Source: the human T2T-CHM13v2.0 reference genome, Homo sapiens
Length of the DNA stretch: 64,000 nucleotides
Assembly: GCF_009914755.1 (NCBI RefSeq)
Contig: NC_060931.1
Direction: 5' to 3' (one strand)
The notes under the pieces were generated by a model that worked only from the letters and a program-made list of their open reading frames with translations, was not told the origin of the DNA and made no database searches. Shown here piece after piece: positions 1 through 64,000 of this stretch; positions within the stretch are counted from its first letter, which is position 1, and the number at the start of each line of letters is the position of its first letter. Position numbers and translations under genes: made by a program.

Positions 1-1180
1 CTAAGTATTTTTTCCTATTGTCCATTTTCCTCCCATCTTTTAGTTTTTTGGTAGCATAAGCAAGATATGTGGGCTTTAAAAATCGTATGTAAGTGCATTA
101 TAAACATTATTTTTTCAATGGACATATCAAATGTCAATACAGTACTCTTAGTCTGTAGGATATACATATTAATTTTAAAACATAAGACTTATGAACATTT
201 TCTAAATACCAGAAATACTTGAAATAAACTTTTGAAAACAAGGTTGAAACTATTAAAACTAAAATTCCTATGATAAAGAAGAATAATTTTCAAAGGCCTC
301 CAGGTTAGCAATTCATTTTCTGCACAGAAACCATGTTTAATTTATAAATTAAAAAAAGTAAAAGTGGCTGCAGAAACAAATAATATTTTAATTTATTTGG
401 AGCTCTCTAAATCCTCTTACGGAACTGGTTGATTATAATATATGAGCACAGGAGGAGGTCAATATAAATTAACTTATGATAAGTTTTGAATTTTTAAGGA
501 TAAATTATTTTCTGAGTTGAGTATTTTCTTTTCAAACATAATATTTTAGTAGTAGAATTTTTACAGTAGAAAAACATATCAAAAATATGTATGTATTATT
601 TTCAAGATACTCTCTATTTATATCCTAGAAAATATTCAGCTATAAAACTTCAACAGTCTTGATTGAATTCAAGGTAACAAAGCACTGAATAGAATAATAA
701 ATTAGTGTCTAAGTGTTTAGACCTCATAAAACGTATTTTGAGGCATTTAAATATTATACATATTGTTATTATATCTAATACATCTGACTAAAAATAAAGT
801 AGGTAACTGATCATAGGAACACCAGACATATTATTTTTTATTCTGCCTGAAAAAGGTCTTAAGTTCCAAATATGCTCCCCTTTTCCAATATAGGAGACAG
901 TCCTACAATTGTGTTTTTCAAATGTTTGTAGGAATCATGCACTTAATTCAGAGAGAAATAGTATGCTGACAAGTGTGGTACCTGATATCAATGCTAGGGT
1001 ATTTTCCCATACTTTTAATCTCTATACTATCCTCTACTTCACACCTTGTACACACAAACTTACAGATGAGTATGTGTGCATGCCCAACATGCATGCACAT
1101 ACACACACACATTCTGCATAACTGATGAATGGTTAGATTTTTTGTCATTGTGGTCATCTGACCTCTGAGTGTGTCTTATG

Positions 1181-1208
1181 TCCTCCTCCTCCTCCTCCTC
1201 TTCCTCCT
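1181..1208. repeat. (TCC)n microsatellite
   Basis: tcctcctcctcctcctcctcttcctcct read directly. Confidence 0.9.
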
Positions 1209-3224
1209 TTTGCTTATAATGCTAAAACTAAAAGGAAACAATAAGGGTGTATTCAGGACATAGTTCTGCCATGCTTATGTTGAATGGCACATATTAAAGA
1301 ATTGAAGCATGAACCTCTTAAGCTAAAAAAAAATTCTTATGCCTGATATTGCTGCATCTAGTTTTCTTTTAAAAGGTGTATTGGAATAAGTAAGAATTAA
1401 AGGTCCTTAGAACAAAAGACATTAATAAGAGTTCATGTTTGATAAATAGTGTCTTTTGTCCTACCTCAGGACAAGTCTATTTTTTTACCCTATTTATCCT
1501 TATGAAATATCATAATAGTTATTACAAGACAGAATTCAGCTAGTATATATTTTATGAAACCAAGACTTGAAGAATATTATAAATAACTTCAAAATTTATA
1601 CATTGGTTTTAAATGGAAGTTACTAACAAGATAGCTTCCACAAATAGATTAGAAATCTAGAAGACAGGGAAGAAATAGGATAAAATAGTTCATGAATGTT
1701 CACATAGAAGTCAGATCTTTAAATAAAAGTACAAAGTAGACTTTATAGCTTAGCAGTGCAATTCGCTTTGCCCTAAGGTAACTTTCACTGAAATACTTAA
1801 ACTACTACTGCTGTTTTGGGACAAGATTAAGATTGCTATTTGGGGCTAATTGCCAGGATGTAAGATCAAATTAATATGGTACAAAACTCATAGCCTCATC
1901 CAGTGTTACAAACTGGAACAAGTCATTTTAGAACTAATACAACCTAGCAATGTTTAACTGAATCAGAGTTTAGTAACATGAGCCAGCTCGACAACTTCCA
2001 GGGCAGAAGAGCCAATCATGAAATAACATTTACTAACTGAACCAGACAAAGGGAGAACAACCTATCAGGTGGGATGCATCACCACACGATTATTGCAAAA
2101 CCACCACCTGGACTTACAGATCTAGGCCAACTGGGTAACCATTTTAAACACGATCTAAAATGTTAATACTGTGTCTCATTGTTCATTGATTCACTTGCAG
2201 CTGAAGGGCCAAACCAAATGAGAGGAAAATTGGAGACTATGTTTTAAAAGATCAATGTAGCCACTTTCTTGAACTGAATATCAAAAAATAAGACTCTTGT
2301 ATTGAATATAAATTAGGTAAATACTGTGACAGTTAAAGCCTCTTTCCCCCTGCAGCTCACAATTCCTGCTTTTCTTTTAAGGTTGGCAAAGTATTTCCTT
2401 TGTTTCTGTCTAATCTGCAGTCCTTATTTCTATTTATGCTAAGCTCATATTCTTCGCTCACATCATGATACTAAACAGGAGATGATTTCTTAACAGAGAT
2501 AAATATTATTTTTACTAAGGGAATTAAAACTGCAAAGCACAATCATACAAACAATCAATATTAACAAAATAAAAAAGATAAAGTAAGCAAGCAAGAAATA
2601 ATTCAATTTTCATACTTTTACAAAGCTCTTCAGAATTATTATTTTCAAGCTGTTAGATAAAGCCATGATAAATTAGAACCACTCTTCCTAATATTCACTT
2701 TATCTCCTAAATTGCATTTTGCCTAGAAAAAAGCTTAAATGTATCTTAAAATATTGTATTAAAGAATGATAAAAGAAATATCTGTTCCTGGGCCCTCTAT
2801 AACTTACATCTAAAAAACAAATATCAGGTATAGGTCTGTTCTCTTTGGTTAATATTTCTAGAAAAACTAACCCATAAATCATGTCCATAACTTGTAGTTA
2901 AGAAATGTAGCTGGATAGGAGATTTTCAGGGACTAATAGAGGAATTTGCTTAATTTTTACACATTTACAAACAATCTTTGGTCAATTAGCTTATGTGAAG
3001 TATTTTTTTGAAGGATGAAAGTATGAGAATTGTAAGAAGCTGATATCAATCCTGTTATGTCATACTTTACCAACATGACTTCAACAATTAATTGCCAAGC
3101 ATTTTATTTAAATAGTATTTCTATGTGAGTTGAACATTCAAGTGGCAGTTTAAAAATTCTATCTTTCGAATGCTTACTAGGTTGTCTGAGGGTCCTGTCA
3201 AGGAATAAAAGATGCTTTGATCTT

Positions 3225-3350
3225 TTATTCAGCAAGCATCAAGTACCTGCTTGGCTGTGAGGTAACTAGAAAAGAGAATGTGCATAACAAGTGGCGCATG
3301 ACTTCAAGGAGTGTAGTTTGACAGAAGACAAAAATATGAACCAATGATCA
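3225..3350 (-). mobile_element. L2 LINE 3' fragment (ancient)
   Basis: ttattcagcaagcatcaagtacctgc...acttcaaggagtgtagtttg resembles the reverse complement of the L2 3' end. Confidence 0.45.
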
Positions 3351-6124
3351 TCATGACAAAAGCATGGTAGCCTGGAAAATAGAAAGATATCAAAAAATTA
3401 AGATACAGATTTCTGAACCATTGAATGTTATCCTTAATAGGTCGCTTACTACTTATCTAAGATCTCAAAGAAAATATATGGACAAAAGATATGGTCAACA
3501 AACAAGTAAAAAGCCAAACTGCTTCCACTTGAAGCTTTGATATAAAATACCTTTTTAGATTTTGGCATGACTGGCCCACACAGAAACTTCTCTTTCTGAG
3601 GATAGTGACTAGCTTAAGGCTGACAATCAAAGTGGACAAGATATTTCCTTTGGCCTATTTGTTTTAAAATATACACCTGGACTTTAGCCCTTTCTAGCCC
3701 TCCATGCTGGTGAATAAAAGACCAGTCCAAGAAGACCAGTAATCCATAAAGAAAATGCAAATGGAAAAGTAGGATGAGGAAGTGTTTTGCCCCATGCCTT
3801 GCAAAGATCTGGCCTTTGGCTTTTGCCCTAGATACTAGCACTCTGAGGAAACAGGATCAATATCAGTTTGCTTACATCTTAGCATGGAAAGGAGGGTCTC
3901 AGTAGGCAGGTGATATTAATGCTGGATCTTCCCAGGTCTTCTAGGAAAAAATGCAAGTCTATTAAGAGACCAAATCCACATGAAAAGATCATAGTACTTG
4001 TATAATTTGGAGAAGCACTCCTATTTTGGGGGTAGAACAACACAAACTGAGAAAAAGGGAGAACTGTGTACTTCCCTATGGGCTAATAGATCATAACAGA
4101 GAAATATACAAAATGCTATGATGGTTTGGTTGGGAATTCAGGGTTAAAGTGATCTTCCTGGAGAAGTCAGTAAAGGCTTCAACTAAGAGGAAAAGCTCCA
4201 AAATAGTAATCCCAAATATTCCTCATGACCAGATGTGTGTATCTGAGCAAATAGACCTGCTAATTAGAAACATCCCTGTGTATCTATTTAGTGTTGTACT
4301 TTTATCTGCGTGTACAATAATTGTATTACTTTCAGATACATCCTTTTGGGAACTAACATTGCCCACAACAACTTTATCTGGATTATATTGATTTGTTGTG
4401 CTGCCTTTTCCTTGGATGAACTTTGAGTGATTTGCATTTTTATTATAATATCCCCTGAGAATAGTAGTGAGTGTTGATTTGTGGAGACCCAAAATTATTC
4501 AAAACTGTTTTGGCATGATTGTGAGTGAGACTGTAAAAACATTAGATGCACTTGCCTCGCCCTCTGATCCTGCCACTGGACATGTCTACATGTTAAAATG
4601 AAATGAGGATACATTGAAGGCACTAGATTTAGAATCAGGAAATCTCAGTCACAACTTCTACACCTATAGATTTAGAAATAGAAAAATTACACCATTCTTC
4701 TATTAAGCTCTGTTTTAGGATTTGATTTTCTCTCACAGAATTATGATCATCAAACAAAAGAAATGCAAATGAAATTTTATGTTTGTATAAGCTAGTTTAT
4801 TATTAATAGAATAGCATCCATTACATTATCACTTTCTTCCTGAGTTCAGTTTTTGGAATTATATGTATAAAGTTAATGGAAATTTTACAAGTTAGATGAA
4901 AGATGGCACTAAGGCAGAGAATTAGGATATAGATGGGTAAGATAATAAATATATTCAGCCTAAGACTTCTTCACTAAAATATTAAGTGTAGTCCTGTACT
5001 TTACCTCTAAAAAATGAAAGTAAGAAGGAAAACAAAGTAGTAAAATTTATAATGACAACATATTCACAGTCTTTAATAAAACAAAAACATTTCCATACAG
5101 TGAACTTTGGCTTTGAAACTGATTGTATTTTATTCACAGATTTCTCAAAAATTAATAGACATTAAAGGAGAGAATTGTGTTTTAATACACTAGGAATATC
5201 TACTGCAAATGGAAAAAAGATCTATAGGCATGCAGTAGTTATACAATAATACACATATGTCAAAACTATTAAATGAATCTGTTTCTGTTCCTACATATAA
5301 TAAAAACTGATAGTGGTTCTTTTCAGCCTGATTTTTGCTTTAAAGAGGATATTCTTTATCAGTTAAATAAAAATTAAAATTAAATAAAAAATTTTAATAG
5401 AATTATCCACTTGTTATAATCTATGTTTTAAATCTTGTTAATATACACAAAACATACCCAGGTTTTAATTATGGCATATAAGTTTGAGAGCTATTTGCTG
5501 CACAATTATGAGTAATTCTATTTTTTTCACCAAACATAAGTCATTAACAATTATCCCCCCTTTCTCTCTTTCAGTTAAATTCAATATAAAACACTAAAAT
5601 ATCTTAGATGTATAAATATACCCCAATATCAACTCCTTATTACAGGTAACATCAAAGTGAAGTATTAGTAGTTAACATGACAAATATCTAAATAAACCAT
5701 GCATGATATACAACATATCTAAGTTGCTCATTTTTAGCATTCTCAGGTCCCCTCTCTCTCTCTCTCTCTACTTTTCGGTCTCTCTGTGTGCGTGTATAAA
5801 TAACATATGTATTATACTTAATACATATATGTTATATTTACATAGTAAACATATTGGAAATGTAAATATGATATAAATAGAAAACAAAGTATATTTTATA
5901 TATTTAAATCTCAAAAATTTAAATACAAATAAAATAAGAACATACATTTTAAAATTATAACTTGGATTTTCAATTAATAGGAACAGAATGACTAACAGTA
6001 TTCAGTTCATATTTCATCTGTTTACTCAATTTACTGCCAATATAAGTATTGAATAAAAAATTATTTCAGGATAGGATTAAACAATGATTAGAAAGAGATG
6101 ATTGATGTGTGCATATTTAGAAAC

Positions 6125-6335
6125 ATTATGTCCTCCTAGTGAACTGATCAGTGTAATGTTCCTCGGTCTCTGGTAATTTTCTTTGCTCTGATATCTATTT
6201 TATCTGATATTATTATAGTCACTCATGCTTTATTAATGTTTGCATGCATCTTTTTTCAATTGTTTTCACTTTTAATATACTTACGCCACTGAATTTGAAG
6301 TGAATTTCTTATAAACAGCATATATTTGGGTCATT
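6125..6335 (-). mobile_element. Old L1 (L1M) ORF2 endonuclease-region fragment
   Basis: tctattttatctgatatt...tttcttataaacagcatatatttgggtc is typical antisense L1M. Confidence 0.7.
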
Positions 6336-6626
6336 TGTCACAAATAACAAATTTATTCATTTTTTAAGGTTGAATAGTATTGTATATATGCCTCCCATTA
6401 TATTTCTATTGAATGAGGTAGTTCTAGGTAGTGCTACCTTGGCTTTGTCAATAGGAATGCTAGCAGCATGAAACTGACTTAACCTGGGTATGACTTTTGA
6501 TGGCAGTCTATAAAACTTGTATCATTAAACACTGTTGATCGTGGTTAAAGCAAATCATCTTTTTTGTTCTCTAAATCTCTATTGCAGCTCAAGTTATTAT
6601 TGGCTCTCTCTTAGTAGAATAGTAAG

Positions 6627-6990
6627 TGATATGGTTTGGCCATTTGTCCCCACCCAAATCTCATCTTGAATTGTAATCCCCACTTGTCAGGGAGAGACCT
6701 GGTGGGAGGTGATTGGATCGGGGGGCAGTTTTCCCCATGCTGTCCTCGTGATAGCAAGTGAGTTTTCATGAGATTTGATGGTTTATAAGCAACAGTTTCC
6801 CCTGCACTTGTCTCTCTCTCCTGCCACCTTGTGAAGAGGTACCTGCCTCCCCTTCCCCTTCTGCCATGATTGTAAGTTTCCTGAGGCCTCCCCAGCACAT
6901 GCAAAATTGTGAACCAATTAAACCTCTTTTATTTATAATTACCCATTCTTGGTTAGTATCTTTACAGCAGTGTGAAAACTGGCTAATATA
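6627..6990 (+). mobile_element. THE1D-like solo LTR (ERVL-MaLR)
   Basis: Starts tgatatggtttgg...cacccaaatctcatcttgaattgtaatcccc and ends gcagtgtgaaaactggctaatata; 5-bp TSD gtaag/gtaaa. Confidence 0.9.
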
Positions 6991-7164
6991 GTAAAAAGAA
7001 CAATTACAGAAGGGAAATAGTGTGTAAAACTTTGGTAATGGCAAGCAAACCTGAGAATAATTTATCTTTTTATGTAGTTTGTCCTGATCTAGGTTTTAAA
7101 GATAGGATACATTCAAAGATGGGACAAGACCGTGACATCATGCTGAGTTTAGTCCTGAAAGTGG

Positions 7165-7420
7165 TTAGTATTTATTCAATATTTTTGTATTAGAGGTTAC
7201 TGTATGCCAGGCATTGTAAAGGTGCTAAATATTCCCAAAGAAATAAGAAAAAGGAATGGTATCAAACTTCACAAACTTTAAAGACAAATAGAGGGAACAT
7301 ATAAACATATATGTGCAAATATAGGGTGAATGGATTTGTAATAAGCAAATGTACAAATCATACTGGGTAATAAAATCCAGAAACGGACATCTCTGCTTGA
7401 GGTTGGGACACATGGTTGCA
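7165..7420 (-). mobile_element. L2 fragment
   Basis: tttattcaat...actgtatgccaggcattgtaaaggtgct resembles antisense L2 3' end. Confidence 0.55.
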
Positions 7421-8015
7421 AGGGATCACACAATCTATTACCTTTAGAGATTTTTCAATAGGCCAATGGAAACAAGAAAATGAATTTTTCTAGGCAATGC
7501 CAAATCACTGGCATCATGTTCATTATACTTATAGTGATGTTTTTTAGAGGAGCTGGCATTCACAGCAATACTTTCCAAAGGGAAAAAAAGTTTACATTCT
7601 GTCTAGGTCACTGGTTTCCAATTGTGATGAAAATATTTAATTTCAAGTGTTAAAAGAGATAATTCAAACCATTTTTAAACATTATTTTCTCTTCCAAAGT
7701 TATTGTACATTTTAGATGCCAAGGAACTATGACTCAGAAGATGATACGTTTCAGAAAAATCACAGTTATTAATGATACAAAGAAGATCAAATCTTAGGGA
7801 GGTTGACATGTTTAGATCCCAAATGGAAATAGCATTTAGCATTATGGTAGAACTAAGGTTCAGGAGGAGTTATAAGTCAAGAGAATGCTATCACTGAGAA
7901 AAATAAGGTGACATACAACATGTGAACATGACTCAATGAACTGTGAAAAATCAATAAACAAAAATTGCCTGTCTTACAGAAAAATGTAAGAGGTGCAAAT
8001 GAAATAACAACTTCT

Positions 8016-8310
8016 GGCTGGGCATGGTGGCTCATGACTGTAATCCCAGCACTTTGGGAGGCTGAGTCGGGTGGATCGCCTGAGGTCAGTTCTAGACGAG
8101 CCTGGCCAACATGGTGAAACCCTGTCTCTACTAAAAATACAAAAATTAGCTGGGCATGGTGGCAGGTGCCTGTAATCCCAGTTGCTCGGGAGGCTGAGGC
8201 AGAAGAATCACTTGAACCCGGGAGGCCAGAGGTTGCAATGAGCAGAGATGGTGCCATTGCACTCTAGCTTGGGCGACAAGAGCGAGACTACGTCTCCAAA
8301 AAAAAAAAAA
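8016..8310 (+). mobile_element. AluS (Sq-like)
   Basis: Full dimeric Alu ggctgggcatggtggctca...gacaagagcgagact plus poly(A). Confidence 0.95.
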
Positions 8311-8867
8311 TCTATTGTAGCCATATTTGTCCAGGTGAATAATACTCACAGATTTTGCTGACTTTTCCTCAAAGGCTATTCTTGTGGAGCTGGACCCACA
8401 TGCATGTATATACACACACACACTAACACCCAGCAACACACATTTTCCTTTGTTTGCAAAATTGTTCTTTCTTCCTCCAAGTCAAAATTATCTTCCACCA
8501 TATTATTGTATTAAATTTATGACCACAAACCTGTGGTGGATTTTTCTCATCTAAGCATTAATTAAACATTTTTTTATTTTTAAAGATTATGTCACATGCA
8601 TTAATAAGCTGTCCTGTACCTATCCCTATGCTTTGCTCTGTAGGGACTGTAAAAACTATGTACTTTCCTTCTCTCCCTTTTTTTCATTTCTTCCCCTCTT
8701 TTTCTCTGTTTTGCTTTCCTCAATTTTATGAGTATGGAATAATATAATCTATGGGGAGATCTTTTTCTCCAAGATTATTTTTAAAGATACCATTATGTTT
8801 GGCTAGGTATTCACAGTTGATTTGACAATTTAACTCATTCTTAGACAAATAATTTGTACTTGGCCAT

Positions 8868-9228
8868 TGTCATGGGATGCATGTTTGTGCCTTCCCTTCC
8901 AAATTCATATATTGAAACCCAAACCCCAATATGATGGTAATTGGAGATGGGGCCTTTGGGAGGTGATTAGGCCATGAGGGTGGAACTTCCATAAATGGGA
9001 TTAGTGCCTTATAAAAGATATATGAGAGAATTTTCTTGTTCTTTCACAACATGAGAAGATACAAGAAGTCAGCAATCTGTATCCCTCCTGTACAACCCCC
9101 CACCCCTATCCTGGCACCCCATTCTTGGACTTCCAGCCTCTCAAACTGTGAGAAATAAATTTCTGCTTTACTGTAAGCAGCTGATTCTATGGTGCTTTGT
9201 AGTAACAGCATGAATTCATAGACAGACA
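8868..9228 (+). mobile_element. MLT1A/MSTD-like MaLR LTR
   Basis: aaattcatatattgaaaccc...ggggcctttgggaggtgattag...ttggacttccagcctc...gtgagaaataaatttctg. Confidence 0.85.
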
Positions 9229-9559
9229 TTAAACTAATATTTGAAAATGGCAAATGCAAGTTTAAAATTATGCATATTGACAATTTACTAATGGAAAAAT
9301 TTATATAAAATACATACTTTTAGGAAGTCTGTGTTATAGAACATTTTTATGCACAAGAGATGGTTTAAGAAATAGTCAAGTAGTTATTACAATATTAAAG
9401 CTATGACTAAATTTTAGAGTTAGCTATTTTTAAGAATATGCTAAATAGTTAATGGAAAAATTAAGAACCCAGTGAGAAAGTTACTAATGATCTCCAAAGG
9501 CATTTACTAGAAAATTTGTTGCCAATTTACTTTATTCAGAGAGGTTTCCTTTGAGGGAT

Positions 9560-10100
9560 TGTTTTTGTTTTTTACTGCTACATAATAAATTATTACAAAT
9601 TTAGAGAATGAAAACAACACCCATTTATGATCTCACAGTTTCTCTTGGTTAAAAGTCCAGGCATGAATAAACTGTGTCTTCTGCTCAGGATGTCACTAGG
9701 CTGAAATGACAATGTCTGCCAAGGTTGTGATTTCATCCACAGATTAACATCATTTTCCAAGCCTACTTGTCAGCAGCATTCAGTTCCTTATGATTGCAGA
9801 TTGAGGCCCTCAGCTTCTAGAGGCTGTCAATCATTTTACATCACATGGCCCTCTCCACAACATGGTGGCTTGCTTCCTAAGGGCCAACAGGAAATCTCCA
9901 TCTTTGAATCTCTTCAGTAAGCTAAGACAGTCTTATATAAAGTAATGAATTCAAAGGAGTAACTGTCCCATCAACTTTACCATATTGCATTGTCTAGAAG
10001 CAAGTCACAATTCTCTACACTCAAGGTCAGGAGGCACTAGAGGAAAGGCATGGGCACTAGAGGAAAAAACATTGGGGCCACCTTAGAATTCTACCTGCCA
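9560..10100 (-). mobile_element. MLT1 (E/F-like) MaLR LTR
   Basis: aaacaacacccatttatgatctcacagtttct...tctagaagcaagtcac...ggggccaccttagaattctacctgcca. Confidence 0.8.
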
Positions 10101-10139
10101 TGAGTACTTTGCTATGGTATTCACAGTCTGTTTATCCTC

Positions 10140-11110
10140 ATCTCCAGTTTCCACTAGGACACCTCTAATTGCAAGGGAAAATATAAGTATCTAAAAGTGA
10201 CTTTAAAGAAAGGGCTTATTTTTTCTTTTTTGTTCCAAAGTTTTTTCTGTTTTGAGGTGAAATTTACTTAACATAAAATTAACTATTTTAAGGGGTACAA
10301 TTCAGTGGCATTTAGTGCATTCACAATGGTGTGCAACCACCACCTCTCTCTAGTTTCAAAACTATTTCAATACCTCAGAAAAGCATAGTGTATCCATTAA
10401 GTAATCACTCTACATTCTCCCCACTCCCATCCTCTGGGAATCATTAGTCTGTTTTCTGTTTATGAATTTTCTTATCCTGAATATTTCATATAAAAGGAAT
10501 TACACAATATGTGTTTGTTTGTGTCTGGATTTTTTCACCTAACTTAACGTTTTTGAGGTTCATCCATGTAGTGGCACATAGCTGTACATTGTTCCTTTTA
10601 ATGGCTTATTATCATATCACACTGGAAGCTGGCTATTGCAAGATTGGTTATTACAGAAATCTAGTGTTGTCATCAAGGGCCCAGGTTCTTTCCAGTTTTC
10701 TGACATTTTGATATGGTGACTTTCAACTCCAGGCTTGACTGTCCTTGTAAAAAGATAGTTGCTACAGCTCTTGATATTATGTTCCCATACAAATGCTTCT
10801 GAAGGCAAAGCAAAAGGAGAATTTCTCCTCCTACTTCTTTGTAACTGGGGAAGCAAACGATTTCCCAGAAGCCTCAGAGAGCAAAGTTTTTCTTCCTCCA
10901 CCTCCTGAGAAAGTCCTTCCTCCTAAATCACTCAGTGACAAAGAGAAATTAGAATTATCCTATTGTTTGCAAATAATATAATTCATTTCCTTGTGGTGGG
11001 GAGAGATCATCTTCCAAATATACTGCTGCCCCACATGATAGAAACTAACCATCTGTTAAAATATAAGAAAGGAATGGTTGTTGCATAGGCAAATAGCTGT
11101 GCCTGCCTAG
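10140..11110 (-). mobile_element. MLT1J/K-like LTR interrupted by an L1MB insertion
   Basis: ttgcaagggaaaa...agggcttattttt, resuming after the L1 with gtcatcaagggcccaggttctttc...gcataggcaaatagctgtgcctgcc. Confidence 0.55.
10245..10617 (-). mobile_element. L1MB-like 3' end
   Basis: ggtgaaatttacttaacataaaattaactattttaaggggtacaattcagtggcatttagtgcattcacaatg is antisense L1MB 3'UTR. Confidence 0.85.
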
Positions 11111-12296
11111 CATTCTTTATTAAAAAAATACTTTAAAAACATTTTAGTAGTAATAAAAACAGCACATACTTTATATACATAAAAAAAACAATTACTCTTC
11201 TGGCATATTTTGAGAGGCAATCTAAACTAGCAGGAACGTGCAGTGAGAGCTGTCTGGGTTATAATTCAGGTCCTTCGCTCCAAACTGAGACAGATTTCTC
11301 ATTGATATATTGGGAGAGGAAGAGACTTGCATAAGGAATAGGAGACTGTTTTAACCTCAAGCTAAGGAGAATCTGCTCCAGTGGTCAGACACTTCATTCC
11401 CAGAGTACAGAAGAAGAGGGAAAAAGTGCTATGTTAAGAATATGTGTCTTTTTACATTACAAATCCTTACTTTTCTAGTGCAAACCTGGGCATTTCTTCT
11501 AAGTTCATTAAAAATATGTTCTTTAAGGAACTGTTGTTGAACTAGAGCTTCACAAGCAAGTGTTCTTTCAGCACTGAAAAGTTGAGAATGTTGCCCTGGG
11601 CCTTCCAGGTGTGACAAATCTCAGAGACTTTTCTGGAAGGAATAAGAATCTTTAGGTTTAGTTCTAGGCATTTATAATGCTGTGAACAATAATGTCTTCC
11701 AAGAGAAATCATTGTCAGCATGAAGAGTGGATTCAAGCTATCTCAGGCACCAATGGCCTCCACGGGGCAGTGGGAGGAGAAAAAAGAGCCACTAATATTG
11801 CTGCCAAAGCACTTCATGGGAGCCACTGTTGATGGAGGTGGTAGTGAGAGCCCTGTTTGCGAGGTGAAGATGGGCCTCATTTCCTCCTTAGTCTATCCAG
11901 GGCCAGTCACCATGAGGGAGAATACGTCATGTCTAAATGCTTGATCAAGAATAGATGTGGGGTGAAAAGAGTCTGGGGATTTGGTTAATTATACACTTTA
12001 ATAAAAATAGAAATTTAAAACAGTGTGGTATAAATCCCAGTGCGACTGGAAACTCAGAAATTCCAACTGGGGACTTAAAACATCCACATGAACCATAAAA
12101 ACTTTTAATGTATTATTGGATAGGACAATGTATCTTCAGAACACTGGATGAAACACGTATAAATAACCAGTTTATATGTATCATACGAACAAGTTTTCAT
12201 AAGTCGTGGTAATATTAAAATGTCATTGGTAATTTGTCTACATTTATATCTCACCTGAAATTCTTATTCATATTTATATCATTTGTGTTAAAACTA

Positions 12297-12710
12297 TTTT
12301 TAGAGAAAATGTCTAGCCAAGCACTTTGTCCATTTTTAAATTGGTTTATTTGTTTTTAAGCGATTGAGTTATAGGAGTTTGTTATATATTTTTATACCAA
12401 CTATCAGATAAATGGTTTACAAATATTTTCCCTTCCTCTAGGTTGCCTTTTCACTCATTTGATTGTTTCTATTGCTGTGCCAAGCTTTGTACTTTATCTA
12501 ATATGTCTTGTCTATATTTGCTTTTGCTGCACGTGCTCTTGATGTCTTATCCAAGAAATCATTGCCAAGATCGATGTTATGAAACTTTTCTTCTATGTTT
12601 TCTTCTAAAAGTTTTATGATTTCAGGTCTTACATTCAAACCTTTAATCTATTTTGAGTTAATTTTTATGTGCAGGATAAGATAGAGGTCCAATTTTATTC
12701 TTCCGCATAT
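12297..12710 (-). mobile_element. Inverted 5' part of a twin-primed old L1 (L1MA9-L1MB-like)
   Basis: Antisense ORF2 3' region: gagaaaatgtctagccaagcactttgtccattttt...ttattcttccgcatat. Confidence 0.85.
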
Positions 12711-13670
12711 AGCCATTGTATATGAGAATAGGTGCTCAACATCATTGATCATCAGGGAAATGTAACTTCTAACTAGAATGAGATACCACTGCGTACTTGT
12801 TAATATGGCTATTATTGAAAAAACAAAAGATAATAAATTTTGGCAAGGATGTGGAGAAATTGGAACAATTGCACACCATTGGTAGAATATAAAATAGTAT
12901 GGAACCAGTATGAAGGTTTCACAAAGTTAAAAATAGAACTACCATATGATGTAGCAATCTGACTACTGGGTATATATCCAAAGAAAATGAAAACAGGAAC
13001 ATAAAGAAATATCTGCGCTCCTACGTTCATTGCAGTGCTATTTATAATAGCCAAATATATAATAAAAACAACCCAAATATCCAACAACAGATGAATGGAT
13101 AAATAAAATGTAATATATACATACAACGAAATTTTATTCAATCTTAAAGAGCAAGGAAATCTTATCATTTATGATACCATGGATGAACCTAGAAGACATT
13201 ATGCTGAGTGAAATATGCCAGCCTCAGAAAGAAAAATACTGTGATTCTGCTTATATAAGTTATCTAAAATAGTCAAATGCTTAGAAGCAGAGATTAGAAT
13301 GGTAGTTGCCAGTGGCTGGGGGGAAGGAAAATGGGGCATTGTTTCATAGACATAAGTTTCAGTTAAGCAAGACAAATTCTAGAGATCTACTGTACAATAT
13401 ATTACCTATAGTTAACATCACTACTTATTGTTTACTTGAAAATTTATTAAAAGAGTAGATCTCATGTTAAGCATTCTTAACACACACACACACACACACA
13501 CACACGACAGAAAGAAAGTTTTAGATGTGATGCATATGTTTATTAGTTTGATTGTGGTGATACTATCATGATTGTATGCATGTATCCAAACTCATCAAGT
13601 TAGATACATTAAACATTTACAGTTTTTTGAGGTATAATATTAAGTTATATCTCAATAAAGCTGTTGAAAA
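12711..13670 (+). mobile_element. Sense 3' part of the same L1, with internal (CA)n and AATAAA end
   Basis: tgctcaacatcattgatcatcagggaaatg...aaaatagaactaccatatgat...ctcaataaagctgttgaaaa. Confidence 0.9.
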
Positions 13671-14837
13671 TAATTTTTAACTGTAATGGTAGTATCCTTT
13701 CCAAAAGAAAGCACAGAAATATAAAAATTAAATAAATTAACTTCAAAAAGCTACTTTGGAAACATAGTATAAAATGATTCAAGGAAATACACATTTTCCT
13801 CTTTGTACATGACTCTAGAATAAGCTGTAGGTTTACTAATGTCTGTATATTTTTGTTTAAATAAATAAATATTTTTTGTTTACTTCGACTTGTAGAAATT
13901 TAAGATTATAGTATAATAGTAAATTCTGGAAATGTTTCAGCTCTGTTTCAAGCTAGGTGTTTTTAATATTGTCCTGAAAATTGTTCTTTGCCATCATGTG
14001 CATTTTTCCTTCATGTTTACACTAAGTAGACATAGCTTCTGACTTCCCAAACTTCTTATCTCTTGCTCTTCTAAATAATTCTGGATAATGAGATATAGTA
14101 TTGCTAGGAAGCAATGTATTCTCATGCTGTGGAATTGTCATGAAAATACCCTGTCTGAAATACTTTTCTGCCTTTCCAATGCTCAGAATAATGCCTAAGG
14201 AAATTTACTTTTATGAAGTGAACTTTAGATGCAATTCTCCTACTCTTGAATAATATGCAGCATGTATGCATAATTCAGTTTTGGTAGTTTGTATAAAGAT
14301 GCCTATGAGGAAGAAAAAAAAAAACAAAATTTGGATGACTCACATCGTCACTCTTGGTAATCAGGAAAAATCAGATGCACTGAGCTTGGCCTGAAAGAGA
14401 TGATAATTTTTGGGTGTGCAAAGATATTCTTTTATGTTGCATAGTCATTATTGTCATCATCATCATACTGCCCACCATTGGAATTTGAGCACTTTGTGGG
14501 AAGGGGCACTTGGATAAAAAATATCAAGTCTGATGACTCCAACTCCCATATTGATTCTAATCTTATTGCCTACAATAATTAGATAATTTTATCAAATAGC
14601 CAACAGAATTATCTTTCAAATTACTCATAAAATGTTTTAAGATTTCCTTTTGAATATAAATTTGTTTCTTTGTATTCTCTTTCTTATTTCCTGCTTTCTC
14701 TTTCATGTTTCAAATATTTTAAATAACCCATTAACTTTCTTCTATTCACATCTTAGCTGCACTTCTTTGTACTATTATTAGTGCTCTAAGAATTATAGAA
14801 TGCATCCACAACTTACGACATTCTATTTATAGTCACC

Positions 14838-15085
14838 TTGTTTTGTTTTCTTTTGTTTTGAGACAGGGTTTCACTCTGTCACCTAGGCTGGAGTACCATG
14901 TTATGATCACAGCTCACTGCAGCCTCAACCTCCCAGGCTCAAGTCATCCTCCCACCCCCTGAGTAGCCGAGACCACAGTGTGTGCCACCATGCCCAGATA
15001 ATATTTATTTTTATTTTTTTTGTAGAAATAGGGTCTCATTATGTTGCCTAGGCTGGTCTCAAACACCTGGGCTCAAACTGTCCTC
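14838..15085 (-). mobile_element. AluJ, 5'-truncated
   Basis: gagacagggtttcactctgtc...cagctcactgcagcctcaacctcccaggctcaag are J-type diagnostics. Confidence 0.9.
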
Positions 15086-15099
15086 TTAATTTTTTAAAA

Positions 15100-16280
15100 A
15101 CTAAAAAATAAATACAACTTCTGAAGCTCTTCAATCTATTTTGAGTTTTCATATAATATTTTCTTCAACTTTGACTTGTGTGTGTTGTTTAGCTCTGCTG
15201 GTGGCTAATTGTATTAGTCTGTTCTCATGCTGCTAATAAAGACAATAAAGACATACCTGAGGCTGGGTAATTTATAAAAGAAAGAGATTTAATTGACTCA
15301 CAGTTCCACATGGCTGGGGCGGCCTCACAATCATGGAAAAAGATGAAGGAAGAGCAAAGGGATATCTTACATGGTGGCAGGCAAGAGAGCATGTGCAGGT
15401 GAACTCTCCTTTATAAAACCATCAGATCTTGTGGGACTTACTCACTATCACAAGAACAACATGGGAAAGACCCACCCCCATGATTCAATTACTGACCACC
15501 AGGTCCCTCCCATGACACATCGGAATTATGGGAGCTAAAATTCAAGATGAGATTTGGGTGGGGACACAGCCAAACCATATCACTAATTATCTCAGCTTTT
15601 ATCAGATAATTTATTTAAATAAACTTATTTTTGAAGAACTTATTTATTGGATGTAAAATCTGCATTGACATTTCAAAAACCATTTTAAATAGAGCATTAT
15701 ATTGTCCTCGGACCCTCATTGTTTCTATTGTAGACAGATCATAATTCTTTCATTGTTCCTCAATGTATAGTTTTATTTCTTAGGTTGCTTTAAAATTTTT
15801 CCTTTTTTTGTGTTTAATACTTTAACTATTATATGGTTAGGTGTGGTTTTTCTTTTATATATTATACTAAGGTTTTATTAAGATTTATTTTTATCTCTAG
15901 ACTGATGTTCTTCATCAAATTAGAAGAAAATTTTATCATTTTTTAAAATATACTTTTATATTCTATTCTCAATCTAGTCTCCTTCTAGTCTCTAATTATC
16001 TATATGTTAGTTTGTATGATATTATTCCACAGGGCACTAAAGTTCAATTTATTTTCTTTAATCTTTTTATTTATTTATTTTGTTTGTTTTTCAATTTGAA
16101 TTCTTTCCATTGATATTTTCTGAAGAAGTACATGGAATCTTTCTTCTGTAGTACCCATTCTGTTGCCTGGGCATCCAGTATTTTTTCTAAATTTTATATG
16201 TTATACTTTGAATTTGCATAATTTTGAGTCAATCATTTTTTCACATTTTCATTGCTTCACCAAGACTCCTATATGCTTTA
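15100..16280 (-). mobile_element. Degraded old L1M (ORF1-region) hosting the THE1 LTR
   Basis: T-rich antisense L1 tracts such as ttgctttaaaatttttcc...ttcttcatcaaattagaagaaaatttt. Confidence 0.55.
15210..15582 (-). mobile_element. THE1B/C-like solo LTR
   Basis: tgtattagtctgttctcatgctgctaataaagac...gatgagatttgggtggggacacagccaaaccatatca; perfect TSD CTAAT at 15205-15209 and 15583-15587. Confidence 0.93.
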
Positions 16281-16430
16281 GTTCAGGTCCTTGAGAAGCA
16301 GAGACCAAGATGAGATTAGATATGCAAAGGTTGACTAGGGAATGCCACTAAAGAAACTGGGAAGCCAACCAAAGAGGCATCAAACCACAGTGGAGATCTG
16401 ACTCCTGCAAAAGATAGAAAGAAGGAACCT
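16280..16430. mobile_element. ERVL-class LTR fragment (LTR33/LTR16-like)
   Basis: caggtccttgagaagcagagaccaagatgagattagatatgcaaag motif. Confidence 0.45.
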
Positions 16431-16529
16431 AGGTAGATGTTGATGGCATGCTCTTATAAACACATTTTGATATATTCTTAAGACAAAATCTCCCATAAAA
16501 CAGGTACAGTGTCTCCTAGAAATATACCT

Positions 16530-17574
16530 GCAGTAATATCTCTGACATGCTCAGATCCTGGGTCCAGGTGGGTTCATTCTTGGGTCTCCAGGTGATTTGC
16601 TCAGGGGCTTTGAGTGGGCAGGTCTTCCAGTTACTGGGCAGCGGGTGGAGTGAGGAATGGCAGTAGCAGTGGTGGGACAACCATCTGACTCCCAAGTGGT
16701 CTGTGCTGGTGTTGGTGACAGCTGTGATGGGCTGGATGGGCCAGTCCCCAGGCACACAGGTGGCATGTGCAGGTGGGTTCCAGCTGTGATGGGAGTAGCA
16801 GGTTGGATAGGCCTGCCCTTAGGCCCCTTGCGAGGGCTGCTTGGGTGCCAATGGTAGTGTATGTGGCTGGGTGATCTCCTGGCCCCCAGACAGCATACTA
16901 AGGTACCAGTGGGCATGGAGCTGAACCAGGCAGACCTGACCTCAGGCTCCTGGGTGGTGCGTGCAGGTGCTGGCTGTTGTAGGTGGAGACTGTTCTTCTG
17001 CTGGAGGCAGTGAGGTCACTGCCTGTGCGTCAGCCCTGACAGCAGCAGCCAACTGTGGTGGTGGCTGCAGGTAGGGGCTGTCAGTGTGGCTCCAGGAAGG
17101 TGAAGATACAGAGGCTGTTAGGCCCCAGCACAAAATGCAGTCTGGTGTGGTCTGGGCTCTCAAAATGGCACCTTGCTGTAGCTGCTTAAGACTTGGGGTG
17201 TGTGGGACTCAGCGTGATCTCCCTCTCTGGAGCAATGCCATCATACAGTCTCCAGGAAGCTTCCTATGTTAGTCTCAGGGCCCACCAGGGTTGAGGGGCT
17301 CTCCTGTCATTTCCAAAGTCCATGGTGGGAATGTGGACCACTGGGGGACTCTCACTTACCCTTTTCCTGCATTGGAGACCCTCTCCAGGCTCCCAGCCCA
17401 TCCTGGTGGAGCAGGACAGAAACTTCTCTCCTCCATCCTTCATTTAGTTGTTTTCTGTCACTTCTCTATTGAATTCCAGTGTTCTCTCATAAATGATCTA
17501 TTTGAAGTGTAATTACCTATTTGCTACTTTGGTTCTTCTGTAACAGATGCCTGTAGTCAGTCATCTTGATGCCC
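16530..17574 (-). mobile_element. L1M 5'UTR fragment (GC-rich) reaching the element 5' terminus
   Basis: GC-rich block ending gtcagtcatcttgatgccc, the reverse complement of the caagatggctgac-type L1 start. Confidence 0.7.
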
Positions 17575-18105
17575 TTTTCTTGAGTCACTGCACTCTTGGT
17601 AGTTTAAAACTTCTTTAAAAAATTATTTAAACAATTTATTTATTTAAAAAATAGTGGATGATTGCTATACTATAAACTGGAGATATTTGCCTGTAATGGG
17701 CAGCAGAGAAAATGAGGTAAGATTGTAGTGGGAGGTGGAGTCAGGGGAAAAATCCTTTATAGAATGGGATTTCCTAATGCATGTTAACATGACTATGGAA
17801 ACACCCAGTAGAAAGGAAGACAACAATGACTGGGAAAGAGAGAAAGCAATGGCGCAAATCTCAAAGGACACAAAGAGCAAAGTCCATCAGAGAACAAGAG
17901 AGAAGAGATGATATTAACACAATAAGAACTCAGTAAATGTAGCCAAATGGATAAGTAAATGAACCAATAAATGCCCTGTAGGAATCCCACCAGATGTCCT
18001 GTATTTAATCACCTTTTCCACTCTCCAAAACAATTAAATCTTGGACCACTTTTTCTCATGTTTATAAATTCATTATGTTCTCTTTCTTTTAAAGCAGAGA
18101 ATATT

Positions 18106-18512
18106 GCCTTGCTGTTGTTGCTTAGGACTCTGGTGTGTGTGGGACCCAGCGTGGGCTCCCTTTCTGGAGCAATGCCATTGCAAGGTCTTTAGGCAGCTCT
18201 TTATGTTATTCTCAGGGCCTGTGAAGGCTGAGAGACTCTCCAGTGGCTAAACTTGTCAGAGTCCACAGTGGAATACGAACCACTGTAGGTCTGTCACTTA
18301 CCCTTTCTTTGCAGTGAGAAGCCATCTCCAGGCTTCTTACTTTCCCCTCCTCTCTTACTCTAGGTATTTCCTGACACTTACCTGTTCAATTCCAGTGTTC
18401 TCTCTTAGATGATCTATTTGAGGTGCCATTACCTATTTGCTATTTGGCTTCCTTTTTGTGTGTACCAAAATGGGTACCAGCTGCCTCTCGTCAGCCATCT
18501 TGAAGCCCCTCC
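18106..18512 (-). mobile_element. Second L1M 5'UTR terminal fragment, homologous to 17171-17574
   Basis: Shares tgtgtgggac-cagcgtg, tctggagcaatgcca, ttccagtgttctct and gatctatttga; ends gtcagccatcttgaagcccc. Confidence 0.7.
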
Positions 18513-18900
18513 TTGTCTTTTTATTTTTGAGTTATCACAGTTCTGTATGTATTTTAGATAAAAGTCCCTCATCAGGTATGTAATTTACAAATATTTTCTC
18601 CTTTCCTGAGGGTTATGTTTTCACTTTCTTCATGGTGTTCCGTCAAGCACCAGAAGGTTTTAAATTTTGATAAAGTAAAAATCTGTTTTCCTTTTGTTGC
18701 TCCTGCTTGTATTGTCATAGCTAAGCATCTTTTGCCAAATTTCAGGTTATGGAGATTTACCCTTATGTTTTATTTTAGGGATTTTATAGTTTTAGTTATT
18801 ACATGTAGGCCTTTGGTGCATTTGAGTTAATTTTTATATATAGTGTGAGATGAGTCCCACTTTATTCTTTTGAATGTGTCTATTCAGTTTTTCCAGTATA
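18513..18900 (-). mobile_element. L1M ORF2 3'-region fragment
   Basis: atgtattttagataaaagtccc...catttgagttaatttttatatatagtgtgag. Confidence 0.8.
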
Positions 18901-19446
18901 TTTGGTTTATCCTTCCCTGTGCTGTGGTCTGGAAAGTTCCACCAGGAAAAAGCTAGTGTGACTGTGGTGCTACCTTTATGTTTACCTTTACTTTTACTGT
19001 CTCTTTTGCTGTCCTTAGTCCAGTGCATGAGTAGAGATGCCCATTATATTTTGTCCAACTTTAAAATTATTCATTGTAAAGAAGAAGTCCAAAACAAGAT
19101 ACTTGGTCATGGTCTCCCATACAATTTTTAAATGTCTATGTCTATAATATTCTAAAGAGAATGAATGTTTTTTTCAGATTTTGGTTAGGCAGATGAGGCA
19201 GTTTACATAAATAATATTAAGGCAGTTTTCTGAAAAACAAACAACAACAACCACCACCACAAAAACTGACACTGGAATTTGTGAGAATGGAAATAGATAG
19301 GGTTAGATGTCAAACAAAATATAGTCAAATGGGCATGTCTCCACTATCAGGAGAAGGGGACTCACAAAATCGAAGTGATGTGATCATCTGAGGGATCATT
19401 GACTAGAGGATCCCTGATGAGAATGGTCACCAAAGTTAAATCTTGG

Positions 19447-19501
19447 CATGTACCCTAAAACTTAAAGTATAATAATAATAAAATTAAAAAAGGAAAAAAA
19501 A
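19447..19501 (+). mobile_element. Extremely truncated L1PA 3' tail
   Basis: catgtaccctaaaacttaaagtataataataataaaattaaaaa matches the primate L1PA terminus. Confidence 0.85.
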
Positions 19502-19639
19502 TACAGGAATGTATAAGAAGCAGCTGCTATAGGGGCCACTTAGGTGAACAAGAAAATGCATTTAAAAAATAAGAAATGATGCAGATTGATGAAAACTGGG
19601 AAAACATATTCTTAGACAAACTTAAAAAAGAAATGAGTA

Positions 19640-19986
<347 letters not shown>

Positions 19987-20309
19987 TTACTTTAGGTTCT
20001 GCCTCTATGTCTCAGGAACAACCTAGTCTAAGAACTGTAATGGTGCTGATTGCAAGAAGATTTTAATACTATCAGGGTAAATTTTGCAGAAGCAAAGAAA
20101 GAAAAACACTAACTGAATGAAACTATGAGCTAAAAAGGGGTCATTTTGTATGTGCATCTTAAAACAGCAGAGATAGATATTTGCCCTGAGGATGAGTTAG
20201 GCAGACTTTCAGGGATGCCAAGCCAATGTTGCTCCCTTCCTCCTCCCTTAGGATAGATCTACATAATTGGGCTACTTGAATAAATTAGATCCTGGAATGA
20301 TCATTGATA

Positions 20310-20452
20310 TGTATTTTAAACTCTGCACCTTAGTTTTCACGTGTGATTACTGTGTGCAGCTGTAGCACCTACGTATAGGGTGTTCGTTAGAATTACATGA
20401 AATGTATATAAAGTTCTTGACATACAGTAAGAACTCAATAAATATTAAGTAT
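20310..20452 (+). mobile_element. MIR fragment
   Basis: ctctgcaccttagttttc...gcacctacgtatagggtgtt...catacagtaagaactcaataaatatta. Confidence 0.6.
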
Positions 20453-21632
20453 ATCTAACAGAATATACATGTGTGCCATGTGACAAAACAGAAAGATTTT
20501 ATTATGAAAATGTGATAAGTCGTCAGGTTGAAAATTCAGAATTTTGACTTCATTCACTCCCATGCAACTCTTCCATTGTTTTAGAATTGGAAGTATTATT
20601 TTAGTAAAAAATATGATTGTGAGGTCCCATCCCTTGAAGAACTTCATTCCAAAAGATTTTTTTTTTTGGCCAGTTGAGGTTCTCTATTTCAAAATATATG
20701 TATTTCAAGTAATCTTTTACCTTTTGTAAAATATTACATAGAATAAAATAGTTTTTTTAATTAAGCATAAAATACTAGAGGATAAATACTTACAAGCTGG
20801 AAGAAAAATGGGGTAATTACCTTCAGTGATGAATAGTTTAATACAAGAAGATCTGTAGTACATAAATCTTTCTAAAAAAGTTTTAAATTTGTTTGGGAAC
20901 TCAGAACTCTCTTGAAATTTCTGTGAATTTGCTATTGCAATAACAATAAGGACAATTTTCCATCAGCGTAAACAAATTTTAATGGTCTAGCAGTTACAAT
21001 GTAATTATATGTGCAATGACATGATGAATGTGTTTATATTTTATACATTATAAAAATATTATTGAATTATTAAAGTATGATTTTGGATTAGAAATCATGC
21101 TTCTTGAAGAAAAAAACACATTTAAAATTAAAAGGTTATTACCTAAAGTAATTAAGAGGTGATAAAATGCTAAAATAAGTAAATAAACTAATTTTTGTCA
21201 CTGACCAAGGCAGCTAAGGAAAAATCTAAAAGAAACACATAGTAGCAAATGTAAAAGAAAAAAAATAGTATTTAGATTAATACTGAAACACTTTATTGAA
21301 GGCAAGCAATTATATTATTCCAGGGCACTGAACGTTTACTTACAAAGCTTATATCATAAGAGCATGCTTGCTTTTAAGATTTGTTTCAGCTGCAAATCTG
21401 AGGCCACACAAATAACTGTTAGTTACAAGTGGCAGGGTAAGCTGGCCATTTCCTCTTTGAGGAGAGACATGTTGATAGAAAATTCTACTGAGTTTTTGTT
21501 TTTTTCTGATTGTTTCTTATACTTGAATACTGTTAATACCATAAGAAAAGGAATAATGAAAATGTAGGGTGCATTGTGTTCATATTCATAGCTATACAGA
21601 TGTAACAAAATGAACTAGTAATGACTGTTTTA

Positions 21633-21702
21633 AATATATATGTATACATATGCATGTGTATTTATATATATGTATGTATTTATATTTGTATTTATATATA
21701 CA
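21633..21702. repeat. (TA)/(TATG)-rich low-complexity tract
   Basis: Read directly. Confidence 0.8.
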
Positions 21703-22109
21703 TTTTTAACACACTTATGCTATGTATGCATATTAATACTTGCTTAAATAATTGCAGAATCATAGAAATTCCTGTTTACCAAGATATTCCATATTATCTT
21801 CATTTAATTGGAAAGAAGACTTGAGAAAAATATTGAAAAATATGTGAAATTCTGAGGCACAAAATACTTTTTGACATCTGATGTTATAAACTTACCCTTG
21901 TAGTAAAGCTGCAATACATCACAAATAAAACATTCAATATTCTTTCCAGTAAATAAACATCAGTGGTATTTTGGAAATATACTGACTATTGTACAATAAA
22001 TGGATTTTCTATGTACAAATGGATTTTCTATTTTCTATTTTTTCCTCAATCGAAATATATTTTTCCTTCTCTTTATGGCTGCCACATTCTTGGAATGCAA
22101 TTAGGACTC

Positions 22110-23480
22110 ACACACAATTTACAAATATTTATTGAGCACCTAGTATTTGTTTATTTCTTCATCCACAAGGTTAGATTGCTACCGAGTTCCAAAGAACTGT
22201 ATTAAGGAACATGATGAAGAGGGCAGGGAAGTGGCCTGCTCTTATTTGGTTTTGTGCTAATTGTGGCCATAGGAATAAATCAGGTAAAATACTCATACAT
22301 TAAAATTGTTGTTTCTAAGAAAAGAGGAAGCTGAAGTAGAAGAGGGAAATGAACTAACATTAAGTAGAACAGTCAGGCAAAGAGTGACTGAGACCTCAAT
22401 GAAGAGGAATTTCGCCTTTGACATAGGACAATAGCCTTCAAGTTGAAGGAGTAGCATATACAGACAGCTCAAAACGGGAAAGAACATAGCTTTTTAATTA
22501 ATTGAAAGAACCACAGTGTGATGAGAATGTAATGAGAAAACACAGAATATAATTAGAATGCTAGAAAGGAGACCAATTATTCAGAGCCTTGGAGGCCACT
22601 GAAAGAGTTTAGAGGTTTTTTTGTTTGTTTGTTTTGTTTTGTTTTGTTTTCCTCTGGGTGCTTTTAGAAGGCATTAGAGGGTATTTGATAGGTAGAGATG
22701 TGATCTATTTTATGTTAAGAGAAATATTTTTTTCTGTTATGTGAAGAATTGATTGAATTTAGGCAAGAATGGAAAAACAGAGATCTGTTAAGAGTCACTT
22801 ATAATAATTGAAGCCCAAAATAATAAAGACAGAATTAAAATGATGGCAGTGGAAGTAAAGAGAAGAGGGTAGTATCAAGGAGTGGTTGAAAGAAAAAGAA
22901 AATTGAAGGAAGCAAGGGAATTTTTAAGTATCAGGCAGAAAAATCTTCGTGGATGGACTCAAAGATGACTTGTGAGGGTAAGAGAGGAGGTTTGTTTTGC
23001 CCAGAAAATTCTGTGTTTTTTTCCATTCTTTGGCATATTAAAGTGGAGCATCAAAAGGCAATTGCATATTTGAATATGGATATTAGAAAGAGATAATTGT
23101 GAGTCAGTGGACAAAAGGTAATATATAAACCTATGGGAACGCATTAAATAATCTAGGTAGAAAATGATTGGAGAGTAGAAAAGAAAGGTCACAATGGAGA
23201 GCAGGAAAGAGTTCAAAATATTAAAAGGTTTGGCAGAAAATAAGAAACCAGCTAAGGGGACAGTGATAAATTAGTGAGGAAAAAGGAAAACCCAAAAAAA
23301 GCATGCCATGAAATACAAGAAATAACAGCCCTTCAGGGAGCACGAAGTAGTTCACAGTATGAGGTCTTTCGAGGGATAAAATGAGATGGAGACAGAGACG
23401 TGTTACTGGCAACCCTGAAAAAAGCTGTTCCAATGGCATGATGACAGCAGAGTCATTCCATTAAGAGTTTACAGTCGAGA
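22110..23480 (-). mobile_element. L2 (degraded, fragmented)
   Basis: acaaatatttattgagcacctagta; purine-rich body including atgtgatctattttatgtt and aggcaagaatggaaaaacagagatctgttaaga. Confidence 0.65.
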
Positions 23481-24225
23481 GAGGGAAAAAGATTCATTGT
23501 TATAACATAGTAAATTGCTGTGGTATGGGGGAAAGAGACATTTATTCTAACTTAAACTATCAGTGTAGGCTCCTTTTAGAAGAATATACGTTTAGGTTGC
23601 AACAAATATTCTTTCCTGTGGGATATATAAGATATGTATTTGAAATAACAAAATGAGTTAAAAGAAATTCTTTCAATTGCAGATTCTTCAGGTCTGATCT
23701 ATATTATCTTGTCCCCACCAATGAACTTGCCAAATATATTACCTGTAACAGTACTGGGTTTGATTGAAGACCAGAAAAAAAAAAAAAAACTCTTGCATCA
23801 AGGTGCTTTTTATTTCAGGAAAGTATCTATATAAAAGTCAAAGGATTCCTGAAGTAAAAAATTCTGAGTACTAATTAGAAAGCCCTCCTGATTTTATTTT
23901 TTACATTCAATTAAAGCAATCATTTTATAATATAATATTAACTCTTCTTTCTCAGTTGATTATTTGCATATATATTTTCTAAGTACAATATAAAGTTTTG
24001 GAGAGCAGGGACATAACTTTTTCAACTTTGATGGTGCTCAAGTTCCATGTGACTGTTAGCAAACACTCAGGTAGATATTTGGTGGATGAAGAAAGTACGG
24101 ATGGGGAGAGGTGATATACTGGTTGTGAATTGAAAGATTACTATGAGAAAAATGCAAGGGAATGAAGAAAATGAGCAGAAGAGAATTCCACTTTGAGGAA
24201 ATAGATTAAAGAAAAGTGACATGGC

Positions 24226-24553
<328 letters not shown>

Positions 24554-25254
24554 AAACTCACATGGCGTGTTAAGCAAAATAGTGTTGGCTGGACCAAAAA
24601 GTACATGAAGTGTGGTTCAAGAAAATCTGGGAAAAACTTTAGAAGCCAAATTCAAGAGGGATTTAAGCACTGTTCTGCAATCATAGGTGTGCCATCAAAA
24701 TCTGTAAGCCATATAATAAATTAAAAAAAGATTTTTGTTTTAGAATGATAACTTCAGCAGTAGTTGAACTGCTCAAGATCACCCATGAGAGCAGTAAAAA
24801 GTGAGTTCAGTTATTTAAGCTTGAACACTAAAAGAAAGACAGCAAATTTGAAGAAGAAAATAATAAGATTTGATTAGGACACTGTTTAAGTCTGAGGTTC
24901 ATTCAAGGCATTAATGCAGTATCTATCAGCAGTTCTGAAATATGAACCTTGATTTTGGAAAAGTTGTGAATAATGAATTTGATTAACATGCTTATATGTG
25001 ATTTCCTCTGGCTGTGCTGAGTGTTCCAGAAATAGGTACAATTTTAAAAACTAAAAAGATGGCTGAGAGAATATAGGTTGACAAAAGATGATACCAAAAG
25101 GAGTAGTTTTTAAAAATTAAATCTAAAATGCAAACAAAGCTGAAATGATTGACTATGGGGTACAGACAATGTAAGGTGATCAGGGAGAGAAGAACAATAA
25201 GAAATAATTAATTGTAATAATTGAGGTTAACAGACAGTTCTGAAAGATACACAA

Positions 25255-25445
25255 AAGCATTTGTTGAGTGTTGTCTATTTGGAAGGCCGTTTTACACATG
25301 CTCTTTTCTAACTTTTACAAAATTAGGAATAAATTATCCTCATTGTAATAGAGCCTCAGAGAAATTCAATAACTTGTCTAAACTTATGATGTACATGATA
25401 GTCAGGATTTTAACCCTCATCTGCCCTATGTCCAAAGCCTATAAG
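25255..25445 (-). mobile_element. MIR
   Basis: catttgttgagtg...attatcctcattgtaatagagcctcagagaaattcaataacttgtctaa...tccaaagcct. Confidence 0.65.
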
Positions 25446-27660
25446 AATAAGAAATTGGAGTCAGAAAGAGAAATTTTATTATTTGCGGTACTGGAAGTAG
25501 AGCCTCACTCAGTGCTGCTGAGTGTTCAGTTGTGACTACATCATTAATATCCAACATGAAATTAAGCATAAAAAACACTGAAATCTCCTGAAGAAAACAT
25601 GTTATTCATTACTAAGAACATAACATTAGTCCTTTTTCTAATTTGAGTTAGAACACAGATTTTACATATGTCCCCCAAATTAAGCTAGAAAATAGCTTAT
25701 GAAACATGACAGGTGTTTTAATAAAAATAATTTTAGATTTATTTTATATAATGAAGGGTTAAATTACTTGAGCTAATACCTAAAATTGTGTTCAAAGACA
25801 GTTTAAAAAATCTATAGATGCTATATCAAGGGAGTATTTTCCTACGGGGAGTTCTTATTTGATGTTCCTTCTTTGTACTTTGACATTGGCATCATACATA
25901 TCAGGACCAGTTACATGGTGTCTGTGAATAAAACTTCAGAGATGAGAAGTACGATGTGGCTCATATGCCTAACACTTCCGTGTGTATTATTGGTGGTGTT
26001 TCACAACATGGATTAAGAAAAAAATTGGCCAGCCATATAATGTTGGTTAATAGTATTAAAGATGGACACACTCCTGGTGAGTTAATGAAAACACAAAGAG
26101 AAAACTTCCACATATGACCTAGCTAGGGATGACTACAGAAATGCCAACTATTTCTGTTGACCTTAAGTTTCAATAACTTAAAGTCTTAATTTATTTCTTT
26201 AAAATTATTTGAGCCACCTGCTATATTCTGGCACTTATACTAGATGGTGGAGATATAAATGTATTTAAGGCAAGGACCCTGCTCATAATGAGCCTAAGAA
26301 TGACAGGTGCATGTGTGTGCAGCCACTTGCACACACAGAAACCCCAAATATTATACACCCTTCAAATCTTAACCCCAAATATAAGTTTTACAGTTAGCTA
26401 ATTTTAAAAATCTGAAATAAATTATTAAAATGACATATGAAAGGAAAAATAAGAAGAGAAAAACTTTTATTTTATATTATGTTCCCTTGGAGAAACAACT
26501 TCAAAATAGTAAAAAATAAGTGGCAGTTGAGATACCTGATTGTAGAGTTGAAATCTATGACCTTGTATTGAGTCCCAAAACTATTTTCATTTGTTTGGGA
26601 ACCAGAGCCAGGCAACAATATTACTAGTTCTTTAGTGCCATTTTGAAATTATACTATTCTGGGAAAGTGTTTTTGAGAAACCATCAGGGTTCTGTACTCT
26701 TCGTTGGCTTTTGCAGCGGACACTGACCCTGGAAGAGCATCATCTCTGTGTTAGGTGATGCTTCAATTCTTAAAGCACAGTTGAAAGCCATTTGCAATAC
26801 CATGAACATAACACATTCCTTTAAGGGGTCAAAACATTTTATTTTTTATATATTAATGGTTTCATGGTTTATCTTTAGTAGTGCTAGAACTGTTGTGATT
26901 ATAATTAATGTCATCACTAATTACGCTATGGGAAAACATCATTTTCTTCTAAATTTTGCTAAACTGAAGAAAATATATATGATTCATGATGAGACAGTTC
27001 AATTAACCTTTAGCACTTACTGTATGTTGGTACAAGCAGTTTATTCATGCCATCTGCTTCACTTGCAGGATTTAAGTTGCTGATGATACTACTGTCAAAT
27101 AGAAGGGATTTGGATAAGCTAGGAAATGCTTGATATATTTAGAATTCTGTAATCATTAAGTGATTATGTGTGTGTGGTTGTATATGTATATAATTTATAA
27201 TATGCAATCATTGTATGAGGGCACAAGTTTCACATAAGAGGACATAACACATTTGAAATACTGCATGGTCAATTCCCTCTTAAAATCTGTTAATTAAATC
27301 TTTTTGTACTCTTGATTCCCTTGATAATTATTCTCAACTATTTTATAAAGTAGTCAACTAGCTGGAGGCTAAGGGCCTGTATTGATGTGACATTAGGGAG
27401 AGGCATGGGAAAAAGAAGCCCATTAAAAGCTAGAATTTCTTTTGATATCTCCTGTCTATATGAAAAAAATAAGGAAATTTTGTATTCTAGTTTATATGTA
27501 GATTCTTCTGGGAAGCTGCTAGCTACCATGGTTTGAGAAGACCACTATATCAAAATCTTCAAAAGTGCTTTTTTATTAAAGACATCCTAAGACTAACGCT
27601 TAGCACAATGTCTGGAATATAATAAATTCTTCTTGGTGGATAACATAGTATTATTTTTGT

Positions 27661-28216
27661 GATAATAAAGATTACATTATTAAAATTAATCTGTGGGTCT
27701 AAAAGAAGCCAAAATAAATCAAAAAGCACTATAAAAAGACATATGAGGAAAATATGTATCTTGTTGGCCCTTCTTCCCATCTTAGAATAGCCCAGCCTCC
27801 TCCAGCATCTCCTCATTCCATCCTCTGCTTTCTGTGCCCCAGCTCAGGCCAGCACCAGCTCCATGGCCCAGAGCTCATGCACTGACAATCAGTTTCAGGT
27901 ATCGCAAGAACTGCTTCCTAGAGTTAAGTTCACAACATTATCTACTAACCTCTTAATAGTGAGCATTTCATGCTTTGGAATAGAATATATTTGGGGATAC
28001 ATAGATTTCCAAGAATTCCTGAGATTGACCATTTCTCTGTGGGTATTGCCAATTTGATTAACCAGAGCTCTGAATATTTTTATCTGATGTTGCAACTGTT
28101 TTAAGAGCTCTTTCTATATATGTAAAACATGATAATTATAAGCCAAAGCCCTTTGTATTAATGAGATAAATATATTCAAGATTGAATTAGGAAATATTGT
28201 ATCTGATTAAACTCTA
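27661..28216 (+). repeat. Inverted repeat arm A (556 bp), partner of 36028-36583
   Basis: Base-by-base reverse-complement match, ungapped, 11 mismatches by hand count (about 98%). Confidence 0.97.
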
Positions 28217-28289
28217 TAGCTGAAAAACAAATGAAAGATTATTATCTTCAGTGTTTTGAAAATTCACATTTTTTTTCATGTTTGATGTC

Positions 28290-28614
28290 TTTTTTTAATT
28301 ATACTTTAAGTGCTGGGATACATGTGCAGAACATGCAGGTTTGTTACATAGGTATACATGTGCCATGGTGGTTTGCTGCACCCATCAACCCATCATCTAC
28401 ATTAGGTATTTCTCCTAATGCTATCCCTCCCCAGCCCTCCACTCCCCAACAGGCCCTGGTGTGTGATGTTCCCCTCCCTGTGTCCATGTGTTCTCATTGT
28501 TCACTCCCACTTATGAGTGAGAACATGCGGTGATTGGTTTTCTGTTCTCGTGTTAGTTTGCTGAGAATGATGGTTTCCAGCTTCATCCATGTCCCTGCAA
28601 AGGACATGAACTCA
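28290..28614 (-). mobile_element. L1PA7-like 3' end
   Basis: attatactttaagtgctgggatacatgtgcagaacatgcagg...gtccctgcaaaggacatgaactca. Confidence 0.93.
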
Positions 28615-30934
28615 GATATTTAAAGTTTCATTTAATCACTCCGTATTGGAAATGTTGATCTGAACATAGCCCCCAAAATGCTTTGTTTGTTCTTTTTCCC
28701 CTAACCCAATATCAATTTTCTTTCACACTGCATCTTTTCTAGGTTGTCTTTTTCAGAGGCTGTTGTAGATCAACCTGTCTGGCAGAATGCATAAGGAGGA
28801 TTTTTTTAGACATGTTGATACTGAGCACACTGTTACATTTTCTTATCCGGCAATCCTGACATCTTTGGAGAAATTTTCTTCCTAGCCAATTTCATACGGT
28901 TAATTTTTTTCATGTAAAGCAATATATATTACCCACTTTCAGTAATACATTTATACACTTAAATAGAAGATACAAGATTTTCCAAACTTTAGAGTAATGT
29001 TCAAATCAGACTCTCAGACGATATAAAGAGTTATCGCTGTAAAAATGTAAAATGATTAAATTGTGACTAAATCTTTAAACAATTAAAAAGTATGCCCGTG
29101 GAGAGTTAATATATTTGTAATATCTATTTCAATAACTTAAAACTTAGGAGATAATTAGACAACAGAATCTATTAAGTCACAATAATTATTTTTTGCCTGG
29201 AGATACAGATTACATTAATAGATTTCATCAGCTGTAAATGTCATAATGCCTGGAGGTAGTTCCTGCTTCTTATAAAAGGAGTTAAACATAACATTCATAT
29301 AAACTCATATTAATCCTCCAGTTTTATTGTGTCCTTTAGAATAATTTAACTAAGTGACTGGAAGATTTTTATTTTGCATTAGAGAGCACAGGATTTCTTG
29401 TTGATTTTAAGCATTTATTTAATAATAATATTAAATTTGTATTAAATATAAATTAATACTAAAGGTGCATTGTCTGAACCTCAGAGGATTTTATGAGTCT
29501 AAAATAAATATATGTAGCTCATGGGTTTGTCATGACCCAGAGGATACGTTTCCTGCAACCTATAGCATGAATTTTGCAAATGTTCCAAAGCTCATGGTGC
29601 CTGCGGCAGTAAATGTTCTAAGCCATCAGCTGGTAAGTGACTTTGGAAATTAGTTGGAGGTTAATTCTCTGCCTCATTGGCCCCCTGAAGTGGACAAACT
29701 GTAATTGATTTTGATAGCGTTCACAAAGAACTTTTTTCTATTGAAAATGGAGGCATACTCCCAGAGACATCCTCTGGATACAGGAACAATTAAATAGGTA
29801 TCAATGAGATGTCATTAAAAGTTTATGTTTCTGTAATTAATAAACACTCCTTACTTTTGGCAATTTTGTTGCTTTTAAAAACTACAAATTTTAAATTGTC
29901 AAAATGGTTTATTTTTCCTGTGGAGTGTTTTCATTTAACTCGAGTATCTTGCACAAGCACTAATATTCTATTTTTCATATATGCTGCTATAGAAAGAAGC
30001 AGCTATGGGCATGCATATTCATTTGTGTCTATAACCTCACAAAGGAAAGAGCAAAGAGTTACTCTCTGGGACAGTGGTGTCCTCAAGTGAGCATCTTGAG
30101 CAAAAGGAGTAAAACTGATCAGGAACACGTTCACTGTCATGGATTTTGTTCAATAGTTACATAGAAAAATTAAGTCCATATCTTTTTCATTTAAATGAAT
30201 TCCTCTAACCACTCAATAACAAATCAATTATAGCTGTATCTTTTAACTGTGTATTTTGCAAAATCTAGACCTTTTTAAATCTAAGCTGGATAAACAGACT
30301 TGGTAGCTCTTTAAGATACACCAAAATAGGTGTCCTAATTAGTTTGATGAGATGATTGTAGAATCTCTAATTGCATCAGTTGTAGCCTTACTATATTGAG
30401 TTTCTTGAAAGAATTAAGCCTAGTATATTCTTCCAACACAGTATAGGCACTGTGATTTCAGAAAGTCTAAGACATAGTTACAAACTAAACACTATACTAA
30501 GGTATTTTTATATGTCATTTAAAAATTATATTATTCTTTATAAGTAAATTTTTCCAGGCCTCTACATAGTAAGTGCTGGAGTTAAGATTTTAAGACAGTG
30601 TGTATGCCAACTTTAGATAATTCATAAATTAATAACAGATTTTTAGAGGCAGGTAGGACATCCTTCAAATAGTAATAGTAAACACCAGCTAAGATGTCCA
30701 TTATCTATTTTGATGTCTTCTAGAGGCAGTCAGCAAAAATAAACCCAATTCTTTTCTTTATTATGCTGAAAACATTAGAAAAAGAGAAGTCAAAACACTA
30801 AAATGGAGATTACGTATTCTACAAATAAAAATGAAATACTATCTTTGTCCACGCTTAAATTTACAGTTCATTTAAAAATACTACAATTTGGGGTATTCAG
30901 ATTAACTTTTGTAGCTTGATGATTGAATTGTTTT

Positions 30935-30965
30935 ATATATACACACACATAGAGAGAGAGAGAGA
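30935..30965. repeat. Compound (TA)(CA)(GA) microsatellite
   Basis: Read directly. Confidence 0.8.
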
Positions 30966-30984
30966 GGCTTTAATATTTCTTAAA

Positions 30985-31188
30985 TTTTATTTTTAAATTT
31001 TAATCTATTTCTGTATTATTTTTCATTTGTTGTGAGACTGGGTTATGAGACCTGGCTAATTTTTGTATTTTTGGTAGAGATATGGTTTCACCATGTTGCC
31101 AAGAGTCTCCAACTCTTGGCCTCAAGTGATCACCCACCTTGGCCTCCCAAAGTGCTGGGATTACAAGTGTCAGCCACCGTGACTGGCC
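30985..31188 (-). mobile_element. Alu left arm and linker with the right arm reduced to TCTCATAACCCAGTCTC, plus a decayed A-tail
   Basis: Reverse complement reads ggccagtcacggtggctgacacttgtaatccc...aaaattagccaggtctcataacccagtctcacaacaaatgaaaaataat. Confidence 0.88.
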
Positions 31189-31419
31189 CATATAGGCTTT
31201 TATATTTGTATTAAAAGAGCAATTTGTCAGGAATGAAGATCATGTCATGCAAAGCATCTAAACAATAAGGAAAAATACTTATTTGAATATGGGGCCCACT
31301 CTAAGCCCTCAAGTTTCCCAGCCAGGGAGCCATATATCCTCTTTTCCTTTCAATGTCTTTCATTTGATAGAGGATTGTTCATGTGATCTTGAAGGATCCC
31401 TGGAGCCAAACAAACGTGT

Positions 31420-31572
31420 GAGTAATTCAAGACTTGTTATTTCTCAGACCATCAATTTCTTTATTGTTAACAATGGAGGAAAAATACTTACTTTTTACCA
31501 TTAGTGTGGAGTAAAGTGAGATAATGGCCATAATGCACTTAGAGAAATGCCAAAAACTCAATAAATAGAGCT
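31420..31572 (+). mobile_element. MIR fragment
   Basis: tcaatttctttattgttaacaatggagg...gtaaagtgagataatgg...ctcaataaatag. Confidence 0.55.
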
Positions 31573-31937
31573 CGAATTAGTCAGCCCCAGCTGCCATAAC
31601 ATAATAGCACAGATTGTGTGGCATGAACAAAAGAAATTTTTATTCTTGCAGTCTGGATGCTGGAAGTCTGAGGTCAAGGTATTAACTGATTCTGTTCCTG
31701 GAAAGGGCTCTCTCTTCCTGGTTTGCAGATGGCTGCCTTCTCGCTATGTTCCCAAGTGGTGGAGAGAGAAGGAGAAATCTCTTTCTCTTCATCTTCCACC
31801 AATCCAATTGGATTAGGACGTAACCTTATGACTCTAATTACCTCCTAAAAGCCCTATCTCCTTATACAGTCAAATTATGGGTTAGAGCTTCAACATATGA
31901 ATTGGGATGTGGAGGCATACAATTCGGTTCATGGAGT
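31573..31937 (-). mobile_element. MLT1A-like LTR
   Basis: gctgccataacataatagcacagattgtgtggc...ctggaagtctgaggtcaagg...gttagagcttcaacatatgaatt. Confidence 0.85.
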
Positions 31938-32599
31938 AGTTACTTAAAAACTAGTGTTTTAAAAATATTTTTAAAATATTCTTCATTAGTGGAACCTCAA
32001 TTTTTCTCTCAGTTAATGGAGATTGTGTGATATATTTTAGGTCATCTTCCTGAAAGTTTCACCAGCCAAATTCGCCTGATTAAATTCCATGTTCTCTGCT
32101 TCTGTGAGTTTATTTGTGAAGAAGTAAAGAGAACATTTTCTTCTTTTATGTTCTCAACTCTCTGAACTGTGCCTGACATAGGCAAACCCAGGGTCCTTAG
32201 AGGCTGGATAGAACCACTAATAGGACTATTTGGCATTATGGCTGGGGTGTAATTGCTTTTCAGTTTTACAGCTTTACTAAGAGACTGTTATTGTTCTTTC
32301 AGAGTTACTTCAGAGCCAGCTGTTTAAACAATAAAATTTGTTCAAAATAGGGCTTTACTGACAATTTTCCTCTTTATAATTGGTGCTACTGCCTCCATAA
32401 ACTCAGTTTCTTTTTTAGATGTCTGATGGCTGTCAGAGTTCTTTGTAGTTCTTTTAGAGATGCTACAGCAAAGTATTTAGTATAGTTCTTCCTTCCTGGA
32501 CTATTTCATAATAACTCAAAAAATGAGGAATGGGTTTTCACAGATGAAATATAGCAAACTCCTCTAAAGTGATAAACTAAATGTAAATTTTACATATAA

Positions 32600-32930
32600 C
32601 ACACTAATTAAAATAGTGAAATGTCTTTGTGGATTTAATAGCTATTTAGCTTCAGCAGGAAACACGATAAATGAAATGGAAGATAAGTTCAAAGAGAAAG
32701 AAAAATTAAGAAAATGTGTGTGAGAGAGAGAGAGAAAGAGAGAGAGACACAGAGAGAGAGAGATAAAATGGGGTAATAAAGAGAGAAAAGAAGTGAAAGA
32801 TAATGTAAAAAAATTCATGTAGACAATAACTCAGAATTATCCAAATGGAAGAAAGATATTAATGCTCAGATTTCAGAAGCTCTACAAATCCATGCACAAA
32901 AATATAATGAGAACTACACATAGACACTAC
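32600..32930 (+). mobile_element. Old L1 ORF1-region fragment containing a (GA)n tract (about 32720-32763)
   Basis: ggatttaatagc...aatgaaatggaagataag...cagatttcagaagctctacaaatcc. Confidence 0.5.
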
Positions 32931-34234
32931 CTTATTACCTGTGTTTTCTTACTGATTTATAAACATTCATTATACATTCTCATCCTGTGTATTTAGATCA
33001 CAGTATTGTTTACATGAAAGTGTTCGCTTTGTGCATATTTATTTAGCTGCACAGTATGTACACCTTCCCACAAACAATAGAAAAGTACCAAGAAACTATA
33101 TAAATAATAAGCCAGAGAAAAATGCTATTTAATAAAAGAAAAAAAGAAAAAAACAAGGTCTAGAACAGAATGTTTATCTCCTTCAAAATATTTGTAGATA
33201 AATAGAATAACTGAAAGGTTATATCAGTGATCTTCACTTCCCAATTAAACACCTCTTAAATGGAGATGCTGCTACTGCCTTCATTACATATTGACATATT
33301 TTTATTTCACTAATGGTTTTGCAGGTAACTATCTCTTTTCTATAATTTCTAGAGTCAATAAAATGGGCAGCCTGTGTTAGTTTACTGTTACATCAGGAGT
33401 TAAACTAGTTTTAATTTTGATTTGAATATTTTATTCACATCAAATAATTCAGTACATGTATTTTCTATTTACTAATTTTCTCTTTGTACTTAGATATATG
33501 CTTTAAATTAATTTTGCCTTTACTTCATATTTTTTGACCCACACTAATGTATTCAATGCATTTAGAAAATCAAAATATATTGAATATTTAATAGCTGCTA
33601 ATTGTCAATACTTTGAATTTGTTACCTACCTACATAAGTAAATATGTAAATTATTTAAAATCTCACGTGGAAATCATACATAAAATCAATTTTTAATTAA
33701 ACATTAATTTTAAAGATATCTGTTTAATGTATTGTTCATTATAAAAATGTCAAGTAACATCAATTTGAAAACAGTATTAAATTTTATAGAAAATTAACTT
33801 GTTAGCTTTTGGTAGCTTATTTTGGATTCTAAAATATTAAATATTTAACAAAAGAAAAATGAAAGCACTGTTTAAGGACTTGGGTCATGTTAGTAAACAT
33901 ATGTTAATAAACAGATTGTATTAATCTAAGAGGATTTTCAAGTTTTCAAAGAATATGTTGTAAGGAGGCTGCAGTCTTATTTTGAACTTACTTTTTATTT
34001 CCTATTAAAAAGACAATATCAAATGAAGAGATAATTAGTATAAAAAATCTGATTTTGATTAAGTGTAGTGCTTAACAATTAGGCAGCCAAAATTACGAAT
34101 AAATGAATGAATGAATGAGAGAAAATGCTGAATATGTGCATTGATGTGAATTAAATACTATAACAATATATAAATAAATATAATTACCAGATTCATGAAA
34201 CAACTTTCATCCAAGTAGCATAAAAGCCTAATAT

Positions 34235-35324
34235 CGATAGTGGCAAGAGTCAGACAAATTCCTAAGGCAGACAGGGGTGGGTCCTTCAAGCCAAAGATAT
34301 CCTGAAGACTGAAAACCAGGCTGCCAGTTCCTGGTAAAGTCCATGACCAAAGTGAGAACTTCCTCTATGCCTTTTTCAGCAATGAAACAGCGCTTTGTCC
34401 AGGCCTGCCAATGACTAATCAGCACACACTCCCCCATTCCGAGCCTATAAAAAACCTGAAGTCAGCCATATGTTGGACTACCACTCCAAGGCCCCATCTC
34501 ACACAGAGGCCCACCTGCTCTCAGGTCCCCTCTCCGTAGAGAGCTTTCCTTCACTCACTCAATAAAATCCTTCCCTGCCTTGCTCACTCTCTGGTGTCTG
34601 CTTAACCTCATTCTTCTTGGTTGTGGGACAAGAACCTGGAGCCCAATGAACAGCGGGGGTGAAAAGATCTGTAACGTGTTCCTGGCTGGCTTGCCAGGCT
34701 GCAGGTGGTGTCATGTTCCCATTCACTGGACTATGGGAGTGAAGAGTGGTGACCCTTCTGGGGGCCCAGATCTTGGGATTCCTGAGCCAGAACTGTAACA
34801 CTGTAACCCTCCTGCCCTTTGCTGGTGCCAGGCAGCTGCCCTATGTAATGGGAAGTGGCAGCAGCAGGGCCAAGCCAGCCCAGGAGCTGCAGGCTAGAGC
34901 TGGACGGCAGAACTAAATGAGCTGTAACACGAAGAAACTGAAACATGGCCCCCCATTTGCCATGCTGTGGGCGGCAAGAAGGAGAGAGAGCTGTAACAGT
35001 CCTTGGAGGCTCAGACTTTGGGGCTCCCTGGGTGAGAGCCTAACACCCCTTGGAGCTCTGTGGTTGCTGGCATTTCTGAGTTTTTGGGCGCCATCCCGTT
35101 CCCCTCATCTAGATGTTAATGCCTAAGGTGGAGGATGGTCGTGGCGTGCCTGGACCAGCTGCAGGCTGAGTGCAGACCCACAGTGGGCGGGAATCCAGGC
35201 TGGTAGTGCGAGCTGAGTGCAGCCAGCTGGGCAGAGTGGGTGGAGGAAAACTGTCAGTGAGCCCGAAGCTGAGCAAGACACCAACAGCCATGGAAATTTC
35301 TGGCACCAATAGAATCCTGTGTCA
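34235..35324 (+). mobile_element. ERV1 solo LTR, LTR27/LTR28/LTR1-like (about 1.1 kb)
   Basis: Starts gatagtggcaagagtcagacaaattcctaaggcagacagggg; CCAAT at 34408, TATAAA at 34446, AATAAA at 34561; repeated ctgtaac motifs; ends atcctgtgtca. Confidence 0.8.
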
Positions 35325-35649
35325 ATAACAATATTCTTATATGGTATTTGCTGGTTATGTAAATGAAATAAATTGAGGTCAATCTCATTATATTTATTTT
35401 ACAGACATGAAAACAAGGCAGACACACAATGGGTAACTCATTCTCAGGATGGTAGGTGGATAAAATCCTGTGGTGTGGGACATTATTTCCAACTGGATAT
35501 GTTTGCTTATGGTCTTTTAAACAAATCACATTCGATTTGTGAAGATACTTTAGTGAAACATTTCCTAATGAAAATTAGTTTGTGTTAGAGATGTGACCTG
35601 TGGGTCACCGTGCCTAGGTATAATTAGATTGTATCAAAAGAATCAAATC

Positions 35650-35930
35650 AGCTGGGCACAGTGGCTCACACTTGTAAACCCAGTACTTTGGGAGGGTGAG
35701 GCAGGAGGATTATTTGAGCCCAAGAGCTCCAGACCAGCCTGGGCAACACAGAGAGGCTCTGTATCTACAAAAAATTAAAACGTTAACTGGGTGTGGTGGC
35801 ATAGTCCCAGCTACTCAGGAGACTGAGGTGGGAGAATCTATTGAGCCCAGGAGGTCGAGGCTGAAGAGATCTGTAATTGTGACAATCTAGGTGATAGAGT
35901 ATGACCCTGTCTCAAAAGAAAAACAAAGAA
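35650..35930 (+). mobile_element. AluJ
   Basis: ggaggattatttgagcccaagag...gagcccaggaggtcgaggctg; TSD aaagaatcaaatc / aaagaagcaaatc. Confidence 0.93.
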
Positions 35931-36027
35931 AGAAGCAAATCAAATGTCACTAGATCTTCTCCCTATCAGCCTAAGATTAAAGAGCATCAGAATCTTGAAA
36001 AATCCTCACTTACTCCTAAATGTTTCT

Positions 36028-36583
36028 TAGAGTTTAATCAGATACAATATTTCCTAATTCAATCTTGAATATATTTATCTCATTAATACAAAGGGCTTTG
36101 GCTTATAATTATCATGTTTTACATATATAGAAAGAGCTCTTAAAACAGTTGCAACATCAGATAAAAATATTTAGAGCTCTGGTTAATCAAATTGGCAATA
36201 CCCATAGAGAAATGGTCAATCTCATGAATTCTTAGAAATCTAGGTATGCCCAAATATGTTCTATTCCAAAGCATGAAATGCTCACTATTAAGAAGTTAGT
36301 AGATAATGTTGTGAACTTAACTCTAGGAAGCAGTTCTTGCGATACCTGAAACTGATTGTCAGTGCATGAGCTCTGGGCCATGGAGCTGGTGCTGGCCTGA
36401 GCTGGGGCACAGAAAGCAGAGGATGGAATGAGGAGATGCTGGAGGAGGCTGGGCTATTCTAAGATGGGAAGAAGGGCCAACAAGATACATATTTTCCTCA
36501 TATGTCTTTTTATAGTGCTTTTTTATTTATTTTGGCTTCTTTTAGACTCACAGATTAATTTTAAGAATGTAATCTTTATTATC
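36028..36583 (-). repeat. Inverted copy A' of 27661-28216
   Basis: Reverse-complement identity about 98%; the same spurious ORF (MRRCWRRLGYSK...) appears on opposite strands. Confidence 0.97.
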
Positions 36584-37202
36584 CTCAATTATTTGATGGA
36601 CTTCAGTTAGAAAGTAACTTTTATTATTCATTAATCAATAATATTAATAAAAACTACTGTGAATCGCTAACGTTTTAAAGTGATTTTCAGTTTATCACTA
36701 AACAAATATTTAAAGATTAAAAACTCCTCTGTGTGTGTGTGTGTGTATGTGTCTATGTGTGTCTACATAGGCAGGATGTCTTGTTTATCCAATTTTCATA
36801 TAATACTTAATTCATATATCACTCCATAAAATCCCCAAAAGTTGATGGTAAACAGGTTGAAAAATACAAACCTCTCTCTTTGAAATTCAAATCTTCCTAA
36901 TGTTGATCTATTTTTAGACCCTCATTATGTCTTGTCAGAATTGTTAAAATAACCTGCTAAATGTTCTTTCTCCCCCATGCTGTGACTGATTCTAATATAG
37001 TTTAATCTGACAGTTGTTACTAAAATGCAAATATTTATTTGAAAGCCTCTCTTCAATTCCAACAAAGAAGTGCCATCAAGTATCTTAGAAAAGTATGTAA
37101 AGTGATTTTTATTCTGGTGCTATTTTACCCTACTTTTCCCATATGAACACTATACTGTACTCATATAATTTGACAGTTTTTCTATGTTTTTACTACTTCC
37201 CT
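36581..37202 (-). repeat. Inverted copy B' of 39751-40372 (622 bp), fused directly to A'
   Basis: Equal-length reverse-complement match, about 12 differences, includes the (CA)/(TG) tract. Confidence 0.97.
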
Positions 37203-37834
37203 GTGTTCTTTTGCTCAAGTTTTCCTTATGAACCTCCCTGGCCTAAGAAGCTACTTTTGATGGTGCATTGTCATAGTCATATCCACTGCCTCTGACCACT
37301 GCTTCCACCTTATGCTCAATGTTCCTATTAAAATAGGGCATGTGACCCCTGAGAATCTCAATCTCAAAGCAGTACTGTGCTCCATGTGATAAGAATACTC
37401 TTTGTTTTTTTCTATTCCTCTCAAACTTTGTAACATTGGCCCAAAGAAGCAGTGCTTGCATTTTATAAGATCCTCAACGAAAACTGCTGCTCTATGTTCT
37501 GTTTGCAGTTTCTGTGTCCATAGGTTCTCTCCTGAGGACACAAGTTCATAGAGCCCAGCAAGAGCTCAGCACTTGGGACAAACCCTCACATACTTCTCCA
37601 GCTCTTCATGGCCCTGAATCCCTTCCCTAAAATCTCTTCCAGAAGAAAGCTCTCAGTCAAATATCTCCAAGATAGTTCTTTTCCTTATGCCATCCATCAC
37701 ACCAGCCTGACATATCAATCAGAGAATAAGCTCAAATGGACTGTCATTGACACTGCAACCTCTATTGAAAGGCAAATCTGTGCAAAGGCATTATGAAAGA
37801 GCTTAAGAAAAGAAGCATTCCTGTGAGTCCTTTT

Positions 37835-38940
37835 ATGTATTGTGATTAGACCCTAGAATGTTTTCCTGAAATTAAGCATTTAACTGAAAGTGAAGAAGCC
37901 TCTGGGCCTCATCTCTATTTCCATAATAGTCTGACTTACTTAATCTACTCTTTTATTGAGTTTAAATAAGAAGCTGTTTTTATTTCCCCTGGATACAATA
38001 AACTCTAAAAATAAGCACAGAATCAAACTTATTTTAGACTTTTTTTAAGCTTTCCTTTATTTTGGACATGTTATTTGAATAAATAGTTTGTATTTAAGAG
38101 AGAAAGAACAGAATACTCCTTAATGATTCTTTCATTACATTTTTCTTCAATAATTCAAGGCATATCCACAAATTCAGTGGTTGTGCAAAAACTTTTTTAT
38201 ACATGAATTTGTACCTTATTTAGAATTAAAATATTTGTGTGTCCTAATTAATCAAGCTAAAGTATTAATTGGGTAAATATATACTTGACAATTAACAGGG
38301 AAAGTAATACTTTACAGATTTAGCCACAGGAAACAAGAGTGGCCATTTTTTTTTCAATTTGATTAAAGAATATTTTTATCCAGAATACATGTGGAATTCT
38401 GGTAGAAAATTTCAGACAGCTGATGAATTCTTACCATGTATCTTTATACAGTGTGATTAGAATGTATAATCATTCCCTGAAATTATGCTTTTTTTTAGCT
38501 GAAAGAGAAGCCTTTGGATCTCCTCTGTGTTTCCATAATAGGCTAATTTAATCTACTCTTTTTACTCTGTTCCTGCCATGAAAAGACAATTTTGTTTAGC
38601 CAAGCAGTAATAAACCCTCTAAAAATGGTTCAGAAACAAGAGGTTTTTTTTTCTTTCCTAACTTTTCTTTATTTTTGATATGCTATTTTGAACCAGTAGT
38701 CTATATTTCAAAGAGAAAACTGTTATTCTCACTTGTGTTTTCATGAAATTTTCCCTAATAATTCAAGTCATGCCCAGCATGAGTTAGTTGAATTTGAAAA
38801 ATATTAATCTCACAGTTTTGTATCATATTCAGCACTCAATCTTTTTATTTTAGTAAAGTTCTTGAACAAAGGTATAAGTTAATATACAGATAAAAAATAA
38901 TAGGATGATGTCTTTATAGCTTTGTGTACAGCAGGAAATA
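37835..38940 (+). repeat. Ancient diverged tandem duplication, period about 610 bp
   Basis: Five collinear exact anchors of 10-15 nt at offsets 608-612. Confidence 0.8.
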
Positions 38941-39750
38941 TTACTTAAAAAGCATTTTTAGTGACCTACTTTATGTATGGAATGCTGCTAGAAACTACAG
39001 AAATGGAAAATTATTAGGACTTGTCCTGTGGATATTTAGAACCCAGTAAAAAGAAAGGGTGAATTTAACAAGTTCTCTGTCACGAAGAAAAGTACTAAGT
39101 AGCAAAAGTGAAAAAAATGTTTAAAAAGTGATTTAAAAGCTCTGAGGAAATACAGAGCTCATCTACATAGGGGATTCAGGGACTGTCTCTGACAAAAGGT
39201 GGGGCAGAGGAATTGGAGATAGAAAGATTGTTGAGAAAAGCAGAAATGTTAGTGTGGGGCATTTTAGGTCAAAATAACATAACATGATAACATAAAAGCA
39301 AAAAAAAAAAAAAAAAAGAAAAAGGAAAAGCAAATAAACAGAAACTTCAAGTTTAATTTTGAGTGTCAGAAATCTGCCAGACATCTAGGTAAAAATGATC
39401 AGTAAACAGATGGCTCTATGAGTCTGACATGAGAATAAAAAGTTTTGGTTTGGAATTCTCTCTTTCTTCCTCTCTCTCTTTCTCTCTCCCCTCCACCCTT
39501 CCCTATATTTCTAGCATTGCTAGCTTCTAGGGGTGTAAAGGTAAATAATGCAGAAACAGTTTTCAGGGAGTTCACACACTAGTTGGAAGTCGTATAATCA
39601 AACAATTTTCACAGAATAGAATGTCACAGCAAGATATTAGCAAGGTGCTATCAAGGGAGGATCTGATATCTGCATAGGAAAGTCAGAGAAAATTTGACAG
39701 ATGGTGATGTGTCAGTGGTGTATAGAGGGTAAAACATGGGACAATTTCCA

Positions 39751-40372
39751 AGGGAAGTAGTAAAAACATAGAAAAACTATCAAATTATAAGAGTACAATA
39801 TAGTGTTCATATGGGAAAAGTAAGGTAAAATAGCACCAGAATAAAAATCACTTTACATACTTTTCTAAGATACTTGATGGCACTTCTTTGTTGGAATTGA
39901 AGAGAGGATTTCAAATAAATATTTGCATTTTAGTAACAACTGTCAGATTAAACTATATTAGAATCAGTCACAGCATGGGGGAGAAAGAACATTTAGCAGG
40001 TTATTTTAACAATTCTGACAAGACATAATGAGGGTCTAAAAATAGATCAACATTAGGAAGATTTGAATTTCAAAGAGAGAGGTTTGTATTTTTCAACCTG
40101 TTTACCATCAACTTTTGGGGATTTTATGGAGTGATATATGAATTAAGCATTACATGAAAATTGGATAAACAAGACATCCTGCCTATGTAGACACACACAC
40201 AGACACACACACACACACACACAGAGGAGTTTTTAATCTTTAAATATTTGTTTAGTGATAAACTGAAAATCACTTTAAAACGTTAGCGATTCACAGTAGT
40301 TTTTATTAATATTATTGATTAATGAATAATAAAAGCTACTTTCTAACTGAAGTCCATCAAATAATTGAGGAT
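39751..40372 (+). repeat. Inverted repeat arm B (622 bp), partner of 36581-37202
   Basis: Direct reverse-complement comparison. Confidence 0.97.
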
Positions 40373-40402
40373 TATATTCATGCTTAAAAATATCACGAAT
40401 TT

Positions 40403-40610
<208 letters not shown>

Positions 40611-40627
40611 TTATGAATTTATATTGA

Positions 40628-40951
<324 letters not shown>

Positions 40952-42124
40952 CAGTTTATTTTGAGGTATGTAAATAGTTAGATAATGGTGTCATTCATGG
41001 GTGTAAGAAATACAGAAAAAGGAGAAGTCTAATGTGTTCAGTTATGAATGTGTTGATCCTGAAGAACTTACAGAATTGTCCTAAAAGGCAGTTGTACATA
41101 CAAGGAGATAACTGCCTCCTAGAAATGTCTGGCTTTAATATATAAACTTGGAATCTATCATTCTATCTAACTAACGACCTAGCTAATGATTGCTGAGATG
41201 ATAGGGGGATGTGTGGAAAGAGAGGAAGCTGAGCACAGAATTCCTTAAAACAGAAGTCATGAAGAGAAAGCCATCACTATTACTAACTAAAAGTTGTAGA
41301 CAGGAAGGAGTAGTAGAAGACCAAGAAAGACATCCCAACATCTAAGGGAAAAAGGAATATCCTAGTTCCTCAAAATATTTTTCTGAATTCTTGGATGACC
41401 ATAATATATTTTCTTTTGTTCTTACATATTTTGAATCTTTACTACAATTGCTACTTAAATATTACCTACATATAATTATATAAATATCTTCCTTTAAATG
41501 AAGAATAATTATTTAAGCAATCATTTGTCTTCCATTTTAGTAACATTAAAATAATACAACAGAAGGTAATGTGACAGTTTATGAATACTATATCTGGTGT
41601 GTGAATATCTGATCCACTTTGGTAATAAACTGAAAGGTAGCGTAATTTGTTGTAATCCCACCCTATTATTTTCAGAATGCCAGGCAAAAGTTCTCAGTGT
41701 GAGTAATGCCTCAGAAAAATATAAAGTTTTAATATCTTTTAATATCTAATAGTTTTCAGAAATTGCTCATGGAAAGGAATATTGCTTAATAAGGCTAACT
41801 TATCTTCCATTTATGAAAAATCCAGTTTTCCATGAATTCACCCACATTTGTACTGTACAATTAAAGATTGAGAGGGAATTGATGAGCCAGAGCTAAGCAT
41901 CTGTAGCACACATTCAACATTTTGACATGTGTAATTTTAAGACTAGTCAAATTGATATAATTCTAAAATATCACATGTTGTGAGGCTTTGTATTTTTCAC
42001 TTTGCTTGGGTGTAAGGTAAAAATTCCAGGAAATAAAATATTATTACTATTGAATTTATATATAGGAATCTCCTGTTCTTAAATCTATAACCAACTATAA
42101 TTTGCTTTGGCTTAAGAAACAGCA

Positions 42125-42447
42125 AATAATGCTGCAATATACCTGGGCATACAGACATCTCTGCAAGGTGCTGATTTCATTTCCCTGGGTATATAGTCAA
42201 AACTGGGATTGCTGGAATATGTAACAGTTTGTTCTACTTTGATGATGTAATATAAAATGAAATAATTTGCTGTAATTCCACCCCCATTCTATTTTAATTT
42301 TTTTGAGTAACCCCCATGCTGGTTTCCATAATGACTGTACTAATTTACATTCCCACCAACAGAGGACAAGGGTTTCCTTTTCTCCACACCATCGCCAACA
42401 CTTGTTATTGCTTCTTTTCTTGATAACAGCCATTCTAACAAGTGTGA
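42125..42447 (-). mobile_element. Inverted 5' part of a twin-primed L1MA7/8-like element
   Basis: Antisense aataatgctgcaat...tttacattcccaccaacag...cagccattctaacaagtgtgag. Confidence 0.88.
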
Positions 42448-43052
42448 GCCAAGATATGAAAAGAAACCAAAGTGTCAACAGACCAATGGTGAACACATCT
42501 ATTGTGTGTGCGTTTGTGTATGTATACATCAGTAAATATACATATATATATATATATGCACACATATATGCACACTGGAACATTATTCAGTTTAAAGAAG
42601 TGATCCTGTCATTTGCATTGACATGAATGAGTCAGAAAGACATTATGCTAAATGAAATAAGCCAGACTCAGAAAGAAAAATACTGCATGATCTCAGGTAT
42701 ATGTGGAATTTTAAAATTAAAAAGTTGCATACATAAAAATAGAGATTAGAGTGGTGATTACTGGGGCAGGGTATTGGGGGGCGCATGGGGACATATGGGT
42801 CAGAATGAATAAACTAGAGATCTAATATACAGCATGAGGACTATATTTAATAATTGTGTATTATATACTGAAAATGTATTAAGAGAGTAGACTTTAGGTG
42901 CTCTTACCACACTCGCACATACATATATGCATACAAATCAAACGTGTGAGATGACAGATATGTTCATTTGTTTGACTGTAGTAATCAGTCCGCTATGCAT
43001 ATGTATGTCAAAACACTATATAGGTAACCTTATATGTATGCAATAAAGAAAA
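42447..43052 (+). mobile_element. Sense 3' part of the same L1MA
   Basis: agccaagatatg...cattatgctaaatgaaataagccag...tttgactgtagtaatc...caataaag; TSD core CAGCAAATAA at 42120 and 43055. Confidence 0.9.
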
Positions 43053-44944
43053 GGCAGCAAATAAAACTGCACAGATATTTATAGATACATTAGTTTAACA
43101 GTTTTTGCAGAACTTCTCAAATCTTCCCTAGGAGAAAGATTGTCTTTGCTGTTGCCTTTTGTCACTTAAACATCAGTGACTAAGCAAAAGCCTTTCATTT
43201 TCTTGGTGTCAGTTCTAAAAATTCCCTGGGCTGTAAACGACCAATTAGTGCCAAACTGTGAAGACACTTCAGTTATCTTGGTTTAGACCCTGAGCTGAGC
43301 TTTCATTTGTTTGTTAGCAGCCTGATAATTAGATTTCTTCCTGAACATAAGCTAAATTTTAAGAAGGATCCTGGAGTTTTACAAACACATCATTCAGTGT
43401 AGTGTAGTCTAAATCCAACTTGACTATTTTCCCTTTACTCTCTTTTCCTTCATATATTATCCTTTGTAGTGTAAATTACTGCTGCAAAAAAGCACATGTT
43501 AAAATTTACTGAAAATATGCCTTTTCTTTAAAAATAGTCTGTGTATTTTATAAATTAATTCTAATTATATTGTTAATATACTTAAAGTAAAATTTTGATG
43601 TTTAGGTTATAATCTAATCTAACTGTTGTCTTTCTAATCTGAAACAGTATTTTATTTGAAATTCTATATGTGTTATCTTCACATTGCTTTTTTACTTTAT
43701 ATGTTCAATAGTAGAATACCATAGCAAGATTGGTACTTATCTGTGTCTTAAATATTGCAAACGATAAAAAACAATGTTATATAAATTGATGAATTTGATA
43801 ATTGTGAAGTATTTAAAATAGAGAAGTATGATTAGCATTAAGATTTTGTATTATTCTTTAATCACTTTTATATGCCTACAATTATCCTATTAACAGATTT
43901 GTTCAGTATCTCCAACTTATTCCAATATAATTGAGATATTTTTTGTTGTATTCTTATTTTTCATTATAAGGTGATAACCTAATTTACTCCAGGTGTTCTT
44001 ATGGCTCTTTCAAATATAAACTTTGCTGAACATAATGGACCACTTTATGACAAATTTAGAATATGACTACATTTTAAGTTTTTGAATACTTACTATTATA
44101 TTTAAACTTAGTTTATTTGAGGTTACAGAAAAAATCTAAGCAATTTATACCTTTTATACTTAATGCTACTGTTTTGATTCAAACTGACTTTAAAAATAAT
44201 TTAAATAAAATGATTTTTGATAACTTCAGTGTACAGAATTAAATTTTTCAAGAGAATTTTGTGGAAGCCCTGATTAGCCAATTTATTGCTCTTCAGTTTC
44301 TCCTGTCTATATTACCATTGGAGAAACATCCAGCCAACTTGAAAGTTTATTCTCACCAGAATTCTAGGACCAATTTTAATCTCGGTCAAGAGTAATGTGA
44401 ACAGCAAATCCCTCACTTTGAGATTTAGTATTTTTACCATTAGTGTTTCTCTGAATGTGATTTTGTGAGTGTCAGCTCTAGTAATCTCCCTTCTAGCTTG
44501 TTCTCAAACTTATTCCCAAAAAGACATTCAGCTTTGGTCACCCAGTCCTTGCTTTTTTGTGTGTATCTCAGTTTTTGTCATTGAATTCCCTGTGTCCCAG
44601 TATCTACCTTATAAACTGCCTTATCCCCTGCACCACTGTCTAAGAACATGGGACCTTTCTTTTTCCAAATTCTAAAATCAAAAGCTGTCCTGGCTGTCCA
44701 TATTGTCTCTAAATTATTCACTGGGACCCTGCTGTAAATTGACAAACAGCTTTCACATCACCTACTTGTCTGCTTGGATTTCTTAATATGATTAGTGCCA
44801 TCAAATATAATCAAATCAATTCACTAAGACATGAAATGTCAAGAGGCTTCGTTAATTGCTTTCCTTCTCCCCAAAAATAATAGTTTGCTTAAGATGCCTT
44901 TTTTGCTCTACTTCCGGAACAGGATGCGCATGTTCAGAACTTGA

Positions 44945-45328
<384 letters not shown>

Positions 45329-46194
45329 GCCTAATTTCACGACAATTAAACTTATCATGTCCACCATCCTGACAGCATGCTGATCTGCCTAAGCTTGTGT
45401 GTCAGCTCCCCAAAATATAATTCATAAATTCAACTTAAAAAAAAACACCTCGGGGTAAACATATTTTAAAAATTCCACCTCACGACTTCCCCTTAAAGGA
45501 TTAGAGAACTGTTTTCTGTTAGTGTTGAGTCAAAGAATGAACTGAGGATGAGGGAAAGGCAGAACTAAGGGTTGCAGAATTCAGATTGAAAAATGTTGAC
45601 TTTTTAAGTCATCATCCTGAGGGGTGTGCTGACCACAGCCTCTCATTATACCGGAGTATATTAATCCTTTATTGCTGATTACTTACCACAAACTTGAGTA
45701 AAGACCAACAGTATTGATTCAGAGTGGAGATATGGAGCTGGTTTGTAGCCCTGTCAGAGAGCTCCACGGATGTTAGCATATGAAGTCTAACTTTTTAAGG
45801 TGATTTATTTATTCTTATGTGGAATCTTTCATAATACAGAAGTGTAAAAGCAGGGTGATCTCTTCATAGAAATTTAGGGAACATGAAAAATAATTTTAAA
45901 TGCTCAGTACTAGGACTCAAAAGTACAGGAGTCTAAAACTTTGCATGTGTCCATTAAATATTTTTTCTGTTTTAAAATGTGTCTTTACATCAATAAAAGC
46001 ATGCAAGCACACATCCATGTACACATACACTTACATTTCCATTAAACAAGCATCACATAAGAACAAAATATCTTGAAGCAACTTTATTTTCTCTCCCAAT
46101 CATGCTTTAAGTTTATCCCATAGAAGTTAGTCTTTCCCTTTACCAGGATCAAATTTTTGGTCAGAAATGTAAATTTCTCAATAGTAAACATATT

Positions 46195-46491
<297 letters not shown>

Positions 46492-46974
46492 TGAAGTAAC
46501 TTGAAGTCACTACGTGCAAAATTAGTAATTAGTAATTAAATTATCTAGTTCAGGACAGAATGAGGTGGGTGAAAGTTAACATTCCCGGAGGCATCAATTA
46601 GATGAAAGGGGACAAATTACTAAAACATGTAATTGAATGCATCAGAGAACTGTAGAAGCAATAAATACAAGGTTTTCAAAATTTTCACAAAAGACACCTT
46701 GCTGGAAAGACAAAACCAGCAGGAGAAGTGTTTTATGCTCACTGTCAGTGTCCCCTTCAAAACAGGTGTCACAATCTGAAGCTATGTGGTCAGGAGACTG
46801 GGCCTGGGCTGAGAAAATCTGACGATCAAAACAGATCTCCTTCAGGTTTTAGGCTTAGTGTACAGGTAACTTCCAGGGGAGCAAGAAGGGAGTATTTTAT
46901 GTTTCTATTACGAAGTAACAAATTACCACAAATTTAGCAGCTTAAAATATATACATCCATAATGTTACAGTTTT

Positions 46975-47270
<296 letters not shown>

Positions 47271-47499
47271 AATGTTACAGTTTTGTGGAACACTTGGCAA
47301 GCTGGGAAATAAATTTTTGTTGTTTAAGCCAATAAATTTTTGTTGTTTGTTTCTTTTGTCAAAAGAAACAAAACAAAACCCTGCCAATTTAAAATTCTAA
47401 TCCAGCAGAAATATTTATTACCATTAAAGGCTTGCATTCAGGAAAACAAAAGTTTAGGCCATTAACTTTTTTTGTTTTTGTTTTTTTTTTTTGCCAGTT

Positions 47500-48770
47500 G
47501 GTTTTTCTGCAAGAAATACTTTATCTTCAGGATGAAGGAAAATAATTCTAGATTAAAAAATGAAACTAAGGGAAGGAATGAAATACATTAGGAAGGGTAA
47601 ATATATAAGCCCATAATAAACAATATTGGTTGTAAAAAAAAGGTTTTGTGCAACTCAAAATATATGTAAAAATAAAATGCAAAGCAATTATGTATAAAAT
47701 ACATAGCAGGATAAGCAAAGTGAAAAGGTACATGAATTCTAGCAGGACCAGAGACATTTGTATTAGTCTATGACAAGTCAAGGGCTACCACTAAATCATT
47801 GTAATTTTGTAAATATATATGTAGAAAGTTAATTGAAGGGAAAACGCAATAATAACAATACGGAATTAATGCAAAAGATGTAAAGAAATGAATGAAAGGG
47901 GAACATAAGGCAGAAGTGCTAAGGAGGACATAATCATTATGACAGAAGACATAAATCAGTGTCTCAGTAATGACATTATGTATGTGAAAGGAAAATAGAC
48001 CCCAGTCCCCCAAATCACTAAGCCAAGGGAACAGTCAAGCTGGGAACTATGTCAGGCGAGCCTGCCTCCCATTTTAGCTACAAAGAAGATACACACCTTC
48101 CTCACAATTTACCGACAGGAAATTCCTTGTGGACAAAGGACAGACAGAACTCAAAGTCATCATCTAAGCTGACCTGAGACAAATGCATATCTGATTGCTT
48201 CCTCTGCCCTATTGTTTATGTAAAAATGCAGATTCACTGAGCCAGACTAAATTGTATATTCAGTGGGAGGCTGATTAAGGACTCAAAAGAATGCAACCTT
48301 TTGTCTCTTATCTACTTCTAACCTGGAAGCCCCCACTTCAAGTTATCCTGCCTTACCAGACTGAACCAGTGCATATCCTTCACATATTGATTGATGTCTC
48401 GTGTCTCCCTAAAATGTATAAAACAAACTATACCCCCGACCACCTTGGACACATGTTATCAAGACTTCCTGAGGCTATGTCACTGGTGTGTCCTTAACCT
48501 TGGCAAAATAAACTTTCTAAAATGACTGAGACCTGTCTCAGACATTTTGGGTTAACATGTATAAGTGCTTTGAATGCTAATGTCATTGGATTCCAGTGAA
48601 GAAAACAAACCAAAATATAATTCTTGCTTGAAGCAAGCATGAATTATGAGAGAACAAATAGTTTTAAAGAAATGGAAGAAGGTACAAGATGTGAATATTA
48701 AGTAAAAGTAAGGTGAAGAAGCTGGATCAATACAAGACAAAATAAGCATTTAAGTCAAGAAGCACAAGTT
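47500..48770 (+). mobile_element. Degraded L1M (ORF1 end to ORF2 start) split by a MER4A LTR
   Basis: A-rich sense L1: ggaaggaatgaaatacattaggaagggtaaatatat...caagacaaaataagcatttaagtcaag. Confidence 0.5.
47983..48557 (+). mobile_element. MER4A-like ERV1 solo LTR
   Basis: tgtgaaaggaaaatagacccc...cactaagccaagggaacagtcaagctgggaac...ggcaaaataaactttctaa...gggttaaca; perfect TSD TGTA. Confidence 0.9.
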
Positions 48771-48799
48771 GCAAAATCTGAATTCAGAGAAGGGAATGT

Positions 48800-49560
48800 C
48801 TATGGTTGTATCCCTCTTTCCTTTCATATAGGTCTTTTTCTCAACTTCTTCCTCCCCTCCCTAACCACAGTTTTGGAGCCTCCACATTCTTCTGTGTTTA
48901 GAGTTGTGGAGAGGGAGGAGTGACAACTCTCCAGGAGAGTTCTCACTTGACTAGGACCATCACGATGATGTATCATTCATTACGCTTTGTAGATTTACTC
49001 TGTCAGCACCTTGATGGGTTATTAAGAAAGTTTCCCATCTCTGCCAATGTCTATTAGTTCCCTTGACAACAGCACATATTTCCTGTGCAATCAAGTGATT
49101 GCTTGTGATTTCTCCCACATTCTTAGGTAATCAGTATTCTACTACAAAAGTTCCCTAATTCTTTCAGGTGTCTATCATGTATAGGGTTTAAGAAAACCCT
49201 ATGCAGACTTTCTTGAAAGTATGGCCTATATCAGGTACAAAGAAAAATATCTTGTATTTTTTACTTCAACAAATAGAGTCCAAAAGATACCTTTATTTTA
49301 CTATCTTACACCACTTTAGCCTGGCTCTGCCAGCTGTCTATCATGAATTAGAAACCAGTTCACCGTGTACGCAAAGATTTCTAGAAGTTTCCTTATAGCA
49401 TCATCTTGATTTTAAATAAAGAAGGGGCAGTCTCCTCCCTTTGTTTAGAAGAAAAGCAGAATAGCTCACTCTGAAGAAATTCTTCTCATTCTTCTTATCC
49501 CCACCACTTGCCTTCTCAAGCCTTCAAAATGGTTGAGAGTTTTGGAAGTCATCTAATTGG
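48800..49560 (-). mobile_element. Possible ancient LTR (LTR78-like)
   Basis: General resemblance only, e.g. ctggctctgccagctgtc and ggggcagtctcctccct. Confidence 0.25.
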
Positions 49561-49729
49561 TTCTTAGAACACAGAAAAGAACTGCACATTAATTTAGTAT
49601 TTCACATTGGAAGGAGCTTCAGATTAAACTCCCATTTTAATATATAATTAAACATTGATAATTTTTACAAGAATGACTAAAAGTGATTATATAAATTTTT
49701 TTATTTTTTATTTTTTAATCCTTTACAAT

Positions 49730-50332
49730 TGTGTTAGGGATTCCCAAGATCACCCTCAGACTTGATGATTCACTAGAAGGACTCACAAGACTCAGAAAAG
49801 CTATCATACTCAACGGTTACAGTTTATTACACTAAAAGGAAACAATAAAATTGGTAAAGAAAATGTGCAATGGGCAAATCCAGGAGAAGCCAGGCATGAG
49901 CTTCTAGCTGTCCTTTCTCAGGGAAGTTGCATGGGAAGTGCTTAATTCTCCCAGCAACAACATATATGAAGCGTTTCAACTAGGGAAACTCAGCTAGGCC
50001 TTGGTGTATGGGGTTTTTACTGGAAGTCAGTCACACAGACATGCAACACCCTCCTGACTGACCTCAGCTAATAGATTTCATCCATCAGAGCCAGAGCAAA
50101 AATAGTTATGCACCATAAATTATACTGTTACCACAGACTGTCTGCTCAAACTGTTACTATGTGGTCCAAAGCGTCAAGGCATACAAACATACATTTAGGC
50201 AGAATATTACAAGGGCTCATAGCTCATCTTCCAGGAACCATTGAAGGAGACAGGCTTTTTTTTTTTTTTTTTTTTTTCCTGGAATGGGCAGGGTTTAAGC
50301 AACCTAGAGTTGCTGATTTAACTTCCTGCATA
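49730..50332 (-). mobile_element. MER77/MER21-family ERVL LTR
   Basis: cccaagatcaccctcagacttgatgattcactagaaggactcacaagactcagaaaagct motif. Confidence 0.8.
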
Positions 50333-51437
50333 ATAAACTTTTCTTGTTCTTTTACTAAGAATTTTTGAATGTACATTAGTGTAGGAAAATAAACTTACCT
50401 GAATTTCTTCATGCTGTTGTAAAAAGCCCCATCCGTCTAAGACAGAGAGATGTATAAAATATAAAAATAAAGAATGTTTGTTTTTACTTCTCCTGGAAGC
50501 ACTTTATTCTCCATGTGACCTGAAAATTCAATTTGTAGACATTCATTTGGTTAATTACTCTGTTCCAAAAGGGCTAAATGATTACCGAACTGGGCCCCTA
50601 TGTGCCGTGAAGACTATTAAGCTATTTACCTAGATATTTGTTTCAAAAGAGATGAAGCCCTAGAAATTGGAAACATCTCTAGATCATAAAAGCTAAGACA
50701 CAAGACTATCTAGATCCTAGAAATCTTTTTTATATGTAATAAAAGGATAAAGTAGGGAGGAGATTCTTTCAGGATGAGATGGAGGCAGAAGTCTCCCATT
50801 TGTAAGCAGAGAAAAATAATTTTTCCTTGTCCCATGACCATGGAGGGCCCAGCCACTTGCACAGGAAAGATTCCCTTGGCTCTCATCTGTCCCTTCTAAG
50901 GTAAGATCTGGGACAAGGTGGGACAGGCGGTCAACATATTTATTATTTTCTGTAAAGTAATTAAGAAGTCTACTTCCTATGCAGAATACTTCATGTGTGC
51001 ATCCAGAATAAAGTTAATAGTGATAAATATTAAAAAGCCAAAAATTAGGTGACATTTCCATGAATTCTGATATGTAAGTGGAAATAAACCACAAGCAGCC
51101 ATGAAAGTCACATTTGTAACTATACAGGAAGGAGCTTATGAAAGGCAAAGGAAATTATTATGTCATTGAAAGCCAGAGAATACTAAAAATTGACAAGACA
51201 ATATTTCCTGGAAAATTCTGCAGACAAGTGTTGCAAAGTAGCTTTGGATGGGGGTACACCTCACAAGCTCTATTACTAACTGAAAGCAAGGGGTAAGTGG
51301 TTAGGTCAGAAGAAAGAATAAACACTGTGTATAATGCTACAAGAAAACTGGAAGATGGAAAATAGGTACATTTCCAAAACGAAATAAATAAGAATATAAA
51401 AATTATCAAATGTGATGTGATAGATATCAAATAATAA

Positions 51438-51542
51438 TGCAGCACACCAACATGTCACATGTATACATATGTAACAAACCTGCACATTGTGCACATGTAC
51501 CCTAAAACTTAAAGTATAATAAAAAAATAAAAAAATAAAAAA
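51438..51542 (+). mobile_element. Short L1PA 3' end
   Basis: tgcagcacaccaacatgtcacatgtatacatatgtaacaaacctgcacattgtgcacatgtaccctaaaacttaaagtataat. Confidence 0.93.
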
Positions 51543-51727
51543 TCTAATATACATAACATGGGTAGGGAAAATGGAGTAGACAGGGGAAAAATAATATGAA
51601 AAGATTAAAATGATGCAAGTTCTTGAGTTTGTCTATGATGTTTTCTATGGGAAGATTAGGAGGGTTGATGGAAAGGGCAAGCAAAAAAAGTGTCCTCTTA
51701 CTCTAAGAAGAAAAACAATCTTCTAAG

Positions 51728-51926
51728 GTAGGTTTCTCATGTCACAGTAGGGCCTGTGGACTTCTTATCTCAGAATCATCTTAAAAGCTTATTAAAAGTG
51801 CAGAGTGGCAGGTCCTGCCCAAGGCCTATTGATTTGGAAGATTTGGGATTGTGGCCTAAGAACCTGCATTTAACAACATGCTTTGGTGGTTTTTTTTTTT
51901 ACAGACACTAAATTTAGGAAGTAGCT
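51728..51926. mobile_element. MER5A-like hAT-Charlie DNA transposon
   Basis: tcagaatcatc...ttattaaaagtgcaga...ggcctaagaacctgcatttaacaa. Confidence 0.7.
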
Positions 51927-52734
51927 ATCACTTTAAGTGAAAAGTGTCAGAGGAACCATTTCACAGGGGAAGACTGTGCTGCCTTTCAAAAGATTATGTG
52001 GTAGGAATCCAGCTATTAATTCAATTGAGGATAACCCTAGGGACTTATTTGAAGTTATTTAAATCCTGCAAAGTAAGGAGTTTGATGTGAGCTGCAGATG
52101 AGCACATGGATTTAATTTATTTTGGACACTATCAGGAGAAAATGGAGTAGCACTAATGGGAAAACCTGTAGTATTTCCTTCAAACAAGCTGAAGTGACAA
52201 CATGCTCTTTTTCAATAGGAATAAGATAATGGCTAAAAGAATGGTGATCTGCTTAAAAACCAATGGTAATAAACTGATAATATCCATAAAATGGTATATC
52301 ACATGGGGCTTTGATTAATAAATACAAATGATGAGTTGTATTAAGGCAGGAAGGGCAGGAACACCAGGAGGGAAGCAGAGACATTCAATCAATACCCCAG
52401 AGTCTATCAGTCTAGATTACGCCTCTGCATATTTTCTTTTCTTGCAACAGCCTCAGGTAATTGACTCCCTATCACTTTATTTCTGTTGCGTTTCCCTGCT
52501 ACAATCCTAACTTCAGTCCCATAGCTTGCTATGAAAAGATTCACTGGACTCTAACCCCATCCTGCTCTTCTTAATCTCAACAAACTCAGAGTCTCTGAAT
52601 TTGGAACACTAGTAACTGTGCAGTGTCCTACCAAATTCCAACAAAAATGACAAATGAATGGAAACTTAGAAAATTATGAAACTACAAAACTACTGACAAT
52701 TGTTATCTTTAAATAAAACCAAAATAAAAATGGA

Positions 52735-54040
52735 ATTAAGAGATAAGCCTTTTATAAAATATGTGATTTCTAAATAAAGAAAACTTACAATTCAATAATA
52801 AAACTACCCAATTTAAAAATGTGAAAAGTATTTGAATAATCATTATTTCAAGGAATATACACAAGTGGCCAATAAGCCCAAGAAATGACAGGACACATAC
52901 ATCATCAGTCATCAGGGAACTGCAAATCAAAACCACAATGAGATAATGTTTCACACCTACTAGAATGGCTAGAATCAAAAATTCAGATAACAAAGCAATG
53001 TTTGTGAAGATGTACAGAAACTAAAACTCTCATATCCTGATGATGAAAAAGTAAAATGGCACAGCTGTTTTGGAAAACTGGCATCAGATAATTAAACACG
53101 GAGTTACCATATGACACAATAATTCTACTCTTAGGTTTGCACTCAAGGGAGAGAAAACATGTTCACATCAAAACATATACCCAAATGTTTATGGCAGGAC
53201 TATTCATAACAGTTAAAAAATGGAAAAAAAATTCATTGCCCATAAAGCAATGAATAGATTTTTAAAAGTGATATGTCTATATAGTAAAATATTATTCAAT
53301 CTTAAGAAGGAACAAAATACTAATACATGCCAAGACATGGATGAACCTTGAAAACATTTAGCTAAATAAATAAAGCAGGGAAATCTGTAAGGATAAAACC
53401 TAGATTAGTGTTTGCATAGGGACAGAGGCAGGAAATAGGGAGTGATAATTAAAGGTTATGAGGTTTATTTTGGAAGTGATGAAAATGTTCTAAAATTGAC
53501 CATAGTGATGGTTGCATATATCTACTGTTAAAATAAAACTTCAGACAAATTAAATTTAACTGAGTTTAATTAAGCAAGAAAAAAAATTCACTAATTGGGA
53601 AGCCCCCAGAATCACAGCAGACTCAGAGACACCAGGGATGCCTTGTAGTCAGAACAAATTTATAGACAAAAAAGAAAAGTGATGTACAGAACTTGGAAGT
53701 GAGGTACAGAAACAGCTGGATTGGTTACAGCTCAGCATTTGCCTTATTTGAACACAGTTTGAACACTCAGCAGTGTATGAGTGGTTGATGTATGGCTGCT
53801 GGAGTTGGCCAAGACTCAGCTATTGTTACAGGTGCATACTCCTAAGTTAGGTTTTCAGTCTCGTCTATGTATTAAGTTAGGTTACGGCTTGTCCACAAGG
53901 ACTCAAATATAGAAGTATGGAGTCCTTCTCAGGCCATATTTAGTTTGCTTTAACACTATGAATGTACTAAAAACCATTAAGTTGTACACTTTGAGTGAAT
54001 TATATGGTATGTGAACTATATTTCAACTAAGGTATTAAAA
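52735..54040 (+). mobile_element. L1MB-like 3' region interrupted by a MER57 LTR
   Basis: caaatcaaaaccacaatgagata...catggatgaaccttgaaaacatt...gatgaaaatgttctaaaattg; resumes at 53956 with atgtactaaaaaccattaagttgtacactt. Confidence 0.88.
53526..53955 (-). mobile_element. MER57A/B-like ERV1 solo LTR
   Basis: tgttaaaataaaacttcagacaaattaaatttaac...ctcaggccatatttagtttgctttaaca; TSD ctac/ctat. Confidence 0.85.
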
Positions 54041-54800
54041 TGGAATTAGAATTTCTTTCTATCTGTAGCCTAATTTATTTCTTAGTAAAACCACAAGCAT
54101 TGATCCAGTATGTAAAAATACATGCTGATAATTATTTATTTAGCTGCTATCAGTTATTAATGTTTCCATATGTATTCCTGTTCCATACTACCACTCCATT
54201 TTCAGAAGGTAGCCAGACTTTGTCCCTTCTCATCTAAAGGGAATTTACTAGCCCAGCAGAAAGTATCTTGATAATATCCCTCCAAAATCCTTATTCTTAG
54301 TCCTGAGGTCCTGGAGTGGGTTATTAAGTAGAAGCAGTGAGGGGAAGAGGCAGCAACATGGAAGAAAAAAACCATATCTTCTCACTGGGGAGGAGAAAGC
54401 AGCCTATGGGTCATGTAGGTATTGAGATCACATGATCCTGTCTTGTAGTATCCTGAATGGTGACTTGGCCAAGAGGATGAATGGATTTATGGTAATGCTA
54501 GGAAGGCTGTACTTTAAGCATCATATTTCTTGGTCTCATTCCCCAAGCATAGCCTGGAAGAATCAGCACTTCAAAGAATCATGTGTGTCAGAACCTCAGC
54601 ACCTCAGTGGTAATCAATGTGGGCCAAAGTTAAATGCTTCCATTTCGGGTGGTGTTTTGTTTTGCAAATATTTAGTAAACACTTAGTAAACATCTGCCAC
54701 ATTGGCAGTAGGTGAAGAGGGAGTTCCAGCAAGATTTAAAGCACATTTCCTGAAAATCTAGCATGAGAGATCAGAATAAGGTTAGTTTGTTATAAATAAT

Positions 54801-55093
54801 ATTTTATTGATTGATTGATTGAGACGGTGTCTTACTCTATTGCCCAGGCTGGAGTGCAGTAATGTGATCTTGGCTTACTACAAACTCTGCCTCCCAGGTT
54901 CTCCTGCCTCAGCCTCCTGAGGGTCTAGGATTACAGACACACACCACCACGCCCAGCTAAGTTTTGTATTTTTAGTAGGGATGGTGTTTTGCCATCTTGG
55001 CCAGGCTGGTCTTAAACTCCTGACCTCAAGTGATCTGTCTGCCTCAGCATCCCAAAGTGCTGGGATTGCAGGTGTGAGTTATCATGGCTGGCT
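54801..55093 (-). mobile_element. AluS (Sx/Sz-like)
   Basis: (ATTG)n tail, then gagacggtgtcttactctattgcccaggctgg...cctgacctcaagtgatc. Confidence 0.93.
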
Positions 55094-55530
55094 AAGAAAA
55101 TTTTAAAATGTAACTTTTTTTTTAACCTACCAACATCATACGTATTCCAAGAACAGCATTCCTGACATTACATTAAAAAATGATCAACATAATAAAACAT
55201 AGCAGTTTTTCCTCAAAAATTCACATTATATTCATGTAATAACAATATTTGTGATACAATATATTTTCTATGTTGTATCACAGCATACTTTCATGAACCT
55301 GCATTAACTGTAACAGTTAGCCAGGGTTCCATTGCTAAAAGGGACTCACAGGAATCCAAAGCAATGCTGACAAATGGATGCCTCATTGAAGAAAAAAGAA
55401 TAAAATATAGTGAAAGCATTAAAGTAAGCATATGTACCAGAGCTGTGGCTGCCTCACAGCAAGGGGTACTGAGAGGCCAGTGCCAACTCAAAATGTCCTC
55501 TCTACAGGGATAGATATATTGGATGTATGT

Positions 55531-55531
<1 letters not shown>

Positions 55532-55565
<34 letters not shown>
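55532..55565. repeat. (CT)n microsatellite
   Basis: About 17 uninterrupted CT units. Confidence 0.95.
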
Positions 55566-55567
<2 letters not shown>

Positions 55568-57049
55568 ATTTATCTATCTCATTCTTTCAAGGTACATGGG
55601 GAACCCTGAAACCAAGGAACCCAAGATGAAATCTTGAACAGGGTTTTTTATACCCTGCTGGTAATGTAAATATATTCTTGCGATGTCAGGATCTTCAGTG
55701 TAGTGTCCTCCAGAGGTCTCACTGAGACCAAGAACAAATCATCAGTCTCACTGTTACCAATAAGGAAAGATGATGAATTGGGGCAAAATGACTTCAAACT
55801 GCTAGATCTACAGTTACAAAGCAGCGCTTTTAATGTGATATTGTACATTTTATGTTCAACTAGGGCCAGTGCTCTGCAGCCACTTCAGAAAACCAATTTA
55901 GGCCAATTCCAAGCCTGCTAGAATTAACACTCACAGCACAGAAATATATTAAGAAAGTGTTTCCAAAGCCTTCTGGAGAGATGCAGTTTTTGAGATTTGT
56001 ATGGCCTTTGCTTTGAGAGAGAAACTCTGCAAACTCATCCAACTAAGCCCTAATAGGCATAGAGAGACTAGATTAGATATTAGACTTATATGATTCAGTC
56101 TAATAGCTCAAGGTCAATTTTAGTTGACTTCTTAGAGAATCACTTTCCCAATCTTACCATCAAGTAAAATTATCAGCCCCTGTTGAATTTGTTTCTGAAA
56201 CATTCTCAAATATGCTTAGATTTTACATTATCAACCAACACTAACACTAAGACCACCATCTGAACCACCCACATCCCCAGTGTTGGAATATTCTGCACTT
56301 TCTCTCAGAAAATGTTCTATGTTTCCAAAGTCTAGAAGGTGCTTTGAAGTTTGGTCTGAAACATTTCCTTTTTATTCTTTTCAAACATTTTTCATGAACA
56401 GTCCTAAAAGTTTCTACATCTGCCCTTCTAAAAGATTCTTTTCTCCCAAGGCAATAAAAGTTTCTTTTTACTCTTGAATGCCTTATTGCAGCATATTTTC
56501 TAGTTGGTTTTAATATCTGGTTATATATGTGGCAGATATGGTGGTTTTCATTTTAATAGTACATAAAATTCAGGAGTACAAAATTAATTTAAATCATGCA
56601 TCTCCGATTCCTGTACTTAATGGGAAACTTAATGTCTTGAATTTCTGATAAATTTTATATAATCTAGTAATTTTGGAATTACTTCTAGAGTTTGTTTAAG
56701 TGACTTCAATGTATTTAGAATGAAAAGAGATACATAGAAATAGGTGCATTGCTTCTTAATACCCTCCAATCAGTGAGGCATATTTATATTTCAGAGCAAG
56801 AGGTAAAGGTAGGTGAGTCACATTGTTAAACTTATTGGTACCTTTATGGTCTCAGATAGGAAGCTGTTATTCTAAATTTACTAATATATGTCTGGGTCTT
56901 TGCCTTCAGTGATAGGTATAAAGTCATTAATGGATTATTTTCTATTTAACTGCCACATTAGGTGAAGCAAAAGTGATCTGGGACAATATGCGGGGGAGTT
57001 ATATTCCACTATTTTTTACATTTTATCTTCAACATCTATCACAAAGACA

Positions 57050-57270
57050 GTAATAACCACAATAAGCATACCATTTATTTAGCACATATTAAGTGTCAGG
57101 TTGTGTGACATCTTTATACTGATTCTATCTAATCCTCATAACAGGGATGTAAATATCATTATTTCTATTTTATAACAGAGGAAAAAAGAATAAGAAGATG
57201 GCTTAAGGGCCATGTAAAGATAATATCTAAATTCGAATTTTAATCCACATCCCAGAGATTTAAGAGGCTA
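57050..57270 (-). mobile_element. MIR
   Basis: ccatttatttagcacatattaagtgtcagg...taatcctcataac...attttataacagaggaaa. Confidence 0.7.
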
Positions 57271-59669
57271 TATTTACTTATTATTAGGTGCTGCTTGTCT
57301 TCATCTCTTCTTCAAAGTAGTTTCCACAGCTAGAATTTTGCTTTTATTTGTACAATTTTTTGATTAATGTAAACGATGTAGTTTGTTGGATGTGTCTCCT
57401 CATTCCTGTCTTCTACACATCCCCCATTCCACAAACATAAGACAGCGTTATATGTGGCATGATAATAACTGAAAATTTATGATTTATTCCATTACTCTAC
57501 GTGTCTGCAAGAAATAGGTATTCTTCGATCTCATTTTAAAGAAGGTAATTAAGCCTTTGTATTTCCTCTGGGCTTTGCTAAAGGCAAGTAGTGTACAGGA
57601 CCTCCGAAAAGAAAATTCTTAGTCCAATCTTTTATTGCTTTAATTAAAACAACAAAACAAAACTAAACACCTAGGCTGGAGGTGTGAATGTAGGAATAGA
57701 AGTGTTTTGAGAGTTCCCACAGTGACTGAGAAGGGATTGAGATTTTGAAGGCCTTTCATCCTATTGGGAGATCATGCTCCCCAGTAACTCCTGTCAGGTA
57801 GAGGACAGACCCTTGGAAGGGGGTGACTATGAGGTGCTGCCCCCTTGGTAGCTGCACTTGGGTGTTTCCGTTCTCATTCCTGAGCAAACAATTGATTGTA
57901 AGCCAGGCACAAAGGCGGCAGAGTGGCCATCTTCAAGGGCCCCTAGGTCAGTGAGCATACCACCAGGAAGCTGTATAAGAGAGAAATAAGTCTTCATACT
58001 GCAGTATTAAATGGATTTTAGAGAGCAAATAATTTCTCTTACCTTATCCTAAAGTACATAACTGAAAAGAAATTATTTATCTCTTTACCCAGAAAGTGGA
58101 TACATGGAGAAGGGTTAGCATGGATCAGAAAATAAAAAGGAATGTATTTATCATTTTGCACCCTGGTATATTTATTGCACAAGATTCTCTCTAACCCACA
58201 CACACAATCTTCTGAGGTAATGTTGCAGAAAATAGAGAGGTAAGAGGAGAGTGAAGTCGGGCTTTTGCATAGTCAGCTTCCCTTTGGCCTCTGTGGAAAG
58301 GGAAGTGCTCATGTCCAGGTAATGACCAGTAGCCAGTATGGAGTGGGTGTCTGCAGAGCACAATCACAGACAAGTTGCACCTCTGAGCAGGTCCTCCAGG
58401 GATGGTTGAAAATAGACCTAATTTCCACATTTATTCTAGAAGACAGAATATTAACTCATCAAAGTGTGTGTGGATAGGAGAGGCTGGTGGATGGGATAGG
58501 GATTTACTTGACAGATACATCTTAGCCTCTGTTACTTTGAATATTTGATTAACCACACCTTTTTTTTTTCTTTTTTTTTTTTTATGTTTCTGGGTAACTG
58601 TTTATATAGTCATGGCCAGGCTGTCTTTATAATACAGAATCTCTCTGACTTCCACTGTACAGCTGAAACAGGCATAAGCTTAGGTGTCAGAGGTGGTTAT
58701 ATAGATGCATGAAAACAAAAGTATCCAATAATTTTTCTATATTTTTTGACTCTGGAAAGGGTATGTGTGAATATTAAAGCATTAATGATAGACATCTGAA
58801 TATATTGTGTAGCTCATTTTGTTGTTCCATTACCCCACTACTTAATGCATTAAAATCATGTGATACTTAATTCATTTAATAATAAAAAAGGAACAGATTA
58901 AAATTTTTGAAATGAATATGTGTAATTTAATTTTGGCATTCAGAAATCACTTTGATATTTTTAAAGCTCTGCCAACTTTTTAATTTTATATTTCCAAATC
59001 CATATATTAAAGTAATTTTAAAGCTGGGAAGAACTATATACATCATTTTGTCCAATCTATCCATTTTATATTTGGGGAAATAGAAATATAAAATAACAAA
59101 TAGTGATAACATCTTCAGCCAAATTTTAAACTATTTTCATTGTGATCTATTATCTTTTCTTCATCTCTTTTAATTAAAAGCATATGAAACATTGTTGTAA
59201 AGAATGCTATAGTCAGAAGTGTATTAAATCATGTAAGTGTTAATTAGAACTAGAAGGAGGACAATAGTTCAACATCTAATTTTTTTGTATGATCAGTAAT
59301 TTTCTTGCTGAACTCAACAGAGTTGCCTCCTGTGATGGAAAGGAAGTGAAAGAACAGAATGGGCCTGTGCAGAAAGCTTCTGGCCTCCACATCCATTCTG
59401 TAAAAATAAACATGGGAAGCTGTGTTTTCATGTTCTTTGTGTATAGGTTTCCACTGACCATTTGGGTTCAAGATACAGTGCCAGTGCACAAACCAATTTA
59501 CAGAATTCTAATGACTGGTCATGTATATGCACTGCCAACACCGAAGTAAACTTCAATATTGCCTGTCACTTACTTAAAAGCTCATTCACCTTAGATTTGT
59601 AGTCCTCGACATTCTTACTTCATTCTGCATTTCATAATATATTATCTGTCTTAGTCTTCTTGTGATCTT

Positions 59670-60110
59670 TACACTTAGAAAGAGTTCACATTTTTTAATA
59701 CACCAAAATGTCTTCATATGTAGGCCTAAAATTCCCTGATCTTCTTTTATAATTTTCCTTTTCATACAGTCCTGAGAACTAATTTATAATGTATTTTTGA
59801 TACCTTTGCTTTGTTTGACATAATCAAGACTGTCTGATACATCTAGGTTAAACTGCTTGCCATTTCCCAAGCAAGCCATTCATTTCTCTGCGTCCTTGCT
59901 TTGTTGCACTTTTCTTTTACCCCATAATTATTTTCCACTTGTCTAGTTAATACACTAAAAAAGTCACTGCGAGTCACCTCCTGTACCATTATTTTCAGTA
60001 CTTTCAGCAAAGATATTTCTCTCCTGTGCACTTACAGACATTGTACTCAACCTCACTATTGTGAGGGATAATTGTCCCATAGCACAAGGTCTTGTCCAAA
60101 GGCACTTACG
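59670..60110 (+). mobile_element. L2 fragment
   Basis: catttctctgcgtccttgctttgttgcac...gtcacctcctgtacc pattern. Confidence 0.45.
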
Positions 60111-61275
60111 AGACCTCTTCAACTGTAAATCTTTCAATATTTTGTTTCTATGGCAAACTCAAAGATTGAATGTAGCTCTGTTTCTTCTACCCCATAATTC
60201 TTTATTTTTATTGCTCCTAATTTTCTGTGTTGGTAATTTTGAACTTATCTGAAATTTAAGTTAAACACATGAAGTGCTAACTTTGTCATACCCCTGGTGG
60301 TAATGTTCTGCATGTTCTCATAGACATGTGTTAATGTCCTCATCCCCACGTTCTGTGTATCCTATTTTTATCATTTTAGACATTTCATCATATTTCTCTT
60401 TTCTTTTTTTATTTTTCCTATTAAATCTGGGGTTCAATCATGTTCTCTGTATTCTCCATGTCTAAAAGTTATTTCTCTTCAGTGTAATAATATTATTAGT
60501 CTTTCAACTCTGAGTATTTGCCTTCTAAATGTAGAATATTCAAATTTAAAACAATTTCACTTACATTAGCATGGCTCAAGTTTTTCATGGTGAGTATGTA
60601 TATTTAGTTCTGACTAAATCCATCCTATAGTTTTCTAGGGTTACCAACAAGAGCTGCAAAAATAGGATTGCACATGCTGTTGTTGGAAAATATTCACAAC
60701 TATTATTTACTAAATTAGCCTCTTCACAAGCTTTATGTATTTTTCTGTTCACATCCTTTATACAAATTAATGACTGGAATTTATATGATCCTCAATATTT
60801 TATAATAAAATTTCAAAAGCTTTATCTTACTGAAAATATACAATATCTTTTTCAAGTAAGTAGGATGAATCGTATCATCTCCATTTTCAAGTTGACAAAA
60901 TAAAATTCATAGAAGTCAAATAACCTCAGTTACTATTATTATTGCTTTACTCTGAAAAATTTCCTTGGATTTCATTACCTCTTTGCATGTGTTTGTCTTG
61001 TAAAATGAATGTCTCATATTTAATCACCAATAATTTATTTGATATGCTGCCCAGTGTTAATAACAAAATGTATTTTGTTGAAATTTTCCCCAATATTAAT
61101 TATATATTATTAGCACATTTAAAATGTGTATCCCTGTAATCCTTCTGCCATTTCTACTGTGGTGCTTATTATGTGCCTATGTTAGGGTGGTCCCAATCAG
61201 CACGGCATCTGTGCCATGCTCTTTCACCGTTTTGGGCTTCCTTAATCCTGTGAGGGAGAATTAATCACTACATTC

Positions 61276-61665
61276 TGTATTAGTTTCCGCCATAACAAAA
61301 TGCTATAGGCTGGGTGGCTTAAACAATATAAATTTATTTTCTCATAGTTCCAGAGGCCAGGAAGTCCAAGATCAGGGTGTTTCATTGTGAGGCCTCTTTT
61401 TTTGGTTTAGAGTCAGCTGCCAGTTTGCTGTGTGCTCACATGATCTCTTCTTTGTGTGGGTGGAGAGAGAGAGAAAGAGAGAGAGAGAGACTATCTTCCT
61501 CTTATTATAAGCCCCCAATTCTACCAGATTAAGGCCTTAACTTTATGACCTCGTTTAACCCTAATTAATTCCTTATAGGCCCTATCTCCAATTACAGACA
61601 TGTCAGGTCACTGCTTCTACACAGGAATTTTTTGATGGGGGGACACAAACATTCTATCCATAACA
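61276..61665 (-). mobile_element. MLT1A-like LTR with an internal (GA)n
   Basis: tgtattagtttccgccataacaaaatgctataggctgggtggcttaaacaa...ggacacaaacattctatccataaca. Confidence 0.88.
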
Positions 61666-62444
61666 CATCTCCATACGAATTCTTCACACCTCCTACCTGG
61701 CATGGGCTATCTCTGACATCTAATTGTATCTAATAGCTTTGATCAAATTGTATCAAATACCTTTCTCTTTTCCCTACTATGGAAGAATAGAATTTCTTTC
61801 TATTTACCTATCTTTTTGTTCTCTTGACACACAGATATACCTTCACAAAACGATGTTTGCTATTTTTTCCCATTTTTATAGCCAGATCTGCATAATTCTC
61901 CTTTATTCGGTGTTTAATGCTGTTAGTGTCCTCAAGCACCCAATGTACTCCTTTAAAATGTTAGGAATTATTCATTATAAAGAGCACATCAGCAGGCCAA
62001 CAGACGAAGGGGCCTTTTCTTTAGCAGCTCCAGAATGCTGTAATATTTACTCTAGGATCGCTAATTCTTATTTTGTTTATTCCCACACCCCTCAAGTCCC
62101 CCACCACACATACATACAGGCCAACCCTTATTCTTTTTCCTTTCCTTGTATGCCTTTTTTGTTTTTTGGCAGATATTGGTTTTAAATTATTCAATTGTAC
62201 TTAATATATTTTGATACCATTTGAACAGAGATGTTTACCTTTTAGTACCACTGGTCACAGATATAATTTTGGATGATATTTCTATTTTCTTAATCTTTAT
62301 TCAACTTTCTAACCACTTTATTTATATAAACGACTCTCATTTTAAATATCATCTCTCTTACATCATATTTGCTTCTTCAGTCTACAGTCTGTTTTCTTAA
62401 TCTGAGGTTGACACCAAACATAAATAACCTTCAGATATGTTGCC

Positions 62445-62575
62445 ATCTTCATGATTCTGAAATAGGTTTATCATTATAATCATCATTTTAAGATGCAGAA
62501 ACTTCATGAGAAATTATGTAAAATATTTAGATTTACATAGTTATTAAATGGCAGAGCCATAAATGCAGCTCACTA
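62445..62575 (-). mobile_element. MIR fragment
   Basis: catcattttaagatgcagaaact...catagttattaaatggcagagcc. Confidence 0.55.
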
Positions 62576-62629
62576 CTCTCTACAGATGAAGAAAATAAAG
62601 GATGGAAAAGAGAAATATCTTATTTAACA

Positions 62630-63995
62630 GACTAATCCTTTTTTGAAACTATATACCAGAATAGATATATTCCAGATACCATATTCTGGGCCATATAGCA
62701 ATTCTAAGAACAACAACAAATCATAGGACACAAATTGTGCTCTTTAATCATAGTGAAATTAAATTAAAAGTATATAACAAAAGAGAAAAATACCTATTAG
62801 ATAGCTATAGAAATAACAAGTTTTGTGTATATGGATGTATTTGAGAACATATAGATATATTTCTTAGCTCTGTCCAACGGTCCCAGAAGCAAAGACAATC
62901 CAATACAATGAACACACCTACTGCTCAGATCTTGGCATTTAAATGTCAGTCTCCGATAAGAAGAATCATGGCCTTTTGGAGAAATGCTTTCTTCAGGTCT
63001 GACATAGTGAAAACATAAGAATCTTATCCAGATAGAGACGAAGTAGTAAAACAATATAATTAATTTGAACTTGTCAAAAGGACACAGGAATTAATTATAA
63101 AGAAGTTACGAATGGCCAAGCTTTCAAAATTTGAGCAACAAATTGAGTAATGATAGAAAGGGCATATATCCCTTAGAATAAAGTAAGTATTTATGAATAT
63201 ATTTTGATACAAATAAGTGCAGACAGACAAACATAAAATAGGGAGAAGAAACATCTCTTAGATAGAATTACGGTTTTAAAATGTAGAATAAATAATGGAA
63301 ATATAAAACATAATGGTAACAACTGTTGTGGATGCTAATCAATGACGGAAGCTAAAATCAGTGGATGAAAATATAATGGGAAATAAGATATTTACATAGT
63401 CACAAAGAATCATCCCAAGAGATTATTACAAAGGGTAAAATGATAACTATGTATAGGAAAAAATCTAACTGGCATTGCTTTAACCAAGTGATCAAAGTTA
63501 GTACCACCAGTAATGAGATAAATTGACATAATTTATCTGTTGATAAGATGAACTGAGAATATTAAAGTATCACTTCTGTTTTATACTTGCCAAAATGCAT
63601 AGCCACAGTTTAAACATGATAAAAAATTTTTAAAAATTCAAAGTCAGGGCTTTTCTAAAACAATAACTGGAGTGTACCCTTTGGAAGTGTCTAGGTCATG
63701 AAAGAAAAAGAGCCACAGGTGTGAGGAAATTAATTACGCATGACAACTAAATGCAACGTGGAACCTTGTATTGAATCTTGGAAAAGAAACAGGATATTAA
63801 TGGGAAAATGATGAAGTTCAAATACTATCTGTAAGTTCATTAACAATATTTTATCAATGTTAGTGTCTTAGTTTTAACAATTGTACTATAAGTATGTAAG
63901 ATGATAGCATTATGGGAATCTGGTTGAAAGGTATAGCAGGAATGTTTTTATTATTTTGCAACTTTCTAATTTTAAAATTATTTCAGAGTAAAAAA
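62630..63995 (+). mobile_element. L1MC-like element: short ORF2 piece followed by a long 3'UTR
   Basis: accatattctgggccat; tatatttcttagctctgtcc...taaccaagtgatcaaagtta...gacaactaaatgcaacgtg...ttgcaactttctaattttaaaattattt. Confidence 0.8.
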
Positions 63996-64000
63996 TGACA

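What the first reader, a model, noticed from the sequence alone, without database searches (positions are those of the whole stretch)
27661..40372. Two adjacent inverted-repeat pairs: a candidate double inversion switch
Seen: the order is A(27661-28216) - Y(7,811 bp) - A' - B' - Z(2,548 bp) - B(39751-40372). Both pairs are about 98% identical, with perfect tracts of 229 bp (36295-36523) and 239 bp (36806-37044). Known: non-allelic homologous recombination between nearby inverted repeats produces recurrent, polymorphic inversions. Short reads and SNP tagging often miss these because the breakpoints lie inside the repeats. Inference: Y and Z could flip independently, giving up to four structural haplotypes. 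L2-like continuity across 39750 suggests Z is in the ancestral orientation here; Y's orientation cannot be called from this window.
Basis: partly seen in the sequence, partly recalled or inferred. Interest (0 to 1): 0.75.

Follow-up and report, generated by a model that had tools for sequence, protein, structure and literature searches.

The report
Old copy-paste scar, two inverted repeats
A 1.2-kb piece in a gene-free stretch of human chromosome 7 is a reversed copy of two nearby unique segments joined end to end, likely left by one DNA-copying error in an ape ancestor; it could let two neighbouring segments flip, but the inversion lists searched do not show them doing so.

Summary
The repeats are real. 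A (27661-28216) pairs with A' (36028-36583; 11 mismatches in 556) and B' (36577-37202) with B (39751-40376; 13 in 626). Each arm has just two copies in the genome. The simplest origin is a single three-jump template switch (FoSTeS/MMBIR type) that pasted it between Y and Z. Arm divergence of 1.7% (1.0-2.6%) points to great-ape times. A 1,972-row human-macaque inversion table lists 1-kb and 3.6-kb inversions on either side but none here, so Y and Z are probably both in ancestral orientation. Independent flipping into four haplotypes is geometrically possible, but I found no entry in three human inversion tables. The perfect tracts (229 and 239 bp) are below the 300-500 bp usually needed in meiosis, and only 6 of 319 longer inverted pairs chosen on geometry alone proved polymorphic. 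The claimed L2 continuity at 39750 was not confirmed. Verdict: an unannotated, probably fixed rearrangement scar of a known kind with no gene nearby; low interest.

The parts
27661..28216 (+). A: unique-sequence donor segment (inferred original copy), left arm of pair 1
   Evidence: 2 copies genome-wide
28217..36027 (.). Y: 7,811-bp single-copy interval between A and A'; inferred to be in ancestral orientation
   Evidence: no human-macaque inversion row here
34235..35330 (+). GC-rich insert in Y flanked by 4-bp ATAT duplications, looks like an old solitary LTR (family label recalled); it holds the RefSeq enhancer 34565-35065
   Evidence: hub annotation for the enhancer
36028..36583 (-). A': reversed copy of A, first half of the inferred templated insertion; perfect tract 36295-36523 (229 bp)
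36577..36583 (-). 7-bp overlap of A' and B': B's end (GATTATA) and A's start (GATAATA) share GAT exactly and 6 of 7 bases; a B-end to A-start junction with microhomology
36577..37202 (-). B': reversed copy of B, second half of the inferred insertion; perfect tract 36806-37044 (239 bp); TG microsatellite near 36729-36762
37203..39750 (.). Z: 2,548-bp single-copy interval between B' and B; inferred ancestral orientation; holds weak LINE-2 remnants and an old 68% direct repeat
39751..40376 (+). B: unique-sequence donor segment (inferred original copy), right arm of pair 2
40403..40973 (.). Two oppositely oriented Alu copies starting 27 bp beyond B's end (arms 40447-40608 / 40662-40823, 75% complementary, 53 nt apart); a possible fork-stalling site, speculative
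   Evidence: masked stretches in the hub annotation; Alu label recalled

Best explanation
A'B' (36028-37202) is a single reversed copy of B's end joined to A's start, likely pasted between Y and Z by one replication template-switching accident in a great-ape ancestor, and Y and Z are probably not common inversion polymorphisms today. Shown: the arms, their uniqueness, the order and the microhomology at the A'/B' joint. Inferred path on an ancestral L-A-Y-Z-B-R chromosome: the strand stalled at the end of Y; jumped 7.8 kb back and copied A backwards (556 nt); jumped ~11.5 kb to the far end of B on GAT/GATAATA microhomology and copied B backwards (626 nt); then resumed at the start of Z. That makes three new junctions, two inverted and one tandem-duplication type. 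The by-product is two inverted-repeat pairs that could in principle flip Y and Z independently by ectopic crossover, but the arms are short and interrupted, so flips are expected to be rare; occasional gene conversion between arms is possible.
For: A' and B' overlap by 7 bp, so they form one piece whose reverse complement is a B-end/A-start junction. Both pairs have similar divergence, 11/556 and 8/585 without overlap and microsatellite, pooled 19/1141 = 1.7%, CI 1.0-2.6%, as expected of one event. The arms are unique sequence, not transposons. In Ding 2024 Table S7 (PMC11092980; 1,972 human-macaque net inversions from 51 bp, hg38), consecutive rows chr7_inv81 (118,598,813-118,599,866) and chr7_inv82 (118,752,206) bracket the locus (~118.620-118.633 Mb, offset), with no row inside. 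No polymorphism. Only 6 of 319 inverted SD pairs were polymorphic in 54 people (PMC13629690). Meiotic minimal segment 300-500 bp (PMC2583991). Repeat length is the main driver of recurrence (bioRxiv 2021.12.20.472354). Low-copy local gains with mixed inverted and non-inverted junctions are the 'local n-jump' pattern (PMC7025897); 2-5 nt microhomology is the FoSTeS mark.
Against: No outgroup sequence was seen. The pre-insertion allele is inferred from absence in a curated table whose authors removed ambiguous cases, and breakpoints with duplications could count as ambiguous. The hg38 offset rests on a recalled position ~1 Mb away. Repeat-continuity tests at the Z junctions were inconclusive both ways. 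Microhomology at the Y/A' and B'/Z junctions cannot be read without the ancestor. Polymorphic inversions with arms this size exist: HsInv0040 755 bp and HsInv0061 654 bp. Mismatches are mildly clustered (joint p = 0.017; 8 of 11 A mismatches in 123 bp, p = 0.011, window chosen after looking; B alone p = 0.09), which fits conversion and so an older date and ongoing pairing of the arms. The 1,019-genome inversion list and the ape T2T tables could not be seen.
Confidence: 0.6

Rival explanations
1. Two-step origin through a circle or tandem duplication: the 11.5-kb A-Y-Z-B segment was first joined end to start (excised circle or tandem duplication on a sister), and a break at Y/Z later captured a 1.18-kb junction-spanning piece in reverse. 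Same product, different route.
For: The internal joint is exactly the end-to-start junction that a circle makes; such junctions with microhomology are described for human duplications (PMC7450558 passages).
Against: Only 1,175 of ~11,540 bp are duplicated and the acceptor lies inside the donor; the described cases duplicate the whole donor as two swapped blocks. It needs two rare events at one place.
Confidence: 0.15
2. Y, Z or both are really inverted relative to the ancestor. The arms are breakpoint duplications made during the inversion (for example ancestor L-A-Y'-Z'-B-R with the whole opened circle put back reversed), or a later crossover fixed a flip.
For: Inverted duplications at breakpoints are a known by-product of non-homologous inversions (recalled). 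The 25 bases beyond B's left end resemble each other at the two ends of Z slightly more than random (p = 0.03, 1 of 4 junction pairs tested). By eye the start of Z looked like an old LTR whose end might run on into B' (recalled look).
Against: No human-macaque inversion row at the locus although a 1,053-bp inversion ~20 kb away is listed. The pairwise LTR test gave scores near or below the shuffle maximum in most of 7 copies and no clean crossing of 37202.
Confidence: 0.12
3. One reading: ectopic crossover between A/A' and B'/B flips Y and Z recurrently, and two to four structural haplotypes segregate in humans at appreciable frequency.
For: The geometry allows it. Arms exceed the 200-bp floor seen at sequence-resolved inversions. 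Polymorphic inversions with 654-755 bp arms exist. Close repeats can recombine on short matches. Mild mismatch clustering. Arms under 1 kb were outside the SD-pair screen of the 612-candidate study, so the locus was never genotyped by that method.
Against: Absent, whose sources include long-read assemblies that span 0.6-kb arms easily. Base rate 1.9% for longer pairs. The two short-arm examples are single-origin, not recurrent (PMC6748972). No exact match to the degenerate PRDM9 13-mer (motif recalled) in either arm; one 1-mismatch site in A/A' among 41 in the window.
Confidence: 0.08
4. Assembly artefact or chance similarity.
For: None found.
Against: Arms differ at 24 positions spread along them, unlike a misjoin; 98% over 0.55-0.63 kb cannot be chance.
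Confidence: 0.01

Closest known systems
FoSTeS/MMBIR complex rearrangements; 'local n-jumps' and templated insertions (PMC2583991; PMC7025897)
   Same: Local low-copy gains, a mix of inverted and non-inverted junctions, short microhomology at the readable junction, explainable as one copy-and-paste path of three switches.
   Different: Those were described as de novo patient or tumour events; this one sits in the reference, is ~1.7% diverged and is probably fixed. The ancestral allele was not seen.
NAHR-mediated polymorphic inversions with short arms, HsInv0040 (755-bp arms, 3.6 kb) and HsInv0061 (654-bp arms, 1.7 kb) (PMC13629690 Table S1; PMC6748972)
   Same: Arm length and spacer size in the same range; arms >90% identical.
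   Different: Both orientations are documented there, not here. Their arms are typed as transposable elements, here unique DNA. Here two pairs share one central insert.
Duplications through circular DNA intermediates, A-B/C-D block swap (PMC7450558)
   Same: The duplicate contains the donor's two ends joined with microhomology.
   Different: Only the junction-spanning tenth of the donor is copied, it is reversed, and it landed inside the donor.
Segmental duplications (>=1 kb, >=90%)
   Same: Low-copy, high-identity duplicated unique DNA.
   Different: Each alignment is under 1 kb (556 and 626 bp), so it falls below the SD definition and outside SD-based inversion screens.

Membership tests
NAHR-mediated polymorphic inversion | Flanking inverted repeats >=200 bp, >90% identical | tested here: met
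   556 and 626 bp at 98%; thresholds
NAHR-mediated polymorphic inversion | Uninterrupted identity at or above the meiotic minimal segment (300-500 bp) | tested here: not met
   229 and 239 bp against PMC2583991, which also notes exceptions for close repeats
NAHR-mediated polymorphic inversion | Listed with both orientations in human inversion catalogues | tested here: not met
   No row; none seen (file cut, one place unseen); the 1,019-genome list was not seen
NAHR-mediated polymorphic inversion | Both orientations seen directly in haplotype assemblies or reads; recurrence shown by shared SNPs | not testable with these tools
   Only one human genome is held
FoSTeS/MMBIR local templated insertion | Copied segments come from nearby unique DNA, low copy gain | tested here: met
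   2 copies each, within 12.7 kb
FoSTeS/MMBIR local templated insertion | Mix of inverted and non-inverted junctions on one chromosome | tested here: met
   Order A-Y-A'-B'-Z-B; A'/B' is an end-to-start joint; pattern as
FoSTeS/MMBIR local templated insertion | 2-5 nt microhomology at new junctions | tested here: inconclusive
   Present at 1 of 3 inferred junctions (3 exact, 6 of 7); the other 2 need the ancestral allele
FoSTeS/MMBIR local templated insertion | Ancestral allele lacks the insert with flanks collinear | tested here: inconclusive
   Collinearity with macaque inferred from table absence; presence or absence of A'B' in outgroups not seen
Circular-intermediate duplication | Donor ends joined inside the duplicate | tested here: met
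   A'/B' joint
Circular-intermediate duplication | Whole donor duplicated as two swapped blocks that meet in the donor | tested here: not met
   Y and Z are single copy; only 1,175 bp duplicated; definition
Segmental duplication | Alignment >=1 kb at >=90% | tested here: not met
   556 and 626 bp; definition

The most novel reading that the evidence does not exclude
One template-switching accident built a two-segment, four-state inversion switch out of unique DNA, and it is alive: the arms are older than they look (islands of 5-7% divergence between converted tracts of 229, 144, 129 and 239 bp), still pair ectopically, and Y (with its enhancer) and Z have flipped independently in some human or ape haplotypes, unseen because the arms fall under the 1-kb duplication threshold.
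Probability: 0.12. Interest if true: 0.5.

Novelty: new member of a known kind. Interest (0 to 1): 0.24.

Why it matters
As most likely read, it matters little: a neat fossil of a three-jump template switch in a gene desert (no gene in the window; nearest annotated lncRNA ends 23 kb before it), of a kind well described in patients and tumours. It shows how one replication error can create NAHR substrates from unique DNA below the segmental-duplication threshold. If Y or Z were found flipped, the locus would add one or two small inversions to the catalogues and give a clean two-locus test of how flip rate depends on arm length and spacer at a fixed genomic position. A functional effect is unlikely: the only annotated element is an enhancer inside Y that would move a few kb, and enhancers are largely orientation-independent (established knowledge).

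Tried and rejected
L2 continuity across 39750: LINE-2 profiles from 20, 39 and then an extended set of copies. The best match in Z was 39560-39695 at E 0.77. Adding B to Z's right end raised the score by 0 bits (17.5 vs 17.5; 150 random continuations mean 18.8). The profile is weak on this AT-drifted DNA, so this is 'not confirmed', not 'refuted'; the profile grew to 135 sequences and may hold other repeats. LTR continuity across 37202: pairwise alignment to 7 copies found by motif; 3 of 7 clearly above their shuffle maximum, 1 equal, 3 below, with noisy alignments; left open. BLAST of 8 junction-spanning pieces against ~290 kb of window and genome stretches found no repeat convincingly crossing an arm boundary; one weak hit (E 7e-4, 63% identity) overlaps A's left end by 11 bases. 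Genome searches with junction flanks returned only the locus. Near-matches of junction 16-mers with <=2 mismatches were many and scattered, as expected in AT-rich DNA; no templated mini-insertion or target-site duplication stood out. No Rfam match in 26000-42000; four short tandem rows only. Literature: no paper with '7q31.31' + 'inversion' + 'ANKRD7'; some searches were topic searches, not locus searches. Supplements not seen: ape T2T tables (PMC12058530, too large), the 1,019-genome inversion list (PMC12350158), Porubsky 2022 tables (covered only indirectly through the merge in PMC13629690). Earlier scan findings were not available.
Full report
1. Observation. Self-BLAST of the window and the repeat finder give two long inverted pairs. 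In ungapped register A 27661-28216 and A' 36028-36583 differ at 11 of 556 positions; B' 36577-37202 and B 39751-40376 differ at 13 of 626, four of them in a TG/CA microsatellite and one in the terminal overlap. The arms are unique DNA: A has two matches in the genome, both here; B has two apart from microsatellite hits (that search skips very common words and scored 40 of 253 candidates). The other self-matches in the window are Alu-sized pairs at 87% or less. None of 20 comparison stretches of 10 kb had an inverted pair of >=200 bp at >=92%.

2. Anatomy. A' and B' do not merely sit side by side: they overlap by 7 bp (36577-36583). Read on the other strand, A'B' is B running to its right end and continuing into the left end of A. 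B ends in GATTATA and A begins with GATAATA, so the joint has 3 exact and 6 of 7 shared bases. This is the junction a tandem duplication or circle of the ~11.5-kb A-Y-Z-B segment would make. The two pairs are therefore one 1,175-bp insert seen against its two donors. Leaving out the overlap and the microsatellite, divergence is 11/556 and 8/585, pooled 19/1141 = 1.7% (95% interval 1.0-2.6%). Against recalled genome-wide figures (human-chimpanzee ~1.2%, gorilla ~1.6%, orangutan ~3%) this suggests an origin around the African great-ape ancestor, earlier if conversion has erased differences. Mismatches are somewhat clustered: joint p = 0.017 on squared gap lengths, A alone 0.019, B alone 0.094; 8 of A's 11 lie in 123 bp, p = 0.011 with the window chosen after looking. 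That is a hint of conversion or clustered mutation, not a demonstration.

3. Ancestral order. With single copies of A and B, the ancestor was L-A-(Y or Y')-(Z or Z')-B-R (three new junctions), or had B-A adjacent (four new junctions). I tried to decide from old repeats crossing junctions and could not. Extending Z's right end with B, with either end of Y or with 150 random pieces gave no discrimination (17.5, 19.4, 17.5 bits; null mean 18.8). The start of Z looked by eye like an old LTR that might continue into B', which would mean Z is flipped; pairwise alignment with 7 copies was too noisy to say. That question is open. The deciding evidence is indirect. A motif search placed a CFTR landmark at CHM13 118,874,928; with its recalled hg38 position the offset is ~1,315,341, putting the locus at ~hg38 chr7:118,620,300-118,633,000. 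Ding et al. 2024 (PMC11092980; passages and supplement searches seen) list 1,972 curated human-macaque net inversions from 51 bp up. Their consecutive rows chr7_inv81 (118,598,813-118,599,866; 1,053 bp) and chr7_inv82 (118,752,206-118,755,835) bracket the locus, and no coordinate containing 11861, 11862 or 11863 occurs in the file. So the alignment resolves 1-kb inversions 20 kb away and calls none for Y or Z. Caveats: the authors removed ambiguous cases, and the table is on hg38; hg38 and CHM13 should agree here because neither the hg38-based nor the CHM13-based human lists, which share samples, have an entry (inference).

4. Mechanism. On L-A-Y-Z-B-R the present order follows from three template switches: end of Y to the right end of A (copy backwards 556 nt), left end of A to the right end of B (microhomology shown; copy backwards 626 nt), left end of B to the start of Z. 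Local low-copy gains with mixed inverted and non-inverted junctions are the 'local n-jump' pattern attributed to copy-and-paste replication (PMC7025897, passages), and 2-5 nt microhomology is the FoSTeS signature (PMC2583991, passages). An oppositely oriented Alu pair begins 27 bp beyond B's end and could have stalled a fork; this is speculation. A circle or tandem-duplication intermediate gives the same product and cannot be excluded, but unlike the described circular duplications (PMC7450558, passages) only a tenth of the donor was copied and it landed inside the donor.

5. Is it a switch? Each pair stays inverted after either flip, so four haplotypes are possible. Evidence that they exist is lacking. 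Porubsky 2023 (PMC10150506; supplement xlsx searched; 44 samples on CHM13): no hit for six locus prefixes, and the sorted chr7 rows of Table S1 jump from 98.7 to 144.9 Mb (30 of 61 'chr7' places seen). Moreira-Pinhal 2026 (PMC13629690; main text parts 1-3 of 8, supplement part 1 of 43 and searches): 612 repeat-flanked candidates merged from five long-read, Strand-seq and optical studies plus older predictions; no breakpoint beginning 1184-1187. This means the locus was not a candidate, not that it was genotyped as fixed; their SD-pair class started at 1 kb. Logsdon 2025 (PMC12350169; passages; supplement searched but cut when stored): 0 hits for five prefixes; '119944' has 4 places, of which I saw only a chromosome-12 row. 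Not seen: the 1,019-genome list (PMC12350158, passages only) and the ape T2T tables (PMC12058530). Priors point the same way: 6 of 319 inverted SD pairs of 1-50 kb chosen on geometry were polymorphic in 54 people; repeat length is the main driver of recurrence and 23 of 32 recurrent inversions had arms >=10 kb (bioRxiv 2021.12.20.472354, passages); the meiotic minimal segment is put at 300-500 bp. Against this, polymorphic inversions with 654-755 bp arms exist, though both are single-origin (PMC6748972, passages), close repeats can recombine on shorter matches, and candidates with 520-830 bp arms appear in the same table as non-polymorphic. PMC3961182 (passages) gave background on recurrence only. 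I put a common human polymorphism at under 10% and any flip in some human or ape haplotype at 10-20%.

6. Function. No gene lies in the window and there is no Rfam match in 26000-42000. Y holds a GC-rich insert (34235-35330) with 4-bp flanking duplications that looks like a solitary LTR (label recalled) and contains the RefSeq enhancer; a flip would move it a few kb.

7. Novelty. I found no mention of the locus (and the table searches above; most subscription papers are not searchable). It is a new member of a known kind: a probably fixed, sub-kilobase templated inverted insertion. Shown: arms, uniqueness, order, central microhomology, divergence. Inferred: ancestral order, three-switch path, age, lack of common polymorphism. 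Interest 0.24.

Noticed in passing
window ~6150-7210: By my approximate offset this is the 1,053-bp human-macaque inversion chr7_inv81 of Ding 2024 Table S7, assigned there to the Old World monkey lineage.
   Followed up: no
window 37832-38163 and 38443-38771: Old direct repeat inside Z, period ~612 bp, 68% identical; looks like an ancient tandem duplication.
   Followed up: no
window 34235-35330: GC-rich insert with 4-bp ATAT flanks, solitary-LTR-like (label recalled), not among the longest masked stretches the hub lists, and containing the RefSeq enhancer 34565-35065.
   Followed up: partly
window 40403-40973: Closely spaced oppositely oriented Alu pair (75% complementary, 53 nt apart), 27 bp from the end of B.
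   Followed up: partly
window 27950-28072 versus 36172-36294: Cluster of 8 of the 11 A/A' differences in 123 bp (6.5%), between perfect tracts of 229 and 144 bp; conversion of the flanks or a mutation cluster.
   Followed up: partly
window 17171-17532 / 18107-18447 and 13193-13561 / 42637-42985: Older direct similarities (71% and 66%) in the self-BLAST, probably degraded interspersed repeats.
   Followed up: no
window 28256-28617: Short L1-like 3' fragment on the minus strand (label recalled) starting ~40 bp beyond A's right end; not included in A'.
   Followed up: no
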